DNA from: Candidatus Micrarchaeota archaeon CG1_02_51_15 | GTDB taxonomy: Archaea; Micrarchaeota; Micrarchaeia; Norongarragalinales; UBA8480 | NCBI GenBank assembly: GCA_001871495.1 | Contig: MNVG01000007.1 | Span: 4,322-68,321 of the forward strand | Reading direction: 5' to 3' | Length of the DNA: 64,000 nt | Shown here: in pieces, positions 1-64,000 of the stretch | How the letters are laid out: the number at the start of each line of letters is the position of its first letter | Numbering within the stretch: the first letter of the stretch is position 1 | Program-made: the position numbers and the translations under genes | Notes under the pieces: generated by a model | What the model saw: the letters and a program-made list of their open reading frames with translations, nothing else | What the model was told of the DNA's origin: nothing | Database searches by the model: none

Positions 1-536
1 TCATCCTTGCTCTTGAGGCCCTTCTTGCCCAAACCATCTGGACGCATTGTCAAGGCAATCTTGCTATTTGGAATAGAGTCCTTCAAACTCACGGTTGCAA
101 TCTTTGCCTTCACCAAATCGCCTTTCTTGACGTTCTTCTTGGACTGCTTGCCAACCAAACAATCCGTCTTCTTGTCATAAGAAAGGAATTCGTTGGCAAC
201 TTGGGAAACGTGAACCAACCCGTCAATAGGGCCCATGCGCACGAACGCGCCGAACTCCACTATTTCGGTTATCTCACCTTCAATCACTTCGTTAACTTCA
301 GGAGTGAAAACCAATGCATCGAACTCGACTTCGCAAAACACCGCGCCGTCCCCTTGCAAAACCTTGCCCTTGGAACTGACAGACGCGTTATGCAAGCTGA
401 CTATAATTCCATGAGTCTTGTCAACAGTGCGCTCGTACTGCTCACGCAAGATTTCCAGCGCACCCTCGGAAATTTTCATCCCGAACAACTTCGGAGGAAT
501 ACGCACGACTTCCTTAAACGTCATCACACGATACAT
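1..536 (-). CDS. rpoE: DNA-directed RNA polymerase subunit E' (Rpo7/RpoE), C-terminus runs past window start
   Basis: Minus-strand translation MYRVMTFKEVVRIPPKLFG...EVIEGEITEIVEFGAFVRMGPIDGLVHVSQV...IALTMRPDGLGKKG. It aligns along its length with archaeal RpoE, including the S1 domain. The plus-strand ORF 201..908 is antisense to it and spurious. Confidence 0.8.
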   Translation of the reverse strand, partial: MYRVMTFKEVVRIPPKLFGMKISEGALEILREQYERTVDKTHGIIVSLHNASVSSKGKVLQGDGAVFCEVEFDALVFTPEVNEVIEGEITEIVEFGAFVRMGPIDGLVHVSQVANEFLSYDKKTDCLVGKQSKKNVKKGDLVKAKIATVSLKDSIPNSKIALTMRPDGLGKKGLKSKD

Positions 537-638
537 GAATCCTTTTTCACCCTGTTGCTTAATAGCCGTCAGTCAAAAACAAGCACAAAAATAGGAAAAT
601 ACTGGCTTAAAACCCTTTTGCAACCCCTATTTTTACTA

Positions 639-1016
639 TTACCTCACCCTCACCGGACGGCCTGCCTTCCAGAACACGACCTTAACCCTCTTTCCTTTAA
701 GCCCCGCCCTCAAAACGCGGTCGCCAGTACACACTCCTGCTCCAGAATGCGCACCCGCCCAAGCCAACACGGCCTCATCTGCTTTGCCTTCAACAACTTC
801 TACGCAAGCCGCTTTCGCAACCAACTCAAGCGCTGCTTTGGCCGCGTGCCTATCGCGCTCGCCGCCCGAAACCGCAATGTCCTTCAATTCCTCCACGCAA
901 GGCGATAGAACAACCAATTCCACCCTCTCGTCGAAGACCTCTTCCAACGGCGCCAAACTGGCGCGCTTGCGGAATACGTCCAACAAAAAATTCGTGTCCA
1001 ACAAAACCCTCAACAA
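639..1016 (-). CDS. PIN-domain protein (putative ribonuclease)
   Basis: 125 aa with an N-terminal MLRVLLDTNFLLD PIN signature and acidic residues in PIN-like positions. It is adjacent to rpoE, as in conserved archaeal neighbourhoods. Confidence 0.55.
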   Translation of the reverse strand: MLRVLLDTNFLLDVFRKRASLAPLEEVFDERVELVVLSPCVEELKDIAVSGGERDRHAAKAALELVAKAACVEVVEGKADEAVLAWAGAHSGAGVCTGDRVLRAGLKGKRVKVVFWKAGRPVRVR

Positions 1017-1096
1017 AACACCGCAATAACTATAACCGGCCTGCTAAAAAAAGAGTGCGTTATCAAGAAACACTATCGCCAATCGAATAAAGAAAG

Positions 1097-1245
1097 CGGG
1101 CTCGGCGGGATTTTCGGCCAAGCAAAAGCTGCAAAGCGTAGCATTTGCCTTGATTCGAACCCACGACCCCCTGGTTGCCTCCGAGATTCCGTTTTAAAGA
1201 ATTCGTTAAAAGCCAGGTGCTCTAGCCAAGCTGAGCTACGAGCCC
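1097..1245 (-). tRNA. tRNA-Lys(UUU) with two introns: canonical anticodon-loop intron and a 43-nt intron in the T-loop
   Basis: Minus-strand read: acceptor GGGCUCG pairs with CGAGCCC; D-arm GCUC/AGCUUGGCUA/GAGC; anticodon arm CCUGG-CUUUUA(intron)A-CCAGG; T-arm GUGGG-UUCGAAU-C(intron)CCGC. The mature length is about 75 nt after removing about 31 nt (anticodon loop) and 43 nt (T-loop, plus 1109..1151). A TATA-like element lies upstream. Confidence 0.6.
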
Positions 1246-1364
1246 GTTAACCTTGTTTTTATACAGCATTAAATAACTTTGTTTGCTTAAATAATCGGCT
1301 GGCGCCGCCTTTTTTCAACGGCGAATCGATTAAGTAAAACTTTTTTGAACAAGAGGTATTTGAA

Positions 1365-2021
1365 TTGAGGATTGTCTTATTGGGAGCCCCGGGAGCCGGT
1401 AAAGGAACGCAAGCCAGGCTGCTGGCGACGCACTTCATGATTCCTAACGTAGGCACGGGCCACATGTTCCGTGCAGCCGCCTCGGCAGACACCGAACTCG
1501 GCCGCGAAGTGAACAAATTCATACGCGAAGGCGCATTGGTTCCCGACGATATCGTAGTACGAATAGTGAAAGAACGGCTTTCCCACGCCGACGTAAGTAG
1601 CGGCTTCGTACTAGACGGATTTCCACGCACAGTACTTCAAGCCAACGAATTGGATGAAGCGCTTGAAGAAAAAGGAAGGAAGCTCGACGTAGTAATCTCG
1701 ATTGAAATAAAGGAATCTGAGTTGATAGAACGGCTTTCGCACCGCCGCACGTGCAGGCACTGCGGAACGGTTTACAACACGCTCTTCGAAAAACAACGGC
1801 CTAAAGAAGAAGGGGTTTGCGACAGGTGCGGCGGCGAGCTCGTCCAACGAAACGACGAAAATCCGGAAGTAATCAAGGAACGCCTGCGCATCTTCAACGA
1901 AAACAACGAACCGCTAGAAAAATACTATTCCAAGAAAGGGCTGCTCAAAAAAGTAGGAGCGTCCAACTACCTTACACCCCAACACGTTTTCGCAGACGTG
2001 CTGGCGGCACTCGCGAAGTAA
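1365..2021 (+). CDS. adk: adenylate kinase, bacterial-type long form with zinc-binding lid
   Basis: TTG start. P-loop GAPGAGKGTQ. Lid with CRHCG...CDRCGG (two CxxC pairs). Confidence 0.9.
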   Translation: MRIVLLGAPGAGKGTQARLLATHFMIPNVGTGHMFRAAASADTELGREVNKFIREGALVPDDIVVRIVKERLSHADVSSGFVLDGFPRTVLQANELDEALEEKGRKLDVVISIEIKESELIERLSHRRTCRHCGTVYNTLFEKQRPKEEGVCDRCGGELVQRNDENPEVIKERLRIFNENNEPLEKYYSKKGLLKKVGASNYLTPQHVFADVLAALAK

Positions 2022-2746
2022 CGCAGCAAATTCCGCGTGGCCTGCCTCGTTTCCCTCGACTGGATTGCCTGTTTCGACAGCACGCCTAATCTCATTAATA
2101 AGTTCAGGAGACAAGTGTCGACCATAATTTAAGGAATAACTTAAAGTTAGTCTTGTGTTCGAGCGACACTTCGCCTTTGGCGGTCGCGACGGATGGATTC
2201 CACAACCCGACAATCCATTGGGAACGAAAGACTGCTGGGCGTGGTCGACGTCCAAGCAAAGCCCATCGACTATCTTGGCGGCTTTTAACAAGAAGTGAGG
2301 ATAGCCTCCAACGCCGGTCACCATGCTATTAGACATGGTATTTTCAATCAAGACTTTCCCGAGTAACCGGCCCGTTCCTTTAACGCTATTACTTTCTTCA
2401 ATTCGGTTAAAGCGCGAATAGGATCGTTTCCAACTGCCGAAACATACGACCAGTGGACAACCACTTTACCCGCGCCCAGGGCTTTAGCAGAATCAAACGC
2501 GTTACCAAGCAAGACCGCCCGTTTGTTTGGATCTTGTTCGGACCAAATGGAATCGGGAAGGTGATATGATGCCGGATGTACTCCCAGTTCAGAAAAAACC
2601 TTGGGAAAATTTGAAGCATTTTCGTGGTCGGAAAGCAATCCGTGGACCTCGAAATGAGAATAGCCGACTTGTTGGACTTGTTCCTTCAACTGTCTTTCGT
2701 TCAACGCTGCCTTTCCGGCAAAAATCAGCCGCGCCAAGATATCCAA
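1914..2746 (-). pseudogene. xylose isomerase-like TIM-barrel (sugar phosphate isomerase/epimerase or AP endonuclease family 2) gene split by a frameshift
   Basis: Two adjacent minus-strand ORFs (2348..2746 and 1914..2351) switch frame near 2350-2370. Read through, the junction gives ...GKVLIENTM..., the conserved lxlEN motif. The downstream fragment has LCLDVDHA (lxlDxGH motif). Confidence 0.45.
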
Positions 2747-2820
2747 CCCCGTATTCGTCTCAAGCGGTAAGTACTAAGCCGCATGACCTGCGCGGTTCCA
2801 TCGCAGTCCGCATACCTTCT

Positions 2821-4035
2821 TCAGATGACTTGTGCAGTTCCATAGAGGCGCCAGCGGTTTTGGTTGCGGCGCATTACGGCAAGCACGTCACCGGTTTTTA
2901 CGCAAACCGGTTTTTTGAGTGTGAGTTCGAGCTTGCCTTTCTTGTAGGAGGTCACGAATCCAACAGTAGTTGCAGTTCCGATTCCGATTACCAGCGGCTC
3001 GTTAGGAATATTAAAGTCTTCGGATATTTTCTCGAGCCTGCGTTCAAGCGGCTTTGCCTGCGCAAAGAAAGTAAGCCGCGGTTGAGGCAGTACCCCCGGC
3101 TTGGCGACAAACGAGCCTACCATCGAGTCGGCGTGGGTTATTGCAGGGTCGAGCTCGGTGCCTACGCCTATAAGGCCGCCGGGAGTGGCTTCCTTGAGTT
3201 GTTCACCGCCTGCGTTGAGACTGGTTATTTTTGTGCGCAGCGGCGCATATGTTTCGCGTTCTTTTTTTACGTGAAGCACTCCGGGAAGTATTTCGATTTC
3301 GTCGCCAATTTTCAGCGTTCCTTGAAGGATGGACCCGCCGATTACGCCGCCAACGAGTTTCGATATTTTCGAGCCCGGCTTGTTTATGTCAAAGCTCCGC
3401 GCAACGTACATCAAGGGCTCTTGCGTCGCGTCGCGCTTGGGCGTCGGGAAATTGCGTTCCAATACATCGACCAACGCGTCCAAGTTGAGTTTCGAGTTTG
3501 CAGCAGTAGGGATTATTTCGGCACCTGAATAAGGAGTGTCTTTAAGGAATTCCTTGATTTGCTTGTAGTGAGTAATAGCCTGCTCGCGGGAAACCAAGTC
3601 TACCTTGTTTTGGGCAACGACTATCTTCTTGACCTTAGCCGCTTCCAAAACCATCAAGTGTTCGATAGTCTGCGGCTGGGGGCATTTTTCGTTGGCGGCA
3701 ATCACGAACAACGCGCCGTCGATTATACTGCTTGCGGCAATGGTTGTTGCAAGAAGGGTTTCGTGGCCCGGCGCGTCAACAAAAGAAATTTTGCGCACTT
3801 CCTTAACGGCAGACCCGCAGTGCTTGCATTTTTCTTCCAATGAATAGCATTTGGGGGCAGGGCACTTCGGACATTTTTTAACAGTAAAGTCGGCGTAGCC
3901 CAAGCGAATGGTTATTCCACGTTTTAGTTCTTCGCTATGGGCGCTGGTCCACCTGCCAGTCAAAGCACCTATCAGCGTGGTCTTGCCATGATCCACGTGG
4001 CCTGCAGTCATTATGTTAAGTTCGGCTTGAGCCAA
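2821..4035 (-). CDS. eif2g: translation initiation factor aIF-2 gamma subunit
   Basis: GHVDHGKTTL G1 motif. Zinc ribbon CPKCPAPKC...CKHCG. DAPGHE and NKVD motifs. Domains II and III present. 404 aa. Confidence 0.92.
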   Translation of the reverse strand: MAQAELNIMTAGHVDHGKTTLIGALTGRWTSAHSEELKRGITIRLGYADFTVKKCPKCPAPKCYSLEEKCKHCGSAVKEVRKISFVDAPGHETLLATTIAASSIIDGALFVIAANEKCPQPQTIEHLMVLEAAKVKKIVVAQNKVDLVSREQAITHYKQIKEFLKDTPYSGAEIIPTAANSKLNLDALVDVLERNFPTPKRDATQEPLMYVARSFDINKPGSKISKLVGGVIGGSILQGTLKIGDEIEILPGVLHVKKERETYAPLRTKITSLNAGGEQLKEATPGGLIGVGTELDPAITHADSMVGSFVAKPGVLPQPRLTFFAQAKPLERRLEKISEDFNIPNEPLVIGIGTATTVGFVTSYKKGKLELTLKKPVCVKTGDVLAVMRRNQNRWRLYGTAQVI

Positions 4036-4095
4036 AAGAATTTACCTCTATAGTGCGACGAAGTATTTGTGAAGACAGCCAGTTATTAATGTTTG

Positions 4096-4554
4096 TTAAA
4101 GCAGCCGCGCTTCCTTGGGCTTTGGGAATTCCGCGAGTTTTTGCCTCTGGAATTCGCTTAAGTGCGCTTCTTTCAACTCGAGTTCTCCAAAAAGCACGAA
4201 CGAACGCCGCATTCCCTTAACGTCTTTAACGCCAAGCACGAATACCTCTGCGCCTGCAGGCGTACTCACTTGCTTCAACAACACGTCGCGCGAGTTTGGA
4301 TCTGCAAAACGGCCCAGCTTGTTTTCCAAGTTGGATACGCAATGCATTTTAGCAGGCTCCGCTGACTGGTAATACTGCCGTATGCTTTCGTACTGCGCAT
4401 TCAAGTCAATTGACTCGACTAAAGTCAATCCTGAATAATCCGAGCCGAATCCTTCGACTTTCTCGAGCGGAAAGTGTTTTTCTTCGTCCAAGGCAAAGCC
4501 CTTGGATTCGATTAGTTTTATTACCTTGCTTATTTCAATAAGCGCTTCAGCCAT
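4096..4554 (-). CDS. hypothetical protein (152 aa) probably co-transcribed with lysK
   Basis: ORF begins 8 nt after the lysK stop on the same strand. I recognise no motif. Confidence 0.4.
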   Translation of the reverse strand: MAEALIEISKVIKLIESKGFALDEEKHFPLEKVEGFGSDYSGLTLVESIDLNAQYESIRQYYQSAEPAKMHCVSNLENKLGRFADPNSRDVLLKQVSTPAGAEVFVLGVKDVKGMRRSFVLFGELELKEAHLSEFQRQKLAEFPKPKEARLL

Positions 4555-4561
4555 TCGGCAC

Positions 4562-6169
4562 TCAACCTTTTCCGCTCAGCCGTTGTGCAACCAGCTTGCA
4601 GTCCAACGCGTTTGCAAACGAAACCAAGCGCGGCCCGCGTTCGCGGCCCAAAAGAATTGCGTAAGCGGCTTTGAAAAATTCCGAGGTTGAAACCCCGCGT
4701 TCTGCGCACAGGCTTTTTATCGCAGAAGTCTGTTCAGCCTCGCTTTTGCCTGCTTCAATCAAACCCGCAAAGTCGGTCAGAGCGCGCTTCACCCCTTCGG
4801 ACAACAACACGTATTTCTCGCTTGCTTCCTGCCACGGAAGTATCCTTATTTTGAACTCATCTGCAGCAAAGCTTTCCACCCAGTTTTTGGCAAGGCGCAA
4901 ACGGTTTAACGCGCTCTCCTCGTCTTCATCCGACGCGCCGTCCAAATGGCCTAACTGGCGGAGTTTTTCAAGCGCCGCATTCTCGTCAAGAACTTGAATC
5001 AACGCAGCTGCAAAAGAATACGAAACGCGTACAGGCTGTTTTTCTGGAATCGTTGAAACCGCAAGTTCGTACATTCTCCTTGCATTCTCCTCGCGGTTTT
5101 CAGTCCTGGCTTCTGCCTTGCCGAAGTAAACGCGTTCGGCTTCGTCGAACTCGTCAGCCAATTGGAAGACCCTGCTTAATTCCAAATCGCGTTGTTTCTC
5201 AGGCCGCTTGACGTAAAAAAAGTTGAACACTTCCTTCTCAACGAGTTTAAGCATGTCCTGGACAACGTAGACGTTGCCCTTACTGGCACTCATTTTCTCG
5301 CCGTTTACCATGAAAAACTCGTACACGAACGGAATCGGCGGAACGGTTCCGTAAATTGCAGGCATTATTTCAAGCACGCTCTTCCAGCTTCCTTCCGCGT
5401 GGTCTTTTCCAAAAGGCTCGAAAGTAGTGCGGAACAGCGACATCAAAGCAGGCCATTCAAAGCGCCACTGCAGTTTTCCCTCGCTCCAAGGCGCGTCACC
5501 TACAAAGCCACAGCCTTCCGCCTTTTTTTTCTTTATCGACTTTCCGCCGCAAGTAAAGTGAACCGTCTTGTTATCCAAGTCAAAAGAGTCTACCGGAGTA
5601 AGCACTCCGCACTCGGGACATATAACGTCGAAAGGAAGGTAATCTTGGGCCTTAGTGGACTGGAACTTGGCAGCAAGCTTGCCGGCTTCAGGAGCCTTTT
5701 CAAACATCATGCGCACAAACGGCTCCATCTTACCGCTTTCATACAATTGATTGAGGGAGTAAAGCTCGGGATCGCAGTCCAACGAGTACACCCCGCGCAT
5801 CCACACTTCCGTAAAGTGTTCGCTCCAGCTCTTGCAGCAGCCAAACGGGTCGGGAACGCGACACAACGGCCTTCCCAAATACTTTCCTATTTCCGGAAAC
5901 TGCTTTGAGTCATGCCACTTGGCATCCAAGTCGGCAATGCGCGCCGGAACGTCTTTCAACGGGTCGCGGTCGTCGGTAGTGTGGACAAACTCGCATTCCA
6001 AACCCATTTCACGCACTGCTTTAACGGGGAACCACGCGCGCAGCACGTCATTCAAATTGCCGATGTGCTTGCCGCCACTGGGCGTCTGCTGGCACTTGAC
6101 ATTAGGCGTACGTCCCTCTGCTTTGGAACGCGCAACAATCTGTTCGGCAAGCGAGTCGGCCCAGTGCAT
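4562..6169 (-). CDS. lysK: lysyl-tRNA synthetase, class I (archaeal type)
   Basis: MHWADSLAEQIV N-terminus. HIGH-region TPSGGKHIGN. KMSASKGN (KMSKS). C-terminal RGPRL. 535 aa. Collinear with Pyrococcus LysK. Confidence 0.9.
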   Translation of the reverse strand: MHWADSLAEQIVARSKAEGRTPNVKCQQTPSGGKHIGNLNDVLRAWFPVKAVREMGLECEFVHTTDDRDPLKDVPARIADLDAKWHDSKQFPEIGKYLGRPLCRVPDPFGCCKSWSEHFTEVWMRGVYSLDCDPELYSLNQLYESGKMEPFVRMMFEKAPEAGKLAAKFQSTKAQDYLPFDVICPECGVLTPVDSFDLDNKTVHFTCGGKSIKKKKAEGCGFVGDAPWSEGKLQWRFEWPALMSLFRTTFEPFGKDHAEGSWKSVLEIMPAIYGTVPPIPFVYEFFMVNGEKMSASKGNVYVVQDMLKLVEKEVFNFFYVKRPEKQRDLELSRVFQLADEFDEAERVYFGKAEARTENREENARRMYELAVSTIPEKQPVRVSYSFAAALIQVLDENAALEKLRQLGHLDGASDEDEESALNRLRLAKNWVESFAADEFKIRILPWQEASEKYVLLSEGVKRALTDFAGLIEAGKSEAEQTSAIKSLCAERGVSTSEFFKAAYAILLGRERGPRLVSFANALDCKLVAQRLSGKG

Positions 6170-6233
6170 AGCCTAGAAATAAGGAAGGAAGAAAATAATA
6201 AAGGACATGGAACGCCTGCCTGCGCGCGCAAAA

Positions 6234-7895
6234 CTATTGCTTCTTGCTGAACATTGCTTCGATGAGCGCGCCGTAGGCAGGCCGAGTGACGAATATTCCT
6301 ATGAGCAATCCTATTATAGTCGAAAGTGCGAAGCCGATTACTTCCACTACCCCTGAAAGGATTAGGGGAATCATGGACGCAACCGCAACGCCTGCAGTGG
6401 TAAAGATTATGTAGAATGCGCGGGCAATACGTTCTTTAGCCTCACGCTTATCCTGCTTTTCTTCCGCGCTAGAAGCGGGGTCGCTTCCTTTCTTGCGCTT
6501 GAGGACCTCGTCGGTAATGATGAGCTGGTCGTCAACTCCCTTTCCGATTAAGGTAATAATCCCGGCCATGGCTCCCAAGTCAATGGTACCTATTGCACCC
6601 ATTATTGCAATCAAAATCAATATTTCGGAGACGTTGGTTATCATTATCGGGATTGCCAACGCAATCGTACGGTAACGCAATACTATTACTATTGAGACGC
6701 AGACTATTGCAACCAGCAACGCGACCCAACTGTAGCTCAAAAAGCGTTCTCCCAAAGAAGGCGCGACAACGTAAGAACTGCCTATCACCGTGTTTACCGG
6801 CAGTTTTCCGCCTGAGAGCACGCTCTTCAAGTGCTTCAACTCGGCAACTGCATACGCTTCCTTTTCCGCGTCGGTTGTTCCCACGGCGGTTCCGCTGATT
6901 GAATAAAACTGTGAAACATAGCCGTTAGCCAAGCCGGCGCTCAACACTGGAGCAGAAAGCAATCCGATTGCAGACCACCGCGTAATCCCGCCGCCTGGCG
7001 CAGATGAAAACTCGGGCGACATTTCAGAATCTTCTTTTTCAACCAGTATTCTAGTGGAAACCGCAGAAGAATTGTCTTGCTCGGAAGCTATTTGTGTCAA
7101 CGGCTTGAATCCCATTGTAATTATCTGATAGTAAACTTCGGGCCGAGTTTCCTTAAGCTTCTTGCTTACTACCAGCTTGGTCTTGTTTAACAAAATGTCT
7201 TTGCTTGCAGTAAAGTCTTCTGCATAAACCAATAAAAGGTCGTCGTCCTGTTTATGAAGCGCCTCGGAAACAGCTTTCGACGAAGCAAGGCCCAGTGAGA
7301 AGTTAAGGGAATTACGTTCGAGAATGATTGCCGCATTCTCGGGACGGTCTAAAAACAATTGCACGGGAAAATCGGCTTTGCCCAAAGCAGCCTGTGCAAA
7401 ACGCTCGCCGCCCTCGCGCCGCACTACGAAATCAAGTTCCCACTTGTCGGAACGCGAGTTGCGGGGAGTCGACTCGCTGCCTGCGCCGCCGACTGCAACC
7501 ATATCGTCGCCTGAAAGCGCCTGCTTGCCGTCGATAATCGCCTCAAACCGGCCTTGCTCGCGCAACAACGCCTCAATGCTCTGTATTGCATCCGCGTCGG
7601 CTCTGGGCACTTCCACGACTATTTCGCGGTCACCTAACGACTGGACAACCGACTGCTTCAAGCCGTACTTGTTTATACGCGCTTTAATGACTTCAACCAT
7701 AGTAGCCATCGTAGACTGGTCCACCGCCCTCTCAAGAGTGATTGGAATACGCACGCCTCCGGTGAACTCAATGCCGAAATTAGTGTCCAGCGTGGCAGGA
7801 TTCAAGTCCCGCAAAAACATTACCGCAAGAGCCAAGACTACGCAAACCGCTGCAAAACGAACGCGGTTATCCCCTGCAAGCGAACCTAAATCCAT
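6234..7895 (-). CDS. secD: protein-export membrane protein SecD
   Basis: 553 aa with an N-terminal TM helix, then FGIEFTGG, a large periplasmic domain and C-terminal multi-TM domain. Follows secF. Confidence 0.75.
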   Translation of the reverse strand: MDLGSLAGDNRVRFAAVCVVLALAVMFLRDLNPATLDTNFGIEFTGGVRIPITLERAVDQSTMATMVEVIKARINKYGLKQSVVQSLGDREIVVEVPRADADAIQSIEALLREQGRFEAIIDGKQALSGDDMVAVGGAGSESTPRNSRSDKWELDFVVRREGGERFAQAALGKADFPVQLFLDRPENAAIILERNSLNFSLGLASSKAVSEALHKQDDDLLLVYAEDFTASKDILLNKTKLVVSKKLKETRPEVYYQIITMGFKPLTQIASEQDNSSAVSTRILVEKEDSEMSPEFSSAPGGGITRWSAIGLLSAPVLSAGLANGYVSQFYSISGTAVGTTDAEKEAYAVAELKHLKSVLSGGKLPVNTVIGSSYVVAPSLGERFLSYSWVALLVAIVCVSIVIVLRYRTIALAIPIMITNVSEILILIAIMGAIGTIDLGAMAGIITLIGKGVDDQLIITDEVLKRKKGSDPASSAEEKQDKREAKERIARAFYIIFTTAGVAVASMIPLILSGVVEVIGFALSTIIGLLIGIFVTRPAYGALIEAMFSKKQ

Positions 7896-7910
7896 GAAAC
7901 AAAATACACC

Positions 7911-9056
7911 CTAGTTTTTCTTGCGCTCCACCCACCAAAGCACTATTGCCGCGTTGGCGCACCAAGTTGCAAACAAGTCAACGATACTCCCTATTACCGC
8001 AACCAACCCGATAGTGTAGTAAACCTCGATTTGAAGTAGCATACCGAAAATCGCGAGAATGCCGAACGCAACCACGCTAGTCACGTTCATCATCGCGCCG
8101 GTCTTGAAGGCATCGAAAGCCCGCGCCGCAGGCGAGTCCTCCGAACGCTTCAACACGCGAATAGTCAACAGCATGTCCGTATCCAACGAGAACCCTATAA
8201 GCATCAACAGCGTTGCAACCGTAGCCAAGTTAAGGGGAATGGCGAACAAGCTCATTGCCCCCAGCGTAACGATTACGTCGGTAGCAGCCCCGAAAATAAC
8301 GGCAAAACTCGGACCCAACGACCGGAATACTATCAAAACCACTATTGCCGACAAAATAAACGAGTACAAGACGAATTCGCGCGTCTTAATGAAGAAAAAC
8401 TGACTCAACACGCTGCCAACTTCACGCAACGAAACCGCCGCATTCGGTGCAACCTGCTTTACAACCACAAGCAACTGCTCGCGGTAACGCCCTTTAGCAG
8501 CAGTGAACTCGTCACGGGCAAGCTTTACTGCCCCGTGAACGTCGGAAGGCAACGCCGCAGAAGAACCAATCAAAGCCAGCAAGTCTTTAGCATCCGAATA
8601 AACTTTGGCCCGCATTGCATCGGCCGATTGCTGCGCAGCATACGCTTGGGACGCCAGGCTGGAATCGTTTTTCGCCTGTTCTGCAAAATAAGAAGCGTTA
8701 AGCTCGGCCGAAATCAAGTCCTTTTCAGACGCCTCCAAAGCAAAAAGCTTCTCGGAAGCAATTTCAAGCGCTTCGTTGTTGCTCATTTCAATCTCGATTC
8801 CCGAACCAGTCGGGTTCTCGAAACCCCGAACCGACAAGTCCTTGGAAAACGACGAAAACCTTTCTCTAAGCAAGTCAACATCAACAGGCTCCGCAGACTG
8901 CACCGTAATACGCAAGCCTCCTCTCAACTCTATTCCAGTAGGAATTCCTTTGACGAAAATAATTGCGAAAGAGGCAATCAATAGGATTAAGGGAATGACC
9001 GCAAGCAGGCGGTAATCTTTTTTTTCATAAAAGTTCGGAATCAAGCCAAGAACCAA
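7911..9056 (-). CDS. secF: protein-export membrane protein SecF
   Basis: 381 aa with a TM helix, then GIELRGG (SecF GIDFxGG motif) and C-terminal polytopic TM bundle. secF-secD order as in other archaea. Confidence 0.75.
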   Translation of the reverse strand: MVLGLIPNFYEKKDYRLLAVIPLILLIASFAIIFVKGIPTGIELRGGLRITVQSAEPVDVDLLRERFSSFSKDLSVRGFENPTGSGIEIEMSNNEALEIASEKLFALEASEKDLISAELNASYFAEQAKNDSSLASQAYAAQQSADAMRAKVYSDAKDLLALIGSSAALPSDVHGAVKLARDEFTAAKGRYREQLLVVVKQVAPNAAVSLREVGSVLSQFFFIKTREFVLYSFILSAIVVLIVFRSLGPSFAVIFGAATDVIVTLGAMSLFAIPLNLATVATLLMLIGFSLDTDMLLTIRVLKRSEDSPAARAFDAFKTGAMMNVTSVVAFGILAIFGMLLQIEVYYTIGLVAVIGSIVDLFATWCANAAIVLWWVERKKN

Positions 9057-9168
9057 CTCGAATAAGGTAGTAATAACAAGAAAATAGGGTCAACCAACCT
9101 TAAAAAACCCCCACGCCGCCCCTCCGCCGACAAGGATTAATAATTCGCGCAGCCAAAAAGATACTCGT

Positions 9169-9294
9169 GCAGGGGTGGCAGAGTCTGGTCAAACCCGCTT
9201 GTTTTTCACGGTCGAAACCAGGAGGGAACTTGATGCGCAGGACTCAGAATCCTGTGGCCTAGCGCCTGCGAGGGTTCAAATCCCTTCTCCTGCA
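9169..9294 (+). tRNA. tRNA-Leu(CAG) with a 39-nt non-canonical intron in the D-arm (between positions 22 and 23)
   Basis: Acceptor GCAGGGG pairs with CUCCUGC (one G-U). D-stem GCAG / C+(intron 9195..9233)+UGC. Anticodon arm CAGGA-CUCAGAA-UCCUG. Long variable arm. T-arm GAGGG-UUCAAAU-CCCUU. Discriminator A. The ORF 9175..9459 is spurious. Confidence 0.6.
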
Positions 9295-9488
9295 CTCTTA
9301 CTTATTAAGCTCGATTTGGCTACTGCCTTTAAGACATTCTGCAAGCCCGAAAAAGTCGTCGGCATGTCCTTCCAAGCCGCGGGATTGGCGGCGCCGATAC
9401 CTTTCCGACGGTACGCGCACTCAAACCGCGTTTATAACACAGCTTATTCTAAACTTTAAAACATACTTCACATATCAACATTAAACAC

Positions 9489-9743
9489 TTGTCTTCAATC
9501 GGTTTAATCGCGGGATTGCTTTCCGTAATCATTCTCTCGGGCTGCGTTTCCCAAGACCAACCCTGTTTGAACGACTCCGAGACATCCGGAAACGAAATCG
9601 TTGAAGGAACTTACAGCAATTCGGAGAACCTAATGAACTCGGTTGAAACCGCGGAATTAAAAGAAAACGAAGTGAAACACTGCATCTGCCACTTAATGGA
9701 AGTACAGTACGACTATTCGGATTACACTAGACGAGTTGGCTAG
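9489..9743 (+). CDS. small Cys-rich secreted/lipoprotein-like protein (hypothetical)
   Basis: Signal peptide with LSGC lipobox-like motif. Several Cys. An overlapping ORF at 9736..9939 in another frame may be a frameshifted continuation. Confidence 0.3.
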   Translation: MSSIGLIAGLLSVIILSGCVSQDQPCLNDSETSGNEIVEGTYSNSENLMNSVETAELKENEVKHCICHLMEVQYDYSDYTRRVG

Positions 9744-10075
9744 GGAAACCACCTTCGACGGCAAAGTCAAACACGCCATTAACCGGCAGGAAAGCTGCGC
9801 AATGCAGGCCGGAATACCTAAGCAGTGTTCTCCTTTGGACTTCGATTTCGACGAGTTAAGACACGAATGGATTAAGGAAACCGAAGCAATGCCCTGCAAC
9901 TGCAATACAATCGCCCACGACAAGAAATACTTCAGCTAAACCGCGTCGGAAACACCACTCCTCTTCTTTTAAAGTAGTTTGACTCCGGCAACCCCAACGA
10001 ATTCACTGTGCTCACATCACGCAACCTAACCTTAAACTTTTTAATACTGTTTGTTTAATGATTTCGGTGATTCCA

Positions 10076-10306
10076 ATGGGAATTAAAGTAGTGAAAAGAG
10101 GCGACAGTTTCAAGGAACTGAAGCTAAGGACCTCGATAAAAAAATGCAGGGCAAAACCGGCCACCGTAAGCGCCGCCGTAGCTGCAGTAAAGAAAAAACT
10201 CCGCAACGGCATGAGCACGCTCGAAATAAGAAAGACGGTAACCGACGTGCTGAAAAAAACCGACCCGAAGGTAGCAAAACACTATGCAACCGGCAAGAAA
10301 AAATAA
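10076..10306 (+). CDS. stand-alone ATP-cone domain protein
   Basis: MGIKVVKRGDSFKELKLRTSI...MSTLEIRKTVTDVLK matches the ATP-cone pattern (IKVIKRDG...fd..KI). Confidence 0.5.
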   Translation: MGIKVVKRGDSFKELKLRTSIKKCRAKPATVSAAVAAVKKKLRNGMSTLEIRKTVTDVLKKTDPKVAKHYATGKKK

Positions 10307-10462
10307 ACCCAACAATTAGGAGCCGGCCTAATCGGAAACTCCGGCGCCTCTCTTTTTTTGAATTCCCTCACTAAACAAGTCTCCTACCTCAAACCGCGCA
10401 AACCAATGCCTCCGCCTAACGCCAAGGCGCAGTTTCTTAAACCGTTTTGCCATAAGCCGAGT

Positions 10463-11845
10463 ATGAGGCTTTCGTTCCACGGCGCAGCCGGCGTTGTCAC
10501 TGGCTCTTGTTACTTGCTTGAAACAGCAAACAGCAGGGTACTAGTCGACTGCGGCATGTTCCAAGGCTCGAAGAACGTCACCCGCTTGAATTACGAGCCC
10601 TTCAACTTCGACGCATCCAAAATCCAGTACTTGCTGCTTACGCACGCACACATTGACCACTCCGGATTGATTCCCAAGTTGGTAAAGCACGGTTTCAGGG
10701 GAAGGATTTTTGCAACGCGGCCCACAGTCGACTTGGCGAAAATCATGCTTGAAGATTCTGCGAATATAGCCGTACAAGACACGGAGCACGAAAACAAACG
10801 CAGGCTGCGCGCAGGCCTCCCGCCAAGAAAGCCGCTTTACGGCCTTCCGGAAGTAAAAGCAGCCTGCAAACTATTCACTGCTAAAGAATACGACGCACGT
10901 TTTGACTTGACAAACGGAATAGCAGTGCGTTTTCAAGACGCGGGGCACATCCTCGGTTCAGCCATTGTTGAAGTCTGGGTCACTGAAGCAGGTAAGACCA
11001 ACAAAATAGTTTTCTCAGGCGACTTAGGCCAGACAAACACACCGATAGTGCCAGACCCCACGCCAATAAACGACGCGGACTTCGTGGTAGTCGAATCGAC
11101 TTACGGAGACCGTTTGCACGCGGACTCCGGAATAAGGGAAGAACTTTTCGCCAAGGAAGTCAACGACACGTTCAAAAAAGGCGGCAAACTGATGATTCCA
11201 TCGTTCGCAATCGAAAGGACGCAGGAACTCCTGTATTACTTGAAGAGAATAGAACGCGACAAAAGACTGCCTGCAGAAAAAGTGTTTCTCGACAGCCCGC
11301 TTGCCATAAAAGCCACTGAAGTATTCAAGAAAAACATGGCTTACGCAGAACCCGAGCTCAAACAAGAATTTTCAGACCCGTTTAACCTAAGGCAATTGAC
11401 TTACCTCAAAAGCACGCAGGAATCCAAGTCATTAAACGAATACAAGCGACCGTGCATAATAATCGCAGGAAGCGGAATGTGCACCGCCGGAAGAATAAGG
11501 CACCACTTGAAGCACAACCTGTGGAAACCGGAGAACACGGTTTTGTTCGTGGGTTATCAAGCAGAAGGAACGCTGGGCCGCCTAATCCTTGAAGGCGCGA
11601 AGACAGTCCGCATGATGGGCACTGAAGTCGCAGTAAAATCGAGAGTAAGCAGAATGGAAAGCTTCTCATCCCACGCCGACTCCCGCGAACTATTAAACTG
11701 GATGACAAACTTCACGAAAACCCCGAAAAAAGTATTCGTGACGCACGGCGAACCTGACGCAGCCAACGCACTCGCGGCGAAACTAAACGCACTCGGCTTC
11801 AAAACCTACATTCCCGCGCTGTACGAACAAACAGAGATAAAATAA
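10463..11845 (+). CDS. beta-CASP family metallo-beta-lactamase ribonuclease (aRNase J / aCPSF2-like)
   Basis: MRLSFHGAAGVVTGSC start. HAHIDHSG MBL motif 2. beta-CASP region. C-terminal HGE motif. The ORF-track N-terminal extension 10358..10462 is probably not translated. Confidence 0.8.
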   Translation: MRLSFHGAAGVVTGSCYLLETANSRVLVDCGMFQGSKNVTRLNYEPFNFDASKIQYLLLTHAHIDHSGLIPKLVKHGFRGRIFATRPTVDLAKIMLEDSANIAVQDTEHENKRRLRAGLPPRKPLYGLPEVKAACKLFTAKEYDARFDLTNGIAVRFQDAGHILGSAIVEVWVTEAGKTNKIVFSGDLGQTNTPIVPDPTPINDADFVVVESTYGDRLHADSGIREELFAKEVNDTFKKGGKLMIPSFAIERTQELLYYLKRIERDKRLPAEKVFLDSPLAIKATEVFKKNMAYAEPELKQEFSDPFNLRQLTYLKSTQESKSLNEYKRPCIIIAGSGMCTAGRIRHHLKHNLWKPENTVLFVGYQAEGTLGRLILEGAKTVRMMGTEVAVKSRVSRMESFSSHADSRELLNWMTNFTKTPKKVFVTHGEPDAANALAAKLNALGFKTYIPALYEQTEIK

Positions 11846-11910
11846 GACCAAACCAAAAAAAGAAAATAAAAAAGAAAGCGGAAAAAACTCCCGCTTAACC
11901 CAAAAACTAA

Positions 11911-12441
11911 CTACGGAGTATACGTTACCCTAACGCGGACTCTGGCAACGTAACCGCCACCCAAATACTGAGCTGACATTATTCCAACCTGCAAGTTATT
12001 TATTTCACTCCAAGTCCATGCACTACTTGTGAACGGACTCATAGTATAATTAGTAGTATAATCAGCATACGCAGCAGAAAGCGGAGCCCCGCCTCCTAAA
12101 CTATGATACACGGGACTGCCTCCCGTCGATAACCTGGAATATAAATAGAACTTGTTAGTCGAATAACGCTTAGCAGTATGTATAATATTAACTTGCGAAA
12201 TAGTTCCGAATGCTAAATGATTTGATAGGGAATAACTGTCAGTTACCTTGTTCGCCGACGTATACACATAGTCGGAGGTATCTATACTAACCTCGTTTAC
12301 ACATTCAAAGGAATTAACACCACATCCCATTGCAGTAAAACCCCTAATAATATCGCTTTGAGGATATAGATACAAATAATTCGCCGATACTACTGGTAAA
12401 AGCAACATTAATGCCGCGACTATTCCTAAAACCAATTTCAT
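11911..12441 (-). CDS. secreted protein, paralog A of a two-member family (176 aa)
   Basis: Sec signal MKLVLGIVAALMLLLPVVSA, then YLYLYPQS. Two Cys. Conserved TSSAWTW and GGGYVARVRVRVTYTP C-terminus. Low GC. The 5' region is identical to that of 18512..19036. Confidence 0.7.
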   Translation of the reverse strand: MKLVLGIVAALMLLLPVVSANYLYLYPQSDIIRGFTAMGCGVNSFECVNEVSIDTSDYVYTSANKVTDSYSLSNHLAFGTISQVNIIHTAKRYSTNKFYLYSRLSTGGSPVYHSLGGGAPLSAAYADYTTNYTMSPFTSSAWTWSEINNLQVGIMSAQYLGGGYVARVRVRVTYTP

Positions 12442-12490
12442 TCTAAAACACCTCGCAAAAATTAGAAACTATATATATATACCGAACGAA
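12442..12490 (-). promoter_or_regulatory. TATA-box promoter/5' UTR, duplicated almost exactly at 19037..19085
   Basis: Minus-strand atatatatagtttctaatttttgcgaggtgttttagaATG. TATA element about 30 nt upstream of the start. A 62-nt perfect identity runs from the signal-peptide codons through the 5' UTR to the TATA box, where the two copies differ (c versus t). Confidence 0.55.
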
Positions 12491-12564
12491 TTGGCGGACG
12501 GAAATAACGCGAGTTTTTAGTAAGACGAGTTTTTGTCTTCGCTTTTGTGGGCATTAACCGGCAG

Positions 12565-13413
12565 TTATTTTTTCAGCGTTGTTTTCCCGAATGCCTTGCT
12601 TGCCCGATCGCTCCAGAACGAGGGCAGGAAGTTGGAGGCGAAACCGCGGAATTTGTCAGAGTACACGTAAACCAGTCCCTTGTACGGCGCGAGTTCCTTG
12701 AAGTCTTTGGAAACCGCGTCGTAGATTTCCTTTATTTTGCTGCGCTCGAAGTCTTTCTGCAGCAACGACGGCCGCTTCAACAACAGGTAGTCTGCCTGCC
12801 TAATCGTGTTCACTTCCAAGTTAGCGGAGTTCTGGCTTATGAAAACCACGCACAAGTCTTTGTGCCTTGCAACGAACAACAGCTTGGAAAGGAACTTGTT
12901 GGCGTCCGACATTGCCTCCCGCGAGTTAAACAGGATGCCTCCCTCGTCAACTAACAGGACGGAATTGTTCGGGACTTCGTCCACGTCGTTAACGCAGCGG
13001 ACCCACGCGGGAAGCCCCGCGTCTTGGAAGCCGATTGCGTAAGTTTTCCTTCCGCGGATAGCCCAATTTTCAAGCAGGTACATTCCCAATCCCGACTTTC
13101 CTGCCCCGCGGGCGCCGAGGATTATTCCAACAGTACTTTTGGATGAGTAAAGCCATTTTTCAAACGCCTGCACGCTTCCCTCGAATGCCTTTACTTCCGC
13201 AAGCGGCAAATTTACGGGCTTGGGCGCGGCGGCTTCGGCGGCCTTGCGGGAAGCAATGAAAACGCGGTTACCCAACCACGCGGCCAAACTGAGTGCCGCA
13301 GCCCAAACGAGCTTTGCAACCCACTTTAACCCCTTGAAGACGGTTAAGAACAACCATTTAACAAGGCCGTACAATAGCCCGATGACTTTTGCGACTATTC
13401 CCTTTCTTGCCAC
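12565..13413 (-). CDS. membrane-anchored P-loop NTPase (Walker A/B), family unassigned
   Basis: N-terminal hydrophobic segments (IVAKVIGLLYGLVKWLFLTVF..., VWAAALSLAAWLG). Walker A GARGAGKSG. Walker B LLVDEGG. 282 aa. Confidence 0.6.
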   Translation of the reverse strand: MARKGIVAKVIGLLYGLVKWLFLTVFKGLKWVAKLVWAAALSLAAWLGNRVFIASRKAAEAAAPKPVNLPLAEVKAFEGSVQAFEKWLYSSKSTVGIILGARGAGKSGLGMYLLENWAIRGRKTYAIGFQDAGLPAWVRCVNDVDEVPNNSVLLVDEGGILFNSREAMSDANKFLSKLLFVARHKDLCVVFISQNSANLEVNTIRQADYLLLKRPSLLQKDFERSKIKEIYDAVSKDFKELAPYKGLVYVYSDKFRGFASNFLPSFWSDRASKAFGKTTLKK

Positions 13414-13505
13414 TGACGGATTAGAAAAACGGGGTTAATAACGGCTTGCCACCCCCCTCCACGACGGGGTTTAATAATTTCTTCCAGCATTCTCATTCGC
13501 GGAGT

Positions 13506-14813
13506 ATGATTGTTATGCGCTTGCTTTCGAACCAGTTTGAGGAACACGACGGCAAGCCCGTGGAAGGCGCGGGCTGGGTGCACGGAGTTCGCGACGTAAA
13601 AAAACTTTTCTTCGCAGTGGTGCGCGACCGTGCCGGCAAAGTGCAGTTGATTGCAAAGTCCCCGCAAGCATTGGAGCAATGCAGGCAACTCGGACTGGAA
13701 GACGTAATTCGCTTTAGGGGAACTGCCCGCAAGAACCCGGGAGTCAAGATGGGCGGCGTGGAAATAGAGTTGGACTCGCTTGAAGTCCTTTCGAAAGCGG
13801 CTTCGCCGTTGCCGGTGGACATTGCGGGAAAGACGGACACGAACTTCGAGAACCGGTTCGACCACCGCGCGTTGGACTTGAGGCGCGACGAACCCCAAGC
13901 CGTTTTCAAGCTGCGGCATTCGCTGTGCAACGCATTCAGGGAATTCCTTTCAGGCCAAGGCTTCCTGGAAATCCACACTCCTAAAATAATTGCGACTGGC
14001 ACCGAAGGCGGAACCAGCCTCTTTCCAGTCAAATACTTTGAAAAACAGGCGTTTTTAGCGCAGAGTCCGCAGTTCTATAAACAAATGCTTGTCGGAGCGG
14101 GTTTCGAACGCGTGTTTGAAATCGCGCCGGTATTCCGCGCGGAAGAACACAACACGCCCTACCACTTGAACGAATACGTTTCGCTGGATTTGGAAATGGG
14201 CTTCATAAAGAACGAAGAGGACGTGATGAAAGTCACGCAGGACTTCCTGGTGCACGCGGCCAAACAAGTGAACTTGCGCAACAAGGCCGAACTCGAACAG
14301 TTCAACACCGCGTTGGAAGTGCCCAAAACGCCTTTCCCGACAGTGAACTACTGGGATTTGCCCGACGTATTCAAAGAACACGGCAAAACGTTTTCACCTA
14401 AAGAAGACTTGACGCGCGAACACGAGTCGATAATAGGCAAGTGGGCGCAAGAAAAGCACGGGAGCCGCTTCGTCTTCGTAAACCACTACCCCTCAGACCA
14501 CCGACCCGCGTACACTATGCCTTTCGAGGAAAACGGCGACTTCACGCGCGGCTACGACCTGCTGTTCGACGGCGTGGAAATAGTCACAGGCGGACAGCGC
14601 ATCCACGACCCCGCGTTGCTGGCGAAGCGTTTTCGCGCCAAGGGCTTCGACCCTGCGAAATACGAGTTTTACTTCGAGGTATTCAAGTATGGAATGCCGC
14701 CCCACGGCGGGCAGGCCATAGGCTTGGAAAGGCTTACCACTAAGATACTGGGAATACAGAACGTGCGCGAAGCCGCGTTTTTTCCCCGCGACCGCACGCG
14801 CGTCACGCCTTGA
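13506..14813 (+). CDS. aspS: aspartyl-tRNA synthetase, archaeal/eukaryal-type class II (Asn-tRNA synthetase not excluded)
   Basis: OB-fold N-domain GWVHGVRDVKKLFFAVVRD. Class II motifs FREFL..GFLEIHTPKI, FRAEEHNT, GGQAIGLERL. About 436 aa from the internal Met. Confidence 0.8.
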   Translation: MIVMRLLSNQFEEHDGKPVEGAGWVHGVRDVKKLFFAVVRDRAGKVQLIAKSPQALEQCRQLGLEDVIRFRGTARKNPGVKMGGVEIELDSLEVLSKAASPLPVDIAGKTDTNFENRFDHRALDLRRDEPQAVFKLRHSLCNAFREFLSGQGFLEIHTPKIIATGTEGGTSLFPVKYFEKQAFLAQSPQFYKQMLVGAGFERVFEIAPVFRAEEHNTPYHLNEYVSLDLEMGFIKNEEDVMKVTQDFLVHAAKQVNLRNKAELEQFNTALEVPKTPFPTVNYWDLPDVFKEHGKTFSPKEDLTREHESIIGKWAQEKHGSRFVFVNHYPSDHRPAYTMPFEENGDFTRGYDLLFDGVEIVTGGQRIHDPALLAKRFRAKGFDPAKYEFYFEVFKYGMPPHGGQAIGLERLTTKILGIQNVREAAFFPRDRTRVTP

Positions 14814-15276
14814 GTTTCTTTCCCTTGCGCTTTTTTTCCTCACGGATTTCCTCCATTTCCAGCAGCCGCAGGGCCTTCAACGACTTTTCGAGCTTGAGCA
14901 AGTTTAGTTCGCGCGGCAATTTAATAAGCCGCCCGCCCTGCTCGGCTTCAGCAACAGGGTGAAGCACTTTGCCGCCTTCGCCAAGAACCCGCAGGGCTTC
15001 GGAGGGCTCGGCTGGAATACGGAGAATCCAGAAGAAAGGAATGGTGGCAATAATTTCAAGCCAATAGTTTTTGACGAAGTAAGTCCACGAATTGCAATGC
15101 CGCCTCTTGAAATATAAATCCAGCGTGAAAAACAGGATTACGATAAAGTCAAACGCGTCTATGAAAACCTGGAAAGGGTGCAAGTCGGCTGCAAACTCGA
15201 AAATCAAGAGGATTATTACGCCCACTAACAGGAACGGAATCGACTTTTCCACAAAACGTTCTAGAGACAAAACCAT
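14803..15276 (-). CDS. small polytopic membrane protein (ion-channel-like TM helices)
   Basis: 157 aa with three or four hydrophobic helices and a K/E-rich coiled C-terminus. Confidence 0.4.
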   Translation of the reverse strand: MVLSLERFVEKSIPFLLVGVIILLIFEFAADLHPFQVFIDAFDFIVILFFTLDLYFKRRHCNSWTYFVKNYWLEIIATIPFFWILRIPAEPSEALRVLGEGGKVLHPVAEAEQGGRLIKLPRELNLLKLEKSLKALRLLEMEEIREEKKRKGKKLKA

Positions 15277-15347
15277 GGCGGTAACGCCATTCGTTAATCC
15301 CCGCGACTACTAAAAGCTTGCTGAATTTAACCGAATAAAAAATGCAG

Positions 15348-15421
15348 TGGGGACGCCGAGATTTGAACTCGGATCGCCAGATCCCGAATCTGGTAGGCTA
15401 ACCAGGTTGTCCCACGTCCCC
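15348..15421 (-). tRNA. tRNA-Pro(CGG), intron-less
   Basis: GGGGACG/CGUCCCC acceptor. D-loop AACCUGGUUA. Anticodon arm CCAGA-UUCGGGA-UCUGG. T-arm CCGAG-UUCAAAU-CUCGG. 74 nt. One D-stem mismatch. Confidence 0.75.
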
Positions 15422-15533
15422 ACGTAATTAAAACAAAACAATATTTTGCGGCCTCGGAATTAAAAACAGGCATTATCACCGGTTTTAAGTGAAGCGTTTC
15501 AAGCACTTGCTTCCGCGCTTGAAAAAAAGCTTA

Positions 15534-15690
15534 CGGGCCTGGAGGGATTTTCGCACAAGCGAAAAAACTGCAAAACGCAACGTTTTGCTTGCATTTGAAC
15601 CCTCGACCTCGTGCTGGCTTCCCGTCTTTCCCCCGACTTCGGAAAAAAAGTTAGAAGGCACTTGCGCTATCCAGGCTGCGCCACAGGCCC
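15534..15690 (-). tRNA. tRNA-Arg(UCU) with two introns: canonical intron (about 35 nt) and a 46-nt T-loop intron related to that of tRNA-Lys
   Basis: Acceptor GGGCCUG/CAGGCCC. D-arm GCGC-AGCCUGGAUA-GCGC. Anticodon arm AGUGC-CUUCUA(intron)A-GCACG. T-arm GAGGG-UUCAAAU-(intron, plus 15547..15592)-CCCUC. Discriminator G. TATA (tttatat) lies about 30 nt upstream. This explains the GC-rich region that has no ORF; ORFs 15485..15757 and 15489..16217 are spurious. Confidence 0.55.
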
Positions 15691-15867
15691 ACGCGCAATA
15701 TTCTTGGAGCCGCGCGGATATAAAGTTTTTTAACTCGGCAAACCCTTTGGTTCTCAATGATCCAACTAGGCTGCCTGCCGCTGAAACTGGCTTTCGACCC
15801 CAAGACGCTCGCGCTGCGCCTCAACGGCCGAAAACTCGTACCGTCATTCGAGCGGACCGTAGGCGAA

Positions 15868-16521
15868 ATGCGGAGCGTAATGCTGAGCCCCCAGGCGGCG
15901 CTTTCAGACTCGTCGGTGTGCTACCGCGTGTTCCGCCGCGTCGAAAGGCCGGCCGACCGCAAGGCATTCGCGGAAAACGACTGCTCCTACGACGTTACGG
16001 TTCTCGAACGGTGCTTCCTGGGCCCGGAGCGCAACAAGACAATGGGCCACTACCACTCCATCGCATCCAACGGCTTGACTTACCCGGAGGTGTACGAAGT
16101 GCTGTACGGCGAAGCGCACTTCGTTTTACAGCGCCGCAGCGCGCCGTCTTCGCGGGAAGTGAGCGAAACCCTGTTCGTAACCGCCAAACAAGGAGAAAAA
16201 GTAGTGGTCGAACCTAGGTGGGGCCACGCTGTAATAAACGCCTCCCACGAGCCCCTCGTGCTGGCAAGCTTAGACTGCATGCTTAACGAAAGCGACTACG
16301 CGGCTTACTTGGAAAAGCACGGAGCGGCCTACTACAAGTTTGGCGCGAACAACCTCCTGCCCAACAAACACTACCACAAGCTTCCACCCCTCCACATATT
16401 CCCTGCTTCGTCGCTGAAACCGGTTCCCAAAATAGGGGAAGCCAACCTCTACGCAGACTACACCACCCACCCTCAACGGTACTCGTTCCTCAAAAACCCT
16501 GAAAGGATTTGGAAGGCCTGA
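15868..16521 (+). CDS. pgiA: cupin-type glucose-6-phosphate isomerase (archaeal cPGI)
   Basis: TMGHYHS metal-binding motif, EVYEVLYGEA, and PRWGHAVINASHEPLVLAS align with Pyrococcus cupin PGI. The ORF-track start 15757 probably over-extends. Confidence 0.7.
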   Translation: MRSVMLSPQAALSDSSVCYRVFRRVERPADRKAFAENDCSYDVTVLERCFLGPERNKTMGHYHSIASNGLTYPEVYEVLYGEAHFVLQRRSAPSSREVSETLFVTAKQGEKVVVEPRWGHAVINASHEPLVLASLDCMLNESDYAAYLEKHGAAYYKFGANNLLPNKHYHKLPPLHIFPASSLKPVPKIGEANLYADYTTHPQRYSFLKNPERIWKA

Positions 16522-16708
16522 TACAGTAGCGGCTACGCGCCGCCATGCCTTGCTTTTAACCGCAACATTACTTCCGTAAACAAGCCGTAAGGAATTGACT
16601 TACCCCATTTCGAAGGACAACCGCAGTTGAACGTGCCTGCGCGACCGTAGTTTTAGGAGTTCAGCCAAATTTCTTCCAGGGACTGCTTTCGTAAGTCGCC
16701 GGAAGCCG

Positions 16709-17557
16709 TCACGTCGTCGCCGGGACACCGCAAGACTTTACCTGAAAGCGTGACGTACCGCCCACAGGCGACTTGGTTGCAGCACGCTGCCTTGGCATAA
16801 TGTGAAATTCCTTCTCTTCAAGTTGTTCAATTGTTTGAATGCCTTTCTCCAGATTAAACTCATAGATTTCGGCATACAAGTCAATCAATGCGCTGGCTTG
16901 AGGCGTTATTTTTTGCCACGCTCCCTCATTGGAACCCTTTCCGCTAACCATAGTAGGGCAAGCGATTACGCTAATGTTTCTTACCCTCGCCCACTCGTAT
17001 ATTTCAAGAATTTCAGAGTAATTGCCGCAAGTCACTGGGAGCACGGCAAGGCAGAGCCGCGACGGGTTGTGCTTGTTTAACCCTGCTTCTGCAAGTAATT
17101 CCGGCGCGCGGTTTCGTTTAAGCGAATACCCCTCCATTCCGCCCACCATTTCGTCTTGGGTGCACAGGTCAAACGAGTTAAAGCCAAGCATTATGCTTGC
17201 GTTTACTTTAGTGATTTCTTCAACCAATTCTTTTCCCGTAGATATACCGTATTGCGAATTCCATTTGCGGGCTTCGGCGTCATCTCCAATTACGTGCCCT
17301 TTAGTAAACACCAGCAGAGTTACATCAAGTTTCTTCAACTCGCGCAGGAACTCGAAGAACCGCTCGTTTTGGAACGGCTCGCTGGCTCCAAGAAACTTTA
17401 CCGACTTCAAGCCAAGCCGTTTGGCGTCCTTGATTAGGCGCAGGGTCTCGTCGAAATCCATTGGCTTTTCCTGCCCGGCGTAAACGCGGTTTTCTCGCCT
17501 GAAACAATGCGGACAATTAAGGGTACAATAATCGCCAAAGTCTATGTCTAAAGTCAA
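16709..17557 (-). CDS. radical SAM domain protein
   Basis: CTLNCPHC (Cx3Cx2C) near the N-terminus in a TIM-barrel-like context. 282 aa. No partner genes nearby. Confidence 0.55.
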   Translation of the reverse strand: MTLDIDFGDYCTLNCPHCFRRENRVYAGQEKPMDFDETLRLIKDAKRLGLKSVKFLGASEPFQNERFFEFLRELKKLDVTLLVFTKGHVIGDDAEARKWNSQYGISTGKELVEEITKVNASIMLGFNSFDLCTQDEMVGGMEGYSLKRNRAPELLAEAGLNKHNPSRLCLAVLPVTCGNYSEILEIYEWARVRNISVIACPTMVSGKGSNEGAWQKITPQASALIDLYAEIYEFNLEKGIQTIEQLEEKEFHIMPRQRAATKSPVGGTSRFQVKSCGVPATT

Positions 17558-18511
17558 CAGCTTGCCCAGGTTTTCCTTTAATTCCTTCCTTGAAAAAGTT
17601 TAGCCGTTGACATCGTTGACGAAATCCGTTGGAAACCGGCCTGCGTAGACTACTGGAACATTAGGTAATGTTTTCACACTATGATTTTTGGACGCGGAAA
17701 CGAATCAAATTAATGCCGCCTTACAACGAGTGGTTTAAAAACTGGTCTTGGAAAGCGAGTCTGCAAGCAAGGGAAGGGGGCGTGCTTCGGCCTTGCGCAG
17801 GTGCTCGGCGAAAGTGAAGGAGAAATTCCCATTTGTTTGGCCAGCTCTTCCAAACTCGCGTTTTAGGAATGAGTAATAACCTTTCCTGACTGCAAGAACG
17901 AAGGCATCGCGTTGTTGTGCTGCAAGGTGTTCGGAAACCAGTTTCAGCTTCAGGAAGTAAACCGAGTTGAAAACCGACGAAGCGGTTTTAGAATCCAAGT
18001 ATCTTTTGGACCTCGCCTAGTATTGCGCGTCCTCCTTCAGTAAGCTACGGAGCTTGCGCAAGTCAGCGTCAGACGGTACGATAAGCGGAACGAAGTCACG
18101 GTCGACTGCGGACACCGCAGGCAGGGCCGGAATTACTTTCGCCACTATGAGCTTTGGTAAAAGCAGGGAATCCGGCTTTGAAACTACCTCGCCAAGTGCC
18201 CAGTTGCCTGTCTTGCAAATCAAGTCGACTTTCTTTACGTTGGGTCTCGCCCGCAGGTACGAACAAACGCGTTTATGTCGGGCGCTTCCAACTCAAACAA
18301 CGTATACTCCAAGTTGTTCTTGAAGAAAGGAATAGAAATGAAACGCATCCGCGCACCCTCGTGCTTTTCAACTGATTCTATTACGAAACAATTGGGTGCA
18401 CGTACCCGAGTTCAAGGAAAACAGGACGCTTGGATTTTTTCGGCATTTTGATAAAATAAGAAAAACCTAAAATAAAAAGGAGGGGAAAGCAGGAAAACCC
18501 GCGTTATGAGC

Positions 18512-19036
18512 TTACGGAGTGTAAAACACTCTTATGCGCGTCCGGGCAACAAAGCCGCCGCCTTCGCTAATAGATCTAACTCCAGCACCAAGACTTTGAA
18601 GATCAAACCAAGTCCAAGCGCTACTAGTCACAGGGTTAATATAGTGAGTAAAATAGTGGGTAGTGTAACTTGATCCGAGCATAACTTTAACGCTCTCTAC
18701 CTTAGACCCCCAGTTCACAAGAGTAAAATTTACATGTTTGTGAGTGTCAGAATACCTCTTAGCATAGTATTCTACGCGGACAGAATTTATTGTACCTGAA
18801 AACCCTCCCGCACCAAAACTGAAGTCGTACACGTCAAGCTCGTCGTCGTAAGGCGTATACACAAAGTCGTTAGTGTTTATCGGATTCTCGTCCACGCACT
18901 GATAATTCAAAGAACATCCTTTTGGCGTCCACTCGGAATAACTAGTGTTTGATTGCGGATATAGGTAAAGATAATCCGCCGACACTACTGGCAAAAGCAG
19001 CATTAATGCCGCGACTATTCCTAAAACCAATTTCAT
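18512..19036 (-). CDS. secreted protein, paralog B (174 aa)
   Basis: Signal peptide and YLYLYPQS identical to paralog A. Conserved GC...CV.E, AKRYS, TSSAWTW and GGGFVARTRIRVFYTP. The central region is diverged. Confidence 0.7.
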   Translation of the reverse strand: MKLVLGIVAALMLLLPVVSADYLYLYPQSNTSYSEWTPKGCSLNYQCVDENPINTNDFVYTPYDDELDVYDFSFGAGGFSGTINSVRVEYYAKRYSDTHKHVNFTLVNWGSKVESVKVMLGSSYTTHYFTHYINPVTSSAWTWFDLQSLGAGVRSISEGGGFVARTRIRVFYTP

Positions 19037-19085
19037 TCTAAAACACCTCGCAAAAATTAGAAATTATATATATCCACCACGGGTG
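19037..19085 (-). promoter_or_regulatory. TATA-box promoter/5' UTR copy (see 12442..12490)
   Basis: Near-identical to the upstream region of paralog A. TATA box about 30 nt before the ATG. Confidence 0.55.
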
Positions 19086-19313
19086 GCGGCGTGTGAAAAT
19101 TGAAAACTAGTCGCCGGCAGAGACCAAATGACGGCAACGTCCATACTACTCGCGCATCAGCCACCTAATTCCAACCGCGGAGAGCCAATTACACCCACAA
19201 TACGAGACAGATTGCGTTTTTGTGAGTGTAACTCCTAAAAGTCCCTTAATTACCAAGCTTCCGCTCGGGTTTCGAAAAAAAAGCGGTAAAGAAAAAAAAG
19301 AATTAGGCGGGTT

Positions 19314-20960
19314 TTAGTCCATGCCTCCCATTCCGCCCATACCGCCAGGCGGCATTGACGGGCCTTTCGAGCGAGAGGCGATGATGTCGTCGATGCGGAG
19401 AATCATTTCCGAGACTTCCGAAGCGCTTTGGATGGCTTGCTTCTTGACTTTCATGGGCTCGATTACTCCGATTGCCTTCATGTCGCCAACCTTGGCCTTG
19501 GAAATATCGACGCCTACTGCGCGACCGTCGGGTTTTTCGTGCTTCGAGCGAAGCTCGACGAGAGTGTCAATTGAGTCCATTCCGGCGGATTCGGCGAGGG
19601 TGCGGGGGATTATTTCCAGCGCGTCGGCGAATGCCTGTATGGCGAGCTGTTCGCGTCCTCCGACTTCAATCGCGTACTTCTTCAGCCTGGCCGCAAGCTC
19701 CATTTCAGTGCTTCCGCCTCCAGTTATGTACTTGCCTTCTTCTATTGCGCTCGAAACGGCGCCGACCGCGTCGACTACTGCGCGTTCGGCTTCGTCGACG
19801 ATGTGGCTGGTGCTTCCGCGCACGAACAGTGTGACTGCCTTGGGTTCCTTGCATTTTTCCACGAAAGTCATTTGTTCCCCTGCGACTTTGCGTTCCTCCA
19901 CTGTTCCAGCATATCCCAGGTCCTTGGGTGAAAGGTCGTCGAGAGTGGTTACTACGCGTGCGCCTGTTGCGCGAGAGAGTTTTTCCATGTCGCTTTTCTT
20001 TACGCGCCTGCAGGCGACCACTCCCTTCTTGGAGAGGTAGTGCTGGGCGACGTCGTCAATGCCTTTCTGGCAGAAGAGCACGGTTGCCCCGGTCTTGGCT
20101 ACTTTTTCCACCATTTCCTTGAGCATGTTTTCTTCCTGGGCGAGGAAGGAAGTCATTTGGTCGGGGGAAGTGATGTTTATGCGGGCGTCGGTCTGGGTTT
20201 TCTCGATTTCCAAAGCGGCGTCCACCAATGCGATTTTGGCGTCGGAAACTTTCTTTGGCATTCCGGGGTGCACTATTTCCTTGTCCACCAGCACGCCGTT
20301 TATCAAGACGGTCTGCATTACGTCGCTGCCCTGCTTCTTCTCGATTTTGACGTAGTCCTTGTCTATCAAGGTCTTGCCATCCCTTTGTTCGACAACTTGA
20401 GTGACTGCACTTACCACGAGTTTTGCAAGGTAGTCCTTGGCGGAACCGGTTCCGATGGTCTTGCTGCCCATGCTTACGCTCGCTATTTTTTCCAGCGATT
20501 CCTTGTCGTTGAGCGAAACTTTTTCGCTTATTCCGTTAAGCGCCTGCACTGCCTTCACCGAAGCGTCCTTGTAGCCGCGGATTATAGTCGAAGCATGGAC
20601 GTCCTGGTCCAAGAGTGCGACTGAGTTCTTCAAGAGCTCTCCGGCAATTACCACTGCCGAAGTGGTGCCGTCGCCGACTTCCTGGTCCTGGGTCTTGGCT
20701 ATTTCAACCATCATCTTGCCTGCTGGGTGTTCCAAGTGCATTTCTTCAAGGATGGTTGCGCCGTCGTTGGTGATTACTATATCACCCATTTCGCTGACTA
20801 ACATCTTGTCCATTCCGCGAGGGCCGAGAGTTGTTTTTACGGCTTGTGCAACCGCGTATGCTACTGCAATGTTAGTGCGTTGAGCGTCGCGTCCTAGGAC
20901 GCGGTTGCTTCCTTCGGGAAGCACGAGAACTTGTTGTCCGTTAATTTGTCCTTGCTGCAT
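19314..20960 (-). CDS. ths: thermosome subunit (group II chaperonin)
   Basis: 548 aa. [25 protein letters not shown] motifs. C-terminal GGMGGMGGM tail. Confidence 0.95.
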
Positions 20961-21101
20961 GTTTTCGTTCCACCTCTTATTTCAATCAAAACTTTTGCGA
21001 ACCGCTCCTACAAACGGAGCTGGGTTCATTCAAAATAAGTTTCCAAAAAAACTCAGTTTTGCCTTCTTACCTGATATATGGAAAAGGCAGGAATAAAAGG
21101 G

Positions 21102-21290
21102 TTACGGAGTTACGGTTGCGTTGCTGAAATTGTTCAAATAGTCGAAATAGGCGTCGGACTCGACTTTGGTTTCGTTGGCGCCGGGAGAAAGCACGTAGGT
21201 TTTGACTATGGTTATGACTATTACTACAAAGAGGATTACTGCCCCGGCTAGTAGAAGGTATTCTATTGCGCCCTGCGCTTTTTCGTCCAT
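21102..21290 (-). CDS. class III signal peptide protein (archaeal type IV pilin-like, DUF361-type)
   Basis: MDEKAQGAIEYLLLAGAVILFVVIV is a prepilin-like N-terminus: charged, then a hydrophobic helix. 62 aa. Confidence 0.55.
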   Translation of the reverse strand: MDEKAQGAIEYLLLAGAVILFVVIVITIVKTYVLSPGANETKVESDAYFDYLNNFSNATVTP

Positions 21291-21337
21291 TTAGACAAGA
21301 CTAAACGCAAGGCTGTTTAAAAAACCTAAAGTAGGGC

Positions 21338-22678
21338 TCAGAAGCCGTCTGGGGCAGGGGCGCCTGCGTCGTCGCGAATCTGCTTGAGCTTGAGTTGGTA
21401 GGCGTTCTTGCGATAGTAGGAAGTCACGTCCTCGTCTTCAGTCCGAGTGTTTGAAGCCCAGAGCGCGATTCCTACTGCGATTCCGATTATCAACAGCACT
21501 ATCAAGCCGTCTTGCGAAAGCACGCCTGCAAACAATCCGGTTACTCCTACTTGCTTGCGCGGCGCGATTGCGGGCAACTTCTTTTCGTAGAGTTTTTCGC
21601 CTGCACTTGAAAGCACTAACAGCGGCGTTTCAGCGCCTTCGTCTGTATTTTGGCGCAAGTAAACAGTTATCGCCTTGGTTTCGCCAGGCTGTACGTCTAT
21701 TGGAGCCGGGCTAAGCACATCCCAAGTGTTCGGAATGCCTGCAATGGTTGCAGTCACCAAAGGGAGAATGTCGCTTCCGGTATTGGTTATTGTTGCAACC
21801 AAACGCATGAGCGAACCATCGGCGTCCTGTTGTGGGACCGAAACAGTTGCGGCTGCGTACGGAACAGTTGCCGATGAAGCCGCAACGTTGAAAGTAAAGC
21901 TTTTTTGGGCAACCACCTGCCGATTGTTAAGCACTTGCACGAACAAGTGGTACTGGCCTTCAGGCAGCTTCTGCGAGTGCACGTCGAAGTAAACATTCTT
22001 AGCCTCGCTGCGATCTAACGTGATTTTTTCAAGCGAGAGAAAAGGACGCAGTTCGTCAACGTCGCCTATCACGCGAATGTCGAACGTACCCGTAGCACCA
22101 TAATTGGAAATTTCCAATGGCACGCGACGCATTAGAGTAGGCTCCATCTTAAGGTAGTCCGAACGCGAATTGATCTTCAGCGAATACTCTGACGGGTCAA
22201 AGTACAAGTGCTCGCCGTTGTAGATATTGGAGTTGTCATAACCGTGGGAATACGAAGCGCATTGGCTTGAAGGGACTACCTGGACTTGAACGCTTGTTGA
22301 ACCCCGTTCTTGAACGCCGTTTGCGCTGGAAATAATTACCGTAACCGGCACTCGGAAAGTGCCTTCCAAACAGGGCGCGGAACTCAGTCCCAGCACCACT
22401 GCCTTGGAAGAACGTCCTGCAACTTCTCCGATTTCGGAATCAAGCTGTGCGTAAAGCACGCCTGCATCCGCTTGCACGGAATACGCACGGGCTTCAGCCG
22501 CTTGATTCTCGAACCAAATTACCACGCGGGCCTCAGTTGAATCCCGAATGGTCACCGAATCACTCGAAGAATGCAGCGGAAGCGCGTAAACGGCACTGGC
22601 AAAAAACAGTAGTACCAACGCGATTCCACCTGCAAGCAAAGCAAAATTTATTTTCTTCAAAGACAAATCACCCTGCAC
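21338..22678 (-). CDS. large cell-surface protein with Sec signal and C-terminal TM anchor
   Basis: 446 aa. N-terminal signal, beta-rich S/T/V ectodomain, C-terminal TM (LIVLLIIGIAVGIALWA) and charged tail. Confidence 0.5.
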   Translation of the reverse strand: MQGDLSLKKINFALLAGGIALVLLFFASAVYALPLHSSSDSVTIRDSTEARVVIWFENQAAEARAYSVQADAGVLYAQLDSEIGEVAGRSSKAVVLGLSSAPCLEGTFRVPVTVIISSANGVQERGSTSVQVQVVPSSQCASYSHGYDNSNIYNGEHLYFDPSEYSLKINSRSDYLKMEPTLMRRVPLEISNYGATGTFDIRVIGDVDELRPFLSLEKITLDRSEAKNVYFDVHSQKLPEGQYHLFVQVLNNRQVVAQKSFTFNVAASSATVPYAAATVSVPQQDADGSLMRLVATITNTGSDILPLVTATIAGIPNTWDVLSPAPIDVQPGETKAITVYLRQNTDEGAETPLLVLSSAGEKLYEKKLPAIAPRKQVGVTGLFAGVLSQDGLIVLLIIGIAVGIALWASNTRTEDEDVTSYYRKNAYQLKLKQIRDDAGAPAPDGF

Positions 22679-22893
22679 TGCAACACCCGCAGTGCTTGTT
22701 ACTACTACTTATAGGTTACTTAGTATATATACCTTTTGATTTGTTACTATTGAAACGTAATTACATTTATATAGTGGTTTCGCTATATTAATGTCATGCC
22801 TTCCGTAAGGGGAGGCGAACGGATTGGTTTTTCTTGGCACGTGTTAACGACAATAACTTTAAAAATCGGAGAACATTCAATTCTTTGAATTCT

Positions 22894-23640
22894 ATGCCCC
22901 ACAACCCTGAGATACTTGATGGACTTCGTAAACTAGGACTTAATCAGTACGAAGCACGTGCATATCACGCGTTGCACTCTTCGGACACCAGCACGGCAGG
23001 CGAATTGAGTGAAACTGCCGAACTGCCCCGTCCAAGGGTTTACGACGTGCTTAACAGCCTGCAGGAAAAGGGATTCGTGGTCCTTCAGCCCGGCCGCCCG
23101 GTGCGTTACGCGGCACTGCCGCTCGACGAGGCGATAAAAACGCTTGGCAAGCAGAAGCAGGAGACCGCCTTGCAAGAGATTGCGGCAATAGAAAGGATTG
23201 CCGAAAGCCTTAATGCCCGCATAAAGGGAAACAAAGTCGCAGACAAGTTTAAAGCAAGCGAAAACGTCTGGACCCTTAAAGGCAGGGAAACTATTTACTC
23301 TAAATTAAGCTCGATGATTTCAGGAGCAAGCGATCACGTGATTATAGTGTCGAGCAAGGACGGCGCGGCGCGCAAGTTCAAAGCACATGCAGCTGAATTG
23401 ACTTCTGCAAAACAGCGGGGAGTCAACGTGCGCCTGGTGTCTTCTCATGCGGTTCCCGAGGCAACGCAACTGACTTCGTTCCACAAACGCACACTACCTA
23501 CAAGAATGGCAGTTGCAGACGACCAAGCTTTGCTGTTTCTTACTGAAGAAACCGCCCATCCCAATGAGGAAGTAGGCTTGTGGATAAGCAATCCTGCTCT
23601 GGCAGCAACGTTAAGGCAACTTACCACTGAAAAAAATTAG
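22894..23640 (+). CDS. TrmB-family transcriptional regulator
   Basis: N-terminal wHTH LGLNQYEARAYHALH...TAGELSE...PRPRVYDVLNSLQEKGFV, plus a C-terminal sensor-like domain. Confidence 0.7.
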   Translation: MPHNPEILDGLRKLGLNQYEARAYHALHSSDTSTAGELSETAELPRPRVYDVLNSLQEKGFVVLQPGRPVRYAALPLDEAIKTLGKQKQETALQEIAAIERIAESLNARIKGNKVADKFKASENVWTLKGRETIYSKLSSMISGASDHVIIVSSKDGAARKFKAHAAELTSAKQRGVNVRLVSSHAVPEATQLTSFHKRTLPTRMAVADDQALLFLTEETAHPNEEVGLWISNPALAATLRQLTTEKN

Positions 23641-23652
23641 CCTGCGTCAGAC

Positions 23653-24624
23653 CTACAGCAATACCTTAATCCCTTCAGCGTAGGCTTTGCGTTGGTTTTC
23701 TATTAATTTTGCGTACTGCAAGTCAACGCTGCTTAAACGCACGGCCTTGCCTTTTTCAAGAAATAGCGGATCCACGCACCTGAACTTCCCAGGAAGCACC
23801 GTAGCCTCGCGGGAACTGCTTGGTTGGAAACGCGTGCGGCGGGCAAGCAACTGCAGGGGCTTTTTGACTTCGGGATTGACGCTTGATTCGAGCTTGCAAA
23901 AGACGTGTACGTCATGTTCTTTAAAGTCAGTCTTGGATATTGTTTCGTCGGCTAACGCGGCTTTTAAGGCTTCTGAAAAAAGCAAATAACGGGCGCGCGA
24001 GTCGGCGTCGCCCCATTGTTCTTCATACAACCGCGCATAGTGGTTTGCGAACAACGCCGCTTTTTCAAGTGAAGAAAAAACGATTTTACCCTCGTTAACA
24101 ATTAATCCGGAGTAGCAAACACAGGCATCGGCAGCTCGACCGCATCCCATCATTTCTCTTAAAGCGTAGTCAACTCGGTCGGCGCAAAGGTCGGGCGCAG
24201 GACGTTCTAACAAACCGAATTTTTCAATATTGGAAACCGATTCGGCGTTCAGGCCATAGCGCGCGAGTATTACTGGGATTTCGGATTCGGATACGACCTG
24301 TGAATGCAGGTTATCTTGGTAGTCTTCCACACTTGGGTCGCCAAACACGTAGTCGATTATGTGTGAAAAGGCAGTGTGGGAAACGTCGTGCAGCAACCCG
24401 GCAGCCTGTTCTTCAAGCGTCGCGCCAAGGCTACGGAGCAAAAACATTACGCCTATAGAGTGTTCGTAGCGAGTGAATGCCTTGTAACCCGAGCGGCACA
24501 AGTGTGAAGGAATGCCGAACTGGCTTATTTTCTTAAGGCGTTGGACCGGCTTGGATTCGATTAGCTTTGTTAACAGCGGCTCGGTTACTTCAAAGCCGCC
24601 GTAAACACAGTCATACAGTTGCAT
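23653..24624 (-). CDS. HD-domain phosphohydrolase, dGTPase/SAMHD1-like (COG1078)
   Basis: RYEHSIGV, GLLHDVSHTAFSH and DRVDY motifs. Probable start at the internal Met MQLYD. Overlaps the rps3ae stop by about 10 nt. Confidence 0.7.
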   Translation of the reverse strand: MQLYDCVYGGFEVTEPLLTKLIESKPVQRLKKISQFGIPSHLCRSGYKAFTRYEHSIGVMFLLRSLGATLEEQAAGLLHDVSHTAFSHIIDYVFGDPSVEDYQDNLHSQVVSESEIPVILARYGLNAESVSNIEKFGLLERPAPDLCADRVDYALREMMGCGRAADACVCYSGLIVNEGKIVFSSLEKAALFANHYARLYEEQWGDADSRARYLLFSEALKAALADETISKTDFKEHDVHVFCKLESSVNPEVKKPLQLLARRTRFQPSSSREATVLPGKFRCVDPLFLEKGKAVRLSSVDLQYAKLIENQRKAYAEGIKVLL

Positions 24625-24631
24625 AAGAAGA

Positions 24632-25288
24632 TCATTCGCTTTCCTCTTCAGTAGGTTGTTCCTTGGGCTTTTCCTTCGCAGCCTCGGATCCGGGAACCGC
24701 CTGGTTTTCGGCAACGTCGAACACTTCTTTGAGTTCAGTCTTGTATATCTCCACACGACGGAGGGGAACCAGCCTCTTGAGTGTGCCATACGTTTCAGTA
24801 CTGGCCTTACCGTAAAGGACTTCTTGGATGAATTGTCCAAAGGGCTCGCGTGCTATTTTCTTTTTCAAGAATTCGGCTGCACGGTTGCGCAAAGTGGTCT
24901 TTTGTGCAGCACTGCAATTGTGTGCCGTAACCACTAGAGCCTTGACACGGAATTCCACTTCGTCCTTGGATACCGCGTCGAAAACCACGTAAAGGGCATC
25001 GCGCCTGCAGCGGATTAGCGTGTGCAAATACTCGCGTGCAACGGAGTGTCCTATGAATTTGGTGAACGCCGTTTTTCCCTTGATTTCGGTGACGCGAAGA
25101 CGCACTGAAGAATACATGTGGGCAAGGTCGCGCGTTATTTCCTTCAAGGGAATGTTGATTACGCGGTTCAACAGGTGTTCCTCGTCAAGCGAAGGAACTT
25201 CAGTAACCTTTGCCTCGTTGAATATTTTCGGGGCAACCAGGGCATACCAACTTTTAGACTTCCATGAATCCACTACTTTCTTTGCCAT
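24632..25288 (-). CDS. rps3ae: 30S ribosomal protein S3Ae (S1e)
   Basis: KKVVDSWKSKSWYALVAPKIF N-terminus and overall S3Ae pattern. 218 aa. Confidence 0.9.
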   Translation of the reverse strand: MAKKVVDSWKSKSWYALVAPKIFNEAKVTEVPSLDEEHLLNRVINIPLKEITRDLAHMYSSVRLRVTEIKGKTAFTKFIGHSVAREYLHTLIRCRRDALYVVFDAVSKDEVEFRVKALVVTAHNCSAAQKTTLRNRAAEFLKKKIAREPFGQFIQEVLYGKASTETYGTLKRLVPLRRVEIYKTELKEVFDVAENQAVPGSEAAKEKPKEQPTEEESE

Positions 25289-25295
25289 TTGATTA

Positions 25296-25748
25296 TCACT
25301 TCACCAATAACGCCGCTTCTTCGGGTACGTAAGACCATTTTTTCGGCAGTTTTTTACCGCGATAGTACCTCACTAGGCGTTTTATCTTGCTTTCCACATG
25401 CCCGAGCTTGGTGCGGTTTCCTTGATCGCGTGTGTTTTCCTTCAGGTGCTTGCGCATATTCATCGCCTTGCGTATCAAGTCAATCAAATCGGAAGGATAT
25501 TTGCCCGCAAGCTTCTTCTCTTCAAGAACCTGTGAAATGCTTTTGCCCAAAAACGCCTTTACGGACGGAATGCCGTACTGGTCGCGCAGTATCGCGCCCA
25601 TCTGCGCTTCTGTCTTGTCTTCTTTTGCAAACTTTTCAATTAGCGCAATCACGTCCTCTTTAGACTGCTGTATCCAAGCAGGGGCCGTCTTTGAAACGGG
25701 TTTTGATGACGCGCTCCGCCCGCGTTTTCTTGAATGCATTCTTGCCAT
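25296..25748 (-). CDS. rps15: 30S ribosomal protein S15 (S13e)
   Basis: MARMHSRKRGRSASSKP N-terminus, and C-terminal GHVESKIKRLVRYY S15 fold. Confidence 0.85.
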   Translation of the reverse strand: MARMHSRKRGRSASSKPVSKTAPAWIQQSKEDVIALIEKFAKEDKTEAQMGAILRDQYGIPSVKAFLGKSISQVLEEKKLAGKYPSDLIDLIRKAMNMRKHLKENTRDQGNRTKLGHVESKIKRLVRYYRGKKLPKKWSYVPEEAALLVK

Positions 25749-25783
25749 AAACAACACACTTCCTTACTTTCTTTTTTTCCTCA

Positions 25784-28192
25784 TTAAACACTAAGTTGTA
25801 CTTCCAGTTCGCCCTCTTCTTTGGCCTTGAACAACACGGTTTTTATCCTTCCGACGTTCCTCATTTCCTCTTCGACATCGGCCAACTCCTTCAACGTAGT
25901 TTCAGGAGCAATCACGGTTGCAGAAGATAGCTCTTCACTCAAGGCAAGAGCGTTGGTCGCCTTGTATTTTCGCACTGCCGAAAGGACTTCGTGCAGTGCT
26001 CCAACAATTTTTTCCACTCCGTCATTTAAATACTCTTCTTCCGCGTCGGGCCACTTGCAGGAATGGATGCTTTCGCCTTTAGAGTAAAGCTGGGAATAAA
26101 TCTCCTCAGTAGAATAGGGAGCAAACGGCGCTAGAAGCCTTAAAACGCCTTCAAGCACTCGGCGCAGCGTCCACTGGGCAGCCTGCTTGGAATCCACATC
26201 ATCCCCGTAAACCCTGTATTTGACGTCCTCCAAGTAATTGTCACACAAGTCGTGCCAAGTAAACGAATGAATAGAAGTAAGAGCAGAATAGAAATCGTAG
26301 GCGCGCAACGAGTCGGTCGTCTTCTTAACCAAGCGCTCGTATTTGCTCAAAATCCATTCATCACTAAGGCGAAGCTTGTCCGGCCTGCAATCAGCAGCAC
26401 CCACAGTGGCCTTTTCCACGAACTTTGAGGCATTCCACAGCTTGTTTAGAAAGCCTTGCGCAAACAGAACGTCCTTCCAATAAAAAATATTGTCTTTTCC
26501 AGTCGAACCGCTCAACGCCGCCCATTGGCGCAATGCATCAACTGAAGAACGAGCCACCACATCTTTGGCTTCCACATAGTTGCCCAGGCTCTTGCTCATT
26601 TTCTTGCCGTCTTTTTCGCCGCAAACCATTCCGTTTACCAAAACCTGTTTGAAAGGCGGCGCGCCAACAAGTACGATACAACGGAGAATGGTGTAAAACG
26701 CCCAAGTACGGATTATGTCCGTACCTTGCGGCCTCACCGCAGCAGGGTATAGGTGCTCGAATTTCTTTTGGTCAAACGGCCAGCCGGCAACAAAAAGTGG
26801 AGTTATTGAAGAGTCGACCCAACCGTCGCAAATGCTTTTTTCCCCGACGAAGGCACCGCCGCAAGAACACTTTTCAACAGGAGGCTTGTCTTTGGCCGGG
26901 TCAACAGGCAAGGACTCGACTGAAGGCAAGAGCACCTCACCACAGCAGTCGCAGTACCAGAAAGGCAACGGAATTCCGAAAACACGCTGACGCGAAATAC
27001 ACCAATCCCACTCCAAGCCGTCAGCCCAGTCAGCCAACAACTGGTAAGCGTGCTCGGGATACCACTCCATTGAAGAAGCGGCTTGCTTCACCTTGTCCTC
27101 CACGCCCTTAAGCTTTATGAACCACTGAAGTGAATTCAGCAACTCTATAGGCTTCTTGCAACGGTCGTGAAGCTTTACGGTCTGCACAAGTTTTTCCTGC
27201 TTTTCTACAAACCCTTTTTGCTGCAAGTCTTCAATTATTTTCAGTTTTGCGGAATGTCCGGCAATGCCGTCGTAAAGCCCGGAGTTCTTCAGCCGCCCCC
27301 GCCCGTCCATCGCCTCTATTACCGAGAGTTTGTGACGGTAAGTCCAAACAACGTCCGACTTGTCACCGAAGGTACAAACCATTACTACCCCTGTTCCGAA
27401 CTCCTTGTCAACATCGACATCGGCAACTATCGGAACCTCTTTGTTATACAACGGAGTGACGGCAGTCTTACCTACCAGCGCAGAATAACGCGCGTCGGAA
27501 GGATGGACAAAAACCGCGACGCAAGCGTGCAAAAGCTCAGGCCTAGTTGTTGCAATAAGTAGCACTCCATCAACGGCAGAAGCACATTCGAACTTAAGGT
27601 AGTTGAAAACGGTTTCGCGCTGGGTTTCTTCAGTTTCGGCCTTGGTAATTGCGCTCGCGCACGTAGGACACCATAACACAGGATGCTGCGCGTGATAAAC
27701 CAGCTTCTGCTCGAACATCTTAAGCAAGGAATATTGCACTACCTTATAGTACTCAGGATTAATCGTGTAATACTCGTAATTCCAGTCTATAGAAAAAGCC
27801 ATTTGCCGCATCTGCGTTTTCATCGTGCTTACAACGTCATGCGTCCACTCCAAGCACTTTTCACGAAATTCCGCCCGACTCAAGTTACGCCCGTGCTTTT
27901 TCTCGACTTTAACTTCAGTCGGAAAACCATGACAATCCCAACCCTGCGGAAACAACACATTATAACCCCGCATGCGATGGAAGCGTGCACTGAAGTCAAT
28001 ATAACTCCAATTCAAGACCCCGCCCATATGAAACTCGCCAGTGGGAAACGGAGGAGGCGTATCGATAAAGTAAACAGGCTTCTTGGAATCGTCGTTGTCA
28101 AAAGAATAGATTCCCTTCGTCTCCCAATTGGCCTGCCACTTTTGCTCCATAGCCCTGCAATCAAATTTTCCCAACGGCATTAAACGCACCAA
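25784..28192 (-). CDS. valS: valyl-tRNA synthetase
   Basis: 802 aa class I. TPPPFPTGEFHMGG in the HIGH region, GWDCHGFPTE, DWCISRQ, KMSKS (GKKMSKSLGN). The size fits ValRS rather than LeuRS or IleRS. Confidence 0.75.
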   Translation of the reverse strand: MVRLMPLGKFDCRAMEQKWQANWETKGIYSFDNDDSKKPVYFIDTPPPFPTGEFHMGGVLNWSYIDFSARFHRMRGYNVLFPQGWDCHGFPTEVKVEKKHGRNLSRAEFREKCLEWTHDVVSTMKTQMRQMAFSIDWNYEYYTINPEYYKVVQYSLLKMFEQKLVYHAQHPVLWCPTCASAITKAETEETQRETVFNYLKFECASAVDGVLLIATTRPELLHACVAVFVHPSDARYSALVGKTAVTPLYNKEVPIVADVDVDKEFGTGVVMVCTFGDKSDVVWTYRHKLSVIEAMDGRGRLKNSGLYDGIAGHSAKLKIIEDLQQKGFVEKQEKLVQTVKLHDRCKKPIELLNSLQWFIKLKGVEDKVKQAASSMEWYPEHAYQLLADWADGLEWDWCISRQRVFGIPLPFWYCDCCGEVLLPSVESLPVDPAKDKPPVEKCSCGGAFVGEKSICDGWVDSSITPLFVAGWPFDQKKFEHLYPAAVRPQGTDIIRTWAFYTILRCIVLVGAPPFKQVLVNGMVCGEKDGKKMSKSLGNYVEAKDVVARSSVDALRQWAALSGSTGKDNIFYWKDVLFAQGFLNKLWNASKFVEKATVGAADCRPDKLRLSDEWILSKYERLVKKTTDSLRAYDFYSALTSIHSFTWHDLCDNYLEDVKYRVYGDDVDSKQAAQWTLRRVLEGVLRLLAPFAPYSTEEIYSQLYSKGESIHSCKWPDAEEEYLNDGVEKIVGALHEVLSAVRKYKATNALALSEELSSATVIAPETTLKELADVEEEMRNVGRIKTVLFKAKEEGELEVQLSV

Positions 28193-28208
28193 CTAAAGAC
28201 AAACGCCG

Positions 28209-28442
28209 TCAATTCGTCGGACTGGCCTGCCCGACGACGCGTGCCGAACGCGTATTGCTCGACTCCGTCTTGCCCTTGACGTAATGTGCAGTCCACTTCT
28301 GCTTGCGAGGATTGCGATTCATCTTGGTACTGTTCTGCAGACACTTGCGCGAACAATAATTCAACCCAGTGCCATCGCGTTTGAACACGATAAACCCCGT
28401 GCCTACAGGAACTTGCGTTCCACAATGAGTACAAGAAACCAT
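28209..28442 (-). CDS. rpl24e: 50S ribosomal protein L24e
   Basis: CTHCGTQVPVGTGFIVFKRDGTGLNYCSRKC zinc-ribbon, a match to L24e. Confidence 0.85.
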   Translation of the reverse strand: MVSCTHCGTQVPVGTGFIVFKRDGTGLNYCSRKCLQNSTKMNRNPRKQKWTAHYVKGKTESSNTRSARVVGQASPTN

Positions 28443-28447
28443 TCAAA

Positions 28448-28768
28448 TCACACTTTTTTCTTGGTCTTCAACGGACGCGCCTCGCGCTCAGTTTCAAGAA
28501 GCAAGACAATATCTCCCTTGCGAACAGAGCCTTTAATGTTTCGGCGAATTACCCGACCGCGGTCGCGGCCGTCCAAAACCTTGCACATTACTTGGTTAAC
28601 TTCCCCAAAAACCCCTGTTTTCCCGACGATCTCCATTACCTCTGCCGGACTTGCGTCGGAATAAGACGCAACAGCAGGCCTTGAGCTTGCTGCAGCAGGC
28701 AATTGCCCTGCCTCCTTTGCAGGAGGTCGGGCAGTTGACACGCTAGCCGATTTTTTTTTTTCAACCAT
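28448..28768 (-). CDS. rps28e: 30S ribosomal protein S28e with N-terminal low-complexity extension
   Basis: [59 protein letters not shown] matches S28e. About 40 extra A/P/S-rich N-terminal residues. Confidence 0.85.
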
Positions 28769-28783
28769 TCAAAACCAACCTTT

Positions 28784-29284
28784 TTACTTGCCTGCAGCCT
28801 CGGCAGACGCTTCAACCGCCTTGGGCTCCTCAACAGGTTTCTCCTTTTTGGCAACCGCCTTCTTGGCAGCCGGCTTCTTCTTGACCTTGACAGGCTCTGA
28901 AGTCTTTTCCGCCTTTTCAGCAACAAGCGCGCCGGTTTTGGCCAGCACTTCCTTCAGCGCAGCCTCGGCCGATCCGGCCTTGGTTACCGCGACTGCAGCA
29001 GTGCCCACCGTCAACCCTGCAACTTTGCCTAACGCAGTTTTTTCTGCAATGTAAACAAACGCAATCTTCTTCTCCTCGCACAAGCTTGGTAAGTGCATTA
29101 CGATTTCCTCAGGATCAACGTCTTCTGCAATGACAACAAGTTTTGCGTCACCGCGTTCAATTGCCTTGGTAGTTTCATTAGTGCCCTTGCGCACCGAACC
29201 TGAATTCTTGGCGCCTTCTATAATCTCAAGCACCTTTGCCTGCACGTCAGCAGGAGTCTCGAACTTCACGTAAGACTTCGCCAT
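28784..29284 (-). CDS. rpl7ae: 50S ribosomal protein L7Ae with a C-terminal K/A/E-rich tail
   Basis: [47 protein letters not shown] core. About 50-aa tail [45 protein letters not shown]. Confidence 0.9.
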
Positions 29285-29378
29285 ACCTCAAAACACCTCA
29301 TATCATAGGCTCTTTAAAACGAGCATCAAACTAATGCCAAACAACGTTTAAATAAGTACAGGTTACGCAAAAGACGCG

Positions 29379-30605
29379 TCAAACAACCGCATTGCGTTCA
29401 CGCTCAACGTACTTACGGTTAAACGAATCAAGTTTCGCTTCATCCAAATAAGAATCGTTCTTGCCCACACCACAACTGATTATGTAATCGCGAATCGCGC
29501 GCGGGTCTATTCCCCTCGCCTTCATTCCTCTAAGAGTAGGCGCACGCGGATCGTCCCAACCCGAAAGCTCGCCGCGCGCAATCGCATCACGAATATCGCT
29601 CTTGTGCTCCAAACCCCCTCGGATTTTCAGCACGCCGGTTTCTATCGAGTGGGGCTGCGTCCAACCGAAAGCAGCATACGCGTACCCCTGCTTTATTGCA
29701 TTCAACTCGTGTTCCTTCCCGCGAGTAACCAAAGTAATGTCCATTTCATGGTCGTCTATTGCCGCTGCAAAATTATACAGCGGCCAAACCCGGTACTTCT
29801 TACCCGTAACCGGATGAGCCTCGTCGACTATACGCAACATCACCCAATCACGTATCGAAGAATTAGGGTGGTCCACTTCCGTCTTAATGCGAACAACCGC
29901 ACCACCTTCAGCGTAAGCACCGTCAAGCATCTTCTTCCACTCTAAAAGAGCGTGAGAAGACGATTGGCCACGGCAAGCGCACGCTCTGGCCTCCAAACGG
30001 TTTTTCTGCATCTCCTCTTTGGCACACGTGCAAACATACGCCTTTCCCGCCCGCATCAGGCGCTCGCAATAATCGTAATAAATAAGAAGACGCTCGCTCT
30101 GCTTGACCACTTTGTAAATCTTACAGCCGAGCCACTCTAAATCCTCTAAAATAAGTTCGTAAAACTCGGGAACTGGCTTCTTGGTACGAGGGTCAGTGTC
30201 TTCGAAACGCAGCCAAAACTTTCCACCGTACTTCCTTGCGTATTCATCACCCAAAATAGCCTGTTTGGCGTGCCCCATGTGTGCATAACCGCTGGGATTT
30301 GGGGCAATACGCGTATTCACTTCCGCTCCGCCAAGCGCCCACTCGAGTTCAGGTAACCAGTCGCGCTGTTTCTTCTCGGGAAAAGAATACCCGCTAACCT
30401 CGGACTCTACTTGAGCACGCGAAAGCGCATTAACCTCGGCGACCCCTTTTACAACCACAGCCATAGTACTTTTCATGTCCGCCTTGCAGTCGGGCAACTC
30501 CGCAACAACTTTTGCAATAACAGACCCCGGCTGCGCCTTGCCGTAATCGAATGCATTCTTCAACGCGTGCTTGCGCACGACCTCATCAAGCATAATCCAA
30601 TACAT
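29379..30605 (-). CDS. glutamyl/glutaminyl-tRNA synthetase-like catalytic-domain paralog with N-terminal GatB/YqeY-like domain
   Basis: HIGH region RIAPNPSGYAHMGHA. GWDDPRAPTLRGMKARG motif of GluRS/GlnRS. The KMSKS position reads LKIRGG. The protein ends about 50 aa after WDDPR, so there is no anticodon-binding domain. The N-terminal approximately 95 aa resemble a YqeY/GatB C-terminal domain. Confidence 0.65.
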   Translation of the reverse strand: MYWIMLDEVVRKHALKNAFDYGKAQPGSVIAKVVAELPDCKADMKSTMAVVVKGVAEVNALSRAQVESEVSGYSFPEKKQRDWLPELEWALGGAEVNTRIAPNPSGYAHMGHAKQAILGDEYARKYGGKFWLRFEDTDPRTKKPVPEFYELILEDLEWLGCKIYKVVKQSERLLIYYDYCERLMRAGKAYVCTCAKEEMQKNRLEARACACRGQSSSHALLEWKKMLDGAYAEGGAVVRIKTEVDHPNSSIRDWVMLRIVDEAHPVTGKKYRVWPLYNFAAAIDDHEMDITLVTRGKEHELNAIKQGYAYAAFGWTQPHSIETGVLKIRGGLEHKSDIRDAIARGELSGWDDPRAPTLRGMKARGIDPRAIRDYIISCGVGKNDSYLDEAKLDSFNRKYVERERNAVV

Positions 30606-30639
30606 GGCGCCACAGGCTTTTCAACGTTACGGAACCATG

Positions 30640-31329
30640 TTACGCCGAACCCCCGCCAAGCCCACGCTGTTGAATACGACGAATCGCCTTATTCAAAGCA
30701 TTATACGCCCTAACAGTATCATCATCTTGGAGGAAAAAGCTCAGAATATGATAAGTTGAAAAACCGCCCAAAATAGGAACCCCGCTTGCGGCAAGCTGTT
30801 CGGTGAAAAAGTTAAACAGCCCCGGAACTTCTAACGCCCCCGAATCGAAGAAAATAGTCAACGTGGTTACGTCCTCCCTTTTCTCCAAAACATCGCCTTT
30901 TTCAACAAGCTTCAAAACCTCTCCCAAAAACTTGTGACTACCCGCAACAGTAATCTCGTCACTCCTCAACATCAAATACATTTTCTCTCCAACCGCCCAG
31001 TTTACTGACTTCTCCAAATCCAACAACAACTCATACAACTTCGGAACCGGCCGCAAGTGAACCACGAAAAAACCTGCGCGCAAAATCAGTTTAGACCGCG
31101 CCGCAAATGCGGCAAACGAATCCTCCCTCTTCTTCGAAAAAGAACGGTAACTTCTACGGATGGCCATAGCAATAGCATCAATTGAAACCGGCTTTCCAAC
31201 TTGCTTCTCGACATCGGAGTGAATAAACCGAGCCAACGCCGACAAATTAACCAAGTCGTACTTGAAAGGCAACCGCAAAAACTCCAGTTCCCCCACCACC
31301 TTTTCAACAACACCTGAAACAGACTCCAT
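30640..31329 (-). CDS. hypothetical protein (229 aa)
   Basis: Long ORF with even codon usage. I recognise no motif. Confidence 0.4.
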   Translation of the reverse strand: MESVSGVVEKVVGELEFLRLPFKYDLVNLSALARFIHSDVEKQVGKPVSIDAIAMAIRRSYRSFSKKREDSFAAFAARSKLILRAGFFVVHLRPVPKLYELLLDLEKSVNWAVGEKMYLMLRSDEITVAGSHKFLGEVLKLVEKGDVLEKREDVTTLTIFFDSGALEVPGLFNFFTEQLAASGVPILGGFSTYHILSFFLQDDDTVRAYNALNKAIRRIQQRGLGGGSA

Positions 31330-31946
31330 TCAAAAACCAACCTCTTGTTTAAAGACTATAGAACAACAACGCAAAAATTTAAAAACAGTCAACAAATCTA
31401 CAAAACAACCAAAAACTTACAAAACGCAATGAAAAAACAAACTATCCTGTAATTAAACGCACAATTATTTTATTTTACAACTATTTCGTTAGTAATACAA
31501 AGGCTTTTAAGTGAGCAGGTAATATAATTTGATTAGAGGCAAATCCAGAATAACGGAACAGAATTCGCGCTCGCTGGACAATGAGTCCGACGAAGGGCAA
31601 GAGAAAGGTTCGGGCAGCAAACCCCAAGGAGGTAAATCCAAAAAGAATGTTTGCCCTCCTTTCTCTGCCCTTATACTCCCCCGCAAGCAAAAATTAGCCT
31701 CTATGGAGGTGGGAGCGAATGTACAAGAACGCGTTCGAGTCAAACGCGGAAGAGGCGATGCCCAGCGCAAGCTGGAACTTAAGCGCATCAACGATACTCG
31801 CACTAGTCGGCGCTTACGAAGCAGTAATTGCAACCAACGCCAGTACAGCAATAGCTTTTTTCATACTCGCTTTGATTGCAGGAGTCTGGCAGCAAAGCCC
31901 GCCGAAACTCGAAGAGAAACACGATTGGAGCTTCTGAAAACCGTTT

Positions 31947-32774
31947 TTAGAAAAACACGGCAGAAGCATAGTCTACTACCCGCGCGTTGCAAGAAACCGC
32001 GCCCGAGTTGCTAAAATGTAACACGCTTGCTTCTTTAGCACCATTAAGCAAGGCATACTCTATTGAAGCCGCAATTGCACAAGGCCCGCAGGCACTAACG
32101 TCGCGTTCTTCCACTCTCTTCATGAACCCAGCTGCGTCGAGTTTCAAAACGGCTTCCAAGCAATATTCGTCTTTTGCCTTCGCCTGACGGGCCGGTTCAT
32201 AGTGAGTCAAATCGCTGCTGGCTATCATAAAAACGGGTTGCCTTAAATTTTTAGCCGCAACTGCAGTCGCTTTAGCCAAATCGGTTGCAACTTCAAGTTC
32301 TTGGCGCATCAACGCGATTGCAACGAATTCGAAATCTTTTCCGAAAAGAAACTGCAGAAATGGAAGCTGGACTTCCGCCGAGTGTTCGCGAGCGTGCGCA
32401 GCGTCGTCTGCAGAAACGAATTCCGACGAATTGATAACCGCCGCAACTGTCTTTTGGGAACACTTGGCTTCGCCTAATGGAGTAAGCCAGTTTTCCGTAC
32501 TTACGGCTACTTCCGCACCGCAACCGGAGTGATTGGGGCACAAGATTACGAAAACAGGCTTCTTGACTTTTTTTCCAACGCACGTTTGCTTCAATGCCGC
32601 AAAAGAATGCATCGCAGTAAACCCGGAATAAACCCAGCCGGCGTGAGGAACAACACAGGAAACCACGTCGCCTGCAAAATCGGTTTTACAACGCGATTGA
32701 AACCCAGAAAGCATACGCTCGCACTCTTCCTTGGTTCCCGGATAGAACGCGCCTGCAACCGCGGGACTACGCAT
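31947..32774 (-). CDS. Memo-like protein (AmmeMemoRadiSam system protein B family)
   Basis: N-terminal MRSPAVAGAFYPG signature. His-containing motif VVPHAGWVYSG. 275 aa. Confidence 0.8.
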   Translation of the reverse strand: MRSPAVAGAFYPGTKEECERMLSGFQSRCKTDFAGDVVSCVVPHAGWVYSGFTAMHSFAALKQTCVGKKVKKPVFVILCPNHSGCGAEVAVSTENWLTPLGEAKCSQKTVAAVINSSEFVSADDAAHAREHSAEVQLPFLQFLFGKDFEFVAIALMRQELEVATDLAKATAVAAKNLRQPVFMIASSDLTHYEPARQAKAKDEYCLEAVLKLDAAGFMKRVEERDVSACGPCAIAASIEYALLNGAKEASVLHFSNSGAVSCNARVVDYASAVFF

Positions 32775-32813
32775 AAGTAAACACTAGGCAGACCTGTTGA
32801 AAAAGCCCTGCCT

Positions 32814-34570
32814 TCACTCGCCGGCAACAATACGGCGAATTACACCGTGAGTCGCGTCCACTTCAACCAAGTCGCCGTCCCTGAACGACTTTGTTACGGT
32901 CTTCGTTCCGACGAGGCAAGGAATGCCGAGTTCGCGGGAAACGATTGCAGCGTGACAGGCAATGCCGCCCATGTCGGTGACTATTGCAGACGCTTTCTTC
33001 ATTCCCACTACAAGAGACGGGTCGGTGGCGTGCGAAACCAGTACGTCGCCAGCATTCATTTTCGGCAGATCCTCCGGAGAATTGACTATACACACGATGC
33101 CACGGCCTTGGCCCGGACTGGCACACTGCCCCTTGAGCTCGCGAATCCCTTTGTCCACGGACGTAACCGCAATACCCATACTGTTGAAAAACGTATCTGC
33201 AACGTCACCTACAAGAATTTTTGCAACGTTGTTTTCCGACAGGACCAAGTATCGCTTGTGACGCGCTTTCATTTCGTCAGGCGAAACTTTTTCACCTTTT
33301 TTTAGTAGAGCGGGAATTTCCCACGGAAACAAGTAATTTACTTCATCCAGCGTCAAACCGAGCCGGCGGCCAATCTCTTTATGAAGGGGAACCGACTTGT
33401 AAGCCGCGAAGTAAATTGCGTCTTTACGCAATCCTTTTCCCCGCACTATTTCGCGGGCAATCTCGAACAACCGCGCGTGCTTGTCGTCAACCCCTAATGA
33501 CTTCAAATAATTTTCCTGAGTTTGCTCTAGTTCCTCGCGCCGCGAACGCAGTTCCTCCTTCAGCGAACCCAGCCGCGGCCGGTCGCGTAACAACGACGAC
33601 ATCGTTTGCGCAAAAAACGAGTCACTCCAAGCCGGCCCTTCGTACATAAAAGGAAGCCACTTGAACTTTTCAACATGGTTGCAGAACAAGCGGTACAGCC
33701 GGGCGTCGGCATCCTTGAATGCATTAAAAAATTCCTCATCAAAAACCCGCGAGACGGTAAACAGTTTAAAACTTCTTCATCGACCTGCACTTTTATAGCC
33801 AAATCAACTAATGCCGCTTCCTCGCACTGCGCGTTGCTGTACACAAGCGGCGTAGTCAAAATCGAAAAAATGCTCCCTGCACTTAGTCCCTTGGCGCGCT
33901 TTGAAATATACTCCATTAAATAAGCAGAAAGAGGCGGGTTTTCAACCATATCCAGCGGAACCCATGAAATGCCGGTTTCGTGACAGTCGATCCGTACGCG
34001 CGTAGCCTCTTGAAAAATTTCGGACAACTCCGAGTCTTCAAATGAAGAAAAATCCTGCGGAAAAGAGCCGAAATAATTGAATGCCGAAGAAGAAGCATCA
34101 ACCACTAACCGATTGACCGCCTCAGCCCACTCCGGCTCGTTCAAGACCTTTTTGAAAATCAAGTTTGAAGCCCGAGCAAGCGGACGCGCGGCTAGAATCA
34201 TATCCGCCTGGCCATTACGGCTTGAGATCGCTACGCGCTTCAAACCGGGAACCCCGATTATCAAGTCGTTAACGCCCATCCGCTCCATTATCGCCAACAC
34301 CGTCAAAGGCCGAGCACGCCCAGGCGGCTTTTCCGGAAACTCTTCTACAACCACCCACTCGTCAGGCGAGGTTACTCCCAGCCTCCTCGCCTCTTCTCCC
34401 AGCTCACGGCCAGCAGCATCAACCTCTTCTTCAGAAGGCGAAACCGAACCGAAGTACCGGCGTAGCTTCTTCCAGCCGCCGCCGGGAAGGCGGTGGCTTG
34501 CACTCACAAAGTAATAGTCCCGGCCTCCCTTCTCAACTTTCTCAACAAACGCCACACCGATTATGTCCAC
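32814..34570 (-). pseudogene. PEP-utilising-enzyme gene (PEP synthase / phosphotransferase-like) interrupted by a frameshift
   Basis: Downstream fragment 32814..33689 carries the mobile His domain GDVLVSHATDPS...GGIACHAAIVSRELGIPCLVG. Upstream fragment 33560..34570 overlaps it in another frame and ends in implausible Cys/Arg-rich sequence. Junction near 33690-33760. Confidence 0.5.
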
Positions 34571-34671
34571 TTTTAAAAATAAATACTCTTTGTGTCCACT
34601 AAAAACTTGGACAGAACACTTTTTATTGTCAAATGCGTAACAAGTAGGTATTAGATAATCATCCAGAGTGT

Positions 34672-34920
34672 GTGTGTATGAATGTTAATTTGGGCGCGCC
34701 TTACGAGGCAGTGATAAACCGTTTGATTGAACGGGGCTACGCAGGCAATCAGACCGAGATTATTCGTCAGGCGTTGGTTGTTTACGCGCGTGAGATTGAC
34801 GAGGAAGAGGCGCATTTGGTGCACAAGGCAGTTGGAATCGAGGTGGCGCGAATGAAGTCGGGCGCAACCAAAACCTATTCTTACGAGGAATTAATGAGGA
34901 AAGCGGGGCTGAAACCGTGA
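34672..34920 (+). CDS. parD: ParD-family antitoxin (RHH)
   Basis: PYEAVINRLIERGYAGNQTEIIRQALVVYAREIDEEE matches the ParD/COG3609 pattern. 4-nt ATGA overlap with the downstream toxin. Confidence 0.65.
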   Translation: MCMNVNLGAPYEAVINRLIERGYAGNQTEIIRQALVVYAREIDEEEAHLVHKAVGIEVARMKSGATKTYSYEELMRKAGLKP

Positions 34921-35189
34921 AAATAGTGTTTTCCGAGGAGGCCCAGCAGGACTTTTGTTCCCTTGACGGACAACTCAAACAGTTTTTCCAAAGCCATTTT
35001 AAGAAACTATTGTCCTTGCCGCCCCGGCGCCACTTGCAGCACGGAGTCCCGCACCACGCGGAAGACGTAACGCGACAGGCGCGGCTCGTATTCGACGTTG
35101 AAGACAATGCAACCGCGCCCATACTTTGGGTTGTCCGTTGCTTTGCAACCCACAAGGAATACGAAAAGTGGTTCCGCAGCTATCAATAA
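34917..35189 (+). CDS. parE: ParE/RelE-family toxin
   Basis: 90 aa. MKIVFSEEAQQDFCSLD...ARLVFDVEDNATAPILWVVRCFATHKEY has ParE/RelE topology. Confidence 0.6.
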   Translation: MKIVFSEEAQQDFCSLDGQLKQFFQSHFKKLLSLPPRRHLQHGVPHHAEDVTRQARLVFDVEDNATAPILWVVRCFATHKEYEKWFRSYQ

Positions 35190-35197
35190 CCGTGCGT

Positions 35198-36523
35198 TCA
35201 CAGTATTCTTTTTTCTTGCAGGATTTTCTTGAGCTCGGCGTTTGCATCCACGTATTCGTAGGTAACGCGGTGGCAGGGTTTGTTTATGCGGATGTGTCCG
35301 GCCAGGTCAATTGGCGTTCCGATTATTATTGCGTCAATGTCTTTTGAAGCGTTTTCAATAGTTTGCCTGAGTTCGTCCATTTGTTTTTGACCGTAACCCA
35401 TTGCAGGCAGTATTGCGTCCAAGTGCGAGTATTTTTGGTAAGTGGCTTTTATCGAGCCGACTGCGTAAGGACGTGCGTCGATAACAACCGCGCTTGCTTT
35501 TTTGGCTGCAACAATTCCCGCGCCGTAATTCATGTCGCCATGCGTGAGAGTGGGCCCGTCTTCTATAACGAGAACGCGCTTGTTGCGCAATTCGTTCTCG
35601 CGTTCTAACGTAACCTTGCTTACTGCCTTGATTATCTTAGCGTAGGGATTGGCTTTACGTACGTTTTCTTCAACTAACGCAATATCTTCGGGCTTGGCCG
35701 AGTCGACTTTGTTGATTATAACTACATCCGCCATGCGGACGTTTACTTCACCAGGATAATAGGATATTTCGTGACCGGGTCGGTGCGGATCTGCAACGGT
35801 AATCAGCAAGTCGGGGACAAAGAAGGCATAGTCGTTGTTTCCACCGTCCCAGAGAATTACGTCGGCTTCTTTTTGGGCTTCGTTGAGAATTGCGCGGTAA
35901 TCGACTCCTGCGTAAACAACCAAGCCGCGTTCTATGTAAGGCTCATACTCCTCCATTTCTTCAATGGTACACTCGTGTTTTTCCAAGTCGGCATACGATG
36001 CAAAGCGTTGGACGGCTTGTTTTGCCAAGTCGCCATACGGCATAGGATGGCGGATTGCAACGCATTTACGGCCTGCTTCGTTCAATAATTTCGAGATATA
36101 ACGGCTGGTTTGGCTTTTTCCAGAGCCCGTGCGAACCGCACATACTGCGACAACCGGCTTTTCCGCTTTTATTTGAGTTGCATTAGGACCCAGTAGCCAG
36201 AAGTCGGCTCCAGCCGCGTTAACGCGTGCCGAAATATTCCCTACTTTAGAGTACGGAAGGTCGCTGTAGGAAAGCACTGCAATGTCGACGTTGTTTTGTT
36301 CTATTATCTTCTCGAGGTTTTTTTCCTCTTCAATTGGAATTCCTAATGGATAGAAAGCGCCTGCCAATACAGGAGGGTATTTACGGCCGGCAATGCCGGG
36401 AATTTGTTCTGCAGTGAAGCAAACAACTTCGTAAGAGGGGTTGTCGCGGAAGAAAGTGTTGAAGTTATGAAAGTCCCTTCCCGCTGCACCTATTATTACT
36501 GCTCTGCGCTTCGCTCCACTCAT
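35198..36523 (-). CDS. COG2403-like predicted P-loop NTPase (cyclic 2,3-diphosphoglycerate synthetase-like family)
   Basis: 441 aa. P-loop-like VRTGSGKSQTS. Family assignment is tentative. Confidence 0.45.
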   Translation of the reverse strand: MSGAKRRAVIIGAAGRDFHNFNTFFRDNPSYEVVCFTAEQIPGIAGRKYPPVLAGAFYPLGIPIEEEKNLEKIIEQNNVDIAVLSYSDLPYSKVGNISARVNAAGADFWLLGPNATQIKAEKPVVAVCAVRTGSGKSQTSRYISKLLNEAGRKCVAIRHPMPYGDLAKQAVQRFASYADLEKHECTIEEMEEYEPYIERGLVVYAGVDYRAILNEAQKEADVILWDGGNNDYAFFVPDLLITVADPHRPGHEISYYPGEVNVRMADVVIINKVDSAKPEDIALVEENVRKANPYAKIIKAVSKVTLERENELRNKRVLVIEDGPTLTHGDMNYGAGIVAAKKASAVVIDARPYAVGSIKATYQKYSHLDAILPAMGYGQKQMDELRQTIENASKDIDAIIIGTPIDLAGHIRINKPCHRVTYEYVDANAELKKILQEKRIL

Positions 36524-36616
36524 CCCAATACGCCTCCTTGTTTTCGCCGGCCCTAGAAAGAACCAGCGGATTGCCTAAGGAGGAAAAGAAAAAAGAAGTA
36601 TAAAAACCAGCAGGAA

Positions 36617-37258
36617 TTACGCTTCGAATTCTTCGCGGGTTACGACATACTCTTCGTCCGCAACCAGTTTGCCTTGCTTTTTGAGCAGCTCGCGCGCAAT
36701 TATCCAAAGTAAGAGTGCGATTGCCTTGCGTCCCTTGTTGTTTGTGGGCACGCAGAGGTCGACGCGGCGAAGGTTATTGTTGGTGTCGCAGAACGCGAGC
36801 ACGGGAACGTTGATTTCAAAAGCTTCGTTAACCGCCTGCTTATCGACAGCAGGGTCGATTACGAACACCATTTTGGGCTCGACAAAGTCTTCACGCGCGG
36901 GGTTGGTGAACCTGCCGGGCGTAAACCTTCCGATTAATGGAGTGCAACCGGTAAGCTCGCAGAATTTTTGTACTGCCTTGCGGGCGTTTTCCTTGGCGCC
37001 CACTACGTAAACGAATTCAGGTGCAATCGAGTTCATGAGGTTTGCCGCAGCGCGCACGCGTTCGTCGGTCTTCTTAAGGTCAAGCACGTGCAGGCCGTCT
37101 TCACGGGCTTTGAAAATGAATTGTCTCATACTGCCGTTTTTCGTCTTCGTGCCAATGTGAATGCCTGCTTCCAAGTACTTTTCCTGCGCAACCAAAAAAC
37201 CCTTTTCCAAAGTAAATCCCTCTTTGTTCCAATGACGCCAGTCGCAAACGAAAGGCAT
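36617..37258 (-). CDS. rps2: 30S ribosomal protein S2 (Sa)
   Basis: YLEAGIHIGTKTKNGSMRQFIFKAREDGLHVLDLKKT and VFVIDP...VPVLAFCDTN motifs. Confidence 0.9.
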   Translation of the reverse strand: MPFVCDWRHWNKEGFTLEKGFLVAQEKYLEAGIHIGTKTKNGSMRQFIFKAREDGLHVLDLKKTDERVRAAANLMNSIAPEFVYVVGAKENARKAVQKFCELTGCTPLIGRFTPGRFTNPAREDFVEPKMVFVIDPAVDKQAVNEAFEINVPVLAFCDTNNNLRRVDLCVPTNNKGRKAIALLLWIIARELLKKQGKLVADEEYVVTREEFEA

Positions 37259-37421
37259 CCGTTAGTCTGCGTCCACAAAACCGCAAATAGCATGAACGCA
37301 GCCAAACTACCTTTTGACCAAAGGGCTTAATAAAAACAGGCGGTCGGCACTAGCCCTGGTTTACACCACACGCAATACCGCTTAAAAAGCAGCGCAACGA
37401 ATGAAATAACGGGTTTTTACA

Positions 37422-37991
37422 ATGGATGACTTGCCAGAAACACAAGCAGGCGGACCGCCCGTTGCAGTTACGGAGTCAGAAGAAATAGAAGAAGAAAGCA
37501 TGCAGACCAAGCTGGCTACTGCGAAACAGGATTCGTTGAAGATAATAGAAGCGGCTTTGTTTCTTTCCAACAAGCCCCTGCCACTGGCGGACTTGGCAAT
37601 GACGGCCAACAACATCCGCGTGCAGGACGCAAGGCGGCTTGTTGAAAAACTCAAAAAAGAGTACGACGAACGCAGCAGCGCAATGGAAGTTGACCTTGCC
37701 GAAAACGGGGAAGCCACGCTTCAAGTGCGCTCGCAATACGTCGCGTCGGTTGCAAAGCTTTCGAAAAACGTGGAAATGACTCGCAAGGCATCCCGAATCC
37801 TGGGACTGGTTGCGAAGAAAGGACAGTTGCTTCAAAGCGAGTTGAAAAAATACTTCAGGGGCGAAATCTACTTGTACGTCCACGAACTACGCAACCTAGG
37901 ATACGTTACTGCCGAAAAACACGGCAACACACGCGCGCTCAAGCTGACAAAGAAGTTTCACGACACGTTCCAAATGAGTGCAACGGAATAA
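37422..37991 (+). CDS. scpB: segregation and condensation protein B-like (ScpB)
   Basis: IEAALFLSNKPLPLADLA signature and a second wH region. Acidic N-terminus. The real start may be the internal Met. Confidence 0.6.
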   Translation: MDDLPETQAGGPPVAVTESEEIEEESMQTKLATAKQDSLKIIEAALFLSNKPLPLADLAMTANNIRVQDARRLVEKLKKEYDERSSAMEVDLAENGEATLQVRSQYVASVAKLSKNVEMTRKASRILGLVAKKGQLLQSELKKYFRGEIYLYVHELRNLGYVTAEKHGNTRALKLTKKFHDTFQMSATE

Positions 37992-37993
37992 CT

Positions 37994-38668
37994 TCAAGAA
38001 CCGGGCTCAAAATATTCGGCTGCGGTTACCTTCCTTATTTCGCGCGCTTTTTCGACTCCTATTCCGTCAACTTGGCACAGCTCGTCCTCGTGGGCGTCGA
38101 AGACTTCCGCAACGCTTCCAAAGCGCGCCAACAGTTTTTTGGCAGCAGAAGGCCCCACGCCAGGCAGGCTTTCGACCACGAACCGCTGTTGCTCGGAAAG
38201 GACAGACTTCTTTTTCTCCAAACGCAGCCGTTGTTCCCTTGCAGGTGCAAGCTGCTCACGGAAGGCAACGTGAAAAATAAAGTCGCCAAGTGAAACGTCG
38301 TCTTCGAAAAAAAGCACGGGAATCCCGTAGTCTATTGAAATCGAAATCAACGCACCCCGCAATGCCTTACCGTTAATGCGGCAGGCGCCGCTGCCTACTA
38401 CTCCAACAAGGGGCCGTTCGAAATTGCGTTTGAGTTCCAGCGCTTGTTGAAACAACCGGCCGTCGATAATACTCGATTCCAAATCAGAGTACGCCTTGCG
38501 CTCGATTCCCGCGCGCGGAGAGGCCACGAAATCAGCTACGTCCAGACGCTGGATTTTCAAACGCGCACCTAACTGCTCCAAACGCGAGGTAACCTCGTTA
38601 AACTCCTCGCGGTCGTCGACGAACACCAGCGGTTCTTTCAAATCGACGGAAAATTCCAGTGCCTGCAT
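37994..38668 (-). CDS. ERCC4/XPF-type nuclease with C-terminal (HhH)2 (Hef nuclease half)
   Basis: VFVDDREEF ERCC4 motif, GDF, and C-terminal LPGVGPSAAKKLLARFGSVAEV...VDGIGVEKAREI HhH pair. 224 aa. Confidence 0.8.
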   Translation of the reverse strand: MQALEFSVDLKEPLVFVDDREEFNEVTSRLEQLGARLKIQRLDVADFVASPRAGIERKAYSDLESSIIDGRLFQQALELKRNFERPLVGVVGSGACRINGKALRGALISISIDYGIPVLFFEDDVSLGDFIFHVAFREQLAPAREQRLRLEKKKSVLSEQQRFVVESLPGVGPSAAKKLLARFGSVAEVFDAHEDELCQVDGIGVEKAREIRKVTAAEYFEPGS

Positions 38669-38707
38669 TTCAAATCAACTTCACTTGCTTTATCAAAAGA
38701 ACACGCA

Positions 38708-40384
38708 TTAAAAGAATTCATCCATCTTAAGCTGGCCTTCTTTTTTCCCGAGTGGCTTTTCGACAGGTGCATCACCACGCGAAGCCGGCGCAACCGCGGT
38801 TACAACCGACTCCAACTGTGCAGCTGCAACGCCGATTTCGTCCTTCATTTTCTTAAGCAACCGCTTCATCTTGCCTTCCTTTCGTTTAGACACCCAGTAG
38901 AATGCCTCGTCCTTAGTCCCTTTGGCAACTATACCCGTTACTTTGCCTGCTTTAATACGACCTGCGCGTCCCCTGCGCTGAATCAACCTAACCTCGGAGG
39001 GAACTGCCTCAAAAAAAATCACTTCATCAACCGAAACCACGTCCAGCCCTTCTTCCGCAACAGACGTTGCAACCAATACGTTGAATTCCTTTGCACGAAA
39101 CGAGTCAAGCAAACCGATTTGCTGTTTTTGCTTCATTCCGTCGTCTCCCGAACGGCCGACTAAAAGCCGCGCGTCCACGCCCGGCAACGAATTAAGTTCC
39201 TTCAAAAGTTTCTTGGCAGAATCACGGAAATGCACGAAAACAATCAAAGTTTTTCCAGTTGAAGCCGCTTCGCCGACAATCTGCTTCAAAACCGCAATCT
39301 TAGGGTGCTCGATTTCCTGCTTCTCAATAAGAGAATGGCAACGGCCGCGTAATACGGCAATACGCGGGTCGGTTGAAAGCCGCACCACTGCCTTCGAAGG
39401 GTTCTTGCGCGTAAGCAAGCCGTCCAAAAAAGACAGCAACGCGCTTATACCCTGGCTTTCAAGCAAGTCCAAGCCATGCATCAAGTTCATTGCGCGAGCA
39501 AGTTCGCTCAACGCACGGTAGGAAGACGGAATACGGCGCCGCATTTCCGACTGCAGCAGCAACAACTGGCGCTTGTTAGGCTCTTTCATAACCGCCTCAT
39601 AACCCAATCCCTTGAGGTTGGAAATGCTTTCGGACAACAGCCCCCGCAACACGCGGCTCAATTCCTTCATTTCTTCAGGCAATTCCACGAAAACCGTGTC
39701 CACTTCAACATCTTGAACAAACCCCGCCACTTCCTCGTCCGACTCGTCTTTCACTTCCAGCCACTTCACTGCCAGAAGTTCCCTCATTCCCGAAATCCTG
39801 GCTCTCTCTGAAGACGGCGACGCAGTCAAACCAAGAAGCAATATAGCCGGGTTCTGCCTCGCTTTTTCGGCAATCGGCACGTAAGCGTAATCGCCAGCCA
39901 TGCGGTGAACCTCGTCGAAAGCAATGAACGCATACTGAAAAAGGTCCAACCCCCGCTTTCGAACGTCGTTGTTCACACACTGCGGAGTTGCACAAACCAC
40001 TTGCGCCTTTTCGTAAACCGCCTTCCTTTCTTCAGCAGGCATTTCCCCGGTAAGCAACTCAACACTGCCTTCGAGTTCCAATGTTGCTTTAATACGCTGC
40101 GCCTGCTGGGCAGCCAACGGCTTAGTGGGAGCCAAAAACAACAACTTGGCGCAAGGGTTGCGCTTAAGCACGCCCGCCATCACCAGCAACGCAACAAACG
40201 TCTTACCCAACGCAGTGGGCATTACCACCAACGCATTGCCTTTCTCAAGAATGTTACGCGCGGCAGTCAACTGGTATTGCCGCGGCTGCATCGCCCCCTT
40301 TTGCAAAGGCAGGCCTTCAAAAAACGCCGCTGCATCCCCTTCCAAACCCAAACAAGAGCCCTCCTTCTCCGAATTCACAGACAA
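38708..40384 (-). CDS. Hef-type DEAH/DEAD-box helicase (Hef helicase half)
   Basis: ALVVMPTALGKT Walker A, FDEVHR box II, helicase C domain, and Hef-like insertion domain. 558 aa. TAA stop, then a 39-nt gap before the nuclease gene. Confidence 0.8.
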   Translation of the reverse strand: MSVNSEKEGSCLGLEGDAAAFFEGLPLQKGAMQPRQYQLTAARNILEKGNALVVMPTALGKTFVALLVMAGVLKRNPCAKLLFLAPTKPLAAQQAQRIKATLELEGSVELLTGEMPAEERKAVYEKAQVVCATPQCVNNDVRKRGLDLFQYAFIAFDEVHRMAGDYAYVPIAEKARQNPAILLLGLTASPSSERARISGMRELLAVKWLEVKDESDEEVAGFVQDVEVDTVFVELPEEMKELSRVLRGLLSESISNLKGLGYEAVMKEPNKRQLLLLQSEMRRRIPSSYRALSELARAMNLMHGLDLLESQGISALLSFLDGLLTRKNPSKAVVRLSTDPRIAVLRGRCHSLIEKQEIEHPKIAVLKQIVGEAASTGKTLIVFVHFRDSAKKLLKELNSLPGVDARLLVGRSGDDGMKQKQQIGLLDSFRAKEFNVLVATSVAEEGLDVVSVDEVIFFEAVPSEVRLIQRRGRAGRIKAGKVTGIVAKGTKDEAFYWVSKRKEGKMKRLLKKMKDEIGVAAAQLESVVTAVAPASRGDAPVEKPLGKKEGQLKMDEFF

Positions 40385-40477
40385 AAGCGGCGCAAGGTTT
40401 TAATAAATCCCGCGCTCTTGTCTTTCTTACAAGCAACAATCTTGTTGCAATCACGTATATTTTAGGTAGGTGTAAAA

Positions 40478-40678
40478 ATGACCGACATCCCATTAGCACC
40501 CGTTGAACGCCTCATCCGCAAGGCAGGAGCAGAGCGCGTAAGCACAGACGCGACAGAAGCCCTAGCCGACGTCCTCGAAGAAGTCGCCTCAGACATCTCC
40601 CAAAAAGCAGTACAACTCGCCAAACACGCGGGGCGCAAGACCGTAACCGCCCAAGACATCAAGCTCGCGGCGAGATAG
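40478..40678 (+). CDS. archaeal histone (HMf-like)
   Basis: 66 aa. [32 protein letters not shown]...[19 protein letters not shown]. Confidence 0.9.
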
Positions 40679-40685
40679 CTCCCCT

Positions 40686-41407
40686 AATTCTTGGCAGGCG
40701 GCTTGCGCAGGATCATAAAGTGCACGCCATAATCCGCGCTTTCTGGCTCGGAATATTTTTCTGCAATTTTCTTAAAGCGCGCGCCAATCCGGGCCGCTTT
40801 TTCGCTATTTAGGTCAAACCACCCTTTTAGACGCCATCCCGCACGCAAACCCATTTTTATTAGCGAATGTTCTACGCCTTATTTTTCAACTTACAACCCG
40901 CTTTTGGCAATGCTATCCTTTATTACGCCCTCGTTTCTGGCCAGGACATTCTTCAGTTCTGATGGAAATTTTTCTATCCCTAAACTACCCGTCAGACGTA
41001 AGTGCTGATCCATGGCAGCAACCGACGATAGCGAGCCATTCAGTAATAAATGCCCCGCATCCCACATTGAGTAAACCCTGCCGTTCGACTCAAGCACTTC
41101 TGAAACCGCTTTCCAGCCACGAGGATCGCCGCTCATGTCACTCATATAACCACTAGGCACGACCAATTATATTTCGTGAAACTTTTTTCCGCCCGCGATT
41201 TCCTTTAACTGCTCATCCAACCTTGAAAGACTAGCAAAACTCAGGCGCCCCTCATGGAAAGACTCATTAAAATCAGGATGCTCCACCCCGCTGTAAGAAC
41301 GATCAAGCAACGCGTCAACTCCCACATAATCTATCCAATGGAAGGAAAACCTCTTCGCAACCGCGTGCCGAATCCTCGCGTCCCGCAGCCCAAATCGAGT
41401 ACCCGGA
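40686..41407 (-). pseudogene. class I SAM-dependent methyltransferase gene disrupted by stops/frameshifts
   Basis: Minus-strand pieces: MVSREEKVIRVLDLGCGTRGFG then stop; IDYVGVDALLDRSYSGVEHPDFNESFHEGRL... in a second frame; VVPSGYMSD... in a third. No intact ORF above 91 aa. Confidence 0.45.
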
Positions 41408-41496
41408 TTACTTTCTCTTCACGCGACACCATGCGGCGATTAGTTCGGCTACCTTTAAATTAATCGGCTACCTGCCAATTGCAGGCATAATCCAAG

Positions 41497-42948
41497 GTGA
41501 TGCATTTGGCAACGGGAGACGCAAGACAGTTTTTGAAGACACTTAACGACAAGCAGAAGGCCTACGTGGACTTCGGCCTGAAAAACCCGCGCAACGGCGA
41601 GTACATGCTCACTGCCTTCAGGCTGGTTCCAGGCCGCGGCCTTAATTTCCTGCAAGCAGCCGCTGAAATAGCCGCCGAGTCGTCCACCGGAACCAACTTC
41701 AAGGTTCAAACAGAAACCGCATTCTCGCGAGAAATGAACGCCCTCGTTTACCAAGCCGACTCCAAGCGAAACCTTGTTTGGATTGCGTACCCTTGGCGGC
41801 TGTTCGACCGCCGCGGAAACGTCCAAAACATCCTCACTTACTTAGTCGGAAACGTTTTGGGAATGAAGGAAGTCGACGGCCTCAAGCTGTTGGACGTGTG
41901 GTTTCCACCTGCGATGCTCGAACAATACGACGGACCAAGCTACACGCTAGACGACATGCGCAAGTACCTGAAGGTCTATAACCGCCCCATTTTAGGCACA
42001 ATAGTAAAGCCAAAGATGGGCTTGACTTCCGCAGAGTACGCCGAAGTATGCTACGACTTCTGGGTCGGCGGAGGCGACTTCGTAAAAAACGACGAGCCGC
42101 AAGCCGACCAGGACTTCTGTCCCTATTACAAAATGGTCAAACACGTCAAGCAGGCGATGGACAAGGCAATCAAAAAAACTGGGAAGAAGAAAGTGCATTC
42201 GTTCAACGTGTCGGCAGCCGACTGCGACACGATGATAACGCGGTGTGAAATGATTCGCAACGCCGGCTTCGAACCAGGAAGTTACGCCTTCCTCATAGAC
42301 GGAATAATGGCAGGCTGGACCGCAGTCCAGACGCTGCGGCGGCGTTATCCCGACGTGTTCATCCACTTCCACCGTGCAGGGCACGGTGCGTTCACGCGGC
42401 CCGAAAACCCGTTTGGTTTTTCCGTGCTCGTACTCTCCAAGTTCGCGCGGCTTGCAGGCGCTTCAGGAATCCACACTGGCACAGCAGGCGTAGGCAAAAT
42501 GAAAGGCACCCCCGAAGAAGACGTGGTCGCAGCACACAACATACTGCACTTCAAAGACAAGGGCCACTTGTTCGAACAGGAATGGAACTTGATCCCCGAA
42601 AACGACAAGAACGCAATCGAACTGGTCCATTTGGACTTAGCACACCACGTCATCCTCGAAGACGATTCCTGGAGGGGAATGAAGAAGTGCTGCCCAATTG
42701 TTTCAGGCGGATTAAATCCCCTGCTGCTCAAGCCGTTCATTGACATGATGGGAAACACGGACTTCATAACAACAATGGGGGCCGGCTGCCACGCGCACCC
42801 TGAAGGAACCAAAGCAGGTGCAACTGCACTAGTTCAAGCCTGCGACGCCCAGCAAAAAAGAATACCCCTCGAAAAATACGCTAAAACTCACAAGGAACTT
42901 GCAACGGCAATAAAGTTTTTTGGAAAGAAAAAACGCAGGCCGGAATAA
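41497..42948 (+). CDS. rbcL: ribulose-1,5-bisphosphate carboxylase/oxygenase large subunit, form III (archaeal)
   Basis: AAESSTGT, GTIVKPKMGLT, GGGDFVKNDEP, HFHRAGHG and GGL motifs. No small subunit gene adjacent. 483 aa. Confidence 0.9.
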   Translation: MMHLATGDARQFLKTLNDKQKAYVDFGLKNPRNGEYMLTAFRLVPGRGLNFLQAAAEIAAESSTGTNFKVQTETAFSREMNALVYQADSKRNLVWIAYPWRLFDRRGNVQNILTYLVGNVLGMKEVDGLKLLDVWFPPAMLEQYDGPSYTLDDMRKYLKVYNRPILGTIVKPKMGLTSAEYAEVCYDFWVGGGDFVKNDEPQADQDFCPYYKMVKHVKQAMDKAIKKTGKKKVHSFNVSAADCDTMITRCEMIRNAGFEPGSYAFLIDGIMAGWTAVQTLRRRYPDVFIHFHRAGHGAFTRPENPFGFSVLVLSKFARLAGASGIHTGTAGVGKMKGTPEEDVVAAHNILHFKDKGHLFEQEWNLIPENDKNAIELVHLDLAHHVILEDDSWRGMKKCCPIVSGGLNPLLLKPFIDMMGNTDFITTMGAGCHAHPEGTKAGATALVQACDAQQKRIPLEKYAKTHKELATAIKFFGKKKRRPE

Positions 42949-42998
42949 ATTGTGGAACAAGGTTGCGCAATTAATATATACGCCAACCGTATAATTAT

Positions 42999-43808
42999 AT
43001 GCAACGCCTTAAGCTAAACGGAATGGCTATTTTAACTTTTGTATTAGCCTTGGCTTTTGTTGCGACTGCAGGCGCCGCCGAAGTGCGGATTGCATCCGAA
43101 ATAAGTGCAGGCAGCCACAATGCGTACGTGTTCGAGGCAGGCGCACCTGCTTCTGGCAGCGTAGATTTCGTTTCGCCTTCCGGAGACGTTTTTGCGCGCG
43201 AATTGGATTCCAACGGAGCGGCCGAGTTTTACTTCGATTCAGTCGGCGCTTGGAACGTGCGTTACGGCAACGTTTCTGCTAAAACGGAAGTAACGCAAGC
43301 CATGGTTTTTGCTTCAAGCGGAAATTATGCAACGCCAATTACGTTGCAATCCGCATCCAAAGAAACCGCGATTAAACCAGTTGCTGCCGAACTTTCGTTG
43401 TTTTCTAGCGATTCATTTTTATGGCCTGCATTGTTTTTCGCATTGCTGGGCGCAACTGCATGGTACTTCTTTGGGTACTCGGTTTTGAAAATAAGTAAAA
43501 AAGCAACCGAAGACAAAGTGACCATAATAGTCGAAAACAGGGGGCCTTCACTGAAGGAAGTTATCTTGACCGATGTTGCCCCCGAAGGAACGCGGACAAC
43601 CTTTTTTTCAGAGGTTCCCGAAGTAAGCGAAACCGTGTTGGGAAACTGCTTCCGTTGGAAGAAGGCATTGCTGCGAAACGGAGAAGCCTGGAAGATAAGT
43701 TACAAATTACAGGACGCTAAGGGCGTGTTGCGCAACGCTTTGATTGTCGGAACCGCAGTAAACGGAAGGGTTTTCAAAGCGGCAAGTACCGAATTAGAGT
43801 TGGATTAA
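42999..43808 (+). CDS. secreted/membrane-anchored protein (signal peptide + one TM), hypothetical
   Basis: N-terminal signal ILTFVLALAFVATAGAA and internal TM FLWPALFFALLGATAWYFF. 269 aa. Confidence 0.45.
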   Translation: MQRLKLNGMAILTFVLALAFVATAGAAEVRIASEISAGSHNAYVFEAGAPASGSVDFVSPSGDVFARELDSNGAAEFYFDSVGAWNVRYGNVSAKTEVTQAMVFASSGNYATPITLQSASKETAIKPVAAELSLFSSDSFLWPALFFALLGATAWYFFGYSVLKISKKATEDKVTIIVENRGPSLKEVILTDVAPEGTRTTFFSEVPEVSETVLGNCFRWKKALLRNGEAWKISYKLQDAKGVLRNALIVGTAVNGRVFKAASTELELD

Positions 43809-44613
43809 ACACTGTTTTTTTTTTCGTTGTTGCCTTAATTGCACGCTTCCATTCGTCGCTTAATAAAGTCAGTTCTTCAACTGCAAGCGAGCAGGCCCGA
43901 CGCTCGGAGAGGGAAAGCTTGGCAACGGCTTTTTTGATTTCTTCTTTTCCGAATCCGAAATTTCCCGCAGAGTGCATTAAGGCGTTGCGCACGGTTTGGT
44001 TCTTGTGCTGAAACAAAGAGTTTATCAACGCGGCGTCAAGCTTATTGACTTGCGAAGCCCTTTTTTTCTCAAGCAGTACTATTGCCGAGTCGACGCGCGG
44101 CGAAGGCGAAAAGCACGACGCGGGGACGAACGAGATTATGGAAACCGAAGCATTGTTTTGTGCAAGCACGGACAGACGCGAATACTCCCGAGAGTCGGGT
44201 TTGGCAACTAGGCGCTGTGCAAATTCTTTTTGCACCATAAGTACTGCAAACGGACTGTTGCTCTCGATTATCTTAAGCAATAGCGGAGTCGAAATATTGT
44301 AAGGAAGGTTGCCGAAAACCGCGTCGTAACCGCTGAATTCGGAATACAGTGCGTCGGCACGTACTATTTCCACGTTATCGAATTCCAAAACGCTCTGCCG
44401 CAGTTCCGGAATGAGCCTAGCATCGACTTCAAGTGCAGTTACTTTTTTTGCGCGCGCAGCAAGGAAGGCAGTAAGAATTCCGGTTCCCGCGCCTATTTCA
44501 AGCACGTTCTTTCCGTCCAATTCTATTGTTTCTGCTATTTGCTCGGCAACTGACTCGTCATCTAGAAAACATTGTCCGAAACGCTTCAATGGTCTGAACT
44601 GCATTTTAATCAC
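43774..44613 (-). CDS. ksgA: 16S rRNA (adenine1518/1519-N6)-dimethyltransferase KsgA/Dim1
   Basis: FGQCFLDDESVAEQI, VLEIGAGTGILT (motif I), and NLPYNISTPL. Confidence 0.88.
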   Translation of the reverse strand: MIKMQFRPLKRFGQCFLDDESVAEQIAETIELDGKNVLEIGAGTGILTAFLAARAKKVTALEVDARLIPELRQSVLEFDNVEIVRADALYSEFSGYDAVFGNLPYNISTPLLLKIIESNSPFAVLMVQKEFAQRLVAKPDSREYSRLSVLAQNNASVSIISFVPASCFSPSPRVDSAIVLLEKKRASQVNKLDAALINSLFQHKNQTVRNALMHSAGNFGFGKEEIKKAVAKLSLSERRACSLAVEELTLLSDEWKRAIKATTKKKTVFNPTLIRYLPL

Positions 44614-45037
44614 TTTCCAAAACTACAAGCAAGAGGGCACAGAAGCCTATAAGTTCGAACATTATGGTGGCCGCGTCAAAAGAAAGGGATAACCCAACCT
44701 GACTAGTAAAATCGAAGGAAACCAATGGAAAAAACAATGGCAATGGCGAATTTAAGTCCAGTGCAAGGTGGAACCACGAGCCGACTAATGCGGCCACAGC
44801 CAATGGAACCCGCGTTTGGCGCGGGAAAAACGCGATGCACATTAATGCAAGCGCAATACCAAACCAAACCGTATGGGCAATGAACCTGCTCGTAGGCGCC
44901 ATTCCTAATAGGTACAACGGTTTGTCGATCAAGTCGGGCAAAACAGAGAACACCGCAGTAGCAAGAAGGGGCAGATGAACGGGCTTGAAGTGTTTTGCAA
45001 AAAAGAGGGTTATCCCGACGTGGGCCAAAGGCAACAT
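44606..45037 (-). CDS. polytopic membrane protein (possible DUF457/YdjM-like hydrolase)
   Basis: 143 aa with four hydrophobic helices and conserved His/Asp positions. Weak assignment. Confidence 0.35.
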   Translation of the reverse strand: MLPLAHVGITLFFAKHFKPVHLPLLATAVFSVLPDLIDKPLYLLGMAPTSRFIAHTVWFGIALALMCIAFFPRQTRVPLAVAALVGSWFHLALDLNSPLPLFFPLVSFDFTSQVGLSLSFDAATIMFELIGFCALLLVVLESD

Positions 45038-45040
45038 GGT

Positions 45041-45610
45041 TTAGTACCTGCGGTCTTCTTCCGTACGTGCGGGCTTGGCGAACAAGTAATACTTGGAAGT
45101 GCCCCTAAGTTCTTCGAATACGCGGTCTGCAATTATTTGTTCCACGCTTCGAATGTGCGTGACGCGGGCTTGAATGTCTTTAAAGCTGGTAAACGGTTGT
45201 TTGGCGCGGGCGTCGAGAAGACTTTGAAGGTGCTTCTTTCCAATTGACGGCAGCATTTCCAGAGAATGGCAACGGATGTTGACTGCTCCGGCACGATTAA
45301 GGAATTGGACGAACTCCGCTTCCCTTGTCCGTATTATTGTCGGAACCACGCGGTGCAATGCATTTTGTGCACTGTTGGTCAAATCGTCGAAAGTTATCCT
45401 TCCTATTATGCGCTCGACTTTTTCGCGTTCGTCACGGCCTAAGTACACCCGCTCGCCCTCGCGTGCCTGCATTCCCTGCTTCAAAGTAACCTCCAGTAAA
45501 GTAAACTGCATTTCACCTACGACCTGTACTATTGCATCGGGCGAAGCTCCTGCTGACCGGCCGTGAGGCAGGAAATCGAGGACTAGTCCATACTCTTCGC
45601 GTTTAATCAT
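45041..45610 (-). CDS. DUF655/COG1491 OB-fold nucleic-acid-binding protein
   Basis: MIKREEYGLVLDFLPHGR N-terminus. Sits in the conserved archaeal rpl21e-rpoF-DUF655-ksgA gene order. Confidence 0.6.
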   Translation of the reverse strand: MIKREEYGLVLDFLPHGRSAGASPDAIVQVVGEMQFTLLEVTLKQGMQAREGERVYLGRDEREKVERIIGRITFDDLTNSAQNALHRVVPTIIRTREAEFVQFLNRAGAVNIRCHSLEMLPSIGKKHLQSLLDARAKQPFTSFKDIQARVTHIRSVEQIIADRVFEELRGTSKYYLFAKPARTEEDRRY

Positions 45611-45665
45611 ATTCCATCGCCCGTTATATGCGAAAAAAGAATTAGCGAGTTTCTCTTAAATAAGT

Positions 45666-46010
45666 CTATCGGTATTCCTTACACGCCGCAATGACTTGCT
45701 TAATTTGCTCGGCTTCAAGCGAAAACCCGTTTTGGAACAACGCAGCCCGGACATCATCGTCTTTGGCAGGCAGCAAGTCGACGACCTTGGCAATCTGTTT
45801 GGCGTCGAGAAAACCCAGTGCTTCGAGCGCCTTTTTGAGTTTCGCGGCATCTTTGGCAGTAAGATGGGCAAATTTTTCAGCGTAATCAAGAGTATTCTGT
45901 TGCTCGTAACTCAACGCGGCATCGCCCTTCTGCCTATTTTTCAGCAAATCCGCTACCTCAACCAAGGTAACGGGCCTCTCGGAAACAGCTTGCATAAACC
46001 AAAACCTCAC
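45666..46010 (-). CDS. rpoF: DNA-directed RNA polymerase subunit F (Rpo4)
   Basis: 114 aa helical protein in the canonical position between rpl21e and DUF655. The VADLLKN...YAEKFAH pattern fits Rpo4. Confidence 0.65.
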   Translation of the reverse strand: MRFWFMQAVSERPVTLVEVADLLKNRQKGDAALSYEQQNTLDYAEKFAHLTAKDAAKLKKALEALGFLDAKQIAKVVDLLPAKDDDVRAALFQNGFSLEAEQIKQVIAACKEYR

Positions 46011-46286
46011 TTAAACCTTCTGCAGGTGCCTGGCCGAAACCACGAACCTCTTCGACTTCTTGATGTCGGTAAGCTCCACGCTGTACGCACGGCCCTGGCG
46101 CCCGACTATCTTGCACAGCCTACCGTTATACCTTAAGGAAATTTGCCCGCCAGGAACCCTGCAGTCAAGCCTAATCCTTACAGTCTCCCCGGTTGCAAAA
46201 TCAGCTAGTTGCCGAGTTATAGGAACCCGACCGCGAAGCTTAAGCCCCCTACTACGTCCCGCGTTATACCCATGAGATCTCTTCAA
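46011..46286 (-). CDS. rpl21e: 50S ribosomal protein L21e
   Basis: MKRSHGYNAGRSRGL... basic N-terminus and SH3-like core typical of L21e. Confidence 0.85.
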   Translation of the reverse strand: MKRSHGYNAGRSRGLKLRGRVPITRQLADFATGETVRIRLDCRVPGGQISLRYNGRLCKIVGRQGRAYSVELTDIKKSKRFVVSARHLQKV

Positions 46287-46314
46287 ATTACAACACCTGC
46301 AAACCTATTTAAAG

Positions 46315-46665
46315 TTGTTACTCGCCAATAGTAGTGATATTACTATGAATGCGGATGACCTGTCGTCTTTGTTAATTGGTTTCCTCATACTTGTATTTAT
46401 ACTTGTTGAAATACAGGGTGCAAGCCCCGCAAGCGCTTTGATAGGCGCGCCAGGCGCATTAGTAGGTTCAATAGGGTTAGTTTTAATAGGATTGGGAAAC
46501 GCAGTTGCCGCCGGATTCGGCTTCCTACTATCGTTTGGATTCGCAGGAGTAATCGCACTAGTCGTAGCACTCTTACTTTTAAAAGACGGCTTCGCACCTG
46601 CATTCAAAGCAAGCCATGTTCTGGCCGTATTGGCTTTTATTGCAATAATGATGCTCGCTTTATGA
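46315..46665 (+). CDS. small Gly/Ala-rich membrane protein, hypothetical
   Basis: 116 aa with three hydrophobic segments. Confidence 0.35.
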   Translation: MLLANSSDITMNADDLSSLLIGFLILVFILVEIQGASPASALIGAPGALVGSIGLVLIGLGNAVAAGFGFLLSFGFAGVIALVVALLLLKDGFAPAFKASHVLAVLAFIAIMMLAL

Positions 46666-46749
46666 CTTTAGGCGGGGTTTAAATAGGGGTTTAAAATACT
46701 AATCGTAAGCATATCTGCTTGAAAATGATGATTTGGAGGGAGTGTTTAA

Positions 46750-47049
46750 GTGGTAGCCAAAAAAGGAAAGACCGCCAAGAAAATCGATACTAGTTTTAAT
46801 GTAGAAAATATAGTTGCAAGTGCGAACCTCAAAGTCGAGCTCGACTTGTTCAACATTGCAATGAACATTGACAACGTAGAATATGAACCGGAGCAATTCC
46901 CAGGCGCTATAATGCGACTCAAAGAAATCGGCACCACGTTGTTGCTCTTCAAGAACGGCAAGGTGATCTGTAGCGGTGCAAAAAACGAAAAACAAATTGC
47001 AGCCAGCATAGCAAAGGCAGTTGAATTACTCCGGGAGTATATCACGTAA
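46750..47049 (+). CDS. single-repeat TATA-box-binding-protein-like protein (half-TBP, 99 aa)
   Basis: GTG start 9 nt after a GGAGGG Shine-Dalgarno-like motif. K-rich N-tail, then exactly one TBP repeat: NVENIVASANLKVELDLFNIAMNIDNVEYEPEQFPGAIMRLKEIGTTLLLFKNGKVICSGAKNEKQ. Flanking genes leave no space for a second repeat. Confidence 0.7.
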   Translation: MVAKKGKTAKKIDTSFNVENIVASANLKVELDLFNIAMNIDNVEYEPEQFPGAIMRLKEIGTTLLLFKNGKVICSGAKNEKQIAASIAKAVELLREYIT

Positions 47050-47097
47050 TCCCGAACTAAACGAATCCTTTTTATACTTCGCGCTTCAGAATAGCTA

Positions 47098-47216
47098 GCG
47101 ACAGCGGTCATAGGAGTGGGGCAAGACCCGTTCCCTTTCCGAACACGGAAGTCACTCCCGCTTACGACTGCGCCAGTACTGTTCTGATGAACGGGAAAAC
47201 CGGTTTCTGCTGTCAC
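47098..47216 (+). rRNA. rrf: 5S ribosomal RNA (stand-alone)
   Basis: GCGACAGCGGUCAUAGG...CCGAACACGGAAGU...GCUGUCAC. Helix I pairing GACAGC/GCUGUC, conserved loop C/helix III motif. About 120 nt. The minus ORF 46746..47216 is spurious. Confidence 0.8.
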
Positions 47217-47262
47217 TCTTTACTAAACTCAACTAGCCTGCGCTCGGCTCGCGCATAAAAAG

Positions 47263-48288
47263 CTAACCAACTATTACGTCCAGCACTACTTCGTCTTCGA
47301 ACGGAGAATAATGTAAGACCGCGCGTTTGCTGATTATTCTACATTTTCGTCCCGCTTTTGCGCAAGCGGCGCGCACAAGCGACGAAGGCTTGCTAAAGGC
47401 ATCGAGCGTGTTTCTTTCGACATCCCTCCTTTGTCCAAAAGAATAGAAATGAACCACGCCCCCTCGCTTGAGCACCGCCAGCGCGCCGTCAAGGAATTCA
47501 TGGGCCGAATGAGGCAACGGCATTACCACTCGGTCGAACGCGCCGCAGTTGACGGGTTTTGCACAGAATTTTGCAGCGTCGGCGCGCACGGCTTTCACGC
47601 GACCGATAACCTTGTTTGCTTCAATATTTTTTTCAAGAAACGGAATTGCGTTCGGATTGAGTTCGACTGCCACGAAATGCGCAAGCGGCTGTTTTTTGGA
47701 ACCTATTATGGCAAAGGGACCGACACCTGCGAACAGCACGAGCACGCGCTCGCCTTCTTTGACCTGCACGGCAATGCGTTCGCGTTCGAATGAAAGACGG
47801 GAAGAAAAGTAAACCAATGCAGGGTCTACTGCAAACGAACAGCCGCTCTCACGGTGCACTGTTTCCGTGTCCCTGCGGCCTACGAGTACGCGCAGGCGGC
47901 GTACTCGGTACTTGCCGCTAAAAGCGCTCTTAAGCGCGACGCAACAGATGCGGGGATTGGTTTCAAGCAATATGCGCGCAGCTTCACCTGCCTTTCCAAT
48001 AGATTCCGCATCGATTAGCGCAACATCGCCTATTAGGTCAAAAGGAAATTCCAGAGCAGTTGGCTTGGACTTGTTTGGCTGAAAGCGGGCGCGAGTTATT
48101 TCGTGTTCGAATGGAAGGACCACAGACGCATCGCGGGAGATGGGAAACAGGATGAATTCTTTTTTCTTCAAAGGAGCGTATTCGTGCGAAAGGACGTTTT
48201 CACTAAGGAGAAACCGTTTGGCCCGCTCTGCGTCTTTAAGCCTGACTTTAACTGCTTTCAAAACGCGTTTGGCAACCGGATTCATCAT
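47263..48288 (-). CDS. trm5: tRNA (guanine37-N1)-methyltransferase Trm5 (Trm5/TYW2-Taw2 family)
   Basis: Class I MTase with LVLFAGVGPFAI and VELNPNA (Trm5/TYW2 motifs). About 340 aa from the internal Met. The basic 47-aa N-terminal extension in the ORF track is probably not translated. Confidence 0.7.
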   Translation of the reverse strand: MMNPVAKRVLKAVKVRLKDAERAKRFLLSENVLSHEYAPLKKKEFILFPISRDASVVLPFEHEITRARFQPNKSKPTALEFPFDLIGDVALIDAESIGKAGEAARILLETNPRICCVALKSAFSGKYRVRRLRVLVGRRDTETVHRESGCSFAVDPALVYFSSRLSFERERIAVQVKEGERVLVLFAGVGPFAIIGSKKQPLAHFVAVELNPNAIPFLEKNIEANKVIGRVKAVRADAAKFCAKPVNCGAFDRVVMPLPHSAHEFLDGALAVLKRGGVVHFYSFGQRRDVERNTLDAFSKPSSLVRAACAKAGRKCRIISKRAVLHYSPFEDEVVLDVIVG

Positions 48289-48320
48289 TGTTTTAAAACT
48301 TTGGCTGCTTAAAGGTTTTT

Positions 48321-49175
48321 GTGGACTTTTCTTCTTTTTTGGATAGTTATTTCTTAGAGCCATTGCGCAGGCCCGGAGAAGCCGCGCCTTACAATTGGGC
48401 GAATACGCTAGCGTACGCAGTTGCCGCATTGGTTGCTACTTTTGCAATATTCAAGGGCTTGCAACGGCTCAAAATAAAAATAGACGGAAAATTTTTTGCG
48501 GCAATACTGCCGTTCGTGTTATTCGGCAGTGCACTGCGAGTTGCCCAGGACGCAGGAACGTTGCCGCGCGCAGTCGATTTTTTCGGGCTCGAACTTTTTC
48601 CATTCGTGACTCCCGGGATTTATTTGATTACTTTTGGGCTGGTCGCACTGTCTATTGACGCGGCGCTTGCTGTTGAAAAAAAAACAGGCATTCCGTTATG
48701 GAAGACAGTCGGAGGAATCGGCTTGATTCTAGCGTTAGGCGCCTTGCTTCCCGCATTGGGGATTGCCAAGTATTGGTTGCACGGCTTGCTGGCTCTGCTT
48801 ATGGGCTGTAGCGGCATATTGTTGTTCAAACTGGCTGCAGTAGCGTTCAAGCACAGGACGGAATGGATGGAACACGCGGCGGTTTTCGGCCAATGTTTTG
48901 ACGGCGCGGCAACGTTTGTTGGAATTGGAATAGGCACGCCTTCGGCACAGTATTTCGAACAGCACGCTGTAGGCGGCACCTTGATTGAAGCAGCGGGTCC
49001 GCTGGCATTCTATGCACTTAAGGTAGTGTTCGCGCTGGCAGCGGTTACGATTGTGCGAAACGAGTTCATTAAAAAAGAGGACGCCGAAAAGAAGACTTAT
49101 GTACTGTTGCTGCTTACTATCTTCGGCTTGGCGCCTGGAGCACGCGACGTCCTTAGGATAATGGCAGGAGTTTGA
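48321..49175 (+). CDS. polytopic integral membrane protein (archaeal DUF63-like)
   Basis: 284 aa with seven or more TM helices. Its stop overlaps the start of the next gene (ATGA). Confidence 0.5.
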   Translation: MDFSSFLDSYFLEPLRRPGEAAPYNWANTLAYAVAALVATFAIFKGLQRLKIKIDGKFFAAILPFVLFGSALRVAQDAGTLPRAVDFFGLELFPFVTPGIYLITFGLVALSIDAALAVEKKTGIPLWKTVGGIGLILALGALLPALGIAKYWLHGLLALLMGCSGILLFKLAAVAFKHRTEWMEHAAVFGQCFDGAATFVGIGIGTPSAQYFEQHAVGGTLIEAAGPLAFYALKVVFALAAVTIVRNEFIKKEDAEKKTYVLLLLTIFGLAPGARDVLRIMAGV

Positions 49176-50131
49176 TTATAACGGCAATCGATTTTCGCGA
49201 AAACCAACCCCTTGAACTGCTCACGGCACTTCACGGCCGTGGGGAAATTCCATTCAAGATGGAATACCTTGGAGAAGGCGCAGATGCTTGGAATAAATTG
49301 GCCGAAGCCGAGGAATTCGACATTGCGCACGGCGAATACAAGCTGTTGAATGAGTCGGTTAAAAAGCTTTTTTCAAAACTAGGACGAAACAAAGTCAACT
49401 TGCTTTACCTCGGTTGCGGCACCTGCTTTAAGGCAGTTCCATTGGTTAAAGCAGCTGCAAAAACCCATTCGCCAGTAAACCTTTGTCTATTAGACATCAG
49501 CCCGACAATGCTGGAAATAGGGAAGAAAAACATACAACAGAAAATAAAACGCAATTTGTTGGTTGAAACATCGTTGTTTGACTTCGAAGGCGGAAATTTT
49601 GCGCACATAACCAGTTCGTTACGGAAGAGGTTTTACCGCAACAACCTGCTTTTCATATTGGGGAATACGTTCGGAAACCTTTCCGACCGGGCACGCATAC
49701 TCATAAACTTTCGCGAAAGCATGACTGCTACAGACTACCTGCTAATAGGAGTGGAACTGGCGCCAAGCACTACCGTTGAAAAGGAAAATATGTTACGACG
49801 TTACCGCGGCGAAGGCGTGCTCAACGTGTTCTTCAATATTCTAAAAAGTCTGGGCGTAAGCCGCAACTCGGGAAAATTCATCGTAAATTATAATACAGTA
49901 AAAAGCCAGGTGGAATGGCGTTTCGAACTTTATAAAGACGCCGCCGTAAGACTGGGTGGAGAGTGGGTCGAATTACGCAAAGGCCAGAAGATATTTCTTG
50001 GAATGTCGCACAAGTTTACGCCGGCCGAATTAAAGAAGCTATTTAGATACGCCGGATTCCGCACGTTATTGTGCATAACCAACCCTGAAAAGAGATATAC
50101 CTTGATAATGGGACAGCCCAAGGGAATGTGA
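49172..50131 (+). CDS. EgtD-like (Methyltransf_33) SAM-dependent methyltransferase
   Basis: KMEYLGEGADAWNKL...EYKLL N-terminal motif. LLYLGCGTCFK motif I. LLDIS. LLFILGNTFGNL near the C-terminal region, matching the EgtD family pattern. 319 aa. Confidence 0.6.
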   Translation: MIITAIDFRENQPLELLTALHGRGEIPFKMEYLGEGADAWNKLAEAEEFDIAHGEYKLLNESVKKLFSKLGRNKVNLLYLGCGTCFKAVPLVKAAAKTHSPVNLCLLDISPTMLEIGKKNIQQKIKRNLLVETSLFDFEGGNFAHITSSLRKRFYRNNLLFILGNTFGNLSDRARILINFRESMTATDYLLIGVELAPSTTVEKENMLRRYRGEGVLNVFFNILKSLGVSRNSGKFIVNYNTVKSQVEWRFELYKDAAVRLGGEWVELRKGQKIFLGMSHKFTPAELKKLFRYAGFRTLLCITNPEKRYTLIMGQPKGM

Positions 50132-50138
50132 GCCGACT

Positions 50139-51098
50139 TTAAGAAAACAACAGACGTTGCCTTGCAGCTTCAGCATCGCGGCATAATAGTACTACCCGCG
50201 AAGGAATGTGTTCGACAGAATACAAATATCCGGTTTGACTCGCGAGTTCCGCTGCAAATACGGTTATTTCTTGATGTGAAGGCATTGCCTGCACGCCCAA
50301 CCGCTCGCGGCTTGAACCAAGCGCCATCCATGCTTTTACTTCACAGTAATCACAGCCACTGGCCTTGATTATTTCAGAGTATTCTTTAGCGCGGCCAAAA
50401 TTGAATCCCTTTGCCAAGGTCATGCGCAGTACAGTACGGGTTTGTCCTTGCAACCTCTTCATTTCCGCAATTGACTCCAAAAACGCGAGCCATGCACTGG
50501 AAGAGAGGTTTCCGCTGGCTTTGGCAAATGACGCCGCATCCCACGCGTTCAGCGAGAGATATAACTGGGTTGGCAACGCGTGCTCTTCTTTCAAAAGCCG
50601 CAGTACTTCAGGATGCAAGCCGTTTGAAACCACGAAGGAAGTCATTTTTCGATCCCGTATTTCCTTAATTAGTTCCGAAAGACGAGGATAAAGAGTCGGC
50701 TCACCCATCAACGAAATGGCGACGTGCAGGGGTGCCTGCGCTTCTTCGAGCCGAGATACGTCGGCTTTTGGGTTGCCTGCAAACCCGTTGAGCAAATGCC
50801 GTTGGGCCTCGATTGCCGAATCGATTATTTCCGAAGGGGAGTCGGCAGCGCCTTGCCAGGTTTTGCCTAAGAACGAGGTTTCACGCCAGCAGTGGGGACA
50901 GGAATTATCGCAATACATTCCGGCTGCAAGTTGAAGACACCGCCAACTCCTTATTCCATAGAAAGCGTGTTTGTAACACTCGCCTCCGCCAATAAGCGCT
51001 TTCTTGGTCCAAGCGCATACCTTTATTGCAGCATGTTTCGACGGCCCGACAAAGAAATAGCCTGCGCGCATCATTTGCCCTGCTTGTAAAGAATCCAT
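50139..51098 (-). CDS. taw1: tRNA 4-demethylwyosine synthase Taw1 (TYW1, radical SAM)
   Basis: KVCAWTKKAL, GGECYKHAFYGIRSWRC and radical SAM YCDNSCPHCWR all follow the archaeal Taw1 pattern. 319 aa. Confidence 0.8.
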   Translation of the reverse strand: MDSLQAGQMMRAGYFFVGPSKHAAIKVCAWTKKALIGGGECYKHAFYGIRSWRCLQLAAGMYCDNSCPHCWRETSFLGKTWQGAADSPSEIIDSAIEAQRHLLNGFAGNPKADVSRLEEAQAPLHVAISLMGEPTLYPRLSELIKEIRDRKMTSFVVSNGLHPEVLRLLKEEHALPTQLYLSLNAWDAASFAKASGNLSSSAWLAFLESIAEMKRLQGQTRTVLRMTLAKGFNFGRAKEYSEIIKASGCDYCEVKAWMALGSSRERLGVQAMPSHQEITVFAAELASQTGYLYSVEHIPSRVVLLCRDAEAARQRLLFS

Positions 51099-51156
51099 GG
51101 GCTAATTGTGGAAACGAAGCAATAAAGCCGTTTCTTACGGCCCCCCTAAAGAGGCG

Positions 51157-51405
51157 TTACTGCTGACCTGGTTGTGAAGGAGCCTGGCCAACGGGAATTT
51201 CTACGAACCTTACGCTTTCTCCATCAGCGGTGTAAATCACGCGAATTACGCCCGAAACCAGTTGAGAGTCGTTAAGTTTGTCCATAAAAGCAAGCGTAGT
51301 GTCTTCTTTTACGCCTACAGCCCCTTCAAACACTGCGTCAACCGGGTTAAACCCCTGTTTTTTGAGAGCGTCTATTATCTTGAGAACCTCGTCTTTAATC
51401 TTCAT
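51157..51405 (-). CDS. hypothetical small protein (82 aa)
   Basis: ORF only. Alpha/beta composition. Confidence 0.35.
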   Translation of the reverse strand: MKIKDEVLKIIDALKKQGFNPVDAVFEGAVGVKEDTTLAFMDKLNDSQLVSGVIRVIYTADGESVRFVEIPVGQAPSQPGQQ

Positions 51406-51530
51406 TTAACATCACCTATTGAAAAAGAGAACGCAACCTTGTTATTTAAACGTGCGCAAAAGGCAGATTACGAAGGTTATTTAAAGAAAACGGCACTTGA
51501 AATAAACGGGGGCACAGTCTCAAAAAGAAG

Positions 51531-51821
51531 GTGAAAACAATGGTTAAATTCGCAATAGCAAAGCAAATGGCTGGAAAGAGAATTATAACAACAGACGGCG
51601 AGGAACTCGGCCGCATAATCGACTTGTACGTAAACGAACTTACCGGCAAGATCGAGAGCGTAGTAGTCGAACCCAACCCCGAATCCAGCCTTGCAACCAG
51701 GGCCAAAAAAGACGGCAGCGGAGTAGTCAGCCTGCCTTACTCAAGCGTCTTGGACGTAAAAGACGTGATGGTAATGGACCGCCGCGGACTTTCGTCCGAA
51801 AGCTCATCATCGCCGTTCTGA
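51531..51821 (+). CDS. PRC-barrel domain protein
   Basis: MAGKRIITTDGEELGRIIDLYVNELTGKI matches the PRC-barrel consensus. Confidence 0.6.
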   Translation: MKTMVKFAIAKQMAGKRIITTDGEELGRIIDLYVNELTGKIESVVVEPNPESSLATRAKKDGSGVVSLPYSSVLDVKDVMVMDRRGLSSESSSSPF

Positions 51822-51896
51822 AAAAACGTCGCAAGGCAATACTTACTCCCTAGCCCTATAACTTAGTCTTATTCATATTACGTAGCTCCCCTTGCG

Positions 51897-52973
51897 CTAT
51901 TGTATTTCGGTAACAATCCTGCCTTTGATTATTTCCAAACCAAGTTCCCGCGCTATTTCAGCGTCGGTTTTCTTACGTTGCTTCATTTGAGCAAACGAGT
52001 CCAGCAAGGCCTGCACTTGAACGAGGCTTGCTTCCATTACAGCTGCCGTTTCCCTTAACTTTGCTTCTTCTGCCTTTCCGTCTTCAAGTACCCGCGCTTG
52101 CTGTTCAAGAGCTTTCTTGAGCCCAGCTATTTCAGCGTCTTTGCGGCTTGTTTTACGAACCCGTGAAACTTTGGAGAAGTATTCTTCCAGCGCCTCCGAA
52201 AACGAGCTTAACTCCTTGACTTCCGCGTTCTGCAACCGCATTTTTTGCAAGAGTATCGGAGCAAATGCAATTGGCTTGCCTTCGTTATAATAGACTGAAA
52301 AAAAAGGTTCGTTCAATGCCTTAAGTTCAGATTCAAGTTTGCGCACTTCCGGTTGCGAAAGTTTTTTGGAATCAAAAGAAATCCCCGCACGCAGGCAGGC
52401 TTCTTCAAGGTAAAAAGGAGATAAGTTGATTTTCTTCGAAAGCGCGGGAATTATTTTTCCGTCCAAACCGGCCAAGTCGGTTCCGTCAATATCGCTAGGA
52501 TTTTTCTTGCCCGAAGGAGGAAGGACATACTCTTGACCTATCTTAAGCGAACGCGCCGCAAACTGTTCAACACGATATACTCCGAGAATAGAGCCCGTTC
52601 CCGAGCACAACAACGCGTTTCCTTTTCCAAGCATTTCAAAAACAAGCGAGTACTCGCCGCCGGCAGTTGAAAACGCGATTGACATCACGCGGTCGAAGTT
52701 AAGCTGCTTAACCCCTTTCACAATTGCGTTGGCCAGCTTCCTTCGCAGCAATGTTGCAAAATGCGAAGGGGAATCAGGAGGCTCTTCGAGTTTGGACGCC
52801 AAATAAGCACCCCAACCTAGTTCCACTAAAAGGTTGATTTCCCCTTTCTTGTGGAACTTAAAACGCAGCACGCCAGGCCGCAGTTCATATACTTTGTTGA
52901 GGAATGCGCCGACTAACGCCGCGTCCAATTCCCGCGCAATGAACCCGTAATCCAAGTTGCTCATAGTTTGCAT
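51897..52973 (-). CDS. NFACT-N domain protein (RqcH/NEMF/FbpA-like, short form)
   Basis: MSNLDYGFIARELDAALVGAFLNKVYEL NFACT-N start, GKGNALLC, and a C-terminal coiled coil. 358 aa. Lacks the NFACT-R/C part. Confidence 0.5.
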   Translation of the reverse strand: MQTMSNLDYGFIARELDAALVGAFLNKVYELRPGVLRFKFHKKGEINLLVELGWGAYLASKLEEPPDSPSHFATLLRRKLANAIVKGVKQLNFDRVMSIAFSTAGGEYSLVFEMLGKGNALLCSGTGSILGVYRVEQFAARSLKIGQEYVLPPSGKKNPSDIDGTDLAGLDGKIIPALSKKINLSPFYLEEACLRAGISFDSKKLSQPEVRKLESELKALNEPFFSVYYNEGKPIAFAPILLQKMRLQNAEVKELSSFSEALEEYFSKVSRVRKTSRKDAEIAGLKKALEQQARVLEDGKAEEAKLRETAAVMEASLVQVQALLDSFAQMKQRKKTDAEIARELGLEIIKGRIVTEIQ

Positions 52974-53086
52974 GGCTTCTTCCCGACTTTATTGTCGGAG
53001 TCTGCGTTTAAAGCGCTTCGCAAGCGGCCTGTTTTTTACAACTTGTTTTTATTAACCGCCGCCGTTGTAGTATACCACCCTGCTCG

Positions 53087-53809
53087 GTGAAAACATTGAC
53101 GCCTAGAATAAAACGCAAGACCGTACTCGAACTGGAACACGCCAGCAAATGCTATTTCCTAGGAGAAACCACGTGCAGCGCGTTGGATAACATAAACCTG
53201 AAAATAAGCGCAGGCGAAGCAATACTGATAATAGGCCCTTCAGGAAGCGGCAAGAGCACCATGCTGCACTTGCTAGGTTGCTTGGACAAGCCGTCTAAAG
53301 GAAAGGTGTTCCTCGACGGTGCGGACATTATGGAAATGAGCGAAGAAGAACTGACCCGCGCACGGGGAAAGAAAATAGGCTTCATATTCCAATTCTTTTT
53401 CCTCATACCCACTTTGAACGCGGTTGAAAACGTGGAACTGCCCATGATATTCGACGGAGCCACTGCAGAAGAAAGACGCGAACGTGCAATAAACCTGCTT
53501 AAAAAAGTAGGGTTAGGAGAACGCCTGTGGCACGTTCCCTCGCAGTTAAGCGGCGGCCAGCGCCAAAGAGTAGCAATTGCCCGCGCGTTGGCAAACGACC
53601 CTTTGATAATATTGGCAGACGAACCAACAGGCAACCTGGATTCCAAGTCCGGCGCCGAAATACTCAAGCTGTTTGAAGAGCTTCACAAAAAAGAAGGCCG
53701 GACCATAATAATCGTAACCCACGACCCCGGGCTCTTAAAGCACACTCAGAGGGTAGTGGAAATAAAGGACGGAAAAATAGAAAGCAATAAACAGGTGGTT
53801 AAAAAATGA
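53087..53809 (+). CDS. ABC transporter ATP-binding protein (MacB/LolD-like)
   Basis: Walker A GPSGSGKST, Q-loop, signature LSGGQRQRVAIARAL, Walker B ILADEPTGNLD, H-loop. Confidence 0.9.
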   Translation: MKTLTPRIKRKTVLELEHASKCYFLGETTCSALDNINLKISAGEAILIIGPSGSGKSTMLHLLGCLDKPSKGKVFLDGADIMEMSEEELTRARGKKIGFIFQFFFLIPTLNAVENVELPMIFDGATAEERRERAINLLKKVGLGERLWHVPSQLSGGQRQRVAIARALANDPLIILADEPTGNLDSKSGAEILKLFEELHKKEGRTIIIVTHDPGLLKHTQRVVEIKDGKIESNKQVVKK

Positions 53810-55362
53810 ATGGAAAACTATTGAACGTGGTTACGCTCGCGCTAGCAATCCTGCTTACAATAGGAGTATGCAACGCATTGACGCTGCAAAGCCATTCTTT
53901 TTCTCCGTCCACACTCAAGCCGGGAACAACTGGAAGCATCAACATAGTAATACAAAACGCGGGAACTGAATACATTTCTTCAGCCACTTTAAGCGCAATC
54001 GGAACCGGCCTCGCCTTCTCAGGCAGTACAGTAATAGGCGATATCGGAAGCAGCGGAAGCACCAGCATAGCAGTTCCCTTTGTAGTAAAAAGCGGGGCTA
54101 AAACAGGTTCGTACGCAACATCAATAACAATAGCGTACACTTCAAACGCGTACTCTTCAAGCACAAACGGGGCATCGCGGTACATCACATTCTCAGTGCC
54201 CTACACGATCAGTTCAACTACCGGACTCGAAATGACCACCTTAAGCGTTTCGCCCACGACCGTATCGCCCGGAGACCGCCTTACAATCAGGGTAAAAATA
54301 CGTAATACAGGCGGAAAAGTCCGCTCACTTTCGATAGTTCCAAACGGCGACTTCGCTTTGGCAGGCGTATCGCAGTTGCAGATAGCTGAATTAAGCGAAG
54401 GACAGGAAATCGAACAGGATATTCCGTTGATTGCCTCAACAACCCTCGCAACAGGCTTGCAAAGCGTTTCACTTGCACTGACTTACGAAGATGCTTCAAG
54501 CACTGAAAAAACAGAATCATTTTCCTTAGGCCCTATTGCAATTTCGGAAAAAACACCTTCACTGATGATGACTGTTTTCGCCCCGAACGCCAGCCCGGGA
54601 AGCAGGACGACAATAACCGTAAAAGTAACCAACGCAGGCGAAAGAATGCTTGAAAACACCCGCATTTCCCTCCAGACTTCTGCGTTTTTCGTGCCCCTAG
54701 AATACAGCGAAAAAACGGTAGGAAACCTTGCAGCGAGAGAAAGCAAGGACGCAACCTTCCTAATCGGAATAAGCCCATCTTCAAACCCCGCATACTACGC
54801 CCTCTCATTCCTAGCCTCATATGACGCAGGCAAGGGAACCGAAACCGAGACCAAAATACTTGGAATAGACGTGCACGGCAATACCGAACTGGAATTAGTG
54901 GCGTCAACAAACCCAACTCCCTTGCTTACTACAACCAAAAGCGGCTCGCTGTCAATCCAAGTGGCAAACCGCGGCGATGCAGTAGTACGAGCGCTTTCGG
55001 TTGCAGTTGACTCGCCAATCATCGAAGCAATAGACGCCCCGAGCAACTACATTGGAAACCTAGAAGTAGACGATTATAGCGCGTCCCAATTTGCAATAAT
55101 AACTAAGAACAACCTTTCGCCAGGCACTTATCCCGTCAGAGTTACTATAAAATACAAGGATTTCTTCAACACGCCTCGCGAGGAAACCAGCGAATTGCAA
55201 ATAACGGTCTTCACGCCAGAATCAGTAGCAAACACACAAAGCGGCGACAACACCGGCTGGACAGTTGCAATTTTGGTAATCGTCCTGGTAGCGGCGTATT
55301 GGGGATACCGTAAATTCTTTCACAAAAAGAAACACGGCACTCTGAACGCGTTGACCGAATGA
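53806..55362 (+). CDS. secreted beta-rich surface protein with C-terminal TM anchor (COG1361/DUF11-like)
   Basis: 518 aa. Signal peptide. Repeated T/S/G-rich beta modules. C-terminal TM GWTVAILVIVLVAAYWGY. Translationally coupled between the ABC ATPase and the permease. Confidence 0.55.
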   Translation: MNGKLLNVVTLALAILLTIGVCNALTLQSHSFSPSTLKPGTTGSINIVIQNAGTEYISSATLSAIGTGLAFSGSTVIGDIGSSGSTSIAVPFVVKSGAKTGSYATSITIAYTSNAYSSSTNGASRYITFSVPYTISSTTGLEMTTLSVSPTTVSPGDRLTIRVKIRNTGGKVRSLSIVPNGDFALAGVSQLQIAELSEGQEIEQDIPLIASTTLATGLQSVSLALTYEDASSTEKTESFSLGPIAISEKTPSLMMTVFAPNASPGSRTTITVKVTNAGERMLENTRISLQTSAFFVPLEYSEKTVGNLAARESKDATFLIGISPSSNPAYYALSFLASYDAGKGTETETKILGIDVHGNTELELVASTNPTPLLTTTKSGSLSIQVANRGDAVVRALSVAVDSPIIEAIDAPSNYIGNLEVDDYSASQFAIITKNNLSPGTYPVRVTIKYKDFFNTPREETSELQITVFTPESVANTQSGDNTGWTVAILVIVLVAAYWGYRKFFHKKKHGTLNALTE

Positions 55363-56585
55363 CAGTGAAAATAATGAACCACCTTGCGCTTGTAACCTAT
55401 GCACTGCACAACATGTCACACCGCCAGCTTCGCAGCTGGCTTACCGTGCTCGGAATAGTGATAGGTATAAGCGCAATAGTCCTTCTTATTGCGTTGGGCC
55501 AAGGAATAGACGCAAGCATACGCAATCAACTTGCAGTGCTGGGAAGCGACTACATAGTCGTGCTTCCCGGAAGCATTTCGATGGGCGGAGGCGGCGGATT
55601 CGGACCCCCCGTGCTCAAAGGAGCGCTTACCAACAACGACGTGAACGCCCTCGAGAGAGTGCCGGGAATAGACGCGGCAACCGGAATGATATCCCAATCG
55701 TTTGCGCCAATAAGATACCGCGGGGAAACCATTCAATTGACAGTAAGCGGATTGAAACCCAGCGCCGGCGAGAAGTACATGACTAACGGATTCTACGCCG
55801 GAAGAAACCTGAAAGACGGGGAAGCAACCGGCGTGATAATAGGATACAGTGTCGCTTATTCCTTGTTCAAGAAAAAAGTTGAAATTGGCAGCACAGTCAA
55901 CATTTTGGGAAAGGACTTCAAAGTAAAAGGAATCCTAAACAAAGTAGGGGCAGCAGGACAGGACATGGACAACGGAGTGTTCATAAACTTGGATGCAATG
56001 CGCGACATTCTAGGCGGCACTTACGAAAAAAACAGGGTCACTGCAATCCTATTGATAAAAGAAGCCGACGCAGACATGGCTCAAGTAACCAAAGACGTTG
56101 AAAAAACGCTTGCGAACCGCCATCATTTGAAAATAGAAGACAAGGACTTTACCCTCATTTCACCTTTGTCGGTTGCAGAAAGCATCAGGCAAATAACCGG
56201 AATGCTTTCATTGTTCTTAGGCGGAATCGCTACAATCTCGCTTTTAGTAGGCGGAATAGGGATAGCAAACGCGATGTTCACTTCAGTCCTAGAAAGGACG
56301 CGGGAAATAGGCGTGCTTAAATCAATAGGCGCAAGCAACTCGGCAATCCTGGAAATATTCATAATAGAAGCCGCGCTCACAGGAGCCCTCGGCGGAAGCC
56401 TGGGCATTGTTTTCGCACTCGTACTGGGCGCAATACTGATACAACTCGGAGTCCCAATAGTGTTTACCTTGGAACTCCTGGCCTTCGCAGTAAGTTTTGC
56501 GATAATAGTAGGCGTTGCATCCGGATTGTTTCCCGCGCGACAAGCGGCTGCGCTCGAACCAGTCGAAGCGCTCAAGTACGAATAA
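55359..56585 (+). CDS. ABC transporter permease, FtsX/MacB-like
   Basis: 408 aa. N-terminal TM, large extracytoplasmic domain, C-terminal FtsX-like three-TM bundle. Confidence 0.8.
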   Translation: MTVKIMNHLALVTYALHNMSHRQLRSWLTVLGIVIGISAIVLLIALGQGIDASIRNQLAVLGSDYIVVLPGSISMGGGGGFGPPVLKGALTNNDVNALERVPGIDAATGMISQSFAPIRYRGETIQLTVSGLKPSAGEKYMTNGFYAGRNLKDGEATGVIIGYSVAYSLFKKKVEIGSTVNILGKDFKVKGILNKVGAAGQDMDNGVFINLDAMRDILGGTYEKNRVTAILLIKEADADMAQVTKDVEKTLANRHHLKIEDKDFTLISPLSVAESIRQITGMLSLFLGGIATISLLVGGIGIANAMFTSVLERTREIGVLKSIGASNSAILEIFIIEAALTGALGGSLGIVFALVLGAILIQLGVPIVFTLELLAFAVSFAIIVGVASGLFPARQAAALEPVEALKYE

Positions 56586-56602
56586 CCTAATTTAAAAAAA
56601 AG

Positions 56603-56803
56603 TTAATTTATTGCTGCAACTCGAACAACCTGAAGAGGAATCACGCCTGCTTCGAGTTCCAAAAACGCAAGCCTGATTGGGCTACGCACTCCCTTAGGCA
56701 ATTTTATCAAAGTCGGCGCGCCCATTGCCAATTGCAATGCACGTGCTCCGATAATCCTTGCCTTCTCGTATTTGGACAGTTTTACTTCCACTTTTTTAGC
56801 CAT
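56603..56803 (-). CDS. rpoK: DNA-directed RNA polymerase subunit K (Rpo6)
   Basis: LSKYEKARIIGARALQLAMGAPTLIKLP matches RpoK/Rpb6. Probable start at MAKKVEV. Confidence 0.75.
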   Translation of the reverse strand: MAKKVEVKLSKYEKARIIGARALQLAMGAPTLIKLPKGVRSPIRLAFLELEAGVIPLQVVRVAAIN

Positions 56804-56844
56804 TACAAATAACCTCTTTTTTTCTAACAAACCATTGTTCAGAC

Positions 56845-58038
56845 TCAGACCAACGCACTCAACAACTTAAACAAAGTCGGCCTAGTAAGCACTATTTTGG
56901 CAACAACCGACTTGAACTGGCCCTCCATTACTTTCTGCAAGTCCTCTTCATTAATACTGCCTACAATGTGGTTCCAGTCGTCGTCATTCAATTTCTCCAA
57001 TACCTTCCGCAGCGTAAGGCGTTTTGCAAGCTTGGAGCCGCTCTTTTTCGTCCAAGCCTCTTCGTAAGGCAACAGCCGCGCCTTCGAATAATCGCCACCT
57101 GATTCAAACGCATTTAAGGCAACTTCTGCAGCTATATTGCCTGCTTCGATTGCCAACCCTATTCCACCTCCGTGAATGGGGTCCACTTGATGTGCAGCAG
57201 TACCTATAACCATAAAATTATCCTTAACAAACTCGTTGATGGGCGCGCCGACGCTTATTATTCCTCCTTTGAATTCAACCGGCTGGCTGCGCTTGAATAG
57301 TTCGGGGTGTTCTGCAATAAACTGGTCAAGCAACTGCTTCGGGTTGCCGCCGACACTACCCCCAATTCCTATGCCTACGTTGGCAACATCTTTTCCCTTT
57401 GGAAACACCCAGACGTAACCGCGGGGCGCAAGACGGTTGGAAAAATAAAGGTCGATAAACGGTTCGCAGGGAACTCCGGCCATTTCGTACTCAAAGCACG
57501 TGTCAACGTCGTAAAGAGCGGCCTTGACATCAAAACCCGCTTCCCGTGCGAGCTTGGCCTCCATTCCCTCTGCGGAAACAATCAACGGAGCACGAAACTC
57601 GATTTCTTCACCCATGTGCAACACTTTAACGCCGCAAGGCTTGTTTTCGTTAGTAACAAGCAATCCTTTTGCAAGCGAATGCGGCAACACGTGCGCTCCG
57701 GCGCGTGCGGCGTCAATAGCCAAGTGCTTGTCGAACAGTTTGCGCTCCAACACGTACCCTTTAGTTCCCTCGTTCTTGAGACAAAGAGTTTTTCCATTGG
57801 GAGAAAACACCCGCGCACCGTCAATACGGCTTGCAACCGCCTGCGGAAGCACCATAATACCTAAATCAGCTTCACTGTGTTCAGCAATACCTTCGCCGCA
57901 ACGTACGGGCGAACCTATTTCCTTCTTCTTATCAAGCATAAGCACCTGCATTCCACCGCGAGCGGCAACCTTGGAAAACGCGCTACCTGCAGGCCCGGCC
58001 CCCAATACTATTACGTCGTACTCAGTTTGAAATCGCAT
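56845..58038 (-). CDS. geranylgeranyl reductase family (digeranylgeranylglycerophospholipid reductase-like) flavoprotein
   Basis: YDVIVLGAGPAGS FAD dinucleotide motif, RCGEGI, 397 aa GGR-family pattern. Confidence 0.85.
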   Translation of the reverse strand: MRFQTEYDVIVLGAGPAGSAFSKVAARGGMQVLMLDKKKEIGSPVRCGEGIAEHSEADLGIMVLPQAVASRIDGARVFSPNGKTLCLKNEGTKGYVLERKLFDKHLAIDAARAGAHVLPHSLAKGLLVTNENKPCGVKVLHMGEEIEFRAPLIVSAEGMEAKLAREAGFDVKAALYDVDTCFEYEMAGVPCEPFIDLYFSNRLAPRGYVWVFPKGKDVANVGIGIGGSVGGNPKQLLDQFIAEHPELFKRSQPVEFKGGIISVGAPINEFVKDNFMVIGTAAHQVDPIHGGGIGLAIEAGNIAAEVALNAFESGGDYSKARLLPYEEAWTKKSGSKLAKRLTLRKVLEKLNDDDWNHIVGSINEEDLQKVMEGQFKSVVAKIVLTRPTLFKLLSALV

Positions 58039-58045
58039 AAGCAGC

Positions 58046-58237
58046 TCACTTCCCGCCCTTGTTTATCCTAATCGCATTGACCGGACACGCCTTCTCGCAC
58101 ACCCCGCAAGCAACACACTTGCCTTCGTCGCAATAAACCCGAGTTTCATTCAACGTAAGCGCGGCAGTCGGACACACCGAAACACAGCCCGCACAGTAAA
58201 TACATTTGGAAATATCCACCTTGAACTTTTCAACCAT
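58046..58237 (-). CDS. 2x[4Fe-4S] ferredoxin
   Basis: 63 aa with CIYCAGCVSVCP and CVACGVCEKACP. 7 nt downstream of the GGR gene. Confidence 0.8.
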   Translation of the reverse strand: MVEKFKVDISKCIYCAGCVSVCPTAALTLNETRVYCDEGKCVACGVCEKACPVNAIRINKGGK

Positions 58238-58316
58238 GAATTACCTACTCCTTAAGAAAAAATACGAAAGATAATTACTAAAGCGGAATTAATTAAAGGT
58301 TTGCCGCAACGGCCAA

Positions 58317-59036
58317 TCAGGCCTCCTGCCCCCCTTTTTCATCAAACTCCGCATAATCCACATCATTAAACTCAAACAAGCCCCTGCTCACCCGCTTATT
58401 GTTAAACAAATACTTACCCACCAACTCTTCGACGCTACCGCTGCGCTGCAACGCGGACTCGTCTTGGACAACGTCGGAAACAAACCCGCGTTCTCCAAAA
58501 GAAAACAGAACCAACGGATGCCTAAGCCCGCCTTCCAGTTCGACTACCCTGATTTTAGCATTCCGACAACCCAAGGCAACCAGCAACGAACAATACAACA
58601 AAGCACGGTCAAACGGGTCTGCCGCGCCTATTTCAAGGATTTCCTTGGGCGAAAGCCAGTAAGACACTGGAAGGTCGGCGTGCACTAAATGCAATTCTTT
58701 AACCCGTAAGAACACCGCTTGCACAACAATTGGAAAATCTCTTTCAAACACGTACTGCTTTCCTGCACCTAGAGTTGATTCAACCACTGCATCGCGCAAC
58801 CGCACTACCGATTCGTCGCCGGGCCTCACCAATTCCTTAAGCTGCGGAACCGTCTTTTCCTCTCCTTGGTTGACCGCCTCGGCGTAACGTTCTATTATCT
58901 TGCGGTAAACCGCAGCACGAATACGGTAAGACAAAACAGCCTCTTTTTCGGCAGCGCAAACCTCCTTCTCAGAAACAGGTTCTTCCTTAGGCCTTGGGGC
59001 GGTCTTGAGAAAAGGAAGCAAACTATCCAACGCCAT
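58317..59036 (-). CDS. transglutaminase-like domain protein
   Basis: DRALLYCSLLVALGCRNAKIRVVE resembles the TGase-like Cys core, with His/Asp downstream. 239 aa. Confidence 0.45.
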   Translation of the reverse strand: MALDSLLPFLKTAPRPKEEPVSEKEVCAAEKEAVLSYRIRAAVYRKIIERYAEAVNQGEEKTVPQLKELVRPGDESVVRLRDAVVESTLGAGKQYVFERDFPIVVQAVFLRVKELHLVHADLPVSYWLSPKEILEIGAADPFDRALLYCSLLVALGCRNAKIRVVELEGGLRHPLVLFSFGERGFVSDVVQDESALQRSGSVEELVGKYLFNNKRVSRGLFEFNDVDYAEFDEKGGQEA

Positions 59037-59157
59037 ACTATCTAATATAGTGAGACAAGCATAAAATACTATAAGTGTTTAAAAAGACGGTTTTCACAAA
59101 GCGCGGGCGCAAGACGCTCTCTTTTTGTGAAACGCCGCCCTAAACGAAGGTGAAGAA

Positions 59158-60465
59158 ATGGAAATAAGTTTCCTCGGCGGAGCCGGGGAAGTAGGCAGAA
59201 GTTGCATACTCGTAAGCGGAAGCGAAAAAATACTGCTTGATTGCGGCGTCAAATTCAAAGAACGCGAAGAATTCCCTCAGCTAGATAACAAAACTGCGCG
59301 GTCGCTCGACCGCGCGGTGATAAGCCACGCACACATGGACCACTCGGGATTCGCGCCGGCATTATACGCAGCAGGCTATACTGGACAAGTATACCTCACC
59401 AAACCCACGCGGGACCTAACCCAATTACTTCTTGCAGATTACCTGCGGTTGCAAAAAGACTTTTCCCCCTACACTCAAGACGACATAAACAAGCTGCTTA
59501 CTCACACTCAAATTCTAGAGTACGACCAATGGAGCGACAAAGGAAAGGGGCCCATCCGCTTTCAAGAGGCAGGCCACATTCTAGGCAGCGCAATCACGGA
59601 ACTCAACCTCGACGGAAAGAAAATAATCTACACCGGCGACATAAACCTGCGCAGCTCGCGTCTCCTCGAAGGTGCTAAAGTAGGAATGGAAGCCGACGTG
59701 CTGATAATCGAAAGCACTTACGGCGCAAAGGCAAACCACCACATAGCAGGAAAAGACGCAGACCGCATACTCATAGACAACATAAACGCCGCACTCCGCA
59801 ACGACGGCAAGGTCATAATCCCCTCGTTTGCAATAGGCCGCGGGCAAGAAATCCTGTCAACACTAGAGAGCTTCATGCGCTCGGGAAGCCTTGAAAAAAC
59901 CCCTATTTACTTAGACGGCATGATAAAAAAAGCCCTCAAGATATACCGTCACAACGCAATCTACCTCAAAAAGGAAGTGCAACGTAGGATACTTACCAGC
60001 GACGACGACCCGTTCAAAAGCGAGTTTTACCTCATACCCAAAAGCAAAGACCGACGCGACGTCTTCGAACAAAAAAAAGCGATAATAGTAACTACTTCGG
60101 GAATGCTTAACGGAGGCCCGGTATTCACTTACCTTGAACACCTGGCAGGAAGCAAGAAAAACGCGATGATACTCGTAGGCTATCAAGCCGAAGGCACGCG
60201 CGGACGCAAGCTGCTCGATGGCGCAAAAGAAATCGAACTTAGACGAAAAACAGTAGAAGTAAACCTGAAAGTGTCACAAGCGCCGTTCACTGCCCACAGC
60301 GACCACCGCGAACTAGTCCACTTTGCCAAAAACGTGAGGGGACTCAAGAAAGTGTTCATAGTGCACGGCGAAAAGGAAAAACTCGGCGAACTCGCAACAG
60401 CAATACGCAGGGCAACCGGAGCCGAAGTAGTAATCCCAGAAATAGGCGAAACGCACCAAATATAA
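59158..60465 (+). CDS. beta-CASP family metallo-beta-lactamase ribonuclease, second paralog
   Basis: MEISFLGGAGEVGRSC, HAHMDHSG, beta-CASP motifs, and C-terminal HGE. 435 aa. Confidence 0.8.
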   Translation: MEISFLGGAGEVGRSCILVSGSEKILLDCGVKFKEREEFPQLDNKTARSLDRAVISHAHMDHSGFAPALYAAGYTGQVYLTKPTRDLTQLLLADYLRLQKDFSPYTQDDINKLLTHTQILEYDQWSDKGKGPIRFQEAGHILGSAITELNLDGKKIIYTGDINLRSSRLLEGAKVGMEADVLIIESTYGAKANHHIAGKDADRILIDNINAALRNDGKVIIPSFAIGRGQEILSTLESFMRSGSLEKTPIYLDGMIKKALKIYRHNAIYLKKEVQRRILTSDDDPFKSEFYLIPKSKDRRDVFEQKKAIIVTTSGMLNGGPVFTYLEHLAGSKKNAMILVGYQAEGTRGRKLLDGAKEIELRRKTVEVNLKVSQAPFTAHSDHRELVHFAKNVRGLKKVFIVHGEKEKLGELATAIRRATGAEVVIPEIGETHQI

Positions 60466-60497
60466 CGCACGCGACGAAACCGCCGTTCCAATTCGAA

Positions 60498-60812
60498 CTA
60501 AAGAGACTCGAACTTCGCCTTCGTCGCAGGAGTAAGCGCCCACTTGGTCCAACGCAAATAATCTTTTCCAGTGGGACTCTTGTAAACCTGTTGCACCAAG
60601 CCCTTTTCGCGAAGGAAAATCAGCACGCGGCCCACGAACTCGTTGTCGCGCGCAAGCTCAGCCGCCACTTCGCGACCGGAAAGAGGCTCGGGAAAACGCT
60701 CGTTCAAAAACGCAAGCGTAGCCTCTGCAACCTTGTTGAACGTACGCTGTGAAACCCTTGACAAACCCAAACTACCCTTGAAGAAAACTACACCCCGCAA
60801 AAATAAAAACAC
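60498..60812 (-). CDS. winged-helix DNA-binding protein (putative transcription regulator)
   Basis: LSGREVAAELARDNEFVGRVLIFLREKGLV wH-like segment. 104 aa. Weak. Confidence 0.4.
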   Translation of the reverse strand: MFLFLRGVVFFKGSLGLSRVSQRTFNKVAEATLAFLNERFPEPLSGREVAAELARDNEFVGRVLIFLREKGLVQQVYKSPTGKDYLRWTKWALTPATKAKFESL

Positions 60813-60875
60813 GGCGTTAAACCGCCAAACTGTTCGCGGACGGGTTTATAGAACAAGGCGCACTAAAAATTAGGA

Positions 60876-62294
60876 GTGACCATTAAAATGGATTCCGTTT
60901 CTTTTTTCGAACGCTGCACTAAAGTCGGCGAAAGCGCGCTAAGCTTTGAAAATCCGTTAGTAGTACATCACATTGACTGCGACGGAATAGCATCCGGAGC
61001 AACAGCAGCATGGGCGCTTGAAAGAAGCGGAAAAAACGTTTTAACCAAGGCAGAAAAACAACTAAATCCCGATATTATAGCAGGCGTAAGGGAGTTTGCG
61101 CAAAAAAATAATTGCAGTGGAATCGTGTTCACCGACTTTGGTTCGGGAATGATTAACGAAGTTGGAAAGCTCTCTGACGAATTCAAGGTCGCAGTAATAG
61201 ACCATCATAAACTCGAAACCGCGCCGTCTGAAACAATAGCGCATGCAAACTGCGAAGAATTTGGTTTTTCCGGAACAGACGACGCCTGCGGCGCGTCCAC
61301 GGCCTATTTCTGCTTCCGCCACCGCTTTCCCGACCTCGCACAACTTGGAATAGTTGGGGCAGTCGGAGACATGCAGGACCGACGCGGATTCGGTAAAATA
61401 AACGCGCTCATGCTACAAGATGCGATCAGTGGAGGGTTCTGCAAAGTACTTAAAGACTTACGGATGTTCGGCCGCAACTCGCGTTCACTTACAAGCTTCC
61501 TCGCCTATTCTTCGGAACCCTTCGTGCCCGGCTTAAGCGGAGACGAAAAAGCATGCGCACTTTTCCTGCGTGAAAACGGACTTCCCACGCGCGACGCAAA
61601 AGGCAACTGGATTCACTATTGGGACCTTCCGATTGAAGCCAAGCGCGCGCTTGTGGGTGCTTTCCTAAACAAGTGCATGGAGCAAAAAATAGATTCCGAA
61701 CTCCTATGCTCGATAATAGGCGACGTCTACGTATTCCCAAACGAAGACCCGCATTCTGAATTATACGATGCTTTGGAGTACAGCACGCTGCTCAACGCTT
61801 GCGGCAGGCACGGCCACGCTCAAGAAGGAATCCGCTTGTGCACAAAGAAAGAAGGCGCGTTGGAAGAAGGAAGAAAGCTACTCAACGAACACAGAAGGGC
61901 AATACGCAACGGACTTTGGTACGCGCGCAAGAACTTCGTAGACCTAGGCGCGTTTTATTTTCTCGACTGCCGCGGAACCGTAAGCGACACGGTAGTAGGA
62001 ATTGTTGCCGGAAGTTTTCTTGGATCTGGCCTGGTACGCCGAAACAAGCCGGCAATCGCGTTCGCACTCGACGAAAAAAACAACGTCAAGGCATCCTCGC
62101 GCGGAACCGCGGAGATGGTTACAGACGGGCTTGACTTAGATGCGGCACTCCGAGAGTCACTATTAGAAATAGGAGCAGGAGGAGGGCACAGCATAGCCGC
62201 AGGCGCCACAATACAAAAAGGCTATGAAGACGAATTCCTTAAACGCCTGAAAAAAGCCCTAGAAAAACAGGGCTTCGGAATTCACAACGCATAA
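60876..62294 (+). CDS. DHH-family RecJ-like exonuclease (GAN/Cdc45-like)
   Basis: HHIDCDGIASGA (DHH motif I), VIDHHK (DHH motif), DHHA1-like C-terminal region with GGGH. 472 aa. Confidence 0.75.
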   Translation: MTIKMDSVSFFERCTKVGESALSFENPLVVHHIDCDGIASGATAAWALERSGKNVLTKAEKQLNPDIIAGVREFAQKNNCSGIVFTDFGSGMINEVGKLSDEFKVAVIDHHKLETAPSETIAHANCEEFGFSGTDDACGASTAYFCFRHRFPDLAQLGIVGAVGDMQDRRGFGKINALMLQDAISGGFCKVLKDLRMFGRNSRSLTSFLAYSSEPFVPGLSGDEKACALFLRENGLPTRDAKGNWIHYWDLPIEAKRALVGAFLNKCMEQKIDSELLCSIIGDVYVFPNEDPHSELYDALEYSTLLNACGRHGHAQEGIRLCTKKEGALEEGRKLLNEHRRAIRNGLWYARKNFVDLGAFYFLDCRGTVSDTVVGIVAGSFLGSGLVRRNKPAIAFALDEKNNVKASSRGTAEMVTDGLDLDAALRESLLEIGAGGGHSIAAGATIQKGYEDEFLKRLKKALEKQGFGIHNA

Positions 62295-62512
62295 AGCAGG
62301 TTGGCAGCAAGCACAATATCTTCGCGGATAACGTTGTTGCGGCCGGCATGACGCGCCAACACTTTGGCTTTGGCAATCACTTCTTCAGCCGAGTCTTCAA
62401 GCAACTGGCACAATTTTATGCTGGCGTCCTCGCCCACGCGCTCGGCGCCTGCATTGCGCAAAAACCTATCCATATCGAATAGGGACAATACTCTTCCCAC
62501 CATTTTTTCCAC
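62282..62512 (-). CDS. archaeal histone, second paralog
   Basis: 76 aa. FLRNAGAERVGEDASIKLCQLLEDSAEEVIAKAKVLARHAGRNNVIREDIVLAA. Confidence 0.85.
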   Translation of the reverse strand: MEKMVGRVLSLFDMDRFLRNAGAERVGEDASIKLCQLLEDSAEEVIAKAKVLARHAGRNNVIREDIVLAANLLYAL

Positions 62513-62595
62513 CTTCCTAACTTAATTTGCCGCCAAGCGACAACCGCGACCCACATCGCGGCTCCACCGTCGCAACCACCCCATCACCGGCGCAG

Positions 62596-63777
62596 TCAAT
62601 GCAACGTAAAAATGTTCCTGACTTTTGCATTCACGAAATAAATGTTTTTCTTCCGCCCTCCCACCAACTTGGGTTTCACTTCCACCAAAGGAAAAGGCAC
62701 TTCGGGCTTACGTTTCAACTCCGCGTCGTCTTCTCCCCTCAACTGATACAGCGCATTGAAACAAGTGTTCTGTGCGAGTTTCAACTCCGCTATTATCTCA
62801 TTAAGCGTAACCCCTTCAGGCCTAGTAAGCAAAAGCTTCATCACGCCCTGCTGCGAAGGAGAAAGCATTACCCACCACTCCGCATGAGCAGTGGTTATCT
62901 TATCTTCTCTCGCACGCTGCACCACATCCATCACAAACGCGTCGCGCGCATAAGGGTGTTCAACATGTTCTTCAACCTCTTCTTCCTCAGCAGCAACAGC
63001 CTCGCCGGCTGCAATCTTGGCCAGTTGCGCATTCAACTCGTCAAAAACGTAACGCGGAGTCAAAAGATTCTGTTCAGTAAACACTTCCCCTAGGAAGTCG
63101 TCGTCAAACGGCGCAACTCCCTTTCCGCCAACTGCCGAAATGCGGCGTTCAATTATACGCTTCATCTCGTCACGGGAGAAATTCTTCCTAGTAAACACGT
63201 TTTTGGAACCTATCAAGTGCATTAACGAATCCGGAAACCCCTCTTGGCCCAGTGAAGACAACACCAACCTCAAGTTGGATGCCTCATCCAACAAATACTT
63301 GAACTCCATATACATTTCCTTAGATGCTACAAGATGCGCTTCGTCAACAAACAATACTACCTTGCGGTCGACTGCCTTTACCCGACGCGCCAGTTCCTCG
63401 CGCGAAATAATTTTCTTCCCCCTAAAAACGGACAAAAGTCCGTCGACCAAACCGTTTTGCTTAACCAAACCCATTTCGCGAGCCAAAGCATCCACTGACG
63501 CAGGCGGTTCTTTGAGCAATATCGGAAGAAACGAGTCTTCAGGCAAGGAATAAAAGACATGATACAACGCAGATGTCTTGCCAACTCCTTTAGGTCCAGT
63601 CAGCAAACACGCCTTGGCATCAAAGGCAAGTTTTTGCAAAATAGCAGTTGACTCAAACGGGCAGTAGTGCTTAACAAAAGACTCCCTATCGAATACCCTA
63701 AGGTCCTTGACAAACGGGTTCTCATTCCACTTCAAGTCCTGCAACAATCTTTCCTTTGCTTCAAAAATATCAGTCAC
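62596..63777 (-). CDS. AAA+ ATPase with C-terminal winged helix (Arch_ATPase or Orc1/Cdc6-like)
   Basis: VFDRESF motif, then Walker A TGPKGVGKTS. Walker B VLFVDEAH. C-terminal wH (VTLNEIIAELKLAQNT...). FDRE favours the archaeal ATPase family PF01637, so the Orc1/Cdc6 call is unresolved. Confidence 0.55.
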   Translation of the reverse strand: MTDIFEAKERLLQDLKWNENPFVKDLRVFDRESFVKHYCPFESTAILQKLAFDAKACLLTGPKGVGKTSALYHVFYSLPEDSFLPILLKEPPASVDALAREMGLVKQNGLVDGLLSVFRGKKIISREELARRVKAVDRKVVLFVDEAHLVASKEMYMEFKYLLDEASNLRLVLSSLGQEGFPDSLMHLIGSKNVFTRKNFSRDEMKRIIERRISAVGGKGVAPFDDDFLGEVFTEQNLLTPRYVFDELNAQLAKIAAGEAVAAEEEEVEEHVEHPYARDAFVMDVVQRAREDKITTAHAEWWVMLSPSQQGVMKLLLTRPEGVTLNEIIAELKLAQNTCFNALYQLRGEDDAELKRKPEVPFPLVEVKPKLVGGRKKNIYFVNAKVRNIFTLH

Positions 63778-63807
63778 TTTTCAATCCACCTGATTCAGAC
63801 AACATTA

Positions 63808-63995
63808 TCTAAAAGACATATAAAAACACCATAGTTCCACAAAAGACATGTAAAAGGCTCGTAAGAGACTCGCCCCTTGGACTTCCCTGTTTTTACATCT
63901 AAAAGCCCCACTCTATAAAAGAGTTAAAAGAGTAGTAAAAGACTTGTAAAAGAGAAGTAAAAGACATGTGAGGGGGTAGTAAGAGACATATACAC
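63808..63995. repeat. array of at least 8 copies of an approximately 11-nt A-tract motif GTAAAAGA(C/G)NN (one inverted)
   Basis: Copies include ctaaaagacatat, aaaagacatgt, gtaagagact, inverted ttttacatct, ttaaaagagta, gtaaaagacttg, taaaagagaa, gtaaaagacatgt, gtaagagacatat. They lie immediately upstream (on the minus strand) of the AAA+ ATPase gene and continue to the window edge. Confidence 0.5.
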
Positions 63996-64000
63996 AATGT

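Follow-up and report, generated by a model that had tools for sequence, protein, structure and literature searches.

A helically phased repeat array beside an Orc1/Cdc6-shaped ATPase gene as a candidate replication origin of Micrarchaeota

At archaeal replication origins with an adjacent orc1/cdc6 gene, such as oriC1 of Sulfolobus and those of Pyrococcus abyssi and Methanothermobacter, dyad origin recognition boxes (ORBs) flank an AT-rich unwinding element. DnaA fills its 9-mer boxes in a filament-like manner and archaeal Orc1 occupies ORB and mini-ORB sites likewise. The AAA+ proteins of the AAA_22 (ExeA, TniB, TnsC and MuB) and ATPase_2 group are linked to transposition or secretion, or are of unknown function, and none is known to us to have phased iterons, to be paired with a histone or to sit at a skew switch. 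At least one Orc1/Cdc6 homologue is present in all archaea except Methanococcales and Methanopyrales, with the ARMAN genomes counted as holding one, subject to caution over incomplete assembly (Raymann et al, 2014; PMC3914693). The low-affinity DnaA boxes of Escherichia coli oriC are 9-mers set 2 bp apart (PMC6070618), and parC of plasmid R1 is strongly curved and contains two groups of 11-bp direct repeats, which also serve as operators for the neighbouring operon (PMC2241845). In the full-text literature we found no paper discussing a replication origin or initiator of Micrarchaeota.

Here we analyse 64,000 nucleotides (the window) of Candidatus Micrarchaeota archaeon CG1_02_51_15, in which an array of short repeats lies upstream of the gene for an AAA+ ATPase (Table 1). 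The array is the best candidate for the replication origin of Micrarchaeota because it adjoins the gene of an Orc1/Cdc6-shaped ATPase in all Micrarchaeota genomes analysed and because the strand composition flips there in CG1_02_51_15. Like the archaeal origins, the locus has a protein of AAA+/lid/winged-helix build whose closest solved structures are of Orc1/Cdc6 on origin DNA, a gene for it that adjoins a short-repeat array in an unusually long, low-GC gap, a composition switch of origin polarity at the array and a replication gene, that of GAN, next door. Unlike them, it encodes an ATPase that lies outside the Orc1/Cdc6 sequence models, it has a histone gene attached, it carries another 9-mer, repeated mostly in direct orientation and strictly in an 11-bp register, and in one clade the skew switch is away from the array. 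With the DnaA-box arrays of E. coli it shares sites of about 9 bp in an 11-bp register, mostly in one orientation, in a layout that suits cooperative filament-like filling, beside the gene of an AAA+ protein of the initiator clade with a separate DNA-binding domain. However, it belongs to another domain of life, that DNA-binding domain is a winged helix rather than DnaA domain IV, and neither flanking high-affinity anchor boxes nor an element of the DnaA-trio type was identified at the array. As in parC with its adaptor ParR, blocks of 11-bp direct iterons lie upstream of and overlap the promoter of the adjacent operon, and the array would be expected to be curved and autoregulatory, but it is chromosomal and phylum-wide, its predicted binder is an AAA+/winged-helix protein rather than a ribbon-helix-helix adaptor, and no gene for a partition NTPase (ParA, ParM or TubZ) is present in the module or within 10 kb on either side.

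The repeat array and the ATPase promoter

The array, at 63808-63989, is made up of copies of GTAAAAGAC in an 11-nt register, nine of them strong and about three weak. Read in the direction of the ATPase gene the repeat is GTCTTTTAC and the unit is RWGTCTTTTAC, a 9-bp iteron in an 11-bp register, with longer gaps being multiples of approximately 10.5 bp. Tandem Repeats Finder reports a period of 11 over 63841-63872 and 63916-63964 (4.6 copies in the latter) and a period of 22 over 63925-63989 (3 copies). For the repeat search a weight matrix was derived from 44 related upstream regions. The nine strong copies that it finds, the unbracketed starts in blocks A and B together with the promoter-proximal copy, are all on the minus strand and hence point toward the ATPase gene; weaker ones begin at 63898 and 63923, and a single degenerate copy, ctgtttttacat, is inverted. 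In form, with a short motif repeated many times with helical phasing and linked to a gene, this is an iteron or initiator-box array, of which the ATPase would be the binder.

Table 1. Features of the locus, in coordinates of the window.
Feature	Position	Strand	Remarks
GAN / RecJ-Cdc45-like nuclease	60876..62294	+	Convergent with histone gene; Pfam DHH, DHH_CID, DHHA1
Histone-fold gene, 76 aa	62282..62512	-	Directly downstream of ATPase gene, same strand; Pfam CBFD_NFYB_HMF, E 6e-5
AAA+ / winged-helix ATPase, 393 aa	62596..63777	-	AAA_22 match and structure model; Micrarchaeota-specific family
Intergenic region with array	63778..64000, continuing to 64,101		324 nt in total; 37% GC against 48-49% in surroundings
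Shine-Dalgarno-like aggtgg	63786-63791	-	Upstream of ATPase gene
Promoter-proximal iteron atgtcttttaga	63808..63819	-	Begins 11 nt downstream of TATA box, before expected transcription start; matrix score 12.1
TATA box of ATPase promoter	63818..63826	-	tttttatat on minus strand; read from sequence
GTTCCAC, second short element	63834..63840	+	Beside TATA box; read from sequence
Iteron block A	63838..63871	-	Three copies, starts 63838, 63849, 63860, in exact 11-nt steps; matrix scores 10.2, 15.1, 14.8
Spacer, G+C-rich	63872..63913		Degenerate head-to-head pair (63887-63898 plus, 63898-63909 minus), gggcttttagatgtaaaaacaggg; weak matrix match at 63898
Iteron block B	63914..63989	-	Starts 63914, (63923), 63934, 63945, 63956, 63978; matrix scores 14.1-15.5

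The short string TAAAAGA occurs 15 times in the window against 14.7 expected by chance, with six of these occurrences falling in a 155-nt stretch at the array. By the weight matrix the array is the sole cluster with at least three matches per 250 nt in 73.8 kb of the CG1_02_51_15 genome. A regulon with scattered sites was also considered and rejected: outside the array there are four high-scoring matches in the 73.8 kb against 6.9 expected, and a second cluster is absent from all loci. The preliminary description had the array running past the edge of the window, which holds only marginally, as in two other assemblies (L001 and L004) it ends at approximately 63,989 and is followed only by two degenerate copies (64,030-64,053), a TATA-like box and a divergent 73-aa ORF from 64,102.

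The module of array, ATPase and histone was found in 45 Micrarchaeota genomes with GC contents from 37 to 60%. In the 350 nt upstream of the ATPase homologues GTCTTTTA occurs 69 times, spread over 30 loci, against 0.4 expected, and the density of matrix matches is 17.4 per kb upstream of the homologues and 0.87 per kb elsewhere. At least four matches are present in 41 of 44 loci (median 7) and, over the 46 loci scanned (about 1 Mb of DNA), clusters of at least four are found exclusively upstream of the ATPase gene. The commonest distance between copies is 11 (84 cases), with further peaks at 20-22, 30-34, 41-44, 53-54 and 62-64. Within the 9-mer a C, the TTA and a further C are near-invariant, and the position of the array relative to the ATPase promoter stays the same whichever gene lies upstream. 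A phased array with a period of approximately 11 nt upstream of the ATPase, as first described from this DNA, is real, helically phased, conserved, tied to the ATPase and far from chance.

In about half of the relatives no intergenic gap of the 20-kb locus is longer than the one corresponding to the array gap, and in most relatives the GC content of this gap is below that of the whole locus. A (C/T)TTTTA(T/A)A(T/A) box is present upstream in 42 of 44 loci, typically 30-100 nt before the start codon, with a leader of 130-200 nt in four loci. An iteron copy lies between this box and the transcription start in 15 of the 42, and the box is itself similar in sequence to the repeat. The element GTTCCAC beside it has a relative, the 8-mer TTCCA(C/G)T(A/G), that is 6.6-fold enriched in the same upstream regions and present in 17 of 43 loci. 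This GTTCCAC/TTCCASTR element, which we take to resemble the ORB core, is the only ORB-core-like element in the region. The array itself was rejected as a set of ORB or mini-ORB sites, being a different 9-mer, mostly direct and in 11-nt register. No long AT-rich unwinding element is present in the intergenic region, where the duplex is least stable in block B; among 9,459 segments of 60 nt in 94.6 kb, the one at 63911-63970 is the 25th least stable. Two strain SNPs fall in block B, at 63947 and 63975. No known RNA was matched in the intergenic region by Rfam.

The ATPase and its neighbours

In the model of the ATPase the Walker A motif is G61-S69 and Walker B D145-E146, three helices (95-135) are inserted between strands β2 and β3, and beyond Walker B lie a lid (202-256), an acidic disordered linker (257-280) and a winged helix (300-382) with a hairpin wing (365-382). 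The winged helix is modelled with confidence, and together with the AAA_22 match this bears out the AAA+ ATPase with a winged helix proposed at the outset. The best structural matches are complexes of archaeal Orc1/Cdc6 with DNA, which likewise combine an AAA+ domain carrying the β2-β3 helical insertion with a lid and, at the C terminus, a winged helix whose wing binds DNA. As modelled, the ATPase is Orc1/Cdc6-like in fold.

By sequence it belongs elsewhere. The only Pfam model that the ATPase passes is AAA_22 (PF13401; E 1e-10, 42.3 bits with a cut-off of 27), which all 44 family members match at E ≤ 1. Neither the ATPase nor the 44 members matched TIGR02928 or Cdc6_C (PF09079) in the Pfam and NCBIfam searches, and a search of the PDB sequences with the ATPase, as a single sequence and as a profile, gave no match. 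Alignment with hhalign to a validated Orc1/Cdc6 consensus gave 81% probability (E 1e-5), over the AAA core only. The preliminary description had linked the ATPase to the Arch_ATPase family rather than to Orc1/Cdc6 through an FDRE string, the conserved N-terminal motif of Arch_ATPase being F-x-(D/G)-R-E. The string is present, at residues 29-32, but the argument fails because it is not conserved across the family and because the ATPase does not match PF01637 (Arch_ATPase, ATPase_2). In the proposed comparison of Orc1/Cdc6 with Arch_ATPase models the ATPase fails both sets and passes AAA_22 only. Below threshold, weak matches among the 44 members are to PF01637 in 15 and to PF24389 ('ORC-CDC6-like') in 22.

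The family is very strongly conserved and its nearest sequence relatives are AAA_22/ATPase_2 proteins of unknown function. Its distant relatives (E 1e-23 to 1e-5) have three features in common with it, an N-terminal GWxxNPF motif, a PR sensor motif and a winged helix at the C terminus, and 37 of 61 of them match PF01637. One distant relative has a 91-nt gap with a promoter in which simple operator-like repeats surround the TATA box. A mobile element or viral replicon was rejected as the source of the module, the ATPase family having no relatives in 2.9 million viral contigs.

The presence of GAN and a histone beside the ATPase, also part of the preliminary description, was confirmed for both genes by Pfam. 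In 43 of 45 related loci the same strand carries a histone homologue at +1.1 to +2.5 kb, and GAN is close by in 31 of 45, mostly in the same convergent position. The 76-aa histone is 47% identical to the other histone of the window.

Canonical Orc1/Cdc6 was searched for by tblastn using a typed consensus (validated against 2v1u_A, E 3e-142) and three PDB-derived sequences. None was found within 95, 47 or 42 kb of the three skew minima described below, nor in about 1.1 Mb of Micrarchaeota DNA including the window, its extensions and 60-odd loci; one weak match proved to be SRP54. The Pfam annotation of the window genes likewise contains no canonical Orc1/Cdc6. Methanococcales and Methanopyrales, which lack a recognisable Orc1/Cdc6, provide a precedent for an archaeal initiator that has probably given way to a non-orthologous protein or to one too divergent to be recognised. 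The ARMAN genomes, in contrast, are counted among the holders of a homologue (PMC3914693).

Strand composition around the array

For the skew analysis the contig was extended to 94.6 kb by joining. Over this stretch the cumulative GC skew is lowest at 63,913, within the array, and the keto skew at 64,344. The position of such a minimum is seldom accurate to less than a few kb. In a gene-level regression with gene strand as a covariate the best breakpoint of GC, AT, GC3 and AT3 skew is the gap of the array (permutation p 0.007 and <0.004), with the effect being stronger at third codon positions (GC3 ±0.09, AT3 ∓0.14). A fork leaving the array to the left would run co-directionally with 66% of the coding bases on that side. 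In a second genome (L013), which has a 57% identical ATPase and rearranged flanks, the GC-skew and keto-skew minima over 47 kb lie at -85 and -180 from the ATPase start, both inside the array, and the best GC and GC3 breakpoint among 41 candidates is the same gap. The cumulative GC-skew check suggested in the preliminary description, applied to these stretches of 94.6 and 47 kb, came out in favour of its oriC-like locus, to the extent that minimum and breakpoint fall in the array in both genomes, while the likeness to ORB repeats did not hold.

In a third genome (L033) the array is intact but the skew, clearly V-shaped, reaches its minimum 12-15 kb away, in a gene-poor, low-GC stretch of 3 kb in which Rfam matches nothing. 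The motif AAATAGGCAG of this putative origin was rejected as a general origin repeat, as it does not cluster in other loci. Raw skew in the ±10-kb flanks of the relatives was noisy and confounded by gene strand, and was replaced by strand-corrected regression at third positions. With this correction, which rests on crude ORF calls, the side term for GC3 is positive in 24 of 32 relatives (p 0.002) and that for AT3 is negative in 27 (p 4e-5); a switch within ±10 kb is absent in about a third. Archaeal skews have been attributed to gene orientation (preprint 10.1101/2023.11.15.567178), an effect for which the strand correction was made. L001 and L033 share genes in matching orientation but with opposite skew, so that the skew depends on position and not on the genes themselves.

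Origin, operator or segregation site

The main alternative, which we consider rather doubtful though well worth weighing and which the preliminary description had raised as a regulatory iteron set, is that the array serves solely as an autoregulatory operator through which the ATPase or another factor, binding the phased sites cooperatively, controls the ATPase-histone pair, the origin being merely nearby and set by other elements with a canonical Orc1/Cdc6 encoded elsewhere. The copies between TATA box and transcription start, the resemblance of that box to the repeat and the fixed position of the array at the ATPase promoter whatever the upstream gene would all fit such a role, as would the intact array of L033 far from its skew switch and the operator-like repeats of the distant relative; the ORB-core-like element of the same regions could then be the true Orc1 site. 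However, the seven to twelve sites go far beyond the needs of simple autoregulation, the skew switch maps to the array gap in two independent genomes, and the searches near the three skew minima found no canonical Orc1/Cdc6.

It seems improbable that the array is instead a centromere-like segregation site, at which origin-proximal 11-bp iterons would nucleate a superhelical nucleoprotein complex for partition and autorepression by analogy with parC/ParR of plasmid R1. The form is the same, 11-bp direct repeats doubling as operators (PMC2241845), there is one locus per genome sample, and the site is origin-proximal yet not always at the skew switch. The missing ParA-, ParM- or TubZ-type motor and the lack of plasmid or viral relatives of the ATPase family count against it, and AAA+ proteins are, to our knowledge, not a class that drives partition. 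More improbable still is that the phased A-tracts are curved DNA that wraps the co-encoded histone, rather than binding the ATPase, and so sets the chromatin state of the promoter. A4 tracts do recur every 10.5-11 bp and the histone gene almost always follows the ATPase gene, but a specific 9-mer is conserved over genomes of 37-60% GC, which argues for recognition of particular bases and not of curvature alone. Low-complexity sequence arisen by chance, or an artefact of assembly, which the chance frequency of TAAAAGA over the whole window and the breaks of three assemblies inside the array might have suggested, is refuted by the same sequence in four independent assemblies, the conservation in 45 genomes and a 100-fold k-mer enrichment.

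The explanation that we favour, at about an even chance of being correct, is that the repeats serve the ATPase as cognate iterons for its polymerisation, autoregulate the ATPase-histone pair and mark oriC in the lineage. One winged helix of the ATPase would read one iteron, and as the sites share one helix face neighbouring protomers could be joined through ATP-dependent AAA+ contacts into a filament. Such a complex would throttle the promoter of the ATPase, and perhaps histone, gene, as proposed from the copy between TATA box and transcription start and the similarity of the TATA box to the repeat. It would also mark the chromosomal origin, with replication starting at the array and the A+T-rich block B being the likeliest stretch to open. 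A bolder proposal, which we put forward tentatively as a possible but unlikely case, is that the initiator of Micrarchaeota is a new ExeA/TniB-like AAA_22 family of Orc1/Cdc6-like architecture that polymerises on DnaA-style 9-bp/11-bp iterons, is always co-encoded with a dedicated histone, and replaces or accompanies canonical Orc1/Cdc6.

If the origin assignment is correct, the array would be a sequence-searchable origin landmark for a phylum of ultra-small archaea, useful in rotating and checking genomes and in estimating growth rates from metagenome coverage. It would also mean that an archaeal initiator escapes every Orc1/Cdc6 model, that a DnaA-like arrangement of sites has arisen independently in archaea, and that control of an origin or promoter is tied to a dedicated histone. 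Even under a rival reading, the array, ATPase and histone form a phylum-wide, highly conserved and previously undescribed DNA-protein system.

The repeat array and its conservation

The preliminary description had reported at least eight copies of a short repeat with a periodicity of about 11 nt, one of them inverted, upstream of the ATPase gene. Matrix matching bears this out, with nine strong copies, weaker ones and one inverted degenerate copy, and Tandem Repeats Finder gives periods of 11 and 22. The array had also been thought to run off the edge of the window. When the following 101 nt were taken from L001 and L004, two other assemblies of the same population, it was found to stop at ~63,989, since only two degenerate copies lie beyond. 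A divergent 73-aa ORF bounds the far side of the intergenic region. Exact TAAAAGA occurs in the whole window at chance frequency (15 found, 14.7 expected), with 6 of the 15 packed into 155 nt at the array. The array is the sole place in 73.8 kb of this genome with at least three matrix matches per 250 nt; outside it there are 4 high-scoring matches against 6.9 expected. Three assemblies of the population (L002, L003 and L004) break 94–230 nt upstream of the ATPase, within the array or at its edge, and a comparison with L001 over 11.4 kb shows six SNPs, two of which (63947 and 63975) are array positions. Together the breaks and SNPs suggest that the repeats vary at the strain level.

Coordinates of features in the window and, where a locus handle is given, in related loci and assemblies
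Feature	Position	Strand or direction	Remark
ATPase ORF	62596–63777	−	393 aa
Intergenic region upstream of ATPase	63778–64101		324 nt; final 101 nt outside the window
Nine strong 12-mer repeats	starts 63808, 63838, 63849, 63860, 63914, 63934, 63945, 63956, 63978	toward ATPase gene	matrix match
Weaker repeat copies	starts 63898, 63923		repeat matrix
Inverted degenerate copy	63887–63898	inverted	head-to-head with neighbouring copy
Two degenerate copies	64,030–64,053		beyond array end
beta-CASP/RMMBL nuclease gene	59158–60465	+	intact
104-aa ORF	60498–60812	−	between beta-CASP and GAN genes; no Pfam match
Second histone, canonical	~40478–40678	+	66 aa; adjoins RuBisCO gene
RuBisCO large subunit, form-III-type	41497–42948	+	
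Ubiquitin-like modifier operon	L001:4415–8535		~65.2–69.4 kb in joined coordinates, just past window end
rve-family integrase	L064:6971–7675		~14 kb right of array
Replication and repair genes	L065:1813–8000		~22–28 kb right of array
Low-GC stretch of L033's genome	L067:2100–5100		JACQQD010000001.1; very AT-rich core 3190–3370
P0126 promoter region	L068:7910–8000		91 nt

Homologues of the ATPase (123 at E ≤ 0.001) are 44–99% identical to the query by BLASTP, mostly 45–62%, and every source that names an organism is assigned to Micrarchaeota, Micrarchaeia or Norongarragalinales. Conservation of the array was counted in a one-genome-per-species scan, which gave 45 Micrarchaeota loci with GC contents of 37–60%. 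The repeat unit is the 11-nt RWGTCTTTTAC, and within 350 nt upstream of homologues the 8-mer GTCTTTTA has 69 occurrences, spread over 30 loci, where 0.4 would be expected. Matrix matches number 17.4 per kb there and 0.87 per kb elsewhere, predominantly in the orientation of the gene. At least four are present in 41 of 44 loci (median seven), and clusters of four or more were seen exclusively upstream of the ATPase gene in the 46 loci scanned. The spacing between successive copies peaks at exactly 11 (84 cases), with further peaks at 20–22, 30–34, 41–44, 53–54 and 62–64, which keeps the copies on the same side of the helix. The array gap is the longest intergenic gap of the locus in roughly half of the genomes, and in most its GC content is below that of the whole locus.

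Aligning the upstream regions on the TATA box, (C/T)TTTTA(T/A)A(T/A), reveals a common plan of array, spacer of ~30–40 nt and TATA box. The TATA box and the repeat have CTTTTA in common, and in 15 of 42 loci, the window included, an extra copy starts 11 nt past the TATA box, before the expected transcription start. Because a repeat copy adjoins the TATA box, this layout makes it very likely that the array would serve in autoregulation of the ATPase. In one clade (L026, L033, L040 and L048) a leader of 130–200 nt with hairpins and T-runs separates the TATA box from the start codon, and may act as an attenuator or encode a small upstream ORF.

In 43 of the 45 loci the ATPase is followed, on its own strand, by a histone-fold gene, and the gene for the RecJ/Cdc45-like GAN is close by in 31, mostly convergent. 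Synteny on the upstream side takes in ThiF, JAB and a 263-aa ORF (29 loci each) and D-aminoacyl-tRNA deacylase (19). The modifier operon of L001 encodes UQ_con (E2), 89-aa and 56-aa ORFs, a JAB deubiquitinase-type protein, the 263-aa ORF and ThiF (E1). Further to the right lie genes for an RPA-like OB-fold protein, RadA, a DnaG-type Toprim primase and Hjc resolvase. The 104-aa ORF is near the ATPase in 23 loci. The second histone of the window and the 76-aa histone linked to the ATPase share 47% identity. The beta-CASP/RMMBL gene is in three pieces in the GenBank MAG GCA_013330065.1 (L002:3519–5005), through either a frameshift or an assembly error.

Relationship of the ATPase to Orc1/Cdc6

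The sole sequence model that the ATPase passes is AAA_22 (42.3 bits, cut-off 27), with weak helix-turn-helix matches at residues 304–346; no match was found to NCBIfam models, nor to PDB sequences with either the single sequence or the family profile. The FDRE motif had been taken to indicate Arch_ATPase (PF01637), an argument that fails as FDRE is not conserved in the family. When Orc1/Cdc6 and Arch_ATPase models were compared, both gave weak matches below the curated cut-off (PF24389 'ORC-CDC6-like' in 22 and PF01637 in 15 of 44 family members), and Cdc6_C is absent from the 25 families most often matched by these members. A profile search of 1.84 billion representatives returned the family proper and, after a gap, proteins of 350–400 aa with E from 1e-23 to 1e-5. 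In 61 of these distant relatives AAA_22 was matched by all, PF01637 by 37 and PF24389 by 16. They share with the ATPase an N-terminal GWxxNPF, Walker A, DEAxx, a PR sensor motif and a C-terminal winged helix. One of them, P0126 (E 9e-23; locus L068), is preceded by a promoter region in which two copies of ATCATACAA and an inverted one, TTGTATGAT, surround the TATA box; no histone gene follows at this locus.

Alignment with hhalign to an Orc1/Cdc6 consensus, validated against 2v1u_A (E 3e-142), gave 81% probability over the AAA core only. The AF2 model (pLDDT 89.4) has an AAA+ core and a winged helix, in agreement with the preliminary description. Three helices are inserted in the core between strands b2 and b3, a lid and an acidic disordered linker lead from the core to the winged helix, and the hairpin of the winged helix bears an invariant VGGRKKN-Y. 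In Foldseek the top ranks went to two archaeal Orc1–DNA complexes, matched over the full length: 2v1u_A (E 1.3e-9) and 2qby_A (2e-8). As the structural matches are positive while the sequence tests are negative or weak, the ATPase is, in its predicted architecture, Orc1/Cdc6-like, though by sequence it is no member of that family.

Nucleotide skew around the array

The locus had been put forward as a candidate replication origin, to be checked by cumulative GC skew. Over 94,642 nt, made by joining the window to 30.6 kb past its end from a 67.5-kb ENA contig, the GC skew declines over 64 kb, reaches its global minimum within the array at 63,913 and climbs from there. For keto (G+T) skew the lowest point is 64,344, such minima being rarely exact to within a few hundred bases. 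G and T are in excess on the strand that departs from the array, which is the polarity typical of leading strands at an origin. Because archaeal skews can arise from gene orientation (preprint 10.1101/2023.11.15.567178), per-gene skew was regressed on side and gene strand, using gene calls from longest-ORF heuristics. For GC, AT, GC3 and AT3 skew alike the array gap was the best single breakpoint of ~170 tested. The effect was larger at third codon positions (GC3 ±0.09, AT3 ∓0.14), with gene-order permutation p = 0.007 for GC3 and below 0.004 for AT3. To the left, 66% of coding bases are co-directional with a fork leaving the array. To the right, the skew reverts after ~6 kb for a few kb near the rve integrase and is then positive again; the integrase, where GC drops to 0.45, may be an insertion disturbing this flank.

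In the genome of L013 (47 kb assembled), whose ATPase is 57% identical and whose flanks are rearranged with a gene block on the swapped side, the GC- and keto-skew minima lie at −85 and −180 from the ATPase start, both within its array. The array gap is again the best GC and GC3 breakpoint, of 41 candidates (permutation p below 0.004). The PRC-enolase-apgM-TFE-Trm56 block is downstream of the ATPase in that genome (L066/L069, JBBIMI010000001.1) and upstream in this one (L064), a side swap across the array resembling origin-centred inversions.

The genome of L033 (42 kb) has an equally clear V-shaped skew, with its minimum 12–15 kb upstream of an intact array, in a gene-poor 3-kb stretch whose GC content is 47%, against 57% for the genome. 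This stretch contains repeated AAATAGGCAG, AAGTAAACAA and GTTCCAC motifs and one 87-aa ORF, and a search of it against Rfam found nothing; it is a candidate origin or acquired element. Between it and the array, Dtd, ThiF, the 263-aa ORF and JAB show positive skew, whereas the same genes in the same orientation show negative skew in this genome, so the skew is set by position and not by the genes.

Within ±10-kb flanks of 32 relatives, the strand-corrected side term had a positive sign for GC3 in 24 (p 0.002) and a negative sign for AT3 in 27 (p 4e-5), p-values that overstate independence because the loci are phylogenetically related. Both terms took the predicted direction in 21 and the opposite in 2. 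In 5 of 34 20-kb loci, with under one expected, the raw cumulative GC-skew minimum lay no more than 450 nt upstream of the ATPase start; the maximum did so in none of the 34. About a third of loci had no skew switch within ±10 kb.

Possible origin function and its alternatives

[quoted passage not shown] Raymann et al. 2014 identified one or more homologues in every archaeon outside the Methanococcales and Methanopyrales, with the caveat that their ARMAN genomes were incomplete assemblies (PMC3914693).

Most safely, the array can be described as a set of cognate, helically phased predicted binding sites of a phylum-specific Orc1/Cdc6-shaped ATPase. Beyond that, the skew results lend most support to an origin function, for this genome and for the lineage of L013. 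We give about an even chance to an initiator–iteron origin with autoregulation, at which the ATPase would bind the repeats, oligomerise, act as a repressor and initiate replication. The array resembles the low-affinity DnaA boxes of E. coli (PMC6070618) and parC/ParR of plasmid R1 (PMC2241845) in having ~9-bp sites in an 11-bp register, and the parC iterons double as operators of the adjacent operon (PMC2241845). That the array serves as an operator alone, the origin being nearby but set by other elements, would fit the repeat copy next to the TATA box and the distant minimum of L033; set against the minima inside two arrays, it seems distinctly less likely. A centromere-like site, as the parC register might suggest, is improbable, and curved DNA that positions histones, for which the helical phasing and the linked histone gene could speak, is slightly more so.

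The proposal of an origin is favoured by the minima within the arrays of this genome and that of L013, but not by L033, where the switch is displaced from the array. The array is retained in the clade of L033 even with the main skew switch elsewhere, which may mean that its conserved role is a narrower one, or that this clade has gained another origin.
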